Assembly: GCF_902713615.1 (NCBI RefSeq)
Contig: NC_052151.1
Coordinates: forward strand, 26,338,429-26,402,428
DNA length: 64,000 nt
Reading direction: 5' to 3'
DNA from: Scyliorhinus canicula
Lineage: Eukaryota
The translations under genes and the position numbers were made by a program. The notes under the pieces were generated by a model that was given only the letters and a program-made list of their open reading frames with translations, had not been told where the DNA came from and searched no databases. Shown piece after piece: positions 1-64,000 of this stretch (position 1 is its first letter; each line of letters starts with the position of its first letter).

Positions 1-224
1 TTCCGGCGCCTGTTCGGGTACACAGAGAGAGAATTCAGAATGTTCAAATTGCCTAACAGTACTACCTTTGGGACTTGTGGGAGGAAACCGGAGCATCCGG
101 AGGAAACCTATGCAGAAACAGGGTAAACGTGCAGACTCCAGACAGACAGTGACCTAAGCTGGGAATTGAACCTGAGGCCCTGGAGCTGTGAAGCAGTGCT
201 ACCCACTGTGCTACTGTGCTGCCC
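1..224 (-). mobile_element. tRNA-derived V-domain SINE (HE1-like), cut by window edge
   Basis: Reverse strand has tRNA-like head with B-box GGTTCAATTCC, then V-domain GGAGTCTGCACGTT...GGTTTCCTCCGGATGCTCCGGTTTCCTCCCAC; many similar copies in the window. Confidence 0.85.
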
Positions 225-318
225 CCTTCATAAACCCAAGAACTGCCATCTAGGCAGTATAACGTGCAAGAGGAAATGATGAAGGTGGTGATGAGGACAA
301 TGGCTAACATTGTGCCAT

Positions 319-891
319 GAGGCATGATGGTAAAAGAGGCTAACAGTGAGGCACAATGGTAAAAGAGACTCACAGTGAGGCATGATGGTAAAAGAGGCTA
401 ACAGTGAGGCATGATGGTAAAAGAGGCTAACAGTGAGGCACGATGGTAAAAGAGGCTAACAGTGAGGCATGATGGTAAAAGAGGCTAACAGTGAGGCACG
501 ATGGTAAAAGAGGCTAACAGTGAGGCATGATGGTAAAAGAGACTCACAGTGAGGCACGATGGTAAAAGAGGCTAACAGTGAGGCATGATGGTAAAAGAGG
601 CTAACAGTGAGGCACGATGGTAAAAGAGGCTAACAGTGAGGCATGATGGTAAAAGAGACTCACAGTGAGGCATGATGGTAAAAGGGGCTAACAGTGAAGC
701 ACGATGGTAAAAGAGGCTAACAGTGAGGCATGATGGTAAAAGAGGCTAACAGTGAGGCATGATGGTAAAAGAGGCTAACAGTGAGGCACGATGGTAAAAG
801 AGGCTAACAGTGAGGCATGATGGTAAAAGAGGCTAACAGTGAGGCATGATGGTAAAAGAGACTCACAGTGAGACATGATGGTAAAAGAGGC
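319..891. repeat. 29-bp minisatellite GAGGCATGATGGTAAAAGAGGCTAACAGT, ~19-20 copies
   Basis: Direct tandem periodicity visible in sequence. Confidence 0.95.
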
Positions 892-894
892 AAA

Positions 895-1124
895 CACGGT
901 AGCACAGTGGTCAGCACAGTTGCTTCACAGCTCCAGGGTTTCAGATTCGATTCCCAGTTAGGTCACTGTCTGTGCAGAGTCTGCACGTTCTCCCCGTGTC
1001 TATGTGGGTTTCCTCCAGGTGCTCTGGTTTCCTCCCACAGTCCAAAGATGTGCAGTTTTGGTGGATTGGCCATGATAAATTGCCCTTAGTGACCAAAAAA
1101 AAGGTTAGGTGGGGTTACTGGGTT
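895..1124 (+). mobile_element. V-domain SINE (HE1-like), 3' truncated
   Basis: TAGCACAGTGG A-box, GATTCGATTCC B-box, V-domain. Confidence 0.85.
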
Positions 1125-1240
1125 AAGAACATAAGAACGCGGAGCAATAGTAGGCCTTCTGGCCCTTCGAGCCTGCTCTGTCATTCAATGAGATCATGGC
1201 TGATCTTTTGTGGACTCAGCTCCACTTTCCCACCTGAACA
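1125..1240 (-). mobile_element. CR1 LINE 3' terminal fragment
   Basis: Reverse of TTCTTATGTTCTT terminal repeat plus GGCTCGAAGGGCCAGAAGGCCTACT hairpin region. Confidence 0.65.
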
Positions 1241-1379
1241 CACATTTATACTCCACATGCTGGACAGAGCCAGCAGGCAGGGATCTACCCCCGTACCTGT
1301 AGTACAGGAACCTTACCGTATTACCTCTCAAGTACGTATTATACAAACAGTGGTGACTACCACAGTGCGTAGGAATACG

Positions 1380-3980
1380 AGTATCAGTCACCTGCCTTAC
1401 AGAACAGTGTGCTCCCTTCTCCTGGTATCGAAAGTATCATCACCTCCCTTACAGAGCAGTGTGCTCCCTTCTCCTGGTATAGAGAGTATCAGTCACCTCC
1501 CTTACAGAGCAGTGTGCTCCCTTCTCCTGGTATAGAGAGTATCAGTCACCTCCCTTACAGAGCAATGTGCTCCCTTCTCCTGGTATCGAAAGTATCATCA
1601 CCTCCCTTACAGAGCAGTGTGCCCCCTTCTCCTGGTATAGAGAGTATCATCACCTCTCTTACAGAGCAGTGTGCTCCCTTCTCCTGGTATAGAGAGTATC
1701 AGTCACCTCCCTTACAGAGCAGTGTGCTCCCTTCTCCTGGTAGAAAGAGTATCAGTCACCTCCCTTACAGAGCAGTGTGCTCCCTTCTCCTGGTATAGAG
1801 AGTATCAGTCACCTCCCTTACAGAGCAGTGTGCTCCCTTCTCCTGGTATAGAGAGTATCAGTCACCTCCCTTACAGAGCAGTGTGCTCCCTTCTCCTGGT
1901 ATAAAGAGTATCAGTCACCTCCCTTACAGAGCAGTGTGCTCCCTTCTCCTGGTATAGAGAGTATCAGTCACCTCCCTTACAGAGCAGTGTGCTCCCTTCT
2001 CCTGGTATAAAGAGTATCAGTCACCTCCCTTACAGAGCAGTGTGCTCCCTTCTCCTGGTATAAAGAGTATCAGTCACCTCCCTTACAGAGCAGTGTGCTC
2101 CCTTCTGATAAGGAGAGTATCAGTCACCTCCCTTACAGAGCAGTGTGCTCCCTTCTCCTGGTATAAAGAGTATCAGTCACCTCCCTTACAGAGCAGTGTG
2201 CTCCCTTCTGATAAGGAGAGTATCAGTCACCTCCCTTACAGAGCAGTGTGCTCCCTTCTCCTGGTATAGAGAGTATCAGTCACCTCCCTTACAGAGCAGT
2301 GTGCTCCCTTCTCCTGGTATAGAGAGTATCAGTCACCTCCCTTACAGAGCAGTGTGCTCCCTTCTCCTGGTATAAAGAGTATCAGTCACCTCCCTTACAG
2401 AGCAGTGTGCTCCCTTCTCCTGGTATAGAGAGTATCAGTCACCTCCCTTACAGAGCAGTGTGCTCCCTTCTCCTGGTATAGAGAGTATCCGTCACCTCCC
2501 TTACAGAGCAGTGTGCTCCCTTCTCCTGGTATAGAGAGTATCAGTCACCTCCCTTACAGAGCAGTGTGCTCCCTTCTCCTGGTATAGAGAGTATCAGTCA
2601 CCTCCCTTACAGAGCAGTGTGCTCCCTTCTCCTGGTATAAAGAGTATCAGTCACCTCCCTTACAGAGCAGTGTGCTCCCTTCTCCTGGTATAAAGAGTAT
2701 CAGTCACCTCCCTTACAGAGCAGTGTGCTCCCTTCTGATAAGGAGAGTATCAGTCACCTCCCTTACAGAGCAGTGTGCTCCCTTCTCCTGGTATAAAGAG
2801 TATCAGTCACCTCCCTTACAGAGCAGTGTGCTCCCTTCTGATAAGGAGAGTATCAGTCACCTCCCTTACAGAGCAGTGTGCTCCCTTCTCCTGGTATAGA
2901 GAGTATCAGTCACCTCCCTTACAGAGCAGTGTGCTCCCTTCTCCTGGTATAGAGAGTATCAGTCACCTCCCTTACAGAGCAGTGTGCTCCCTTCTCCTGG
3001 TATAGAGAGTATCAGTCACCTCCCTTACAGAGCAGTGTGCTCCCTTCTCCTGGTATAGAGAGTATCAGTCACCTCCCTTACAGAGCAGTGTGCTCCCTTC
3101 TCCTGGTATAAAGAGTATCAGTCACCTCCCTTACAGAGCAGTGTGCTCCCTTCTGATAAGGAGAGTATCAGTCACCTCCCTTACAGAGCAGTGTGCTCCC
3201 TTCTCCTGGTATAGAGAGTATCAGTCACCTCCCTTACAGAGCAATGTGCTCCCTTCTCCTGGTATAGAGAGTATCAGTCACCTCCCTTACAGACAGTGTG
3301 CTCCCTTCTCCTGGTGTAAGGAGTATCAGTCACCTCCCTTACAGAGCAGTGTACTCCCTTCTCCTGGTATAGAGAGTATCAGTCACCTCCCTTACAGAGC
3401 AGTGTACTCCCTTCTCCTGGTATAGAGAGTATCAGTCACCTCCCTTACAGAGCAGTGTGCTCCCTTCTCCTGGTATAGAGAGTATCAGTCACCTCCCTTA
3501 CAGAGCAGTGTACTCCCTTCTGATAAGGAGAGTATCAGTCACCTCCCTTACAGAGCAGTGTGCTCCCTTCTCCTGGTATAGAGAGTATCAGTCACCTCCC
3601 TTACAGAGCAGTGTGCTCCCTTCTCCTGGTATAGAGAGTATCATCACCTCCCTTACAGAGCAGTGTACTCCCTTCTCCTGGTATAGAGAGTATCAGTCAC
3701 CTCCCTTACAGAGCAGTGTGCTCCCTTCTCCTGGTACAAAGAGTATCAGTCACCTCCCTTACAGAGCAGTGTACTCCCTTCTCCTGGTATAGAGAGTATC
3801 AGTCACCTCCCTTACAGAGCAGTGTACTCCCTTCTCCTGGTATAGAGAGTATCAGTCACCTCCCTTACAGAGCAGTGTGCTCCCTTCTCCTGGTATAGAG
3901 AGTATCAGTCACCTCCCTTACAGAGCAGTGTGCTCCCTTCTCCTGGTATAAGGAGTATTAGTCACCTCCCTTACAGACAG
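1380..3980. repeat. 53-bp minisatellite (AGTATCAGTCACCTCCCTTACAGAGCAGTGTGCTCCCTTCTCCTGGTATAGAG), ~49 copies with 50-bp variants
   Basis: Tandem periodicity; explains all repeated ORFs between 1409 and 3898. Confidence 0.97.
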
Positions 3981-4174
3981 TGGAGGGTGAATTGGGAAAT
4001 ATTTGAGGTATCACCTGCTCTATCCTAGAAGGATCCCAACATGAGGAGAATCAAGTCCGTGGTCACTTTGACAGTTATTCCCAAAAACCATCCTTGACCT
4101 GCTCCAAGGCTGCCGGTCTACTTGCAACAGGTGACAGATTTCTGTGAACGTTTTCTTAGAGGAATTAAAACTTT

Positions 4175-5450
4175 GGGCAGGATTCTCTGATCCTGAGACT
4201 AAGTGTTGACGCTGTCGTAAACGCCATTGTGTTTCTCGACGGTGTCAGCATGGCCTCAGGATCAGCAGTTCTGGCCCCTACAGGGGGCCAGCATGGCACC
4301 GGAGCGACCCTCTCCGCTCCACTGCTGATTCCAGTGTCAACTGGGCACCGCAGGGTCCGCATATGCGCAGTGGTACCGGCGCCAATGCGCGCATACGCAG
4401 TGGCTCCCTTCTCCGCGCCGGTCCCGACGCAACATGGCGCAGGGCTAAAGGGGCTGGCGCGGAAGAACGGAGGCCCCCAGCCTGAGAGGCCAGCCCGCCG
4501 GTCAATGGGCCCGATCGCGTGCCAGGCCACAATGGTGCACCCCCCCCCACCCCCCCCGGGGGTCGAACCCCCCCTCCCCCCTAGCACAGGCCTCCCCCGT
4601 ACCCTTCCACGCCGAGGTCTCCTAGCACAGGCCTCCCCCGTACCCTTCCACGCCGAGGTCCCCTAGCACAGGCCTCCCCCGTACCCTTCCACGCCGAGGT
4701 CTCCTAGCACAGGCCTCCCCCGTACCCTTCCACGCCGAGGTCTCCTAGCACAGGCCTCCCCCGTACCCTTCCACGCCGAGGTCTCCTAGCACAGGCCTCC
4801 CCCGTACCCTTCCACGCCGAGGTCTCCTAGCACAGGCCTCCCCCGTACCCTTCCACACCGAGGTCCCCTAGCACAGGCCTCCCCGTACCCTTCCATGCCG
4901 AGGTCCCCTAGCACAGGCCTCCCCCGTACCCTTCCATGCCGAGGTCCCCTAGCACAGGCCTCCCCCGTACCCTTCCCCCCCTCCCCCCTAGCACAGGCCT
5001 CCCCCGTACCCTTCCACGCCGAGGTCTCCTAGCACAGGCCTCCCTCGTACCCTTCCACGCCGAGGTCTCCTAGCACAGGCCTCCCCCGTACCCTTCCATG
5101 CCGAGGTCCCCTAGCACAGGCCTCCCCCGTACCCTTCCCCCCCCTCCCCCCTAGCACAGGCCTCCCCCGTACCCTTCCACACCGAGGTCTCAATGGATGC
5201 GACCACACGTGGACGGTGCTGGTGGGACTTGGGGTTTTTGTTACGGCCGCTCAGCCCATCCCGGGCCGAGTATCGTCAGAGGGGGCACGTCGAGCGGACC
5301 CCGACCGGCGCCGTGCCAACCACGCCGGTGCCAATGGCGCCGATTCTTTGCTCTGCGGTGAACCGTGTCCCGATGTCGGGGCGGCATGGCGTGATTCGCG
5401 CTGGCCATGGCGATTCTCCGGCCCGGCCCCAGGCTGAGTGAGTCCCACCC
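4175..5450. mobile_element. GC/CpG-rich non-autonomous DNA transposon (Harbinger-like TIR family)
   Basis: Starts GGGCAGGATTCTC and ends with degenerate inverted GAGTCCCACCC; termini resemble those of the elements at 9075 and 40775. Confidence 0.65.
4581..5190. repeat. 41-bp minisatellite CTAGCACAGGCCTCCCCCGTACCCTTCCACGCCGAGGTCTC inside the transposon
   Basis: ~15 tandem copies. Confidence 0.95.
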
Positions 5451-5642
5451 CTTGTTCTCTGTTGAGGTGACATAGGAGAATTGCCCTCTGAAGATCCTGA
5501 TCGGGCCTCCAGATGAGAAACCCTCGCCCCTCATCTTTCTCACCAAGGAGCCTCTCCTAAATCTCCCAGTCATGTTGCAGGCTAACAAGGGTGTGGTAAC
5601 TGCAGCACCCTTGACTGGGAGTGAGGGATCTCACCAGGAGTA

Positions 5643-5828
5643 GCGGCTGGTTTAGCACACTGGGCTAAATCACTGGCTTTGTGAAAGCAGATTAAGGCAG
5701 GCCAGCAGCACGGTTCAATTCCTGTACCAGCCTCCCTGAACAGGCGCCGGAATGTGGCGACTAGGGGCTTTTCACAGTAACGTCATTGAAGCCTACTTGT
5801 GACAATAAGTGATTTTCATTTCATTTTC
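5643..5828 (+). mobile_element. Short tRNA-derived SINE (second family; no V-domain, (TTTCA)n tail)
   Basis: GGCTGGTTTAGCAC...GGTTCAATTCC head; near-identical copies at 31117, 35541, 35700, 35878, 39336 and 58375. Confidence 0.85.
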
Positions 5829-6519
5829 AGAACCCTTGAAGTCAGGAGCATGACCTTGGCCACATGTCACACCACCAGTAGACCTCAATCAGCAGCTAAT
5901 CTGAAAGTAATCGATGATCGCTTTAAATCACAGCTGGTCGGTGGTCCTTCCTGTTGCTGAAAACCACACGAGGTTCACAGTGGGTACAAGCGGTTGTGTT
6001 GAGGTAAAAATCTACATTATGTGCAGGCCGCTGTCACAATCTGCTGACGCTGTATACATCTGGCGCAAGCTCCTGGCTCCCTCACCAAACTTGCGAGTGG
6101 CGTGAACAGTACAGGACGTGTATGTCTGAAAATGGCATTTAAAAATATCCATAAATTCCTATTATGGTCATTTTATGAGTTCTCAATGACTGCTGGTTCA
6201 GCAAAAGATGTTGTTTAGCCGAGAGGCATGCTCCTGTTGCAGTAGCTCGGTTTGGCACAGTTCCAGCTCATTCCGGCATCACATTCAAAGTTCCTAGATC
6301 TTAAAAGGCACAATTTGACAACTAACTTGCACAACATGAGAAAATACTAACCTTTGTAAGTGCTCTACAAAATACTTGAGATGCAAAAAAAGTTTGGACT
6401 ATATTTTGAAAATGATTGCCAGACGTTAAGCTGTGGTTAATATTCAATATCCCCTAACCGACAGCAACATTGAAATAAATGACGTTAAATAGTCTTTGTC
6501 ATTCATGGTTTCAAACTTG

Positions 6520-7300
6520 ATTTCTCAAATTTGATGCAGAATTCCACAGGTTCGCTGCACTCTGAGTGAAGACATTTTTCCTCAACTCAGTCCTAAATGG
6601 TCTGCCCCAAATGCTGAGACTCTTCCCCCTGGTTCTTGATTCTCCAATCGGAAAAATATCCTCCCTACATCCAGTGTGCCCAGCCCTATTAGAATTTTGC
6701 CTTCCTAATTGTTTGCTGCACCTGCCTCTCCACTTTCATTGTCTAGTTTACAAGGACTCCCAGATCCCTTTGTGTATCCACGCATCCAATATATGGTCCA
6801 CAGCCTTGAATGTTTTCTTCCCAAGCACATGTAAAGCACATGTTGTCAGGCGGCAGCACGGTAGCATGGTGGTTAGCATAAATGCTTCACAGCTCCAGGG
6901 TCCCAGGTTCGATTCCCGGCTGGGTCACTGTCTGTGTGGAGTCTGCACGTCCTCCCCGTGTGTGCGTGGGTTTTCTCCGGGTGCTCCGGTTTCCTCCCAC
7001 AGTCCAAAGATGTGCGGGTTAGGTGGATTGGCCATGCTAAATTGCCCGTAGTGTCCTAAAAAGTAAGGTTAAGGGGGGGGGTTGTTGGGTTACGGGTATA
7101 GGGTGGATACGTGGGTTTTAGTAGGGTGATCATTGCTCGGCACAACATCGAGGGCCGAAGGGCCTGTTCTGTGCTGTACTGTTCTATGTTCTATATCACC
7201 GTTTAAATAATAATCTTCCTTTCTGATTTTCACACCAAAGTCTATAACTTCACATTTGGCAATGTTGTACTGCATCTGCCATGTGTTCACCCACTCACTC
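6520..7300 (-). mobile_element. Degraded CR1 LINE fragments interrupted by a SINE
   Basis: ORF 7090..7302 begins SEWVNTWQMQYNIAKCEVIDFG (CR1 RT C-terminal motif). Confidence 0.7.
6849..7195 (+). mobile_element. Full-length V-domain SINE with CR1-like tail
   Basis: GGCGGCAGCACGGTAGC head, B-box, V-domain, tail GGGCCGAAGGGCCTGTTCTGTGCTGTAC(TGTTCTA)n. Confidence 0.9.
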
Positions 7301-7519
7301 AACTTGCCTAAATCACCTCAAAGCCTGGAGAGACTGCTTGATCAGTACACGCCTGACAACATGTGCTTTACATGTGCTTGGGAAGAAAACATTCAAGGCT
7401 GTGGACCAAGTGCCAGGAAATGGGGTTAGTGCAGATGAGAGTAGCTTTTTGTTTGTTGGTGCAGTTTGGTGGGCAGAAGGACCTCTTCTGTACTGCATGA
7501 TTCTATTGTTTGAAAACTA

Positions 7520-8375
7520 GCCAGCAGTGTAACCAACCCAGCATGGGATGTGGTGGCTGGATATAGCCCTTGGGGAGAATGGGATCAAATGCTACGGGGG
7601 GAAAGCAGGATTAGGCTATTGAGTTGGATGATCAGCCATGATCGTGATGAATGGCGGAGCAGGCTCGAAGGGCCAAAAGGCCTCCTCCTGCTCCTATCTT
7701 CTATGTATCTATGTGGTGGCAAAGGCCCTGAGTGCCAGCTCCCCACAGAAGAGGACAGCCATCCAGTTCCACAAGAGGGTGAATGCTCCCCTTCTGCCTT
7801 CCCAACTCAACTCACACACCCATCATACTTCCACAGCAACCTCACTCACTGTCATGTTAAGGGACATCACCACTTGCTCTCCCACGCACATCGTCATCTC
7901 CCCTGTGGGTCACGTCCTCATCACTTCGCTGGTCCCACTCACCATCCAGGCACCTTTATTTTGTGCCCTGGCGTGCGTCGTGCTTGCACTCTCTCCATCT
8001 GTCTTTGTAGAGGACAAGCTGGCTCACAACAAGAGGGAGAGATCCCAGATGGGTAGAGAAATGCCAGAACTGTAGGCCCTCATAGACTTTGAGGACAGAT
8101 CTTTTTGTGGATGGTGAGTGGGACCAGTGAGGCGATGAGGACACGACCCGCAGGGGAGATGAAGATGTTTTTGGGAGATCGAGTGGTGGTGTCTCTTGAG
8201 CTGGCACTGATTGAGATTCCCGCGGAGGTGTGTGAGTTGAGAGTTATAAGAAAGCTGCTTACTCCAGCAGAACGGAGGAGATCATTCATCTTCTTGTGAC
8301 ACTGGATACTTGTCCTCTACAATGTGTTCACACTGACCACCACCTCCCATGCTGGGTTGGTGTACTTAGTAGCTG
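7520..8375. repeat. Palindromic/foldback element with long imperfect inverted arms
   Basis: 7865-7947 is the inverted match of 8107-8193; CCAACCCAGCATGGGA (~7533) pairs with TCCCATGCTGGGTTGG (~8345). Confidence 0.75.
7558..7710 (+). mobile_element. 5'-truncated CR1 3' end with 10-bp TSD
   Basis: CR1 tail hairpin and (TATG) terminus; ATGTGGTGGC duplicated at 7548-7557 and 7711-7720. Confidence 0.8.
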
Positions 8376-9074
8376 GTGTTCTCCTTGTGCGGGTATAGAA
8401 CGTAACATCGTGCCTTCGCTACATCCTGCGGCCTCTTGATGGAGGCATCAGAGAACCTGTGACCAGCCTTCCTTGCAGCTATCACTTGTCATCGACCAAG
8501 GAGAGTTATCTGGTGATCAGTGGGGCAGCCTTTAAATGTAGTCCTCCCATCGCTAACACACTGAGCTAATGGCGGAGCGGGTGTATCAGAGACTGCCTGC
8601 CAGCGATCGAGCATTAATCCCATGGCCTCAGATTTATCTCTAAACGTTGCTTTTCCCGCCATCCATTGGCCTTCGCCAATTTCCGGCAACATCTCACCCT
8701 TTGTGATTCATTAATCTCTGCATAGCTGTAAGGGATGATGAGGAATTTCTGGACGATTCTATCCTGAGAACAATCACACCCACATCATTACATAAAATTA
8801 TATGGAACACACAAGCAGGCCATTCAGCCCAACCAGTCAATGCTGGTTTTTGTGTTCCATCCTTCTTTCCTCATCTAACCTCGTCAACAGAATCCTTCAT
8901 ATTCTCTTCACCCCCGCATGCTTACCTGGCTTCCCCTTAAACGCTTCTATGAATATTCCCTTCAACCACTCATAATTCCCACATTTACATCACTCTCTGG
9001 ATTGGATTTCTTGCTGACTATCTTATATTATGTTCCCAGAAGTGGAAACATTCTGTCTGTGTTTAGTATGTCTA

Positions 9075-9734
9075 GGGCGGGAATCTCCCAACGCCCGCCG
9101 ACAAATGGGCGAGAATCACTCCGGACTTTTTCCTTGAAATTCTGGGGTGATTTCCCATTCTCCAGGGGGTTAGCAGGTCTCCGGTGTGCATCCTGCAGCT
9201 CTGGCTGTCGGCGGGGGCCCTGCTGGACAGACCGCATGGCCATGAATGCGCACGGAGGCCACAAGCGGGTCCGCGCATGCGCGTGGTGGCCCACCTTGGC
9301 ACGGGTGCCGCCGACATGGCGGAGCCACATAGCAGGCCCGCGTGGAGGAATATAGGTCACTTCCTGATCGTGATGGCCCGCCGATCAGTGTCCCCAATCG
9401 CGGGCCTGCCCATCGTCGAGGCCCCCCACTCTGGTGTCCGATCCCCACGCCCACCCCCATCATAACGGCCACATCAGACACGACTCCGAGTTCCTGCCAG
9501 GTGGAACCATATTGTAACCACCCGGCGGGACTCGGAGGGCACTCGGCCCGTCGAGCCCGGTGAATCGCTGGGGGAGCCTTTTCCAACGGCCCCCAACCGG
9601 CGCCGCGTCGATTGCGCACGCGCGAATGTCGAAGATTCTCCGGTCGCCAGAGAATCGCGTGCTGGCATGGTGGCCTAATTTGGGTAATTGTCTGTCGAGC
9701 ACAATTTGGGCGCGGAGGGTCGGAGAATCCCACC
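9075..9734. mobile_element. GC-rich non-autonomous DNA transposon (Harbinger-like TIRs)
   Basis: TIRs GGGCGGGAATCTCC / GGAGAATCCCACCC; internal GGAGAATC subterminal motifs. Confidence 0.75.
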
Positions 9735-10959
9735 CCCAATCTTTCATAATTTTAAAAGTTTCTAGAATGTCACCAGAGGCGGACATACACTTTTGGAGAC
9801 CCCATGCTCTACCACTTGGCAGGACACCAAAGTCACACCCCATCTTCTGGTGATGTGATGGCCCTCCCCCAATTACACTAGCCCCGCCCCCAATGACATC
9901 AGTGCCCTCCTGGATCCTCACTGTGATTTTTCAGTCGAGAGGTAGCACTCTGGCCAATGGTACCGCCAGTTCCCAGAATGCTTCCTTCGCCTTTCAGCTT
10001 GATTTTGTGCTATTGTCACTGGAGATTAAATGTCTCCAAGCCCTTCCGCCTCAGAGAAATGCGGAAAGAAGAAACATTGCTGAATCTTGCGTGGACTCAG
10101 AATCCCGTTAAGAAATATTAGTGAAATTGTTCATTCGGTGTGGAAGCACATTCTGTACAACTTCTTATATCTTTGTCTGAAGAGAATCATTCTGGAAATC
10201 GTGCCATTCTACTATTTATTTGTACCGGTGGCGCCACCTTGCAATGAAGCAATCAGCATCAAGGACATGGGGGCAGAATCACCTGACCATATCTGAAGAC
10301 GTTTTGTTTCTGGCATCGGAGTTCAATTTACAGAGCGATAACCTTGGGAAGTGGGATCCAATTTGTAGGAAGACGGGAGGGGAGGTTTGGAAATGTGGCA
10401 AGTCTGAAGATGGGAAGACCCAAGTGTTCCTTGAAGAACCTGATAAAACCTGTCTTATTTGATGATGTGTAGGAACTTGACTTTGTCCATTAGCTGTAAT
10501 GCTGTCCTGCGCTGTAGCCGGGAATATACTTAGCAGACATTTCACGTGTTTATAAAGTGATTTGAGATGAGCACTTTCGTATAAACTTGTTTGTTTGCTG
10601 TAACTTTTCTTTGCTTCTCCCCTGATCTGTTACAATTCAGCGATTCCCAACACAAATTGTTAATATTGAACATGTATGTGTGTGCACATGTTTGTATATG
10701 ATATATGAAAGCTGTGTGTACATATAATAAAATATGTTTTGTGAATCTGCCAAAATTGATCCTTGCCTTTGGCCCAACACCATCTCCGTAATTACAATCA
10801 TCTGAACAAACATCTGAGGTATCTGCGTCCCCCCGGTTCACTTCACAATATTTCGTCCCCATTATTTTATGATCCCCACCCACTCTCCCTCCCCATAGGC
10901 CGGGGCCCTACGCTGCAGTTCTTTGTGTTTCAGAGTCTGCCTCTGGAGGTCACACAGCA

Positions 10960-11444
10960 AGATTTTTATCAATTACAAGTATAAAGATAGCCCACAGCTA
11001 CAGTAATCTATGTATAACACTTAATGAATCCCCCCTTAACTGTTCAAATTCAAAAACAAAATCCCATAATCCAAAAAACTAATTTTCAAGCATGTGGCCC
11101 AGCACTCTGCATTCTCACTTGAATAAGACTGGCTTTCCCTGAGATTCTGGCCCCATCCCACCAGCAGGTTTAAACCCTTCCGGGAAGCAAACTATAGTTT
11201 TTAAGTTACCGAAACAGCAGATATCTATAATCAATGTTTTTTTTACTGGAACCGATATTTAAAATGAAACTAGAGAGAGACAGGCCAAAACACTTCTGTT
11301 TTCTGTTACAGTCCACAGCAGCCAAATGTGAAAGCGAAACCAAAAACAGCTCACAGAGCCACAGCCCAGCTCCAGCCACACAATGACATTACTGAAGCCA
11401 TGTGATAAGACAAAAACCTTTCTTAAAGGGACACTTGCATGACA
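10960..11444 (-). mobile_element. LTR-like fragment
   Basis: Minus strand begins TGTCATGCAAGTGTCCCTTTAAGAAA, similar to the start of the TSD-flanked solo LTR at 35475; distal end not defined. Confidence 0.55.
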
Positions 11445-11754
11445 CTTCACCAAGAAAGGGCAGTCTCCTGAACATTGACCGGATACTTGATCTTGCTTCA
11501 ATTTTCGAAAGACCAGGTTTTCTGGCTGGTCTTTCTTGCGTCACCAACATTTACAACCTTTTGAAGCGATGCTTCCTATTCCGTCTCCGTGTGTTTTTTT
11601 GCATATCAGCCTTATTGCTGATGCTTGTGTCTTCACTGTCATGGGTGCTACCCGGTCGACCAACCGTGCCCTCAACTCTTCTTCTCTTCCCCTTTCTTCT
11701 CATTTGAATAAGCCGCTCTCTGTGTCTCCTTTTCTCTTAGGCTTTGGTAGCATC

Positions 11755-12197
11755 TTCATTTGGTGCAGTTTTCGTAACTGTTCTACCAGTGCGCCGACAC
11801 TCATGCCTCTGCTTTGTTTTAATGGTCTTCATGGTCCCTTTTCTTTCCAGTCGCTGTGGCGTCCTGTGCATCCTATAATTTGTGGTCCATCAGAAGAGAA
11901 AAAATCTGACTCATCAAGCTGGGACTTCCCTGTGTATGTCTTGATCAATGCTTCATTTGTGAAATACACATTTGGCTTGAACGTAAACTCCAGAATAAAA
12001 CTCATTGGTTGCTCTGGACCTGAAGATTTCCCCTCTAAGTCTCGCAAATGCTTGAAGATGGGTTCATCGTGCTCCTGTATCATGTCACTGAGCAAATCCA
12101 CATTCTTGAAGACTGTCAACCAGAACACTGGAATTCCCTTTGGCTCCTCCATCTCTTCTTCTGGTTTATCTTCCTCCACTTTAACTTTTGCTTGTAT
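11755..12197 (-). pseudogene. NAP1L1: Processed (intronless) fragment of nucleosome assembly protein 1-like 1
   Basis: PKGIPVFWLTVFKNVDLLSDMIQEHDEPIFKHL...QPMSFILEF...YFTNEALIKTY...DGPQIIGCTG...DWK, then after a frameshift KTIKTKQRH...RTVTKTAPNE; diagnostic residues fit NAP1L1 rather than NAP1L4; no introns. Confidence 0.9.
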
Positions 12198-13420
12198 CGC
12201 ATTGGATAACTGCGTCATTATATTTAGTTGCCAGTCGCAATTATCCGCCATCACAGCGCTGTCTGGAATTTACAGCCGCACAACTAGGTTCAGGGCCTCA
12301 CACGCGTCTGCTCCTATGATGGACTCGCGTTCCGTGTCCACAATGGAAAATCGTACGATATGACTTCTGTTGTGTACTCGTGCTTCAAGCTCACATGCTC
12401 CCAACTTCGCAATCTCATTACCTTTGTAGTCTTTCAGTAGTTTTGTTTGATTGATGACTTTCGGTTTGAATCGCAGCCTGTTCAAATTGGACAAACTGAG
12501 AACGTTGGCTGTCACTCCAGTGTCGAACTTGCATCTGATCAATGTGGCATTCAGCATCAATGGAAGTTGTTTTGTTATGCTCTTGATGTAGCATAAGCTG
12601 CTTCCTTGATGTGCACTCTGACAAAGGAAGGTTCAGACTTGGAGATAGCTTTAACACATTTATTAAACTGTTAACAATTCTCCTACTTGGATTCGATTCT
12701 CCTGTTAATCCTCCTGCTATCGCTACTCAGATTATCTAACCAGTCTGCTACAATCCACGTGGTGGGTGTGATGTGTTTCAATCAACCCTGTGTACTCACT
12801 AAGTTTCTCCACTGGAAAGAGGCTGAGCAAGTGTGCTGTGTCCTTTTATATGGGTTGGTATAATGCCCTCCTGTGGTAGTGTCACCTCTGTGTGTATTGT
12901 GAATGCCCATTGGTCGTGTCCTATCTTATTGGCCTATTGGTTGAATATCTGTGTGTCATGTCTCTGGTGCTCCCTCTAGTATCTAGCTAATCTACGTGTA
13001 TTTAAATTAACCCCTTGTGTATTTACAGTGATGCATATCACCACAGACTTGTCCATCTGTCTTCAATGGTGCCAGCATTACCATCACTATTGCTGAAACT
13101 GGTCAGTAAGAATTCTTCGCTCTGCATATTCGGACTCATCGTGTCCTTAGTCGAACTCAGATCAATGAAAAACAGGTCTTCAATAGACAGCTCATCAATC
13201 GCGTTGACTGATCCTGATTGGTTCACTGCTGGGCGCAAAAAGCATTGCTTTGCAAAGTGATTTGTTCTGCCACATTTGGTACACACCTTCCCAAATGCTG
13301 CATATTGCCATGGCCCATGTCGATTGCCACATCGCTGGCATAAAATGGCAGGTCCGGTTGGTTGCTAAAAATGGCCAGCCCCACTGAGACCACGTTTTTT
13401 TATTCAACTGCATCACAGTG
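12198..13420 (-). mobile_element. Gypsy/Ty3 LTR retrotransposon gag C-terminus and protease remnant
   Basis: Zinc knuckle CTKCGRTNHFAKQC (CX2CX4HX4C) preceded by CQRCGNRH; retropepsin CKFDTGVTANVL...IIGADACEALNLV. Confidence 0.88.
12573..13045 (-). mobile_element. Solo LTR inserted between gag and protease
   Basis: Minus strand TGTGGTG...ATAACA termini with TATAAAA followed by AATAAA; splits the gag-pro reading frame; no clean TSD seen. Confidence 0.65.
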
Positions 13421-13425
13421 CTGAT

Positions 13426-13776
13426 GGAGCTGGGAGTGAGTGGGAGAGAGCTAGGAGTGAGTGGGAGAGAGCTGGGAGTGAGTGGGAGAGTGTGGGAGAG
13501 AGTTTGGTATGAGTAGGCGAGTGAGGGAGAGAGCTGGGAATGAGTGGGCAAGTGAGGGAGAGAGCTGGGAGTGAGTGGGCGTGAATGAAAGTCAGTGGGA
13601 GTGAATGGGAGTTAGTGGGAGTGAGTGGGAGAGAGCTGGGAGTGAGTGGGAGAGAGTGGGAAAGAGCTGGAAGTGAGTGGAAGAGAGCTGGGAGTGGGTG
13701 AGAGAGAGTGGGGGAGAGTGGGGAGTGGGTGGGAGAGAGTTGGGAGAGCTGGGAGTGAGTGGGTGAGTGTGGGAGG
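13426..13776. repeat. Purine-rich ~21-bp tandem repeat (GGGAGTGAGTGGGAGAGAGCT)n
   Basis: Visible degenerate periodicity. Confidence 0.9.
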
Positions 13777-13847
13777 GTGCACTGTGAGATTAAATCAACA
13801 AAAAAAATTACAAATCATCATGTGGGTAATTGTTGCTCAGAGAATAC

Positions 13848-15541
13848 GGATTTGAGGAACACAGATGTGAGGAACACAGATGTGAGGAACGCGGATGTGA
13901 GGAACACGGATGTGAGGAACATAGATGTGAGGAACACAGATGTGAGGAACACAGATGTGAGGAATGCGGATGTGAGGAACACGGATGTGAGGAACACAGA
14001 TGTGAGGCACATGGATGTGAAGAACAAAGATGTGAGGAGCACAGATGTGAGTAACATGGACGTGAGGAACACAGATGTGAGGAACACGGATGTGAGGAAC
14101 ACAGATGTGAGAAACATGGATGTGAGGAACACGGATGTGAGGAACATGGATGTGAGTAACACAGATGTGAGGAACACGGATGTGAGAAACATGGATGTGA
14201 GGAACATGGATGTGCTCAAAACAGGTGTGAGGAACATGAATGTGAGGAACACAGATATGAGGAACACAGATGCGAGGAACATGGATGTGAGAAACAAGGA
14301 TGTGAGGGACACGGATGTGAGGAACATGGATGTGAGGAACGTGGATGTGAGGAACATGGTTGTGAGGAACACTGATGTGAGGAACACTGATGTGAGGAAC
14401 ACAGATGTGAGGAACATAGATGTGAGAAACCCGGATGTGAGGAACACAGGTGTGAGGAACACTGATGTGAGGAACACAGATGTGAGAAACCCGGATGTGA
14501 GGAACACAGATGTGAGGAACATGGATGTGAGGAACATGGGTGTGAGGAACACTGATGTGAAGAACATGGATGTGAGGTACACAGATGTCAGGAACATAGA
14601 TGTGAGGTATACAGATGTCAGGAACATAGATGTGAGGTATACAGATGTGAGGAACATGGGTGTGAAAAACACAGATGTGAGGAACATGGATGTGAGGAAC
14701 ATGGATGTGAGGAACACAGATGTGAGGAACATGGATCTGAGGAACACAAATGTGAGGAACATGGAGGTGAGGAACGTGGATGCGAAGAACAGGGGTGTGA
14801 GGAACATAGATATGAGGAACATGGTTGTGATGAACACAGATGTGAGGAACACGGATTTGAGGAACACAGATGTGAGGAACACAGATGTGAGGAACATGGA
14901 TGTGAGGAACACGGATGTGAGGAACATGGATGTGAGTAACACAGATGTGAGGAACACGGATGTGAGAAACATGGATGTGAGGAACATGGATGTGCTCAAA
15001 ACAGGTGTGAGGAACATGAATGTGAGGAACATGGATGTGAGGAACACAGATGTGAGGAACATGGATGTGAGGAACACAAATGTGAGGAACATGGAGGTGA
15101 GGAACGTGGATGCGAAGAACAGGGTGTGAGGAACATAGATATGAGGAACATGGTTGTGATGAACATAGATGTGAGGAACACAGATTTTAGGAACACAGAT
15201 GTGAGGAACACGGATGCGAGGAACACAGATGTGAGGAACACAGATGTGAGGAACATGGATGTGAGGAACACAGATGTGAGCAACAGGGATGTGAGGAACA
15301 CAAATGTGAGGAACACGGATGTGAGGAACACAGATGTGAGGAACACAGATGTGAGGAACACAGATGTGAGCAACAGGGATGTGAGGAACACAAACGTGAG
15401 GAACACGGATGTGAGGAACACAGATGTGAGGAACACAGATGTGAGGGACATGGATGTGAGGAATACAGATGTGAGGAACATGGCTGTGAGAAACATGGAT
15501 GTGAGGAGCATGGATGTGAGGAACATGGATGTGAGGAACAC
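13848..15541. repeat. 15-bp minisatellite GATGTGAGGAACAC(A/G), ~110 copies
   Basis: Tandem periodicity; produces the NTDVR and TSVFL repeat ORFs. Confidence 0.97.
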
Positions 15542-15834
15542 GTAGCTAAAGGAGTTCGGAGAACGCGTCGCAGACTGGAGCGTCACAAAATATTGATTAA
15601 CTTAAGTGAGGCTTAGGGGACAGAAGGTTAGTGTTATGACAGATGGTAAGTACCTGGCTGCCCAAATCCGAAAGGGAGACCTGAACAAGCTATCACAATG
15701 ATTTGCAATTTGTACTTGATGGGAAGGAATATGAAGTCAGAAGAAACAATTTCAAACCACTAGTGAACAATTTAAAACTCAATTTAAATATTTATTACAT
15801 TGTTTTTCAGTCACAAGATTACTTACACAATTAC

Positions 15835-16725
15835 CAGGTGGAGGCGAGCTCTTGTAGGGCGTCGGGGTTGCGGGCGCTGGCACCTGCGGCGCTCCTGATG
15901 GCCCCATGAAAGGACTCGGTGAGTCCGGTGGTGGTGGCCAGTTTGAAGATTTGGAGGCAGTTTAGGCAGTGCTTTAAGCTGGGGGCCAGGTCAGGGGGGA
16001 TGCCGAAAAGGGGGACCGTGGGTTCGAGTTGGGGAGGATGGGCGCTAGGTTTCGGGGATGGGACAAGAGGGGGATTAGGGAAATGAAGGATTTGTTCCTG
16101 GGAAGGGGCAATTCGCAAGCTTAGAAGATTTGGATGAGAAGTATGATTTGGTGCAGGGGGGAGGGTTTAGATAGATGCAGGTGCGGCACTTTGCAAGGAA
16201 GGTTTTTCCAACCTTCCCGATAGCGCCGGCTTCCTCGTTGCTGGAGGAGGTGCTATCAACGGGAGGGGGTTAGAAAAGGGGGTCATTCGGCGATCTACGG
16301 GAGGATCCTGGAGGAGGATACGGTGTCCATGGAGGGGATTAAGGCAAAAATGGGAGGAAGAGCTGGGGGTGGGGGTTGGCGGGGGTGGTGGAAGATGGGC
16401 TGTGGTGTGAGGTGCTGCAGAGGGTGAATGCCTCGGCTTTGTGTGTGAGGTTGGGGCTGATACAGCTGAAGGTATTGTTCAGGATGTACCTCACATAATC
16501 AAGAATGAGCCGACTATTCAAGACTGTGAGCGATGTGGGAGGGGCCCCGCGAACCATGTTTAGGTCCTTCTCATAGCTGGAAAGGTTTTGGAGAACAGTG
16601 TTCAGTACAATCTCGGGGTCTTGCATGTGGATGTGGAGCCTGGGTCCCTAGAAGCCATATTCGGGGTGTCGGACTTGCCCAAGCTGCAGGCAGGTGCAGA
16701 GGCAGATGTCCTAGACTTCGCCAGC
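15835..16725 (+). mobile_element. Degraded Tx1/L1 ORF2 3' fragment
   Basis: Collinear similarity to ~43740-44620 of the L1 in this window (e.g. GAGTCCGGTGGTGGTGGCC, AAATGGGAGGAAGAGCTGGG). Confidence 0.75.
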
Positions 16726-17169
16726 TATCGGGCCCCCAATATCACTAATTGCAAAAGAACTTATGTGCCTTTCTAATGACTGGATAATTTCATTAAATAT
16801 AATTAAGCATGCAGACCTTTGATGTGATTAGTTAATTATTCTCATCATACTATGCATGATGTAACCTTAATAGATAATAATGATTGGACACAGATAACGA
16901 GTATCAAATGATTGGTATCAGCTAATTTCTTGTAACCGAACCTCAAAGTATATCTGTCAGTACCATTCTTGAATCTGTGCTCTCTGGCGTCCGAATTTGG
17001 AATTCCAATAGCCCCTTCTACAGCTTGTGATAAAGATCTCCAAGAGTCTTCATCTAGTCTCTTGTGAGTGGAAGAGTGAAGTACATTAAGGTCAAATAAG
17101 CTTCACTTTTCTCCGCAACAATGTTCAATGCAGAGGTGACATACAGCCCGCCGGGAGCAGCCCATCATC

Positions 17170-18280
17170 TGCCGAGATGGACAAATGCCTACTACTGCTA
17201 CATTATTCATCCTGATGGTGCCACGTGTGTGTTAAGTGTTTCCAGCTGTTTGAGTTCAGGAGTTGTGAGCATGAGGGGCAGTTGGGGTCACTGCAGAACT
17301 TAAGGAAGGATAAGAGTTTCCTGCATCATACAGTCCAGGTGGTCACCCTGTACGCGGGCAGAGGTCAGAATAGTAAACAGATTCGGAAGAGGCAGGAATC
17401 TTTGGTGTGTGTGTGACGTTGTCAAATTGGTACTTGGCATCAGAGCCTACAGGGCCTGATGACACCTTGAAGGAATGAGGTTCAGGCCATAGGAAAGGGG
17501 CTGCACAGGAGGGAACAGCGAAGAATAGAAATCCAGTTGATACAGGCGAATACATAGTTAGGAGGACAGTTATTTCAATAACTGTCTTTGTGAGTCCCAC
17601 GAGATATACTGTCTTCCTGGTGCCAGGGTAAAGGACATCACAGAAAGGATGCAGAATATTCTGCCAGCAGTGAGCTGGAAGTTGGGAGACACATTGGTAC
17701 AAACAACTGAGCGGGCAGGCATTAAGGTCCCATGGCGTGATTTGCAGAAGCCAGGGAGGAAGCTAAAAAGGACCTCAAAGATAGTAACCTCTGAACTATG
17801 CATACATGTAGTGAAAATAGAAATAGGAAGATAGGGAGGATCAATGTGTAGTTTGAAACATGACATAGGAAGGTGGCTTCAGATTCCTGGGGTGTCAGGG
17901 CCAGTTCTGGGGCCAGAGACACCTATTTAAAAGGGATGGGTTGCACTTCAAAGGAGTAGAACCAGTTTCATTGCAAGGTAGTTCAGTGTGGTTGGGAAGA
18001 ATTCAAACTAAATAGGCGGGGGGGGGTTGGGCACACGCATATCAAAGTAGAAAAGAGGAACAAGGTGCATAAAGTGAGTGTTGGATGTACCAGAGAAGGA
18101 AGCAGCACCATATCTGATAGGACTAGACTAAGGACTATGGGGAACAGGTTTAGAATGCTTGAATGCAAATGCACAAAGTGTAATGAATGCTCACTAAGAA
18201 AAATGAAGAGGTGGGGTGGCAGTATTTATTAGGTTAGACATTGTAGTGTTGGAAAGAGAGGATATTCTTGAGGGGGCAAG
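17170..18280 (+). mobile_element. Old CR1 5' fragment (ORF1 esterase into endonuclease start)
   Basis: Encodes CLPGARVKDITERMQNIL and RFLG...F.G...LFKRDGLH remnants typical of the CR1 ORF1 SGNH esterase. Confidence 0.7.
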
Positions 18281-18654
18281 AACTGTGCATGCATTTGATG
18301 TCTGCAGAGTGCAATCACTACAAAAATGTAATTTCCTTAGTGAGTTGACTACTTCTTGTTGAAAACATTCCTTCCATCATTCGGAATATGCCCTGTCAGG
18401 CTGCTTCCCAACCCGGCCCAATTTATTGAGCAATCACAGGTCAGCTTGGGATCATTTGTCTGCTGATTTGGACATGCACAGCCATTAATAGTTAGGGCAT
18501 GCATCCAGAGATGAGCCAGGGACATTGGCCCAGATTTTCTGGCGTTCATATCGTTGGAAATTAGTCGCAAGTTGCCTTCAGGATCCCCACTGCCGCATCA
18601 ACCTCGTAAGAAGTCTTACAACACCAAGTTAAAGTCCAACAGGTTTGTTTCAAA

Positions 18655-18689
18655 CATGAGCTTTCGGAGCGCAGCTCCTTCCTCAGGTG
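18655..18689 (-). ncRNA. Minimal type I hammerhead ribozyme fold in Penelope terminus
   Basis: CAC-CUGAGGA-A-GGAGC(UGC)GCUCC-GAAA-GC-UC-AUG; stem I has one mismatch. Confidence 0.7.
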
Positions 18690-19787
18690 AATGGAGAGGT
18701 ATGTTCCAGAAACATTTATATAGACAAAGTCAGAGATGCTGGACAATGCTTGGAATGCGAGCATTTGCAGGTAATCAAATCATTACAGATCCAGGGAGAG
18801 GGATAATCACAGGTTAAAGAGGTGTGAATTGTCTCAAGCCAGAACAGTTGGTAGGATTTTGCAAGTCCAGGCCAGATGGTGGGGGGTGGATGTAATGTGA
18901 CATGAATTCAAGATCCCGGTTGAGGCCGCACTCATGCGTGCGGAACTTAGCTATAAGTTTTTGCTCGGCAATTCTGCGTTGTCGCGTGTCCTGAAGACCG
19001 CCTTGGAGAACGCTTACCCGGGGATCAGAGGCTGAATGCCCGTGACTGCTGAAGTGTTCCCCGACTGGAAGGGAACATTCCTGCCTGGTGATTGTCGCAC
19101 GATGCCTGTTCATTCGTTGTCGCCGTGTCTGCATGGTCTCGCCAATATACCACGCTTCAGGACATCCTTTCCTGCAGCGTAAGAGGTAGACTACATTGGT
19201 CGAGTCGCACGAGTATGTGCCGCGTACCTGGTGGGTGGTGTTACGTGTAATGGTGGTATCCAAGTTGATGATCTGGCATGTCTTACAGAGATTGCCCTGG
19301 CAGGGTTGTGTGGTGTTGTGGTCGCTGTTCTGAAGGCTGGGTAATTTGCTGCAAACAATGGTTTGTTTGAGGTTGCGTGGTTGTTTGAAGGCCAGTAGTG
19401 GGGGTGTGGGGATGACCTTGGCAAGATGTTCATCTTCATTGATGATGTGTTGAAGGCTGCGAAGAAGATGTCGTAGTTTCTCCGCCCCGGGAAAGTAATC
19501 GATGAGTCGAGCGCCATATCCCCTAGCTAAGTTCCGCACGCATGAGTGCGGCCTCAACCGGGATCTTGGATTCATGTCGCATTACATTCACCCCCCACCA
19601 TCTGGCCTGGACTTGCAAAATCCTACCAACTATTCTGGCTTGAGACAATTCACACCTCTTTAACCTGTGATTATCCCTCTCCCTGGATCTGTAATGATTT
19701 GATTACCTGCAAATGCTCGCATTCCAAGCATTGTCCAGCATCTCTGACTTTGTCTACATAATTGTTTCTGGAACATACCTCTCCATT

Positions 19788-19822
19788 CACCTGAAGAAGG
19801 AGCTGCGCTCCGAAAGCTCGTG
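19788..19822 (+). ncRNA. Minimal type I hammerhead ribozyme fold in Penelope terminus
   Basis: CAC-CUGAAGA-A-GGAGC(UGC)GCUCC-GAAA-GC-UC-GUG: core boxes, 5-bp stem II, palindromic AGCU loop III, CAC/GUG stem I. Confidence 0.8.
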
Positions 19823-19907
19823 TTTGAAACAAACCTGTTGGACTTTAACCTAGTGTTGTAAGACTTCTTACTGTGCTCATCCCAGTCCAACGCCGGCATC
19901 TCCACAC

Positions 19908-20262
19908 CATCAACCTCAAACCTAATTATCCTCCAATCAGACCAGCCCAGCCTGCTTCCCCCTCCCCCACACTGTTTGGGGACATGTCCTGGGACTGGAT
20001 GCAGGGGTGCTCAAGTGCCTTTAGGAGCTCAGGGCATCTCCAAGTGCTTTACAAAGGGTTGGTACCTTCAATTCAGGGATAATGGAAATTCAGGATCCCC
20101 ACTGCCCCATCAACCTCGAACCTAATTATCCTCCAATCAGCCCAGCCTGCTCCCCCCCCCCCCCCCCCCCTGTTTGGGGACATGTCCTGGGACTGGATGC
20201 AGGGGTGCTCAAGTGCCTGTAGGAGCTCAGAGCATCTCCTTCACTCCAGGGATAATGGAAAT
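19908..20262. repeat. ~180-bp local tandem duplication; first copy interrupted by the Penelope element
   Basis: CATCAACCTC-AACCTAATTATCCTCCAATCAG...GGGATAATGGAA occurs twice; start of first copy is at ~18577-18605. Confidence 0.85.
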
Positions 20263-20524
20263 TTTAAATGAAAACAGAAAAAGCTGGAAAATCTCAGCAA
20301 ATGGGGCAGAAACAGGCGTTTAATGTTTCAGCTCCAATGTGAATCTTCAGTGTTGCTCCTTCCACAGCTGCTGGCAGAATGGGAATTTTCAGATTTAAAT
20401 TAACTTTGGACGTCTGGTCAATGAAGAATAAAAGCAATGAAAAACAATTGATGTCAACACCCTGTGCAGGCATTGACAGACAAAAGATAAATAACTAAAC
20501 TACACTTGAACCCTTTACCCCCCC

Positions 20525-20625
20525 ACCCCGGCGGCCCGGAAGTAGTTGCAGGCTGTGACCCGGAGGTGTTCCCCTTGGTCTCCAGGCAGAGGGAGGATGT
20601 TGCTGACAACAGTGAACCGTGAGTT
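20525..20625 (+). promoter_or_regulatory. Candidate promoter/first exon with ETS (GABPA-type) site
   Basis: Non-repeat CpG cluster, CCGGAAGT at 20536-20543, splice donor ACC|GTGAGT at 20618/20619. Confidence 0.5.
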
Positions 20626-20851
20626 TATCCCAGCGGAGGGACTGGGGCACCCAGTACTCCCGCTCTCATCGTTTAGCCCGGCTCTGCGGCCTGAGCAAGC
20701 TGCAAATGGCCCCAGTCTGGGGGCTGGGCTCAGGATATTTCAATCACTCGCACATTTCAACATGTTCATCCTTTCAGCAGCGCGGGAGGGGAGAGAATGA
20801 GTTTTAACAAGTAAAATACAAACATTCCAGCCTATGTTTTAATCTGGGAAT

Positions 20852-21660
20852 GATTACAGACTGGAATCTAATCGAGGGGTTCAGATGGTATACATATAGA
20901 ATAATGGATACCTGGGACTGATTACAGACTGGAATCTAATCGAGGGGTTCAGATGGTTTATATATAGAATAATGGATATCTGGGAGTGATTACAGACTGG
21001 AATCTAATCGAGGGGTTCAGATGGTTTATATATAGAATAATGGATACCTGGGAGTGATTACAGAATGGAATCTAATCGAGGGGTTCAGATGGTTTATATA
21101 TAGAATAATGGAAAGCTGGGAGTGATTACAGACTGGAATCTAATCGAGGGGTTCAGATGGTTTATATATAGAATAATGGAAAGCTGGGAGTGATTACAGA
21201 CTGGAATCTAATTGAGGGGTTCAGATGGTTTATATATGAATAATGGAAAGCTGGGAGTGATTACAGACTGGAATCTAATCGAGGGGTTCAGATGGTTTAT
21301 ATATAGAATAATGGATACCTGGCAGTGATTACAGACTGGAATCTAATCGAGGGGTTCAGATGGTTTATATTACAGACTGGAATCTAATCGAGGGGTTCAG
21401 ATGGTTTATATATAGAATAATGGATACCTGGGAGTGATTACAGACTGGAATCTAATCGAGGGGTTCAGATGGTTTATATATAGAATAATGGATACCTGGG
21501 ACTGATTACAGACTGGAATCTAATCGAGGGGTTCAGATGGTTTATATATAGAATATTGGATACCTGGGAGTGATTACAGACTGGAATCTAATCGAGGGGT
21601 TCAGATGGTTTATATATAGAATAATGGATACCAGGGCGTGATTACAGACTGGAATCTAAT
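20852..21660. repeat. 68-bp minisatellite (GATTACAGACTGGAATCTAATCGAGGGGTTCAGATGGTTTATATATAGAATAATGGATACCTGGGAGT), ~12 copies
   Basis: Tandem periodicity with one truncated unit near 21370. Confidence 0.96.
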
Positions 21661-21864
21661 TCTGAGATTTAGATTGGAGTAAAGGAATATGTAGTATAAC
21701 AAATTCCTGATAATGAGTACGTGGTTAGAGTTTAACTGAAGGTATGTTATGGAATAACATATCTGTCAATTATTGCAGGATTGCTTTGAAATTTGGGCTA
21801 AGGTGTGAAAGATGTTTGGATAACAACTTGTGAGGAAAGCTTGAGCAAGGGTGGCATGGTGGTT

Positions 21865-22768
21865 AGTACTGTTGCTAAGTTTGCAGATGATACAAAGATG
21901 TGTAGAGAGGCAGGTAGTATTGAGGAAGTAGGTGAGCTGCAGAAGGCCTTGGACAGGCTAGGAGATTGGGCAAAGAAGTGGCAGATGGAATACAATGTGG
22001 AAAAGTGTGAGGTTATGCACGTTGGTAGGAAAATGGAGGCATAGATTATTTTCTAAGTGGGAAAAGACTTGGAAAAGCAGAAGCACAAAGGGACTTAGGA
22101 ATCCTAGTTCAAGATTCTCTTACAGTTAATGTGCAGGTTCACTCGGCAATTAGGAAGGAAAATGCAATGTTAGCATTCATGTCAAGAGGGCTAGATTACA
22201 AGAGCTGGGATGTACTTCTGAGTCTACAAGTCTCTCGTCACACTCCATTTGGAGTATTGTGAGCAGTATGGCCCCCTTTCTAAGGAAGGATGTGCTGGCC
22301 TTGGAAAGGGTCCAGAGGAGGTTCACAAGAATGATCCCTGGAATGAAAAACTTGTCATATTGAGGAGCGGTTGAGGACTCTGGGTCTGTAATCGTTGGAG
22401 TTTCGAAGGATGAGGGGGGATCTTATTGAAACTTACAGGATACTGAGAGACCTGGATAGAGTGAACGTGGAGAGGATGTTTCCACCAATAGGAGAAACTA
22501 GTACCCAAGGACACAACTGAGATGAGGAGGAATGTCTTCAACCGGGGTGGTGAACCTGAGGAACTCATTGCCGCAGAAGGCTGTGGAGGCCAAGTTACTG
22601 AGTTTCTTTAAGACAGAGGTAGATAGGTTCTTGATAAGGGGATCAGGGGTTAAGGGGAGAAGACAGGGGAATGAGGATGAGAATGCTTCACAATTGAATC
22701 AGCTATGATTGAATGGCAAAGCAGACTCGATGGGCCGAGTGGCCTAATTCTGCTCCTATATCTTATGG
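21865..22768 (+). mobile_element. CR1 LINE 3' fragment (RT C-terminus and 3' UTR)
   Basis: AKFADDTK...WAKKWQMEYNVEKCEVMH; CR1 tail hairpin. Confidence 0.88.
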
Positions 22769-22769
22769 T

Positions 22770-23075
22770 CACAGCACCAGGGACCTGTGTTTGATTCCGG
22801 CCTTGGGTGACTGTGTGGAGTTTGCACATTCTCCCTGTGTCTGCGTGGGTTTCCTCCAGATGATCTGGTTTCCTCCCACAGTCCAAAGATGTGCAGGTTA
22901 GGTGGACTGCCCATGCTAACTTGCCCCTAAGTATCCAAAAGGTTAGGTGGTGTTACTGGGTTACGTGGATAGGGTGAGGGCGTAGGCTTAGGTAGGGTGC
23001 TCTTTCAGAGGGTTGGTGCAGTCGATGGGCCGAATGTCCTCTTTCTGCACTGCAGGGATTCTATGATTCTTCTAT
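22770..23075 (+). mobile_element. V-domain SINE, 5' truncated
   Basis: V-domain and (ATTCTATG) tail. Confidence 0.85.
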
Positions 23076-23374
23076 GAGGTTATGATCCTATCTATATGGC
23101 TTAGCAATGTGAAATTATTACCATACATCTGTCTGAGGAGTTTATTTGTAAGGAAGGCTTTAATTTTCTTTTCAGCTTATTTATTGTGGTAGTGCCGAAT
23201 AGCCAATAAACTGGAAATCATGGATTCCTGTTGTGACATTTGTGCTTTGTCTTGGGATTTGTCTAATTGTGAGATCTGAGTTTCTGTCCCAGTGCTCAGA
23301 GATAGCTCTGAGCTACATAAATGATCTGGATGGTGTCATATGAATTAAATTGGAGAGTGAGGTGCTGGAGTACA

Positions 23375-23700
23375 CACATACAAATGTATGAATTAGGAAC
23401 AGGAATAGGCCACTCAGCCCCTTGAGTCTGCTCTGCCATTCAATAAGATCATGGCTGATCTGATTGGAACGTCAACCCCGCGTTCCTGCCCAGCCCTGAT
23501 ATCCTTTCACCCCTTGTTAATCAAGAATGTATCCAGCTCTGCCTTAAAAATAGTCAAAGTCCTCTGCTTCCACTGCCTTTTTGAGGAAGAGATTTCCAAA
23601 GACTCATGACCCTCTGAGAGGAAAATAATTCTCACCTCTGTCTTAAATGAGCGATCCCTTAATTTTAAACAGTGACCCCTAGTTCTAGAGTCTGACAAAA
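23375..23700 (-). mobile_element. CR1 3' end fragment
   Basis: SRTRGHCLKL...FKTEVR...FKAELDTFL in ORF 23507..23950 plus CR1 tail. Confidence 0.75.
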
Positions 23701-24484
23701 CCAGTAAGGATTCATAGAAGGACGCAGTGAAAGTGGAAATTGGGCAGTGGAATTGAATACAATGAAGGACACGGTCTTGACCTGTTTCAAGGAAGAAATA
23801 TGGGACAGAATGAATGGTGTTGAAGCAGCTGGGAAGGAGCATAAGAAAGATGTGGGAGTGATGGTCGACTGAGTATTCAGTTATTGTAAAGCTACCATTA
23901 ACCAGTAGACAGAATGCTGGTTCAGTGGAGTCTCGGCCAGAGGTTGTCATTCCGGAAACTAGTGGTGCACTGGTGAGGCTATACCTTGAATACGTTCACT
24001 TCTATTCACGCAACTGTAAGGTAAAGAACCAATATCGAGCAATGTGCAGTCTGATCCCTAATACAGAGCCTGATTTAGAGATGGATAGGTGAAAGAGAAA
24101 AGGTAGTTTCTGAGTTCAATCAACCACAACTGAAGGACAAACTGGTAAACAGGAAAGCTCAGGACTGGTGTTAAACTGATCAGAAGGATCAACAGCTTGT
24201 TTTAATCCAGCGGTAACTGGGAATTCTCTTCCAGGACCGGAAGTAGAGCAAATTCTATAGGGAGTATAGTATTCATGGAATAAAAAACAAAAAGTGCTGG
24301 GAAAACTCAGCAGGTTGAGTGGCATCTGTGGAGAGAGAAATATCAAATGTTTTGTGTCCATTATGACTCCTCTTCAGAAGTTTGAAGTTCGTAGTTTTGT
24401 TTAAACTTTTACCTGCTCTGCACCCCTATTCTTCCTATTGATTTTTAAAGTAACCCAGGACTCTAATAAATTATCTAGATTGAT

Positions 24485-25125
24485 ACTTCAGTACTGAGTG
24501 AGTGCTGTATTGTCAGAGGTGTCAGCTTTCAGATGAGACCAGTCCTGGGGCGGCATGGTGGCACAGTGTTTAGCACAGCTGCCTCACAGTGCCAGGGACT
24601 CAGGTTCAAATCCGGCCTTGGGTGACTGTGTGGAGTTTGCACTTTCTCCCCGTGTCTGCGTGGGTTTCCTTCAGGTGCTCCAGTTTCCTCCCACAGTCCA
24701 AAGGTGTGCAGGTTAGGTGGATTGGTCATGACAAATTGCCCCTTAGTGCCCAAAATGTTAGGTGGGGTTACTGGGTTACAAGGATAGGGTGGAGGCGTAA
24801 CCTTAAGTAGAGTGCTCTTTCCAAGAGCCGGTTCAAAGCCGATGGTCCGAATGGCCTCCTGCTGCACTGTAAATTCTATGATTCTATGAAATCTGCCTGT
24901 CCAGGCGATGTGGAAAAACCCAGAGCACTTTGAAGAGGAGTAGGAGTGTTGATCTGCTCTTTTAGCCAATATTCATCCTTCCAATACTGCTTAATCTGAC
25001 CATTTGTTTCATTCGCTGTTCGTGGGAACTCGCGACAGTGACTACACTTGAAAATAAATTCATTGGATGCAGTGTTTTGGGACCTGGGGACACGGCAGGT
25101 GCCATATGAATGCAAGTCCATTCAT
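24485..25125 (+). mobile_element. Old Deu-domain SINE (SacSINE1-like) interrupted by a V-SINE
   Basis: CAGTACTGAG..AGTGCTG..TTGTCAGAGGTG..CTTTCAGATGAGAC and GCCAATATT.ATCC motifs; L2-like tail ATATGAATGCAAGT. Confidence 0.6.
24548..24888 (+). mobile_element. Full-length V-domain SINE
   Basis: A/B boxes, V-domain, (ATTCTATG)2 tail. Confidence 0.9.
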
Positions 25126-26610
25126 TCTTGCTGATGAGTACTTGATGGTTGAGATCAACCAGGTTGAGATATTTTACAGCAGGAATCACAGAGGAAACTT
25201 TGGATTTTGGCTGTGGCGTATTTTAGAGACGTGACTGAGGGCACGCCAAAAATACTGGTGCCCCAGTCGTTGTAATGATTGGTGCACGTCTAATGAGAAA
25301 ACATCACAAACGCAGGCAAATCTGCAGCTAAGCTGTTCTGAATTTCCCTACTATCCTTAGCGATTTGGAAAATAAGATTTTACTGAAACATAAGCAAACA
25401 TTAAATATGCTTTGCATTATCTCTCAATTGGCTCGATGACATCAGATTCTTTTTTTAACCATTTTTTGGAAACAAAATCCGAAACCAATTTTTCAGGGAA
25501 TACAGCTTTTAAATGGTCTTATTCATGTGTGTCTTGTGGGAATTATATCCCTCCTGCTATCTGTTTGCAATTGGGGTCCAAAGTTGCAAGTTAAAATGGT
25601 TGTGTAAAACAAAGCTGGCCCACGTAGAATGAGTCCTTCCAAGTGCTGAGGCTGGGATGTGGATATATGATATTTCTCCATCTAATCCTGTTCCCGGCAC
25701 TCCATTCTCATTCCCAGCTCGTCAATGTTGTGCCAAAAGCCACAAACAGCTGCTGGTAGTGGTGGGGTTAGCTGAGAGCCAAGTTAAGAATGGCTGTTTT
25801 TTTTCACAAGGTTTTGGGAGTTTGTGTGTTATAAAATGAAGGCAGCGGCGCAACCAGAATCTTCAAAGCATTTGTAAATGGGAGAAATTAGATATTTATT
25901 GGGAACACTTGAGGATAAAGATGAAAAGAAAGATGCTGGAAACTTTGAAATATTTTATTTCTACACGGAATGTGGAACGTCGCTGGCTAGGGCAGCATTT
26001 ATTGCCCATCCCTTGAGAAGTGGGTGGCGAACACTGCAGTCCATGTGGTGTATGTACACCCACAGTGCTCTTTGAAGGGGAGTTCCAGGATTTTGACCCA
26101 GAGACAATGAAGGAACAGCGGTGTAGTTCCCAGTCAGGATGATTTGTGGTTTGGAGAGGAACCTTCAAGCTGTGAAGACTGGAAATATTTTCTAGGTGTT
26201 CGGTCCAAATAGTCTGTGTTATTAATTATCTTCCACAGAGGTTCTTATCCCTCATCCCTGGTTTCCCCAACTTCCTCCTGTATCCTCTTCTCTTCGATCA
26301 CCAATCTCTGGCATAGGTTCGTTAATATCTGAAAGAGAGCGATTGATATTTAGGGCATAACCCTTCACTGCAATGCAAAAACAACTTGTCTTTATATAAT
26401 GCCTTTCTCGTGGTAACTCTTCTGAAGCGTCAATTAATCTTGCTCTCCAAGATGCTGCCTTGCCTTTCTCGCTTTTCCTGCTTTTACCTTTAGGAATAGA
26501 ATATTTTAGGACTCCGCCTTGGGTGTGCTGTATTTAAATGGGGATTAAATGTAGCACGTCCTCTACCCCAAGGTACTTAAAGGGACATCATTATACATTC
26601 AGCAAACATT

Positions 26611-29558
26611 TTGATTAAGGGGAGCCTCACGGCAGTAGTCAGAGATGAAATAACCGAGGGATCATCCAGCGAGGCTTTGTGGGTGGAATTAAGGAATAAA
26701 AAGGGGATGGTGACCTTATTGGGGTTGTACTATAGGCCCCCAAATAGTCAACGGGAATTAGAAGAACCAATATGCAGGGAGATTGGGGAGACTTGCAGGA
26801 GTAATAGGGTCGTCATAGTCGGGGATTTTAATTTTCCTAACATAGACCGGGACTACCATAGTGTTAAGGGCTTAGATGAGGTGGAATTTGTTAAGTGTGT
26901 TTCGGAAAGTTTCCTCGGGCAGTATGTGGGAAGGGCAAAGCTTGACCTACTCTTAGGAAATAGGGCAGGGCAAGTGACTGAGGTGACGGTGAGGGACCAC
27001 TTTGGGACCAGTGACGATAGTTCTATTAATTTTAAAATAGTTTTGGAAAGGGACAAAACTGGTTCACAGGTGCAAGTTCTAAATTGGGGCAAGGCAAATT
27101 TTGATGGAATTAGGCAGGAGCTTACAAGGGCAAATGGATCTCCGGCAGGTGGGAGACCTTTAAAAGTGAAATAGCTAGAGTTCAGGGTCTACTTGTTCCT
27201 TTTTAGGGTCAAGGGCAAGGTTGGGAGGAGTAGGGAACCCTGAATGACAAAGCATTTAAATTTTGGCCAGGAAAAAGAAGGAGGCATGGCTCGGGTATAA
27301 GCAGCTGGAATCAAGGATTCCCTGAAGGTACACAAGGGATACAAGATTACACTCAAGAAGCAAAAAGGGGGCAGGAGATAGCTTTGGCTGAGAGGATTAA
27401 GGTGAATCCAAAGGGATTCTTTAAATATATTAAAGGAAATAGAATAACTTGAGAGAGAATAGGACCCCTCAAAGTCGAAAGTGGACACATATGTGTGGAA
27501 CCGCAGGAGATGGGCGAAGTTCTCAATGAATATTTCTCCTCTGTGTGGAGAAAGACATGAGAACTTGGGAACCTGGGAAAGTTAGTGGCGATATATCGGG
27601 GACAGTTTGCATTACAGTAGAGGAGGTGATGGACGTATTAAAATGTATGAAGGTAGATAAATCTCCTGGCCTTGACCAGCTATATCCAAGAACACTACGT
27701 GAGGCTAGAGAAGAAATTGTGGAAGCCCTGGCTGAGATATCTGCATCATCGTTAGTCATGGATGAGGTACCAGAAGACTGGAGGGTAGCAAATATGCTCT
27801 TATTTAAGAAGTGCTGCAAAGAAAAGCCTAGGAATTATAGACCGGTAAGCCTAACATCTGTGGTGGGTAAGTTATCTGAGAGGATTCTGAGGGATAAGGT
27901 ATACAGGCATTTGGAAAGACAGGGTTTGATTAGGAGTAGTCAGTAGGGCTTTGTGCATGGGAGATCATGCCATACATATTTATTACAGTTCTTTGATGAA
28001 GTGACCAGGAAGGTAGACAAAGTCTACATGGACTTCAGTAAGGCCTTTGATAAAGTTCCACATGGTAAGCTGCTCTGGACGGTTAGATCACATGGAATCC
28101 TGGCAGAGCTGGCAAATTGGATATACAATTGATTTGATGGTAGGAAGCAGAGGGTAATAGTGGAAGGATGCTTGTCGGATTGGAGGCCTGTGACTAGTGG
28201 TGTGCCTCGGGTCAGTGCTGGGCCCATTGCTGTTTGTTATCTATATCAACAATTTGGATGAGAATGTACAAGACATGATCAGTAAGTTTGCCGATGACAG
28301 TAAAATAGGTGGTATTGTAGACAGTGAGGAAGGTTATCAAAAATTGCAGCAGGATCTGATCAGCTGGGGAAGTGGGACGAGAAATTGCAAATGGAGTTCA
28401 TAATAATCATCTTTATTCGTGTCACAAGTAGGATTACTTTAACACTGCAATGAAGTTACTGTGAAAATCCCCTAGTCGCCACACTCCGGCTCCTGTTCGG
28501 GTACACGAAGGGAGAATTCAGAATGTCCAATTCACCTAACAAGCACGTCTTTCAGGACTTGTGGGAGGAAACCGGAGCACGTTCACCTAACAAGTACATC
28601 TTTCGGGACAAGTGGGAGGAAACCGGAGCACTCGGAGAAAACCCATGCAGACACGGGGTGATCGTACAGAGTCCGCACCGATAGTGACCCAAGCTGGGAA
28701 TCGAACCCGGGTCCCTGCCGCTGTGAAGCAACAGTGCTAACACTGTACTACTGTGCCGCCCATACAGATAAGTGTGAAGTGTTGCATTTTGGAAAGTCAA
28801 ATCAAGGTAGGACTTTCACGGTGAATGATAGGACCTTAGGGAGTATCGTGAAACAGAGGGACCTTGGAGTTCAGGTGCATGGTTCTCTAAAGGTGGAGTC
28901 ACAGATAGATGGGGCAGTGAAGAAAGATTTTGGCATGCTGGCATTCATCAGTCAGGGCACTGAGTATAGAGGTTGGGAAGTTATGTTGCAGTTGTACAGG
29001 ACGTTGGTGAGGTCGCACCTCGAGTATTGTGTTCAGTTTTGGTCGCCTGCTATAGGAAAGATGTTATTAATTTGGAGAGAATGCAGAAGAGATTTACAAG
29101 GACGTTGCCAGGGATCAAGGGACTGAGTTATAGGGAGAGATTGGACAGGCAAGGACTTTTTTCTTTGTAGCTTAGGAGACTGAGGGGTGATCTTATAGAG
29201 GTGTATATGATCATGAGGCATGGATAGGGTGAACGCACTCAGAATCTTTTTCTCAGGGTTGGGGAATCGAGAACTAGATTTAACTAGGTTTACCTTGAGA
29301 GTCAAGAATTAATGGGAACCTGAGGAGCAATGTTTTACACCGAGGATGGTACGTATGTGGAATGAGCTGCCGGAGGAAGTGGTTGATGCAGGGACATTGA
29401 CAACATTTAAAAGGCATTTGGACAGATACATGGATAGGAAAGGTTCAGAGGGATATGGGCCAAATGCAGGCACATTGGGTTAGCTTAGATGGGCTTTTTG
29501 GTTGGCATGGACCAGTTTGGGCTGAAGGGCCTGTCTCCGTGACGTCGATTCTATGATT
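26611..29558 (+). mobile_element. Degraded CR1 LINE ORF2 (endonuclease and RT) with 3' end
   Basis: YRPPNS, GDFNFPNID, KSPGLD, NYRPVSLTS, KFADDSK, LEYCVQFWSP; several frameshifts and stops. Confidence 0.93.
28400..28760 (-). mobile_element. V-domain SINE nested in CR1, with ~50-bp internal tandem duplication
   Basis: Splits the MEF..DKCEV codons; TTCACCTAACAAG...GGAAACCGGAGCAC repeated twice. Confidence 0.85.
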
Positions 29559-31039
29559 GAGATATGTATTCATGGTAATATATATAAAATAACAGTGATG
29601 CTGAGACAGGGAATTGGGGCACTTTCCTACTTCAAGTGTCCATTTTATATACACCACTGGATAGATTTGGAACAATTAGAGTAAAGCTCCTTCCTGCCAC
29701 TGTTCCAATATTGTTGCTTCAGAAGGTTGACCCTTACAGTGGAGGTGTCCAAGCTTTCTGTGATAAAGACCAGTGCAAGTGCTTAGCATGGAGGCCTTGG
29801 GGACTCGTATAATGCTGAAACTTTGTTCCCGTTAAACTGCTTGCATTACAGTTTACTGATATTTACCAATCTGGTGCCATGACGTAAAGTTTATTCACAC
29901 TTACAAAATTCATCCAGGATTAAGCAGTGAATATCAAATCAAAGTGCAAATGTTGCTCGAGTTATCTGGGTTTTGGGCCTGAAGATTGAACCCCCCAGCC
30001 ATACTACAGTATACGAGGGGAAATTTATTTCTCAGCACTGACCGTCCTTCTGCCTGGAGATGGACAATTTGATGTCTCAATGAGCCTTAACTGTGCTGCA
30101 AGCTGATAACCAATGGGGAATTGGTTAAGATTGCTGAAGCTCATTTTGCAGAGGACATGGAAAATCACTCGACGAAAGAGATGCTTTGATCCACCAGCTT
30201 GGACTTGAAACCAGTTCAGTCCAAAAACTGAGAGAACTGTCCACTAACCCACTGAATCACTCATTTCACCCAGACTATCAGGGAGAAATGTGGGAAGTAC
30301 ATGTTTGCTAACAAAATACTCCTCCCTGTCCACAATCCTTTTTAAAAAAAGGAAAACACAAAATGATATAAAATGTTGTGATTCTAACATCTTCATCCGG
30401 CAATGTCACTCCAGGAGAGGAGATGCTTGTTGCATTTAAACAGTTTGCAATTTTAGGTTGCAGTTTTTCCACTGATATCCTCCCGAATAGATCGGCTGAA
30501 ACCCAGATGCCGTATCTATACCATTCAAGCACAAGTATGTACGTGCCTGCCTAAGGCCAAGAACTGAGGCAGAAACCAAACCGAGAGGTGATTTACTTTG
30601 ATAGCAAAACAAATTTAAAGAAATGGTTCCACTTAACTGAAGAGGCCTCCTGATTCACTGGATCTTTCTGTGTGATTATGAAGCAGGTAGCTTTTGACAT
30701 GCTTCAGAGACTGTACCTGTTGTGTTAGCACTCTGTGCTCGTCAAGGCTGAACTCAGCCAGAGGGGCTGCTGTTAGTTTGAGTGACGCACATGCTGCTTG
30801 TTTAACCTGCAAATGGAGTTCCTGAGGACTGAGCCTGTTGTGTTTCCTTTGCATTTGTGAAAATCTATGTATGCATCAATAGTAATGTTAATGCTGTTTG
30901 CAATATGATTTTACATGGGAAATGTAAATTCATAGCACTGCACGCATCGTATTTTGCAAAACAACATTTAAAAAAAAAAATTTTGAGGTGTAAATCTTGG
31001 CATTTCTGCTAAGAAACACGCAGTGATTTTAAAAAAAAG

Positions 31040-31504
31040 TATAAATTTAGAGTACCCAGGTATTTTTTTTCGAATTAAGGGGCAATTTAGCATGGCCAAT
31101 TCACCTACCCTGCACAGGGGCTGTTTAGCACAGGGCTAAATCGCTGGCTTTGAAAGCAGACCAAGCAGGCCAGCAGCACGGTTCGATTCCCGTAACAGCC
31201 TCCCCGGACAGGCGCCGGAATGTGGCGACTAGGGGCTTTTCACAGTAACTTCATTGAAGCCTACTCGTGACAATAAGCGATTTTCATTTCATTTCATTTC
31301 ACTTCATTTGTTTGGGCACCGTAAGAAGTCTTACAACACCAGGTTAAAGTCCAACACGTAAAATCCAACATTTATTTGGGTTGTGGGGGTGAGACACTGA
31401 GAAAATGTTCAAACTCCTACGGACAGTGACCCAGGCCTTGATCGAACCCGGGGTCTTCAGCGTCGTGAGGTAGCAGTGCTAACCACTGCGCCAACATGCT
31501 GCCC
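31040..31504 (-). mobile_element. V-SINE remnant containing a nested second-family SINE (31117-31300, +) and a short Penelope terminal fragment (~31310-31356)
   Basis: V-SINE tail at 31040-31115 and head at 31375-31504; GTAAGAAGTCTTACAACACCAGGTTAAAGTCCAACA matches 18606. Confidence 0.75.
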
Positions 31505-31689
31505 TAGAAATAGCCAGTGATTGCCAATTGCCTCCCCATATAACAGGGCACTTTGCGGAGAACCAATGGCTGATACAGGGCAGTTTGCTTCCCTCCTATC
31601 CCAGTGGAGAGGGAATCGGCTGCAAATATTGACACTTGTGGTGACCTATTGTCACCTGCCTTCAGGATCGTACTGCTGTTGTTGCAGAA

Positions 31690-32290
31690 TTGCATAGGAA
31701 CAGGAGGTAGCCATTCAACACCTTGACCCTGTTCTGCCATTTAATCAGATCCTATTTGATCTGCACATCAGCTCCATTTGCCTGCCTTTGCCCTTGGTGG
31801 TAAGGTAGCACATTGGTTAGCAATGTTGCTTCACAGAGCCAGGGTCCCAGGTTCAATTCCAGCTTGGGTCACTGTCTGTGCGGAGTCTGCATGTTCTCCC
31901 CGTGTCTGTGTGGGTTTCCTCTGGGTGCTCCGGTTTCCTCCCACAAGTCCCGAAAGACGTGCTGTTGGTAATTAGGACATTCTGAATTCTCCCTCTGTGT
32001 ACCCGAACAGACGTTGGAATGTAGCTACTAGGGGCTTTCACAGTAACTTCATTGCAGTGTTAATGTAAGTCTATTTGTGACAATAAAGATTATTATATTA
32101 CTATCATTACCAAATCAAAATCTGTCCATCTCACTCTTGAAAATGTCAACTGCCCCAGCAGCCAGATGGAGGAAGAATTCCAATTTCCATTTCCTTTTGA
32201 GTGAGAAGTGCTTCTTTATTTGACTCCTAAATGACCTAGTTCTAATTTAAGATTGTGTCCACTTGTCCTGGGGAGGAACAGAAGAAATAA
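31690..32290 (-). mobile_element. Old CR1 3' fragment with nested V-SINE (31796-32095, +)
   Basis: Reverse CR1 tail at 31690-31790 resumes after the SINE; SINE has V-domain and (ATT)n tail. Confidence 0.7.
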
Positions 32291-32720
32291 CTTCTCTGTA
32301 TTTACTCTAATGAATTATTTTACCACTTTACACACGTGGTCCTGAATTTTCAGGCTGTTCTCGTTGCCGGGATTTTCCTGGAAACCCGTGACGGGGGGGT
32401 GTATCGAACAAAAAACCCCATTGACAGTAGCGGGATCCAGACAATGGCAGGAAACACACTGCAGGGAGAGCAGTAAATCCGCCCATGTTTTTTAAGTTAT
32501 ACAGCAAGAGATGATATGTTATTAAGTCAACAAACATAGCAAGAATATAAGCTCTAGGACTTTTTAAAATACTTTGCTGAGACTGCATAATGCACCCGGT
32601 CCCAGAATGGGCAGATGTATTTACTCCTGTCAATCTCCAGTTGCAAGATGTGATTTGAGCCACTTGATAATAAATGGTAGGGGAGACTGGAGGAAGTGGG
32701 GGTGGGGGGGGGGGGGGGGG

Positions 32721-33983
32721 GGTCCACTCAAGGCCTTCTCTCACATAATGTATATTCCAATACAGACACGAAGGAGTTGGTGGATGAGGCTTGTCAGTGA
32801 TGTGAGACCTCAGGAGTGGCAAGGCCCTCCACAATGTTAAGGTCAAGGGATGGATATGGGTGGCAAAGTTCATGCAGACAGTGAAACTAATTGAGGGAGA
32901 CAGAGGTCAAGGGCAAGAGGAATTTGGCTGAAGGTTGAAATCGTGGAGGATGAGCCATCATTTTTTGGAAAGACATGTATCTAACCAAATGATTACCATT
33001 CAGCTTTTGTGGCTCAAACAAATATTCAGCCAACGGAAACTGAAAACAGTGGCTAGTAACTTGCAGGATAGTTGCATAGAACTGACACTTTTGAGAAAAG
33101 TCTGATCCACAGATAGTATTGCTCTAGCGGGTGGACAAGGCAGTGTTTATTGCCCTGAATTGCTCGGCATGTGTTAAGAATCATCTGTGTAGTGTGGGAC
33201 TGGAGTCACATCTCAGTCAGACCAGGTCCGGTTGCCGAAGGATATAAGTGAACCAATTAGGTTTTTATGACAATCTGGGAAGCTTTCACAGTTCTTTTTC
33301 TCTGGTGCTGACCCACACATGACCAGATTTATTTCATTCAGTTTTAGCTTGCCATGGTGGGATGTCAACTCAACAATCGCTCAGGTTAATCAGCCCATAA
33401 AATCATCTCACGGCTACCATAACCAATTGTCCTAGCTGTACAACACCTTTTCAGTGGTTGTAATGACCATGTGTATGTTTGTGAGGGTATGAATCTTGCT
33501 AGGTTCAGACCACCACCTACCAGTAGCTGAGGCTAGAGGATGAGTCACTCCCATAGGCTGTACTTGAGTATCTAATTGGCTCATTTGGCAGCATTTTGAC
33601 CTCTTTGCCGGAAAGTTGAAGGTTCCAGGTCCACTCAAGGCCTTCTCTCACATAATGTATATTCCAATACAGACATGAAGGAGTTGGTGGATGAGGCTTG
33701 TCAGTGATGTGAGACCTCAGGAGTGGCAAGGCCCTCCACAATGTTAAGGTCAAGGGATGGATATGGGTGGCAAAGTTCATACAGACAGTGAAACTAATTG
33801 AGGGAGACAGAGGTCAAGGGCGAGAGGAATTTGGCTGAAGGTTGAAATCGTGGAGGATGAGCCATCATTTTTTGGAAAGACGTGTATCTAACCAAATGAT
33901 TACCATTCAGCTTTTGTGGCTCAAACAAATATTCAGCCAACGGAAACTGAAAACAGTGGCTGGTAACTTGCTGGATAGTTGCA
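32721..33983. repeat. 356-bp direct duplication (32721-33076 and 33628-33983)
   Basis: Copies offset by 907 bp, about 6 substitutions. Confidence 0.95.
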
Positions 33984-34329
33984 GCCAAAGACACAGTTTT
34001 GCTGGGATTCCTCCCCATACAATACTTGGAAATTTGGTGAATGCATTAGCAAGATGGAAACATTTAAAATGCAATTCAAGCAATTTGATCCCTGGGTGCG
34101 ATTCTCCCAAAAAATGACTGAGTGTTATTTGGGGCAGGAATGTGGGGTGATTTCCAGTTTTCATACTGAACTTCAGAACAGGCAAATGGAAATAAAAGTA
34201 CTTCCTTACCCCATCTGTATCTGACATTCTTCCAGCAGTCAACAAGGCCCATAGACAGCCCAGTCTCGGGCCTTTAGCAGTGCTGCTGCTGAGCTGGCTT
34301 AAGCAGGCAGAAATGTTTAACATAAAGAC

Positions 34330-34510
34330 AAAAGCAAAATACTATCGATGCTGGATCTCCAAAATCAAAACCAATACAGCTGGAAAAATCCAGCAAGTCA
34401 CGTAGCATCTGTTGTGAGAAACAGTTATTTCAGATCAAGTGACCCTTCATCAGAACTTGTGGCTGAGTTCTGATGAAGGGCCGTCAACCTAAAATGTTAA
34501 CTCCAACGTT
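34330..34510. mobile_element. Short non-autonomous repeat with two divergently oriented hammerhead remnants
   Basis: CCCTTCATCAGAAC...GTTCTGATGAAGGG inverted pair; related degenerate copies at ~20270-20390 and ~24280-24380. Confidence 0.6.
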
Positions 34511-34872
34511 TTTCGCTCTTAAACATTACAAAAAATTGATCCCTGATTTTATTTCTCCATGTGGATATGGCAGTATTTATTATATTTACAAAACTCACGC
34601 GGAAGAAAAGATGACAGTTCAGTTATGGTGCGTCAGTGCCACGTGCTTTAGCTTCACACTAACTCGCACTAATCTGGAGTGCAAATCAAGTGACAAAATT
34701 CAAAAGAACACTATAATATGGTTACAGTGCACCCTTATTGAAATTAAGACTAATTTTATTGCCTCTCCCTCTAATTGTTTCTGAGGATTTCCATGGAACC
34801 CAGTACACATTCTGAAGGTGGTTTTATGCAAGCACACGTACTGGTGGTGACTTTGAACACGTGCACACGTAC

Positions 34873-35475
34873 TGTTATGGGCCAGGGTTTAGAGAGCCCG
34901 AAAGTGTGTCATGGAGTTCAGCTGACCCACAACTTATTAATAGATTGTGGTATGGGGACCACACGGCTCACTATACAGGTGTGGTGCAGCAGAAATGGAA
35001 AAGTATTATTTAAAGCAAAATAATGTTTATTCTATGAACTCAAGTTAACCTTTTTAAAATATAGTGAACATTTCAGCAACCATCAATTCAAATACAACCC
35101 CCAAAGAATACAACACTACGTAATCCTTAAGCTGTCCTTTTAACATACATAAGACTTAAAAAATAACTTTTAACAGAAGCCCATCAGGTTAAAGTAACTA
35201 CTGAAAGCAGTTATTAGTTTTAAATCACCAAAGGATCGATTTACAGTTTTTAGATTACAGAGAGAGAGACTAATACCCTTTCTGGCTGTGACTGCAGCTA
35301 TCCAGCTCTGAAAACGAAACTAAAACGCACCCTGCAGCAAACGGCCTAAAATCCCAAAAGTAAAAAGCAGACAGACCGCCCAACTCCACCCACCCTCTGA
35401 CATCACTGATAAACACCCATTTCTTAAAGGTACATTTCTTAAACACCCATTTCTTAAAGGTACTCTCACATGATA
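34873..35475 (-). mobile_element. Solo LTR, 603 bp, with 4-bp GTAC TSD
   Basis: Termini TGTTATG...CATGATA (imperfect inverted), GTAC on both sides, minus-strand AATAAA. Confidence 0.82.
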
Positions 35476-35540
35476 GTACTGAAAGTAGTTTTCGACACAA
35501 GCACATGTACTGGTGGTGACTTTAAACACATGTAGACATA

Positions 35541-36103
35541 GGGGGCTGGTTTAGCACAGGGCTACATCGTTGGCTTTGAAAGCAGACCAAGGCAGGCCAG
35601 CAGCACAGTTCAATTCCTGTACCAGCCTCCCCGAACAGGTGCCGGAATGTGGTGACTAGGGGCTTCTCACAGTTACTTCATTTGAAGCCTACTTGAAAAT
35701 GAAAAATGAAATGAAAATCGCTTATTGTCACGAGTAGGCTTCAATGAAGTTACTGTGAAAAGCCCCTAGTCGCCACATTCCGGTGCCTGTCCGGGGAGGC
35801 TGATACGGGAATCGAACCGTGCTACTGGCCTGCTTGAAAAGCCAGCGATTTAGCTCAGTGAGCTAAACCAGCCCCTATCGCTTATTGTCACGAGTAGGCT
35901 TCAATTGAAGTTACCGTGAAAAGCCCCTAGTCGCCACATTCCGCCGCCTGTTCGGGGAGGCTGTTACAGGAATCGAACCGTGCTGCTGGCTTGCTTTGGT
36001 CTGCTGTCAAAGCCAGCGATTTAGCCCAGGGAGCTACACAGCCCCTGATTGAGTTAAACAGCCCCTGATAAGCAGCCACTTGTGACAGTAAGTGATTTTC
36101 ATT
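35541..36103. mobile_element. Nest of three second-family SINEs (one + copy split by two - copies)
   Basis: + copy breaks at CTACTTG (~35695) and resumes CACTTGTGACAGTAAG (~36077); - copies at ~35696-35875 and ~35878-36045. Confidence 0.85.
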
Positions 36104-36294
36104 TTACATACTGAAGGTATCTTTCAACAGAAGCACACGTACTGGTGGTGACTTTCAACACAAGCACACATACCTTACACTTCTGCATACATACATACCA
36201 GTTACTAAATGAGGCTTTAAATAAGTACAGGTACTGATGCAGCTTTATACACACAACACGTGTATTGAAGATGGCTTTGCACAAGCACAATCCA

Positions 36295-36730
36295 CTGGGA
36301 AATCCCTGGAATCTAAGGAATTTTGGAAGATTACAATCAGTGTATTCTCTGCCGCCACCTCCCTTTAATACCCTAGGATGTAGGCCATCAGGATCAGGGC
36401 ACCTGTCAGCCTTTAATCCCATTAGTTTTTCTCGTACCTTTTCTCTAGTGATTGTGATTGTTTTAAGTTCCTCCTTCACTTTTGCTCCCTGCGTTTCTTA
36501 TGTTCTTGGGATGGTCTTTGCATCGTCTACTGTGAAGACAGATACAAAATATTTGTTCAAAGTCTCTGCCATTTCCTTGTTTCCTGTTATTAATTCCCCA
36601 ATCTTGCCCTCTAAGTGACCAACGCTCACTTTCGCTACACTTTTCCTTTTTATATACGTGTAGAAACTTTTACTGTCTGTTTTTATATTTCTTGCTATTT
36701 TTCTCCCTCTTTTTATATATGAGTCATCCT
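36295..36730 (-). mobile_element. CR1 ORF2 internal fragment
   Basis: ITITREKVREKLMGLKADRCPDPDGLHPRVLK. Confidence 0.8.
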
Positions 36731-36934
36731 TTTATCTTTGCGAGAACAGGTAGACCCAACAATGGAACATTCTCCCAGTGATACACTGAGGAATGGTCCA
36801 GATTCAATTCTATCCTGGAACAGGGCTAGAAACAATAGTCTTTGACTTCGAGGCAAGTGTGCTACCAGCTGAGCCAAATTGATACATGTTTAAGTAGTAA
36901 TAAGTTCAGGCATTTGTCATCTTTATCTTTTCAG

Positions 36935-37059
36935 GATAACCAGCATGGGAAGTATATTCTGATCGCGCAGACACCGCTCTCGGCCCGCTGCTCTGTCTGC
37001 GGCACGCTTGGCCTTGCTGCTCTGCCTGCAGTGCTTTCAGCACAAGGTTCAAGTGTATC
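36935..37059 (+). other. Candidate internal exon (125 nt) of an unidentified transcript
   Basis: Acceptor CTTTATCTTTTCAG, donor GTAAGA, local CpG enrichment in non-repeat DNA. Confidence 0.4.
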
Positions 37060-37493
37060 GTAAGAGCTCTCCTGCTCTAAGACTCTGTTCCTATCACTAG
37101 GTGATGCTAATATTCTGTGTTAAGTGCACTAGTGCTCATGGCAGCACCAATCCTTTCATTTTATTCCAGTTTTTTGAGTGTCTTTCAAGCCAGAGGGCGA
37201 CTGTAACAAATTGTTTGCAAAGGAATGGTCTAATTTGTGATTAATTTCATGAGTCAAAAATATACCAGGGAATTGTGTGAATTCTCATTGATGCTTTAAA
37301 AATACAGTGAATTTTCCTGAGGTGTCCTGGTAGTAGGTTTATGGGGTGGGGCATATTGGATTTCGGAAATGGCTATTTTATTATGTTACTGATTTGTTTA
37401 AATTATAATGCAGCACTCTGAAGCTGAGTACATATAAGTGAACTAATGTTCTTTTTTCCTTTTTTTAAAATTGAACCTGCTGGATCATCACAG

Positions 37494-37512
37494 TTGCCAA
37501 GAGCAAATCAAA
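37494..37512 (+). other. Candidate 19-nt microexon
   Basis: CTAAT branch point, polypyrimidine tract, AG-free zone to CAG, donor GTAAGT. Confidence 0.35.
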
Positions 37513-37889
37513 GTAAGTCAATACTTGTATTAATTATTACTATCGGTATGCCCCACATGCTGCAAAAACACTAAGCTTTCTTTGCCTCAGTTTTTATCAA
37601 GGAGGAGACAATTTGTTTGGCAACTGGAAAGGGAACTAGAGGGTGTTGTGGAGGTGAGCTGCAGCACCCTTCACATTGCTACCAGGTGGCTGCTGAACAG
37701 CCGTGCCAGCTTAAGGTACATACAAAACGTACAAATTAGAAGCAGGACGTAGCAGCAAGGTGGGTAGAAACCTTCCAGAAATCACTGAGAAATGCCTGGG
37801 GACTGGAGAAAGACTGCTGTTATCCCTACATCCAAATAAAGAGAGCAAATGTGACTCAGGTCAGTGAGTTTGACATCCATCATGGGGAA

Positions 37890-38060
37890 ACATAGAAAAT
37901 AGAAGCAGGAGGCCATTTGGCCCTTCGAGCTTGCGCTGCCCTTCATTATGATCATGACTGATCATCAAGTTCAATATTTTGATCCACCCCCCTATCTCTT
38001 GATCCCTTTAGCCCCAAGAGCTACATCTAATTCTTTCTTGAAATTATACAATGTTTTGGC
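37890..38060 (-). mobile_element. CR1 3' end fragment
   Basis: AAACATAGAAAATAG...GGCCATTTGGCCCTTCGAGC reverse tail. Confidence 0.7.
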
Positions 38061-39335
38061 CAGGTTTTTAGCGTATATTTTGTTTGCTATCCTCATAAAT
38101 GATCTGTTGCTCTGAGTCACAAGCATAATGGTTTAAGTAGCAAAGTATACAAATCCGATGAAGGCAGAAAGTTCCAAAGCTGAACAGGTTAAACTCGCGC
38201 AGGATTTGAATATATTTGGGAATTGGTCAGGTAGCTGGCAACTGATATTCAATGCAGAAAAATTCCCAACACGGGTGTTTCCTTTGCTTCATGTCTGGCT
38301 CTGTTGTAGACTGATTAACAGTCATGATTAGTTAAGAATTTCATTATCATTGTACTACATGATGAATGGTGAACTGGATTGACCTTGATCATTTTTTGTC
38401 TAGCCATTCTTATGTCTGATAAGTCATGCAATGATGTGAGTAATGTTAGAATTAGGGGAATATACTTTGAAAAAAATATTTTCTGATCATTTGGTTTGTA
38501 AATTCACCGCTGGATATGGTAGAGAGATGAGGGAAGCTCCCTGATATGGCCCCAAGTTTGCATTGAGTTAGTGGGTAGGCTAATGGCGAAGCTATGGTTT
38601 CTACAGTTGCTCATTATTTAGTGGACATCAGACAATTAGCAGTCTGGGCAGGGAACTGATGCTCCCTGAATACTATGGGACTGTCAATCCTCATTGTTGA
38701 GAATGAGGAGGTAACCCAAAGATGTGCAAGGTCGGTGGATTGGCCACGCTAAATTGCCCCTTAATTGGAAAAAATGAATTAGGTGCTCTAAAGTCATTTG
38801 AAAAAAAAAGAGAATGAGGAGATGCTCCATTGGTGAAATTCTAGAGTGTAACCAGTAGCTGTAGAAATATGGAGGAAGAGAGGAGGGAAGGGAGATAATG
38901 AGAAAGAGAGGATGACTTTTTCCCAGTTCCTTGGGCTGCGAGATATTCTGGACTGTGTCACTATGACTCCACTGATGGGGGTGTGTTCAATTTGCCTTGT
39001 GATGCCACAGTAATTTTTCTCGATGTTATGGGATACCTGCTTTTGGCACCGAGGGGTGGGAGATCCACTCTCTCTCCCTTAATACAGTGGGATGGTAAAG
39101 ACATGTGTTCTCTCTCTCTTTTCATACAGAGGGAAGGAATATCCACATTCTCTCCAGTAAGTCTTGATCCCATTACCTGGCACCAAGAATCATTGACTCA
39201 CAAAGGTGGGCCAGGGTAACAAAGCTAGGTGTAGAAGCGCAAATGTTGAAAGTTAGCATACAGGCACCATGCTCCAGCAATCCAATTAAAATGCAGCTCA
39301 ATAGCACTGCAGTGTTCATTTGTGTTTGCTTAAAT

Positions 39336-39512
39336 GGGCTGGTTTAGCACAGTGGGCTAAATAGCTAGCTTGTAAAGCAGACGAAGGCCAGCAGCGCGGG
39401 TTCAATTCCCGTACCAGCCTCCCCGAACAGGCGGCGGAATGTGGCGACTAAGGGCTTTTCACAGTAACTTCATTTGAAGCCTACTTGTGACAATAAGTGA
39501 TTTTCATTTCAT
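39336..39512 (+). mobile_element. Second-family tRNA SINE
   Basis: Matches the 5643-5828 copy. Confidence 0.85.
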
Positions 39513-40906
39513 TAACTATGTTAATCTAGTTGAAAGGTTAGAAGTGAAAACTCTTTTCACAACATTTATCAATTGAAGGGAATCACATCCTTGGTTTGGA
39601 GGGGGTGGGTGGGTTGCTGCTGTGTTCTTAATGGTATTTTAGAGTGAAGCATGAGTGAGCGAGCATGAACTTAGCTTCAAACAAACCTTTCGTTTCACCA
39701 GGAACGCACTTTTTATTTTGTAGAGCTATTTCAAAAGGCATCTGTAGATACGGCAGGGCTGGCCAAGAACACGAGGAAATCCGTCGCGTTTCTCTGTGTA
39801 AAACTGTTGTGGTTTGAAGGGTTTGGTCTTTTCTATTGTCTTTCACTGTAGGAAATAGTTCACTTTGTTTACGTCAGAGCCAATTGATTGTAATCGTCTT
39901 GCTGGATACCTGTTGTTTCCATTTCAACAGTAACTATTTACATTACTTACTGTTTGTCCTTCTGATAATCTTGTGCTTCACATTCATTGATATATTTTTA
40001 CCATTTGCACCTCGTTTGCCTTTTAATTATTTTTGAGTCATTTCCTTTTGGAGAAAGATGATCATGTACCATTTCGCAGACTTAGGTTGTGGGAGGGGAG
40101 CAATATGGTTGTTCCTCAGCTGCTGTCAGTGACGCTGTGCAAGCACTGCTAGTAAATGCGTGAGTGGCTATTTTAGCTTTTTCCCCTAGCAGGGTTTCAC
40201 TCACTTCTAGAATACATGTGCTTATACAATGCCAATTCCTGCTTTTCTGCTTCTTCAACTCCCTCCACTGGCCCGAGACAAGATCCTCATGAATGTAAAG
40301 CTCTACATCTGCTGACTAGAATCTGTCAGGATGTCCGAGATGGACTGAATGACGCATTACACCCTTGATGGGTACATCAACCCACCACTACCAAAAATAT
40401 TTGCATTTGTTCTTTAAGTGCTTTGATTTAGCGTACACCAGTTCTCTGGTCTAATCACTGATTTAAAATATGGTTAAAAAAAATTGTTTCCTGTAGTTAG
40501 CAATCCGATTCTTTCCTGACCATGTGTTTTATCCCAGGGGTGAAGAAAATCGGATGTAATTTATCCTCACCAAAATCGGATGTGATTTATCTTCACCAAA
40601 TCCACCTCTTTAAACAGTGACTTTTGAGAATCGTTTTCATTAATGAGGAGCAACATAGGAACTATCTCGTTTCCACACACCCTGTTACTTCAATTTTCTT
40701 ACATGTAAAAATATTAATTCTTTAGAATAGAACTTTGAATTGAACTATTCAAAGTAAACTGCATGGGAGACAACGGGCGGGATTCTCCAACCCCCCCCCC
40801 CCCCCCCCCCCCGGGCGGGTCGGAGAATCACCAGGGGGGCGGGGTAAATCCCGCCCGGCCGCCCTGCGAAATTCTCCGGCGCCCCCAAAAAATCCCGTCG
40901 ATATGA

Positions 40907-43900
40907 CGGGGGGGGGGAGGCGGGGCCATAACTGGTTCTTCCCCGCGCTGGAGCGGTGCCTGGAGGAGGGATAGATTGGGGGATGATCCCACTTTGGGAG
41001 GGGTCGGGTTATTGGCGGGAGTTTCCGGGGTCAGCAGAAGTTAGCTGACCCACGGAAGTACAATGGAGGATGGTTCGCGGCTGGGAGGGTTCCTAGCCTG
41101 GGGGGGAAGGGAGCGGGGGGGAAAGGGGAATACCGGGTTGCCGCTGGTAGGGTCAGGAAGGAGCTGGTGGGGGCTGGGGGGACAGAGGTGAGGTGTTGTC
41201 GCTGTGGAAACTGGGTCGGGCAGGGGGTGCTGGCCTGGGGCGGGCAGTCGACGGGTTATGGCTAGTCAACGGGGGAGGGGGGCGGGATGCCCTCTGATCC
41301 GGTTGGTCACCTGGAATGCGAGAGGATTGAATGGGCCGGTGAAGCGGTCAAGGGTACTTACTCATCTGAAGGGGCTAAAGGCAGATGTGGCAATGCTTCA
41401 GGAGACCCACCTGAAGGTGGCGGACCAGGTCCGCCTGAGGAAGGGATGGGTGGGGTAGGTTTTCCACTCTGGGTTGGATGTGAAGAACCGGGGAGTGGCA
41501 ATTCTGGTGGGGAAAAATATGTCGTTTGAGGCATCGGAGGTGGTGGGGAATAAGGGGGATAGGTATGTTATGGTTAGGGGCAGGCTACAAGGAGAGAAGG
41601 TGGTACTTGCTAGTGTGTATGCCCCAAATTGGGACGATGCGGGCTTTATGAGGCGTATGTTGGGACGGGTCCTGTATCTGGAGGCGGGAGGTCTGATCAT
41701 GGGTGTTGGATCCTTCACTGGATCCGTCCAGCTCTAGGACGGGTAGGAGGCCGGCGGCGGCCAAGGTACTGAGAGAGTTTATGGACCAGATGGGTGGGGT
41801 GGATCCATGGAGGTTTGTGAGGCCGAGGGCATGCGAGTACTCTTTCTTCTCCCACGTACATAGGGTCTACTCTTGGATAGACTTCTTCGTGGTGAGTAGG
41901 GGACTGATTCCGAGAGTGGAGAAGGCCGAGTATTCGGCCATTGCAATCTCCGACCACGCTCCGCATTGGATAGAGTTGGAGATGGGGGAGGTGCGGGACC
42001 AGCGCCCGTTGTGACGGTTGGATGTGGGGTTGCTGGCGGAGGAGGAGGTGTGTAGGAGGGTCCGGGCAAGTATTGAGGGGTACCACGAGGTGAATGATAC
42101 GGGGGAGGTTCAGGTGGGGATGGTCTGGGAAGCCCTGAAGGCAGTGATTCGTGGAGAACCCGGATGGGTTCCCGGTGAAATTTTATAAAAAGTTTGTGGA
42201 CACAGGGAGAGGAGCGAGAGGGATAGACTGGTGGGAAAGATACTGGAGGTAGACAGGAGGTATGCAGAGGCACCAGAGGAGGGACTGTTGACGGAGAGAC
42301 GCAGCCTGCAGGCTAAATTTGATTTGCTGACCAGTAGAAAGGCGGAGGCACAGTGGAGGAAGACACAAGGAGCAGTGTACGAACATGGTGAAAAGGCGAG
42401 TAGGATGCTGGCTCATCAGCTCCGCAAGCGGGATGCGGGTAAGGAAATTGCTGGAGTGAGATACAAGAGTGGGAATGTGGTGCGGAGTGAATGAGGTCTT
42501 CAAGGACTTTTACGGGGAACTGTACCGGTCGGAGCCAACGGGGGAGAGGAGGGAAATGGAGAGGTTCCTCGACGGGCTTCCTTTCCCGAAGGTGCAGGAG
42601 GAGAAGGTGGAGGGGTTGGGTGCGCCGATTGAGCTGAAGGAGCTAGTTAAGGGGATCGGGCAGATGCAGTCAGGGAAGGCACCGGGGCCGGATGGGTTCC
42701 CGGTGAAATTTTATAAAAAGTTTGTGGACCTAGTGGGCCCCTTGCTGGTGCGGACACTCAATGAAGCGTGGGAAGGGGGGACTTTGCCCCCGATGATGTT
42801 ACGGGCGCTGATCTCGTTAATTTTAAAGAGGGACAAGGACCCCCAGCAGTGTGGTTCATACAGGCCCATATCTCTCCTCAACGTGGATGCTAAGGTGCTG
42901 GCAAAAATCCTGGCCATCAGGATAGAGGACTGTGTGCCAGGGGTTGTGCACGAGGACCAGACAGGTTTTGTGAAGGGAAGGCAGCTGAAGACGAATGTGC
43001 GGAGATTGTTGAATGTCATCATGATGCCGGCGATTGAGGGGGAGGCAGAGATAGTGGTGGCGCTGGATGCGGAGGCCTTCGATAGAGTGGAGTGGGGGTA
43101 CCTATGGGGGGTGATGGGGAGGTTTGGATTTGGTGAAGGGTTCATTAGATGGGTAAGGCTGCTATATGAGGCCCCGATGGTGTGCGTGGCCACGAATGGG
43201 AGGAGGTCGGAGTACTTCCAGCTTTACTGAGGGACCAGGCAGGGTTGCCCCCTGTCCCCCTTGTTGTTTGCACTGGCAATCGAGCCGCTGGCGATGGCGT
43301 TGAGGGATTCAGAGAGGTGGAGAGGCTTGGTGCGAGGTGGGGAGGAACATAGGGTGTCATTGTATGCCGATGACCTGTTACTGTATGTGGCGGACCCGGT
43401 GGGAGGAGTTCAAGAGGTGGGACATACTGCCATTGTCGTTGGCGGGGAGGGTACAGTCCGTCAAAATGACGGTGCTTCCGAGGTTCTTGTTCCTCTTTCA
43501 GTGCCTGCCCATCTTTATCCCCAGGGCCTTCTTTAGGAGAGTGACTAGCAGTATTTTGAGCTTTGTGTGGGCACATGGGACTCTGAGAGTGAAGAGGGTG
43601 TTCCTGGAACGAGGGAGGGATAGAGGCGGGCTGGCGCTGCCCAACCTTCTGGGGTACTATTGGGCGGCCAATGTGTCAATGGTGCGTAAATGGGTGATGG
43701 AGGGGGGAGGGGCGGCGTGGAAAAGAATGGAGATGGCGTCATGTAGAGGTACGAGCCTGGGTGCCATGGTAACGGCGCCGTTGCCGCTCTCCCCTAAGAG
43801 GTTTACCACGAGCCCGGTGGTGGCGGCGACCCTAAGAATCTGGGGACAATGGAGACGTCATTGGGGGGGGAAACAGGGGGCTCGATGGAGGCTCCACTGG

Positions 43901-44827
43901 GTGGCAATCATCGGTTCATCCCGGGGAATACTGATGGGGGATTTAAGGGGTGGCAAAGGGCGGGCATCAGCAAATTGAGGGACCTGTTTATTGGCGGGAG
44001 GTTTGCGGGCCTGGGGGAACTGGAAGATAATTTTGGCTTGCCCAAGGGAACATGTTCAGATACTTGCAGGTAAAGGCGTTTGCTAGGCGACAGGTACAGG
44101 GATTCCCTCTGCTGCCCTCGCGGGAGACGATAGACAGAGTGCTTTCGGGGGTGTGGGTCGGAGAGGGGAAGGTGTCTGACATCTATAAGGTAATGCAGGA
44201 GGTGGAGGAGTCGTCAGTGGAGGAGCTGAAGGCTAAATGGGAGGAGGAACTTGGGGAGCAGATAGAGGACGGGACTTGGGCGGATGCCCTGGAGAGAGTC
44301 AACTCTTCCTCCTCATGTGCGAGGCTTAGTCTCATCCAATTTAAGGTGCTGCACCGGGCCCATATGTCCGGGACTAGGATGAGTAGGTTCTTTGGGGGTG
44401 AGGACAGGTGCACCAGATGTTCGGGGAGTCCAGCGAACCACGCCCATATGTTCTGGGCATGCCCAGCACTGGAAGAATTCTGGAAGGGGGTGGCGAGGAC
44501 GGTGTCGAGGGTGGTTGGATCCAGGGTCAAACCAGGGTGGGGACTCGCGATTTTTGGAGTTACCGTAGAGCCAGGAGTGCAGGAGGCGAAAGAGGCCGGT
44601 GTCCTGGCCTTTGCGCCCCTAGTAGCCCGGCGGAGGATCCTGCTACAGTGGAAGGATGTGAGGCCCCCAAGTGTGGAGACCTGGATCAGTGACATGGCGG
44701 GATTTATAAAATTGGAAAGGGTCAAATTTGCCCTGAGAGGATCAATACAAGGGTTCTATAAACGATGGCAGCCTTTTCTGGACTTCCTGGCTCAAAGATA
44801 GGTACCTTGGTCAATAACAGCAGTAAC

Positions 44828-44864
<37 letters not shown>

Positions 44865-45064
44865 GTTCCTTATTGCAGTTTCTATTCTGTAACTTAATAT
44901 TATGTTAATTTGTGTTGTTAAAATGCTGTGTTGTTCATGGAGGTGGGGCAAATGTTTATGATTGCTAATATTATTGTTATTTTTGGTATTTTACTATGGT
45001 GCGTTATTGTTGTATAAATTCAAATTTTTTATTGAAAAATGTATTTAAAAAATTTTTTTTTTTT
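40907..45064 (+). mobile_element. Tx1/L1-clade LINE, ORF1-less, with disrupted ORF2 (41258-44801)
   Basis: TWNARGLN, LQETH, ISDHAP, KAPGPDG, YRPISLLN, DQTGF, LYADDLLL, C-terminal CTRC...H.FW.C; TSD AAAATCCCGTC at 40889-40899 and 45065-45075. Confidence 0.93.
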
Positions 45065-46194
45065 AAAATCCCGTCTATGTGAATTGTCCTGTGCACCCTC
45101 CGGAGAATGTTGAGGACCAGCGTGCTGCAATGTGACCCAGGGCCGCCCCAATTCTCCAGGCTGAATGGGCCGAATTCCCGCTGACGTAACCACGGGTCAC
45201 GCCGGCGTAAATCAAACCACCTATTTAACGGCGTCAACCAGTTGTTGTGGGGCGGAGGAAGGGGTCGGCGGAGGCGGGCCGCCGGAGTAGTGACGGCGTG
45301 GCCACAGGTGGTGGTGGGGGGTGGGTGGGTGGGGGGGGGGGGGGGGGGGGGGTGGGTGGGTGGGTTCGCAAGAGCCGTTTGAGTGTGTGTGCGCCGGGTG
45401 GGGGAGGATAGGGGCTGGGGAGGGGTGGGAGGGGCTGGGGAGGAGGGGGGGTGATGGAGAGGGGGAGGATTGGGGAGGGTGCGTGCTGGGGAGGAGGGGG
45501 GGGATCGGGAAGGGTGCGTGCTGGGGAGCAGGGTGGCTTTGGGGAGGGTGTGTGCTGGGAACGGGGGGGGTGGCTCGTGATGGAGAGGGTGCGTGCTGGG
45601 GAGGAGGGGGGATTGGGGAGGGTGCGTGCCGGGGAGGAGGGGGGGTTGGGGAGGTTGCGTGCTGGGGAGGAGGGGGCGGTGGGGTTTGGGGAGGGTGCAT
45701 GCCGGGGAGGGCGAGTGATGGTGAAGGTGCGTGCCAGGGAGGAGATTGGGTGGGTTGGGGAGGGTGTGTGCCGGGAAGGAGAGTGGGATGTTTGGGGACG
45801 GTACGTGCCGGGGTGGTTGAAGGGGGGGTGTCCGCCTGGCCATGTGCCAGTTGGCAACAGTCGCGACCATGCAGCCCATGGCACCTGGCTGCGGGGGGGG
45901 GGGGGGGGGGTATGGGCAATGATGACATGTCGTCTATCCCCCCACACCCTGCAGGCCGTTATGTTTGCTGATCACCCAGCGATGTTGGCCGCTGTGGCCG
46001 GAACCGCACTTCTACATGTTGCTCTGGGGGAGCTGGAGCACGAGCGTGCCAGGGAGGCGGCGGAGGCTGCCGCAGAGGAGTGTGCTGTAGAGGGGCAGGT
46101 AGCAGCCGCCCTGGCTGGAGGGCCGCCTGCACGACAGGACAAGGAGGAGGAGGTGGTGGTGGTGGTGCTACGGTGACGGAGACGGAGACGCTCG

Positions 46195-46600
46195 ATGAGG
46201 CCCTGTGTGTACCGGCCCCGCTCGTCGTACCAGGACCTCGGGGATTGGGCATGCCGGAGGAGACTCTGGATGAGCCGGGAAGCCGTCACCCATATCTGCC
46301 ACCTGATGACACACCTGGCACCGTGTGGCACTGGGGGAGGACACTCTCTCCCCGTGGCCGTCAAGGTTATGGTGACCCTGAAATTTTATGCCACGGGGTC
46401 ATTCCAGGCGCCGAGTCGGGAACCTGTCCGGCATCACGGAGGCATTGGTGCACCGGTGACGGAGGCATTGGAGCACCGGTGACGAACGCCCTGTATGCCA
46501 TTGTGGACCGCTACATCCAGTGCCCTGTGTACCGGGCCAGCCAGGATGCTCGGGCAGCGGGCTTCGCTGTGGCGGCCGGGATGCTCATGGTCCAGGGGGG
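46195..46600 (+). pseudogene. Harbinger (HARBI1-like) transposase N-terminal remnant
   Basis: VYRPR...CRRRL...ICHL...LPVAVKV...LKFYATGSFQ, then VTNALY...YIQCP...AGFA..AGM..VQG; breaks off before the first catalytic Asp. Confidence 0.8.
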
Positions 46601-47449
46601 CCAGAGTAAAAGGCCTGGGCTAATGCATTGTTGTTTGACTAGGGGGAGACCCTGGGAGGTAATGGGCGGGACGGAGTGGCGTGAACCACTCCAGCGTTTT
46701 GCCGCCCCAAATGTGCGGAATCCTCTGCACCTTCAGGGGCTAGGCCGGCGCCAGAGTGGTCTGCACCCCGCCGGCCGGCGTGGAAGGCCTTTGGCGGTGT
46801 GCCAGCCGGGGCCGAAGGGACCCCGCCGGCTGGTGCGAGTCTGCGCGGGAGCGTCAGAAGACGTCATCCCCGCGCATGCGCGGCGGGGTTCACCTACGGG
46901 TTGGCCATTGCGGAGGCTGGCACGGCCGGTGCATAGGAAAAGAGTGCCCCCATGGCACAGGCCCACCCGCAGATCGGTGGGCCCCAATCGCGTACCAGGC
47001 CACCGTGGGGGCACCCCCCCCCAGAGCCAGATCGCCCCATGCCCCCCCCCCCCCCCCAAGGAATCCGGAGCATGCCCACGCCGCCAGGTCCCGCTGGTAA
47101 GGGACCTAGTCTAATTTACGCTGGCGGGACTGGCAAAGGATGGCGGGGTCGGAGACACGCCGGGGTGGCCGGGGGTGGGGGGGTGGCTGCAAGCGCCGCC
47201 GACCGGCATGATTCCGGTCCCCGCCGAATTCGGCAGCCGGCAGGGGCGGGGTTCACGCCGCCACCCGGTGATTCACCGACCTGGCGGGGGTCGGAGAATC
47301 CCGCCCAATGTATTTCCAGCTTGGGGAGTTGATGTAATGGCTGGATGGAGCTCCAGTATTCAGACTTTTTGAGAAAGCTTCTTGAGTTGTGTTCTGATCT
47401 GGCTAACACTGAGTCCACAAGTAAGATCTTTTCCTCTCAGAGGAGGATA

Positions 47450-47917
47450 ATTTAAAAAAAGAATAAAGCTGTGCAGACTTGTCAGAGGACAAGGGGGAAG
47501 CTAAAACAAACCAATTGAAACAGCTTTTTGAAGACATCCAGCCAGTGTATGCAGAGATTCTAACTGGAGCCAAATCTGTTCTGGAAAGCAAGTATTACTC
47601 TGTGCCATTGGGATGCAGAATGGATTGAGAACAGTATGTTTTTCCTTTCTTGTTATTTAATTGGGAATAGAGATAGTAATTAAGGTATTTACTGGAATTG
47701 TTCAAGCCGTAATTGTAAGCTATTTTGGGGTGTGATGTTAAAGAGTTAATAGTGTGAATAATAAAGTTTTTAGTTATAAAATACAAAATCCCTATTTCTT
47801 CGTGCAATCACTCCAGGAGCGAAATATTCTTTCCACACAATCTTACAAAATAAACTAAAATATTGGGGTTTCGTCCAGTATCGTAGCCACTGTTGGGGTC
47901 TGGTCTGGGATCGTAAT
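47450..47917 (+). mobile_element. Probable LTR 3' fragment
   Basis: AATAAA followed by U5-like region ending GGGATCGTAATA (degenerate ...TAACA). Confidence 0.4.
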
Positions 47918-49120
47918 AAGCAGCCCTATCTTAAGATACGTTTTTCTGGTTTGTATCTTATTCAATGTAATTTGAGACTCCTGGTATAAATGATGAGCGT
48001 TGATTATTGTGCCAACCTCCCTACATTGCACAAATGGAGTCACTTAGTGGGATCAAATCCATTCAGTGTCTGCTTTTAGTCTAAAACTGAAATGTGGAAG
48101 TATTTTACTCAAAGGCTCCTATTATCTTAAGCCCTGTATGCATTGTCAAGAAATGACCTCATTGCAGGATTTTATTGTTGTAACTGGGTCTAATGTATGT
48201 TTGCTAAGCCCAGTTATCACTCTGAACTGTTTAACATTTATATTCAATGGAGACTTTGACATTGACAAATAGAAGTGTGGGAAAGATCTTGGCTCAGCCA
48301 TGAAAAAGAGCATAGCTTGTGTAAGACTAGAAAAAAGTTTTGATTCATCTGGTCTGTGTTGGAGATTAGGAAAATTATAAAAGATGGTCACCAGTTCTCA
48401 AGCCTTAACTTTCAGCTGTCAATCCTGAGTTTGTGATCATTTCATGTTTGCTGACCGCTTGTTTAGTCAAATTCTCAAGGGCATTGCTTTTTTAATTAAC
48501 AAAGTTGTTCTCATAACGTTGCATATTTATGTTTGTTTTTTTTCAGTTTGTTTGCAGTGGGTGATGATGGCAAGGTTGCATTTATGGCCATGTTCCCCTG
48601 AGACAGTGCTGGGGGTGGGCTTTCACCTTGAATTGTTGCAGTCCTTATGGTGGTGGTTCTCCCATGATGTTGTGTTGGTTAGGAATTCCAGTTTTGACCC
48701 AGTGACAATGAAAGCCCGACAGTATATGATGAGGTGAAGCTGGTATGTGACTTAGAGGGTATCTTTGAGGTGCTGGTCTTCCAATGATTTTGATGGTGCC
48801 ATCTTTCGTCATGGTAGAGGCCACAGTGCAGAGAGGTGCTGTCAAAGGAAGCTTGGTGCACTGTATCCAATAGACAGTTGATACAACAGGAACATTACAC
48901 CAGTGATGGAGGGAATGGTTATTCAAACCACTCGCAGGGGCACTGATCAGTCAAACTGCTCTGTCCTGGGTGGTGTTGATCTTTGGTGAATGATGAGCAT
49001 TCAGTCACACTCTGCCTGTCAATCAAAATGTATCAGGCATGGATACATGGTGGAGTTCATGCCACAATTAGATCAACTATGATTTATTGAATGGCAGAGC
49101 AGGCTTGAGGGGCCGAATTT

Positions 49121-49395
49121 GGCGGCATGATGACACAGTGGTTAGCACTGCTGCCTCACAACGGCAGGGTTCCGGATTCAATTCCGGCCTTGGGTGACTG
49201 ACTCTGTGGAGTTTGCACTTTCTCCGAGTCTGCGTGCATTTCCTCCGGGTGCTCCAGTTTCCACCCACAGCCCAAAGGTTAGGTAGGGTTACAGAGGTGG
49301 GGTGGAGGAATGGGCCTAGGTCGGATGCTCTTTCAGAGGGGTGGTAAGGACTTGAATGGGCCGAAAGGCTTCCTTCTACACGTAGGAATTCTATG
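49121..49395 (+). mobile_element. V-domain SINE inserted into a CR1 tail hairpin
   Basis: GGGGCCGAAT [SINE] GAATGGCCTTCTGCTCCTAATTC. Confidence 0.8.
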
Positions 49396-50469
49396 GAATG
49401 GCCTTCTGCTCCTAATTCGCATGTTCATAAGGATCTGTGTATTTCCAAACACTGCAGTGTTACCGTGTTGAAAGATTAAACTGTTACAAATGCTTACAGA
49501 GTACCAGATTCCCGTACTATTTTTAATGGTGATGTTAAGGGTTTCTACAATATGGCACAACATAATTTCTAGGCTTTAGTGTATTTGGTTTAATCAGTGG
49601 AAGAGTTGCGACTGAGGCAATGGGCTTGTGTTGTTGAACTGACTATGAGAGGTAATAAACAATCCCAGTGACCTTCAGTCAATGTACACAAACCGTCACA
49701 CCTCATACACTCCTGATGGAAGCAGATTACAAGTATTCTGCCGTATGTGTAGCACCGGTTGGTAAGATAACGAGACATGTAGTACACGAGTGCTGTAGAC
49801 GAGGAAAAAGTTCTGACGATAGTAATGATATCTTCGTCATCATCTGAAAGGTTGTTGTTTATGGTGTCTTTCCTCGTTCCCCGTTAGCTCGTTTATTAAG
49901 ACCAGTATAATGGACCTACATAAACTGGAAGGTCACAGATTTGATTCCTGCTATTGTGAGCTTGTACCCACTAATGTGCCTGTGCTCTTGCTGTCTGAGC
50001 AGGGAGAGTTAAAACTACCACGTGTTCCTCTTTTGCCTGCTATCCAGTGACCTCTGCTTGGTGTTTGTTGTAAGAGGGCAGGGTTTTGTTCTGCAATGAT
50101 GCACCTCCTACTGAAATAATGTGTTAATACCATTCTGGGTCATCCGTGAAGAACAATCATTTGTAAAGTATTTCTGGAATTAAAACGCAAGGAAAAGAGG
50201 ATGAGGGAAGAAAATGTGCAAATTTTATTTTTAAATCATGTTTCTGAGATGCTGACACAGGCTGTACACCATTAACTCCCACTGTTATTTAAACGTGTTC
50301 CATTGGCTGCACCTAATTCAAGGAAATTGAGAATTTAATTTTGACCTTTGAAGGAGACATTTATGCGGCAGAATTTTTCTTAGCGTTCTATTTGAAGATG
50401 AAAATTTGGAAATGCCCAATTTAGCTATTGTAGATGGCTCGAGTAGATAAATTATTTTCAGAAAGAGTA

Positions 50470-50890
50470 AGGTAACATTGTCATTATGTTACTGGACTAA
50501 TAATCTGGAGATATGATTTCACATCCCATCATGGCAGTTGGGAAAACTGAATTTGAAGAAATAAATCTGGAATAAAAAGCTAGAATCAATAATCATGACC
50601 ATGAAACTACCACCTTGTCATTAAAAAATTCTACTGGTTTATTAATGCCCTTTAGGGAAGGAAGCGTATCGTTCTGACTGGGTCTGGTTTATATGTGACT
50701 CCAGACACACATAATCTGGTTGACTCTCTTAATTGCCGTCTAAAATGGTCTAGCTAAACACTTATTTGTGTCAAAATGCTCTGAAAATCCTTTCATGCAA
50801 AGGGGCTGCAGTGGCAAGAAGGTAGCTTAAGACGACAATAAAAGTGGGCAATAAATGCTGGCCTTTCCAGGGATGCCTACATCCCATGAA
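50470..50890 (+). mobile_element. Old SINE/LINE-tail repeat; related - fragments at ~25965-26170 and ~33120-33370
   Basis: Shared GGGCAATAAATGCTG...ACATCCC tail and ATGTGACTCCAG motif. Confidence 0.5.
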
Positions 50891-52939
50891 ATAAGTGGCA
50901 AAAGTAGGGATTAATGGGCCCGTCCTGTAATCTGTCTCCATTTTCACATTCTCATATTGGAAATCATTTTCTGCAGTGGATTGCACCAATGTCGTCCCTT
51001 TGTCAAAGCCTGCTTCTGTGCAACCAACCACAACTAATGCAAAACTTTATGGCCCATACTCTGATCACCTCTGACCTCACCGAGCTGCATTGGCTCCCAG
51101 CATAAAATTATACAACAGCAGATTAGCATTTGTCCTTCACTTTGCCATTGCAGACCACTCCGTCAGCCACTGTGTCTGTATAATACCAATTAAAAATTAA
51201 AAATTAAAAATTATACTTTAAAAATGAAAATCAGTTAAAAGCACACTGGAACATCCTGAGGATGTGATAAAGCTGCCACATAAATATGAATCCTTTCTTC
51301 TAATTCCTCACCCTGTACAACCCTGCCCCTTAATACCTTACATCTTGTTGCATCTTGCAGAAGCCTCCTATGAACCTTTCTCTTTGGCTGTGCTGCTCCC
51401 TTCATCCACTTTTCTACTCATTTAGTGACCCTCTCCTTTAAAGCACTGAGGCACAATTGGGAGAAATGTTAAAGAAATATAACTTGCTGTGGTCACTGAT
51501 AAATGTAGATTTGACTCATTACTGTCAGATTGGGATCTCACTCATGTTTCATTGGCATTTCACAGGTCCGTCCTTGTGAGGATGGTGAGTGCAGCTGGAA
51601 GTGGCTACTGCTTCAATGCAAAAAGGAGCCGACTACGGGAAAAACTAATCCTGAGAAAACACGATCCTATAGGTAAATTGTAATGTGTCACTGGCAGATG
51701 GAGGGAAAATGCGTCACGAGTTGGTGTCTTATTTAGGCACACTTTACTGATGCCAAATGGCTCTTAACCATTCATTTCAAAATATAGCTCTCGCTATCCA
51801 TTCCTTATCTATCATATATTAAAAACGTTATGCCCATGCATCCTATCCTAGTTATACCTTAACCTCAATTCACCTGAATTCTACACATGGTCTTGACTTC
51901 CTATGTGAAACACCATGAGAAAATTATTGATACTGAAAATATTAATTCTGAATTGCTTGCTAACAAAATGGCCTAATACTATACAGAATGCGAAGCATCA
52001 TGTTAAATTTCCATTTTTGTCCTCTGTTGGCAATGGTCAGCATGACTCATTACAAGTCCGAAGCGGGCTGTTCAGCTAAGCAGTCCATGTTGTTTTTATT
52101 CTCCACAACGCACAAACAGCAATCCTAATCCTATCTACCTGCCCTGTATTTATTTTCCTTTATACTACTTTCCTTCAGCTACTTGCCTGTTTTCTTAAAT
52201 GTCAACATGGTTTTTGTTTCAATTATTCACCCTGGTAATGTATTCTACAACCTCATGACCATGTGTGTGTGCCGTAAAATTTCTTCTAGTAACTACAACA
52301 GTGCTGGCCTGAGAGAGTTTGAATCCCTCTTGTTGACATTCTCAGGCTGGTTCTCTAGAGCAGTGTGATACTCACTTCCCCTTCATCTGTGGCACTCAGG
52401 AGACTGGCTCTGGGCTTCCTTCCACCGTCTGTTAGTTTAGGCACAGCTTTCCCTGGGGGGGGGGGGGGGGGAGATCTGTTGTGCTGCTTGGCAAAGGAAC
52501 CAAAAAGCATTACAGATATCTGAGAATCTGTGATAAATGTCTGTGTGCATGTGTGACTCCTTACTGTGGATGATCTGGACCAAAGAGAAAGGGAAAGTAA
52601 AATCCGAACAAAAAACAGGGTATTGGATTCATTGATAACGGATCTTGAATTTCATTTTGGTAAATTGGTACTGGGCTATTTTTCCCCCGCTCCCTGCCAA
52701 ACCACTGTGATTAGAATCCAGTGTTAGATCAAGTAAATAAGGCCAGATAAAAATGATGTTCCCTGTACTGGTTGTGCAGGTCAGGTGGATTGATCATGCT
52801 AAAATTGCCCCTTAGTGTTCAAAGATGTGCACATTAGGTGGGGTTACGGGGATAGAGTGAAGGTGCTCTTTTGGAGAGTCGGTGCAGACTCGATGAGCCG
52901 AACGGCCTCCTTCTGCACTGCATGAATTCTCCGAATGTA

Positions 52940-53226
52940 CCACCAGCCTTACAAGGTCTCTGTGCATTCCAATTTTGGCCTCTTGCAAATCTCCATTTTA
53001 TTTTTAATCGCTTCACTATTTGCAGCCGACCTAAGACATTCCATCCCTAAACCTCTCCACTTCTCTCTTCCTTCAAAATTCTCCTTACAGCCTACCTCTT
53101 TAACCAAGTTTTTGTTACCTGTCCTATGATTTTCTAATGTGGCTTAGTCTCAAATTTTATTTGATGGTATTCCTGTGAAATGCTTTGGCATGTTTTCAAG
53201 GCACTATATAAATGCAAGTTTTGTTG
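52940..53226 (+). mobile_element. L2-like LINE 3' end
   Basis: CCCTAAACCTCTCC...CCTACCTCTTT...GGCACTATATAAATGCAAGTTTTGTTG terminus. Confidence 0.6.
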
Positions 53227-53671
53227 TAAACCCCAATCCCTGGAAGAACATTTTCCCACCCAGCACTTGAATAATATTGCAACTTCCTTTTCACATTGGC
53301 ATCTCTAATGATCTCGGTACGTGAGGCTGTCATGTTTAATGCTGTAAACGCTCACCCATTAAAAACAGAATCATTCAATACCATTGGCTCAGTCCTTTCC
53401 GATCAGGATCGGAAATCCTATACCTGATACAGATCAGACAAAGAAAATGCAGTTACCTTCCTCCCAATTTTTCTGAGTGATCGTCTAAGGGAGGATCCTT
53501 CACATTAAACTGAATAAAGCAAATTTTGTAGGTAGCAAGTGAGAGAATTGGTGGAGGAGCCATGCTCTTTTTGCACTAGCACTAGCTGCCGTATTCTGAT
53601 AATAAGGAGTTAAATAGTCCCAAAGCTTCTTTGAAAATAGCTATGGAGAGAAGGCAGGTTGGGCTGTAGAA

Positions 53672-53977
53672 CCATGGTAGCACAATGGTTAGCACTGTTG
53701 CTTCACAGCATCAGGGACCTGGGTTCGATTCCCTCTTGGGTCACTGTCTCTGCGGAGTCTGCACGTTCTTCCCGAATCTGCGTGGGATTCCTCCGGGTGC
53801 TCCGGTTTCCTCCCACAAGTCCCGAAAGATGTGCTGTTAGATGAATTGAACATTCTGAATTTTCCCTCCGTGTATCCGAACAGGCGCCGGAATGTGGTGA
53901 CTAGGGGCTTTTTACAGTAACTTCATTGCAGTATTAATGTAAGCTACTTGTGACACTAATAAAGATTATTATTATTA
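53672..53977 (+). mobile_element. V-domain SINE with alternative tail and (ATT)n end
   Basis: A/B boxes, V-domain, GAACAGGCGCCGGAATGTGG tail. Confidence 0.88.
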
Positions 53978-55805
53978 AGTGGATAATGGGGATAGGGTGG
54001 CTGAGAGGATAGGGTGGGGAAGGGGTTGGGTGGATAAGGTAAGTGGGTGAGAGGCTAGGGTGGTTGGTGGTTCATGGGTAGCTAGCAGGGTCAGGAGGGG
54101 TTGTCAGATAGGGGCCTCGTCAGGTCGAGTCACATCAGGTTGGGCTGGAGAGGCTTCAGGTTGGGGGTAGTCGGGGAGGTTCAGTGTGAGTGATTTGGGG
54201 TGGGTGGTCAGTTTTATAGTTATGCAGGAGTTAGATTAAGGTTTTTCTGTCGAACATTTCCTCTGTAACTATGCAGGTGAGCAAGTTGGAACCATCCAAA
54301 GTCTCTGACTCTAACTCAGATTTGGAACCTTTTTGTCATGTCCCAGGGAAACAGGGGACTTCCTCATTCGACGATAGTTCAAACTTTCCAGGCAATTCCC
54401 ACAGTCCTTGCGTTGGATCTTCCGAGGGGCCCATAGATCGTCTTTCAAGTCCAGTCTCTGACTATCTGGAGACTGGAAGATCTGGGTCATTGTGAAAGAG
54501 CCTTGTAGCCAAAGAATAAAGTACAGCTTTAAATAATTTCCGGTATAACAAACATTGTGGAGAAATTGTGATTTTAAAACTATATATTTGAAAACATATT
54601 ATTTGACTCCATGTGAAAATCTTATTGTTTTATTTTGACATTACAATTTTAGTCACATCACTATGACGATGAGGAGAGCAGTGGTCACGGAGAGTTTTCA
54701 GGTCAGGGGCTCACTGCCAGAGAACAGAACAGGCAACTATCTTTATCTGGCCTGGATGTTGAATATTTCTCTCATCTTACCCGAAAGAGTGGGTCCAGTA
54801 ACTGTTTTCTCAGTCCTGGATGTGATCCTCCAAATATTGGTTACCATGTCAAAGAAAAGCATTCTGATAATTTGTTGCTATGTGATCATATGATATTCTA
54901 ATCCTTCACTAAATATGTATCCACTCATGGAAACAATTGGACATCAGTTGGAGCAGGGCATTGGCTTGGGCGTGTTTCCTTTCTTAAAGAAAAAACCTCA
55001 TGCACTTACGTCATATGTTAGAGACTGTAAGTGATAGGTGCGGTTCCAAAATAAATTTGGGCATAAGAAGGGCTGACAAAACATTTGCACTCTGTGCAAT
55101 GCTACAAAGTCTCCTTTTACTTGTTAAAACATGAAAGACCCAAGGGCTTAGTGTTATTGTAAGTGTCATGTTATTGCAAAATGAACTTTTAGTGCACTTC
55201 CATGCTGAGCATTTGGCTTGTAGCAGTTCTGAAAAGCTTTATTTTCAGTGCTTGTAAACATTTTAACTTTCACTGCTGAAATTGCCAGCTTGCTCTAATT
55301 GTTTAACAGAGTTATTCACTTTGTTACACTTCAGTAATGACTTCAGTTGGTTACTGCTTTCTCACCTCCACCATTTAGAAAACAAACAGCATCAGTGTCT
55401 TAAAATAAGATTCTTTGAATACCAGTAAATGGAGACATTATCTGGTTACTTTCAATATACTACTGTTAAGACCACACACCAATTAAAATTGTACCAATGT
55501 GCCAAATTGTGCACAAGTACTGGAGCTTAATTTCAAGGGACAAGAGCTTCCTTCGCCAGTAGTGTACTGGCATTGCTATTAGCAAGATATGTCCTTTTTT
55601 ACCTTTAAAAAAAGTCTCCAGCTATTAGCTGGATGCAATAACCCTACTTATAACCCGTTTATGCTATAACCCGCTATGCAACAGCAGCACACATGATGAG
55701 TCCCTAACATCTGTGTGGTCAGATGGGTTCTTAGCAGCTTCTAACTTGCTATCAATTTTGTTTTAGTACCGCCGTATTGTAATCACACTTTTATTTCTCT
55801 TGCAG

Positions 55806-56075
55806 TGAACAAGCATGTCCTTTTCTTTGAAACGAAGAAAATCAGGTCAATCTGATAAGGGAGCTTAAATTGACTGACTTTGTACAAGGACAGTTTATAA
55901 ACTAAACAAGATTTCCTGAAAAAAGAATGAATGCCATGTGTGGCTTTGGGAAGACGCAAAAGGTGATGGTGACATTTCCAAAGGAGACGATAACGTGATA
56001 AGCAGGAACTATCACTTTTGCATTTTTATTTACATTTTGTTAGTTTTATTTTAAATCAATAAAATTAACTATGGA
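55806..56075 (+). other. Candidate terminal exon
   Basis: Strong acceptor CTTTTATTTCTCTTGCAG; AATAAA at 56058-56063; TE-poor context. Confidence 0.3.
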
Positions 56076-56135
56076 TATTACCATGCTGAATGTCCAATTT
56101 CTTCACCTTTTCCTGAAACGTGCAGCTTTTTCCTA

Positions 56136-56318
<183 letters not shown>

Positions 56319-56849
56319 TTAAAAAAATTACACATGCTTTAAGGTCTAATGGTAATTCATTTTGTAAGCTATGATATATTTTCTTATTGTCTTATGTCTG
56401 AGCTAAACTCTCAACTACTGCCAACTCCCCTCAATGACCGGCATGAAGTTCTGGCGCTCCCTCCCTACTCTTATCTTTGTTGAGAAATAGCCTGTCAGGT
56501 AAACGGGAGGTCTGTTAAGATCATGAACACGGCCACGTTACTCCCAACTGAAAGGTAAGCACCTCCTAGGATGGCAGTGAAGGAAGGCGGTACATTCTGA
56601 CCTGCTGTATCCTGCACAGATTCACTGAAACATGACATCCCGTGAAGCAAAATTGCCCGTGACGTCCTCGCTGGCAGATTGTCACTCCATAGCACTTTGT
56701 GTTCGCTGGAATTTAGACTGGGGGGTGGTGTTGGAGGAGGTGTCCCATGCAGTGCTCGGTCTGGGTGTTTATAATAGTTACCATATAGTTAATTGTTACC
56801 ATATAGTTAATTGTAACTTATCTAATAACGATTTAAGTATTTATTTTAA

Positions 56850-59800
56850 ATTAATTAACTCGTGCTTAAATGTCACCCAGCGGGGTGCAGTGCTCTAACT
56901 GTGAGATGTGGGAGATCCGTGACGCTTCCAGCATTCCGGTCAATTACATCTGCAGGAAGTGTAACCAATGGCAGCTCCTCACAGACCATGTGGTTCGGTT
57001 GGAGCAGCAGTTGGATGCACTTAGCTGCATGCAGGTGGCGGAAAGCGTCAGAGATAGGAGTTATAGAGACGTAATCACAAACAAGGTGCAGGCAGACAGA
57101 TGGGTGACCGCTAGAAAGGGCAGGCAGTCAGTGCAGGAATCCCCTGTGGTTGTCCCCCTCTCTAACAAGTATACCATTTTAGATACTGTTGGGGGGGATA
57201 ATAGCCTTTCAGGGGAAAGCAACAGCAACCAGAACAGTGACACCACAACTGGCTCTGTTGCTCAGCAGGGGAGGGCAAAGTGCAGGAGAGAGATTGTTAT
57301 AGGGGACTCTATAGTAACGGGCATAGATAGGCGCTTCTGTGGACATGAAAGAGACTCCAGGATGGTATTTGCCTCCCTGGTGCCAGGGTCACACACACAA
57401 TTTACAGTGCAGAAGGAGGCCATTCGGCCCATCGAGTCTGCACCGGCTCATGGAAAAAGCACCCTACCCAAGGTCAACACCTCTACCCTATCCCCATAAC
57501 CCAGTAACCCCACCCAACACTAAGGGCAATTTACCATGGCCAATCCACCTAACCTGCACATCTTTGGACTGTGGGGGGAAACTGGAGCACCCGGAGGAAA
57601 CCCATGCACACACAGGGAGGATGTGCAGTCTCCGCACCGACAGTGACCCAAGCCGGGAATCGAACCTGGGACCCTGGAGCTATCCACAATGCTACCGTGC
57701 TGCCCAGGTCAAGGACTATGTAATATCTATGTCTATGAACGATCACAGGACATCCTGAAGTGGGAGGGTAAACCGGCAGAGGTCGTAGTTCACATAGGTA
57801 CTAACGACATAGGCAGGAAGAGTGATGAGGTCCTGCAGAAGGTGTTCATGGTTAGGCAGTAAGCTAAAAAGCAGGACCTCGAGGGTTGTGATCTCAGGAT
57901 TACTCCCTGTTCCACTTGGCAGTGAGGCTAGAAATAAGAGGATAGTGCAGCTAAATTGGTGGTGTAGGAAGGAGGGTTTCAGATTTCTGGACCACTGGGA
58001 TCTCTTCCAGGGCAGGTGTGATGTACAAGAAAGACGGGTTGTATCTAAACTGGAGGGGCACCGATATCTTGGCTGGGAGATTTGCTAGAGTCACTCGGGA
58101 GGATTTAAACTAGTATGCCGGGGGAGCGGTGTGAACCAGAGCGTTAGCTTAGAAGGTGTAATAACTGAAGGGGAATTAGAGAACAAATCTAAGAGAACAA
58201 CATTACCCTGTCTGCTTAAATGCAGTGGTTTGAAGTATATTTGTTTCAACGCCAGAAGTATAGCAAGTAAGACAAATGAACTTTGAGCACTCGGTAGTTC
58301 TTGGAATTATGATGTTGTGGTTATTACAGAAATGTGTTTAAAGGAAGGGTTGGCAGCTGAATGTTGGAGGATATGAAATGAAAATTGCTTATTGTCACGA
58401 GTAGGCTTCAAATGAAGTTACTGTGAAAAGCCCCTAGTCGTCAAATTCCGGCACCTGTTCGGGAGGCTGTTATGGGAATCGAACCGTGCTGCTGGCTTGG
58501 TCTGCTTTCAAAGCCAGCGATTTACCCAGTGAACTAAACAGCCCCTGGTCTACCACCCTTTCAGACATTAAGATAGATAGGTCTCCTGGGCCGATGGGTA
58601 CTGAGGGCAAGGGAGGAAATTGTTGGGGCCCTGAGGACTGGAGAATAGCTAATGTAGTACCGCTTTTTAATGAAAGGTAGCAGGGATAATCCAGGAAACT
58701 ATAGGCCGGTGAGCCTCACGTTGGTAAATTATTGGAGAGAATTCTCAGGGACAGGATTCATGCCCATTTGGAAACAAATCGACCCTTTAACAAAAGACAG
58801 CATGGTTTTGTGAAGGGGAGGTCGTGCCTCACTAACGTGATTGAGTTTTTTGAGGAGATGACAAAGATCATAGAATTTACAGTGCAGAAGGAGGCCATTC
58901 GGCCCATCGAGTCTGCACCGGATCCTGGAAAGAGCACCCTACCCAAGGTCAACACCTCCACCCTATCCCCATAACCCAGTAACCCCACCCAACACTAAGG
59001 GCAATTTTGGACACCAAGGGCAATTTATCATGGCCAATCCGCCTAACCTGCACATCTTTAGACTGTGGGAGGAAACCGGAGCACCCGGAGGAAACCCACG
59101 CACACACGGGAAGGATGTGCAGACTCCGCACAGACAGTGACCCAAGCCGGAATTGAACCTGTGACCCTGGAGCTGTGAAGCAATTGTGCTATCCACAATG
59201 CTACCGTGCTGCCTCAAGATTATTGAGGGAGGGCGGTGAATGTTTACATGGGCTTCAGTAAAGCCTTTGACAAGGACTGGTACAAAAGGTGAAGTCACAT
59301 GGGATTAGAGGTGAGGTGGTAAGATGGATACAGAACTGCCTCAGTTACAGAAGGCAAAAGGTAGCAGTAGAAGGGTGTTTTTCTGAATGGAAGGTTGTGA
59401 CTAGTGGTATTCTACAGTGATCTGTGCTGGGGCCTCTTGTTTGTAGTATACATAAACGATTTGTAGGAAAATGTAGCCGGTCTGATTAGTAAGTTTGCGC
59501 ATGACACTAAGGTGGTGGAGTGGCAGATAGTGTTGAGGATTGTCAGGATACAGCAGGACATAGATAGGATGGAGACTTGGGCAGCGAAATGGCAAATGGA
59601 ATTTAATCCAGACAAATATGACATAATGCATTTTGGTAGGTCTAACATAGAGGGGAAATATACTGTAAATGGCAAAGCTCTCAGGAATATAGAAAGAGCG
59701 ATCTGGACGTGCAGGTTCACAGATCTTTGAAAGTGGCAACACAAGTGGACAAGGTAGTCAAGAAAGCAGACGGAATGCTTGCCTTTATTGGACGGGACAT

Positions 59801-60860
59801 CGAGCATAAAAACTGGCAGGTCATGCTGCAGTTGTATAGAACCTTGGTAAGGCTGCACTTGGAATATTGCGCACAGTTCTGGTCGCCACACTACCAGAAG
59901 GATGTGGAGGCTTTGGAGAGGGTGCAGACGAGGTTTACCAGGATGTTGCCTGGTCTGGACGGTGTTAGCTATGCGGAGAGGCTAAATAGACTCGGACTGT
60001 TTTCATTAGAACGATGGAGGTTGAGGGGTGACCTGCTAGAGGTTTTCAAGACTATAGAGTGGATGGGAGGCACTCTTTCCCAGGGTGGAGGGGTCAGTCA
60101 CCATGGTGCATAGGTTTAAGATCTGTGGGGCAAAGTTTAGAGGAGATGTGTGAGGAAGGATTTTTAAACAGAGGGTGGCGAGTGCCTGGAACGTGTTGCC
60201 TGGGGACGTTGTGGAAGCAGATGCATTAACTGCGTTCAAAACGTATCTTGACAAATACATGGATAGGATGGGTATAGAGCAGGGTTGGGCAAACTTTTCT
60301 GTGCAAGGGCCACATTCAGAAATTCACAATTTTAAAGGGCCGCATAGTATATTAATTAATAGTCCCGATTGTAACCAATTAGCGTGCGGCATATACCTCA
60401 GCGCTTCCCCCGGCAGCATCCTGCCTTTAGCCCTCTTTTTCTCTACTTTTCAAAAATGGCGCTTCACCCGGTTATGATTCTGGGCGCCTCATATAGAACA
60501 TAGAACAGTACAGCACAGAACAGGCCCTTCGGCCCTCGATGTTGTGCCGAGTAATGATCACCCTACTCAAGTCAACGTATCCACCCTATACCAGTAACCC
60601 AACAGCCCCCCCCCCCCCCCCCCCCCCCCCAATTAACCTTATTTAAAAAAATGTTTTTTTTTATGACTTGATCTTGGTGGGCCGCATAAAGACCTTTGGC
60701 GGGCCGCATGCGACCCGCGGGCCGTAGTTTGCCCACCCCTGGTATAGAGGGATACGGCAGTAGGAAGTGCTGAGGGTTTTGGCCAAGGGTGGTATCATGA
60801 CCGGTACTGGCTTGGAGGGCCGAAAGGCCTGTTGATGTGCTGTATTGTCCTTTGTTCTTC
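56850..60860 (+). mobile_element. CR1 LINE with ORF1 (zinc finger and esterase), internally deleted ORF2 and 3' end; nested SINEs at ~57395-57705 (-), ~58375-58545 (-), ~58868-59212 (-)
   Basis: VQCSNCEMW...YICRKC, IVIGDSIV, QHGFVKGRSCLTN, WQMEFNPDK, LEYCAQFWSPHY. Confidence 0.9.
60280..60741. mobile_element. Non-autonomous hAT-type transposon with 8-bp TSD; contains a V-SINE 3' fragment (~60493-60645, -)
   Basis: TIR CAGGGTTGGGCAAACT / AGTTTGCCCACCCCTG (15/16); GTATAGAG at 60272-60279 and 60742-60749. Confidence 0.92.
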
Positions 60861-61396
60861 CCCTGAAGTTAGAAGTGCTTTTTTTCTTCTAACTCTTACA
60901 GAGGAATTATGAGGGTAAAACTGGCAGAACCATCTGAAGTTAGTGCAATTTACATTGCTTTGCCAGATGATTCCCACCCAGGAGCAGGTTTCAAGGGGAA
61001 GTTGCCGTTTCTGGATAATTGCCGCTTAAACCCTTATGAGATAACTTCCAAGAGGGATTCCCCATTGCATTATTAGGCCTCCCCCCCCCCCCCCCCCCCC
61101 AAATGTGACGCTGGGGAGCCTAGAAATTATGGCCCTGTTATAACCCGACATGGGACTCAACCAGCTGGTGATGATTGTTCCCTAGTGCTGATTGGGTTAT
61201 GCGTTAACCAGCATTAGTATAACAGGTCAGCTGCTGTAGCAGCTGACAGGAAGGAGTGTGTAACCGGGTCCTGTGTAAATACGGCTGAATAAATGTCTTT
61301 CTTCGGAACTCCTTGGACTCCCCTTTGCTGTTTACTTCAGGCCCATTGTATATTTTTTATAAGTCTGGCAGATTTGGAATATGACCATAGGTAAGG

Positions 61397-62577
61397 TACA
61401 CGTAAGGCAGATGAATTTAGGGCTTGGATTAGTACCTGGGAATATGATGTTATTGGTATTACTGAGACTTGGTTGAGGGAAGGGCAAGATTGGCAACTAA
61501 ATATCCCAGGGTATAGATGGCATTGAGGTGCGTAGGGAAGAAGTGTTGGCAATTCTGGACAAGGTGAAAATAGATAAGTCCCCGGGGCCTGATGGGATTT
61601 ATCCTAGGATTCTCTGGGAAGCCAGGGAAGAGATTGCTGAGCCTTTGGCTTTGATTTTTATGTCATCATTGGCTACAGGAATAGTGCCAGAGGACTGGAG
61701 GGTAGCAAATGTGGTTCCTTTGTTCAAGAAGGGGATTAGAGATAACCCCGGTAACTATAGGCCGGTGAGCCTCACGTCTGTTGTGGGTAAAGTCTTGGAG
61801 AGGATTATAAGAGATACGATTTATAATCATCTAGCTAGGAATAATATGATTAGGGATAGTCAGCATGGTTTTGTGAAGGGTAGGTCATGCCTCACAAACC
61901 TTATTGAGTTCTTTGAGAAGGTGACTGAACAGGTTGACGAGGGTAGAGCAGTTGATGTGGTGTATATGGATTTCAGTAAAGCGTTTGATAAGGTTCCCCA
62001 CGGTCGTCTATTGCAGAAAATATGGAGGCTGGGGATTGAGGGTGATTTAGAGATGTGGATCAGAAATTGGCTAGTTGAAAGAAGACAGAGAGTGGTAGTT
62101 GATGGGAAATGTTCAGAATGGAGTTCAGTTACGAGTGGCGTACCACAAGGATCTGTTCTGGGGCCGTTGCTGTTTGTCATTTTTATAAATGACCTAGAGG
62201 AGGGCACAGAAGGTTGGGTGAGTAAATTTGCAGAAGGCACTAAAGTTGATGGAGTTGTAGACAGTGTGGAAGGATGTTGCAGGTTACAGAGGGACATAGA
62301 TAAGCTGCAGAGCTGGGCTGAGAGGTGGCAAATGGAGTTTAATGTAGAGAAGTGTGAGGTGATTCACTTTGGAAAGAATAACAGGAATGCGGAATATTTG
62401 GCTAATGGTAAAATTCTTAGCAGTGTGGATGAGCTGAGGGATCTTGGTGTCCATGTACATAGATCCCTGAAAGTTGCCACCCAGGTTGATAGGGTTGCGA
62501 AGAAGGCCTATGGTGTGTTGGCCTTTATTGGTAGAGGGATTGAGTTCCGGAGCCATGCGGTCATGTTGCAGCTGTAA
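61397..62577 (+). mobile_element. CR1 fragment: endonuclease start joined to an uninterrupted RT segment (catalytic FADD changed to FAEG)
   Basis: DVIGITETWL...NIPGYR, then 349-aa ORF with KSPGPDG, DFSKAFDKV, GVPQGSVLGP. Confidence 0.92.
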
Positions 62578-64000
62578 TGACAGGACTGGTTGTTGCAGGT
62601 TCCGGGGTTTAGGTGTTTTAGTAAGTTCAGAGAAGGGGGCAAAAGAGGGGGAGGTGTGGCGCTGCTAGTCAAGGACAGTATTACGGTGGCGGAAAGGATG
62701 CTAGATGGGGACTCTTCTTCTGAGGTAGTATGGGCTGAGGTTAGAAACAGGAAAGGAGAGGTCACCCTGTTGGGAGTTTTCTATAGGCCACCTAATAGTT
62801 CTAGGGATGTAGAGGAAAGGATGGCGAAGATGATTCTGGAAAAGAGCGAAAGTAACAGGGTAGTTGTTATGGGAGACTTTAACTTTCCAAATATTGACTG
62901 GAAAAGATATAGTTCGAGTACATTAGATGGGTCATTCTTTGTACAATGTGTGCAGGAGGGTTTCCTGACACAATATGTTGACAGGCCAACAAGAGGCGAG
63001 GCCACATTGGATTTGGTTTTGGGTAATGAACCAGGCCAGGTGTTAGATCTGGAGGTAGGTGAGCACTTTGGAAACAGTGACCACAATTCGGTGACCTTTA
63101 CGTTAGTGATGGAAAGGGATAAGTATACCCCGCAGGGCAAGAGTTATAGCTGGGGGAAGGGCAATTATGATGCCATTAGACATGACTTAGGATGTGTTGG
63201 TTGGAGAAGTAGGCTGCAAGGGTTGGGCACACTGGATATGTGGAGTTTGTTCAAGGAACAGCTATTGCATGTTCTTGATAAGTACGTACCAGTCAGGCAG
63301 GGAGGAAGGGGTCGAGCGAGGGAACCGTGGTTTACCAAAGAAGTGGAATCTCTTGTTAAGAGGAAGAAGGAGGCCTATGTAAAGATGAGGCGTGAAGTTT
63401 CAGTTGGGGCGCTTGATATTTACAAGGAAGCGAGGAAGGATCTAAAGAGAGAGCTGAGACGAGCAAGGAGGGGACATGAGAAGTCTTTGGCAGGTAGGAT
63501 CAAGGAAAACCCAAAAGCTTTCTATAGGTATGTCAGGAATAAAAGAATGACTAGGGTAAGAGTAGGGCCAGTCAAGGACAGTGGTGGGAAGTTGTGTGTG
63601 GAGGCTGAGGAGATAAGCGAGATACTAAATGAATACTTTTCGTCAGTATTCACTCAAGAAAAAGATAATATTGTGGAGGAGAATGCTGAGACCCAGGCTA
63701 ATAGAATAGATGGCATTGAGGTGCGTAGGGAAGAAGTGTTGGCAATTCTGGACAAGGTGAAAATAGATAAGTCCCCGGGGCCGGATGGGATTTATCCTAG
63801 GATTCTCTGGGAAGCCAGGGAAGAGATTGCTGAGCCTTTGGCTTTGATTTTTAGGTCATCATTGGCTACAGGAATAGTGCCAGAGGACTGGAGGATAGCA
63901 AATGTGGTCCCTTTGTTCAAGAAGGGGAGTAGAGATAACCCCGGTAACTATAGGCCGGTGAGCCTAACGTCTGTGGTGGGTAAAGTCTTGGAGAGGATTA
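62578..64000 (+). mobile_element. Young 5'-truncated CR1 ORF2; frame open from 62581 to the window edge
   Basis: RGGGVA, YRPPNS, GDFNFPNIDW, LDLVL, SDHN, KSPGPDG, NYRPVSLTS with no stop codons. Confidence 0.93.

Follow-up and report, generated by a model that had tools for sequence, protein, structure and literature searches.

The capture of host mRNA by LTR elements is established, as the available sections of several reports document (PMC5131818, PMC7264820, PMC4299795, PMC13534243, PMC12287698). In the LTR-mediated retrocopies of animals, part of a spliced mRNA replaces the internal open reading frame (ORF) between intact LTRs, and the resulting non-autonomous chimeras can move again; the cases in the accessible part of that report are young, each with a single insertion site or a few (Tan et al. 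2016, PMC5131818). The maize element Bs1, as far as the accessible parts of PMC5131818 and PMC7264820 treat it, likewise contains captured host exonic pieces and has moved again with shared switch points; it is a plant element of one to five copies that drew on three donor genes, and no chromatin cargo is described for it there. Among vertebrate LTR elements, crocodilian endogenous retroviruses bear captured KIT-ligand or nectin3 mRNA under purifying selection. According to the portions of that paper at hand (PMC4299795), they are retroviral, number nine and six copies and carry extracellular cargo, with KIT-ligand in a separate ORF between pol and env.

Here, we describe a Ty3/Gypsy family of the catshark Scyliorhinus canicula whose cargo is the host chaperone NAP1L1. 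Unlike the animal retrocopies in the available account (PMC5131818), this family numbers hundreds and likely thousands of copies, and its ~1,030 codons join Gag, protease and cargo in frame, the cargo apparently being kept under purifying selection through successive subfamilies. It differs from the crocodilian elements, as they appear in the accessible text (PMC4299795), in being of Gypsy type and in carrying its cargo fused behind the protease, in the place of reverse transcriptase (RT), RNase H and integrase. Single-ORF gag-pol Gypsy elements of fish ('K02A2.6-like'; P0122, P0126, P0130) have the same gene order up to the protease and, unlike the shark family, go on into RT, RNase H and integrase (~1,300 amino acids). 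With cellular NAP1L1 (human 11bc/11bd, shark P0001) the cargo shares the earmuff domain, import hairpin and acidic C-terminal stretch, whereas it is without the N-terminal region and dimerisation helix, has some conserved surface residues changed and is followed by ~330 further residues. In the literature consulted, mostly open-access papers, we found no report of NAP1L1 or another histone chaperone as cargo of LTR elements, nor of this shark family. Since capture by LTR elements is already known, what is new here is the cargo, the in-frame design, the scale and the selection; the function of the cargo is predicted from sequence.

The window, by which we mean the whole 64,000-nucleotide stretch analysed (NC_052151.1, forward-strand positions 26,338,429 to 26,402,428), resembles the family on its minus strand from 13433 to 11463. 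The element there is a dead, 5'-lost and internally deleted copy of a non-autonomous Ty3/Gypsy family. Its parts and neighbours, in element order, are:

13049 to 13433, minus strand: 3' end of gag with two CCHC-type knuckles (13340, 13262) and linker; Pfam zf-CCHC (E 2e-4, in ORF 13364-13038), family anchors, 82% identity to copy L050
12566 to 13048, minus strand: later insert of 483 bases, a solo LTR of another family; absent from other copies, 91% identical to inserts in L049, L057 and L078
12255 to 12565, minus strand: retropepsin-type aspartic protease, DTG at 12524; Pfam Asp_protease_2 (E 1.2e-3, under the curated cut-off), 44% identity to residues 305-401 of Gypsy polyprotein P0126
11757 to 12254, minus strand: spliced NAP1L1 piece, residues ~132-299 of P0001; Pfam PF00956 (E 2e-36)
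11463 to 11756, minus strand: Arg/Lys-rich end of the family's long frame, stop at 11739-11737; 78-87% identity to L050
10951 to 11445, minus strand: start of an unrelated, LTR-like repeat; 85% identity to stretches in L049 and L118

A preliminary description of this DNA had recognised the gag knuckle, DTG protease and NAP domain, and the Pfam matches bear it out. Protease and NAP lie, as it had stated, in one frame, in which a TAA (12272-12270) is followed by five codons before 12254; a stop occupies the same codon in 1 of 36 other copies. The knuckle had been thought to run straight into the protease. In other copies the two sides are indeed adjacent, whereas the window has the solo LTR between them, which has TG...CA ends at 13045-12568 and an imperfect 5-base duplication, is foreign to the element and matches the family LTR over 9-18 bases only. 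The NAP piece, 68% identical to shark NAP1L1 and aligned with human NAP1L1 from residue 130, was correctly described as entering a frameshift (near 11846), with a stop and an Arg/Lys-rich stretch beyond. The direct order of NAP and tail proved to be a product of decay: the two adjoin in this copy because ~1 kb is missing at 11757, which cuts the NAP piece short. Lysine and arginine make up 22-39% of the basic end across copies (last three segments). An LTR-like start at 11444 had been taken for the element's own LTR. We reject this assignment, as the repeat does not match the family LTR and family similarity stops at 11463; no family LTR was found in the 64-kb window. Upstream gag, primer-binding site (PBS) and 5' LTR are gone, with simple repeats in their place. 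The 5' break adjoins two arrays, a 15-base tandem repeat at 13842-15545 (109 registered copies) and a pyrimidine-rich one at 13423-13790, which produce long spurious frames.

The preliminary description had concluded that the element is a degenerate member of a non-autonomous LTR family, one with a single Gag-protease-NAP1L1 frame, and the multi-copy junction, the continuous frame and the paired LTRs of other copies agree. A 601-base query across the protease-NAP1L1 junction matched 40 of 40 scored sequences at 79-84% identity (970 candidates in a first look), on which the alternative named there, a single-copy LINE retrocopy, fails. Three NAP protein queries gave at least 151, 107 and 139 matches; 150 of 1,505, 104 of 2,697 and 138 of 2,493 candidates were scored, and these candidate numbers are not copy numbers. 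The matches demonstrate hundreds of copies, and thousands are likely. Our sample comprised 80 fetched copies and the window; the copies were picked by likeness to the window or to NAP1L1, so that the sample is biased towards well-kept NAP parts. Among these 81, protease and NAP anchors occur together in 69, and gag, protease, NAP and tail anchors in 39. Copy L050 has, over 3,933 bases, the order LTR, PBS, gag, protease, NAP, acidic spacer, basic end, polypurine tract (PPT), LTR; the 11 LTR-to-LTR copies with all ends placed have a median length of 3,954 bases.

The features of an LTR element that the window has lost are all present in other copies. LTR probes match on both flanks of 24 of the 81 copies. 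The LTRs have TG...CA ends, and in the 11 copies with placed ends they are 83-89% identical to each other (K2P median 0.158, range 0.117-0.199). The only shark mutation rate at hand, from the available part of PMC10587355, is per generation, so this divergence is left uncalibrated and no date is given. Target-site duplications (TSDs) match at four or five of five bases in 6 of the 11 copies with all four ends placed, against 0.9% in a mismatched-pair control, and two low-scoring copies look mis-placed by a few bases. A PBS-like site is found in 43 of 81 copies and a PPT with LTR start in 39; the PBS complements the 3' end of tRNA-Leu(TAA), two genes for which were found by pattern and confirmed by ARAGORN. 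We are almost certain of this anatomy.

The long frame of the family runs for ~1,030 codons through Gag, protease, NAP1L1 residues ~132-383, an acidic spacer and the basic end (80 copies besides the window). Its continuity is apparent column by column: between the gag ATG and the basic end, 26 of 26 modal anchor distances are divisible by three, with several tail segments thinly covered (3-9 copies), and among copies of modal length stops are in the majority in 0 of 1,004 codon columns of the family frame, compared with 44 and 88 columns of the other two frames. The commonest frame end lies 28 codons beyond these columns (14 of 25). Individual copies are broken. The longest anchored open frame is 471 codons among the 81 copies and 662 among 139 further matches, and a search with the far-subfamily protein for unbroken or young copies found none among these 139. 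DTG is intact in 26 of 51 copies and appears as DMG in 7 more, which fits CpG decay. The family is extinct.

None of the 11 LTR-bounded copies has similarity to RT, RNase H or integrase between its LTRs. A query with the family LTR gave at least 40 matches (2,053 candidates), and of the 34 fetched, 13 continue into pol, 11 into NAP and two into the tail without NAP, one ends at the junction and seven are unclear. The two without NAP (L184, L192) have family LTRs, gag and tail, with internal deletions differing in extent. All of these top 34 matches to the 5' LTR query (L177-L196, L203-L216) have internal sequence and none is a solo LTR, which may reflect a ranking effect or few solo LTRs. The pol-bearing elements with the same LTRs are likely the helpers of the family. 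Gag and protease group with the single-frame fish Gypsy polyproteins (32-38% identity over 90% of the query). In Gag trees NAP-bearing and pol-bearing copies are intermixed, so recombination did occur. A single group of NAP-linked proteases is not rejected (p-AU 0.43). One NAP clade of gag is rejected (p-AU 2e-5), weakly, because that tree includes long-branch, probably mis-cut rows; a cleaner tree also needs three changes. Most simply, NAP would have been captured once and the LTR-gag end exchanged afterwards. At many places the genome (G000) also contains another Gypsy family, which is young and has dozens of unbroken 1,400-codon frames; its protease-RT stretch is 46-48% identical to the fish query.

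The NAP piece was held to be intronless, and it does join consecutive host exons. The host NAP1L1 gene on C20 has nine GT-AG exons over the stretch examined, matched in joined form by the family copies, and it fits better than NAP1L4: per-exon identity is 78-89%, against 71-86%, in short pieces, for the paralogue on C9. At 12254 in the window, ~15 codons past the last protease motif, helper similarity drops and host similarity rises within the same 9-base bin; the switch is placed to that bin, divergence being too high to count shared bases, and at the 3' end the spacer hides the switch. Capture begins at about residue 132, inside a host exon and right after a helix predicted at residues 76-125 of P0001 (model pLDDT 81), which corresponds to the long NAP dimerisation helix (PMC9128123, PMC13255070). 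The family piece spans residues ~132-383 of 397, some two-thirds of the protein on its C-terminal side, and keeps the acidic C-terminal stretch; the Pfam profile is covered from 55 to 266 of 266 in L126, which places the earmuff (domain II) within it. The captured piece lacks the domain I dimerisation helix and the export signal. (A single-sequence fold of L117:2526-3400 had pLDDT 37 and was not used.) Rather than the mRNA 3' end, poly(A) and own TSD of a LINE-made processed pseudogene, the family has an internal piece with a shared junction; as in LTR-mediated retrocopies, a partial spliced mRNA replaces the internal ORF between LTRs. The origin would have been a single template switch, from Gypsy RNA to NAP1L1 mRNA, just behind the protease. 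The ~330 residues after NAP, acidic spacer and basic end, appear to have no assigned source. In L056 this part (331 amino acids) matched none of 1,961 candidates of length 182-580, nothing in Pfam and not P0122, and 16 tails compared with the host NAP loci and six helpers gave one match only, via an inserted repeat.

To measure selection, we fitted pairwise dN and dS to trees by least squares, so that no ancestral sequence was needed, and left out L113, a near-duplicate of L112. On internal branches dN/dS is 0.12 for Gag, 0.40 for protease, 0.29 for NAP (0.22-0.37 in 30 bootstraps) and 0.60 for the tail, and on terminal branches 0.57-0.71. The neutral level of this method lies below 1: non-coding pseudo-frames gave 0.60-0.93 and shifted NAP frames 0.86 and 1.01, which puts spacer and basic end near neutral. 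Removal of CpG-prone codons changed the ratios little. Purifying selection very probably acted on the NAP protein while the family spread, as its low ratio suggests; by the same measure Gag and protease were demonstrably also constrained during the spread, and selection on NAP appears about as strong as on the protease. The copies form a ladder away from the host gene (dS 0.37-1.39, dN 0.11-0.28), which excludes refreshing from host mRNA.

Conservation within NAP is uneven. Residues invariant in 13 cellular NAPs are retained more often than others (81 of 87 versus 103 of 135), also in the far subfamily of 11 copies (67 of 87 versus 75 of 134, p 0.0016), where the core aromatics F174, Y237 and F305 are kept in 11 of 11. 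Acids aligned with D125 and E129 of worm NAP1, which contact histones (PMC9128123), are D or E in 49 of 80 and 40 of 78 copies, and in 0 of 11 and 2 of 11 of the far subfamily. Hardly any copies retain the near-invariant P248 and G253. E191, D193, E194, D327 and E329 stay acidic, the acidic C-terminal run is retained, and the import hairpin keeps a median of 10 of 12 basic residues.

Expression was examined in four RNA runs from two studies, aligned to L050. Reads at least 95% alike to L050 numbered 8, 0, 3 and 1; depth was 0-8 over the junction, protease and most of gag and at most 26 near the 5' end in one run, and no spliced joints were listed on L050 in the four runs. At 80% identity reads pile on the NAP stretch, mostly less than 90% alike, and presumably derive from host mRNAs. 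Sense reads at depth 62-78 lie on L050:3692-3933 (run X7) and L050:4176-4417 (runs X9 and X10). The same differences recur in 123 of 123 of these tail reads, as if they came from a single locus with a tail; the tail of some copy thus forms part of a transcript.

Family-like proteins with a species name come from S. canicula and S. torazame only (23 looked up). Among RefSeq catshark proteins, at least nine seem to be fragments of dead copies (P0094, P0095, P0143-P0145, P0151, P0183, P0205, P0208); six are named NAP1L1, the others KEX1-like or chloroplast-translocase-like. P0095 has gag and NAP pieces (60-70% to L050), P0094 is identical to a frame in L068 (L068:4809-5693, G000:C15) and P0145 to one in L056. 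In practice, RefSeq catshark proteins named NAP1L1 may be pieces of dead element copies. L068, an annotated gene, was considered as a host-domesticated copy and set aside, its distances to the host gene being ordinary (dN 0.16, dS 0.48); no RNA data set was listed as matching L068:4700-5800. Two S. torazame models merit mention. P0289 ('mL48 isoform X3') is a ribosomal-protein model with the far subfamily's acidic spacer (54% to L122), a possible exonisation. In P0136 ('D(2) dopamine receptor-like'), residues 234-476 belong to a related Gypsy gag that lies in frame within the third intracellular loop, through either an annotation artefact or an exonisation.

Selection on the captured part during the spread of the family makes it likely that this part was of use to the element. 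On balance we favour the view that NAP acted for the element as an acidic chaperone of basic proteins. The polyprotein would assemble together with the Gag-Pol of the helper, its own RNA being favoured, and cleavage by the protease near the former protease/RT boundary would release a module of NAP, spacer and basic end. This module, predicted to be monomeric since dimerisation helix and export signal are missing, and with the import hairpin retained, may bind basic partners, which could be the nucleocapsid or integrase of the particle or the H2A-H2B of the target nucleosome; such binding would help the cDNA to reach and enter chromatin. Human Nap1 chaperones the basic motif of HIV Rev (PMC13255070), and worm NAP1 binds H2A-H2B via one earmuff domain (PMC9128123). 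The Rev complex and the yeast histone complex depend on the dimerisation helix, which the family is missing, and the human Nap1-Rev complex uses parts lacking in the shark element's NAP. The loss of contact acids in the far subfamily and of P248 and G253 argues against a plain histone-chaperone role. Binding of H2A-H2B or another basic client is a prediction, with some contact acids lost and others kept. That a Gypsy lineage made a host chaperone its accessory protein, giving up RT and integrase for a monomeric earmuff as cleavable particle cargo behind the protease and matching its helper in copy number through many successive subfamilies, is plausible, if a little short of an even bet.

The same selection could have acted on a useless NAP of which only the hydrophobic core was kept: with NAP fused to every Gag, misfolding variants would spoil assembly, and so the core would be conserved. 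We judge this unlikely, yet it remains a serious rival, since the far subfamily keeps the core aromatics while losing the predicted histone-contact acids and some surface residues, and the dimerisation helix is absent. A useless domain of 250 residues could be removed by a stop or deletion behind the protease, and yet many successive subfamilies (host dS 0.37-1.39) have the frame open through NAP to the basic end. Family LTR matches without NAP and with the tail are the two (of 34 fetched) noted above, and the retained basic residues of the import hairpin and the five persistent acids also count against this reading.

A monomeric NAP that competed with host NAP1L1 or NAP1L4, or with their partners, and so weakened chromatin silencing of element and helper, is a distinctly less probable account. 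The loss of dimer helix and export signal together with the retention of the partner-binding domain and import hairpin would suit such a decoy (PMC13255070), and in Drosophila, according to the available part of PMC13534243, telomeric elements turn captured host pieces against silencing and reach higher copy numbers. Those cases, in the same portion of that source, work via piRNAs, whereas in the shark it is the protein that is under selection, and the DNA grows less similar to that of the host (dS up to 1.39). Such a benefit would also be common to all copies, leaving selection per lineage weak, and fusion to Gag suggests action in the element's own particle. A LINE-made NAP1L1 retrocopy in an old Gypsy element, or repeated recapture from the host, with no selection on an element protein, has only the intronless piece and the recombination seen in intermixed Gag in its favour and is very improbable, being refuted, if the counts hold, by the identical junction, the open-frame counts and the dN/dS controls, along with the absence of NAP1L1 residues 1-127 from every copy (an N-terminal query finds two loci only, both intron-bearing genes), pol that is replaced rather than interrupted (11 of 11), the unrejected single group of NAP-linked proteases and the host dS values reached.

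Most captured host pieces in animal LTR elements are few-copy accidents; the shark chaperone cargo was amplified and selected. The favoured reading of NAP as an acidic chaperone serving the element points to a step where LTR elements profit from a host chaperone, be it the handling of basic proteins, entry into the nucleus or access to nucleosomes. The family also amounts to a natural deletion series for a NAP domain without its dimer helix. If the accessory-protein reading is true, this would be a retrotransposon parasite paying its way, or outcompeting its helper, by means of a chromatin-handling protein.
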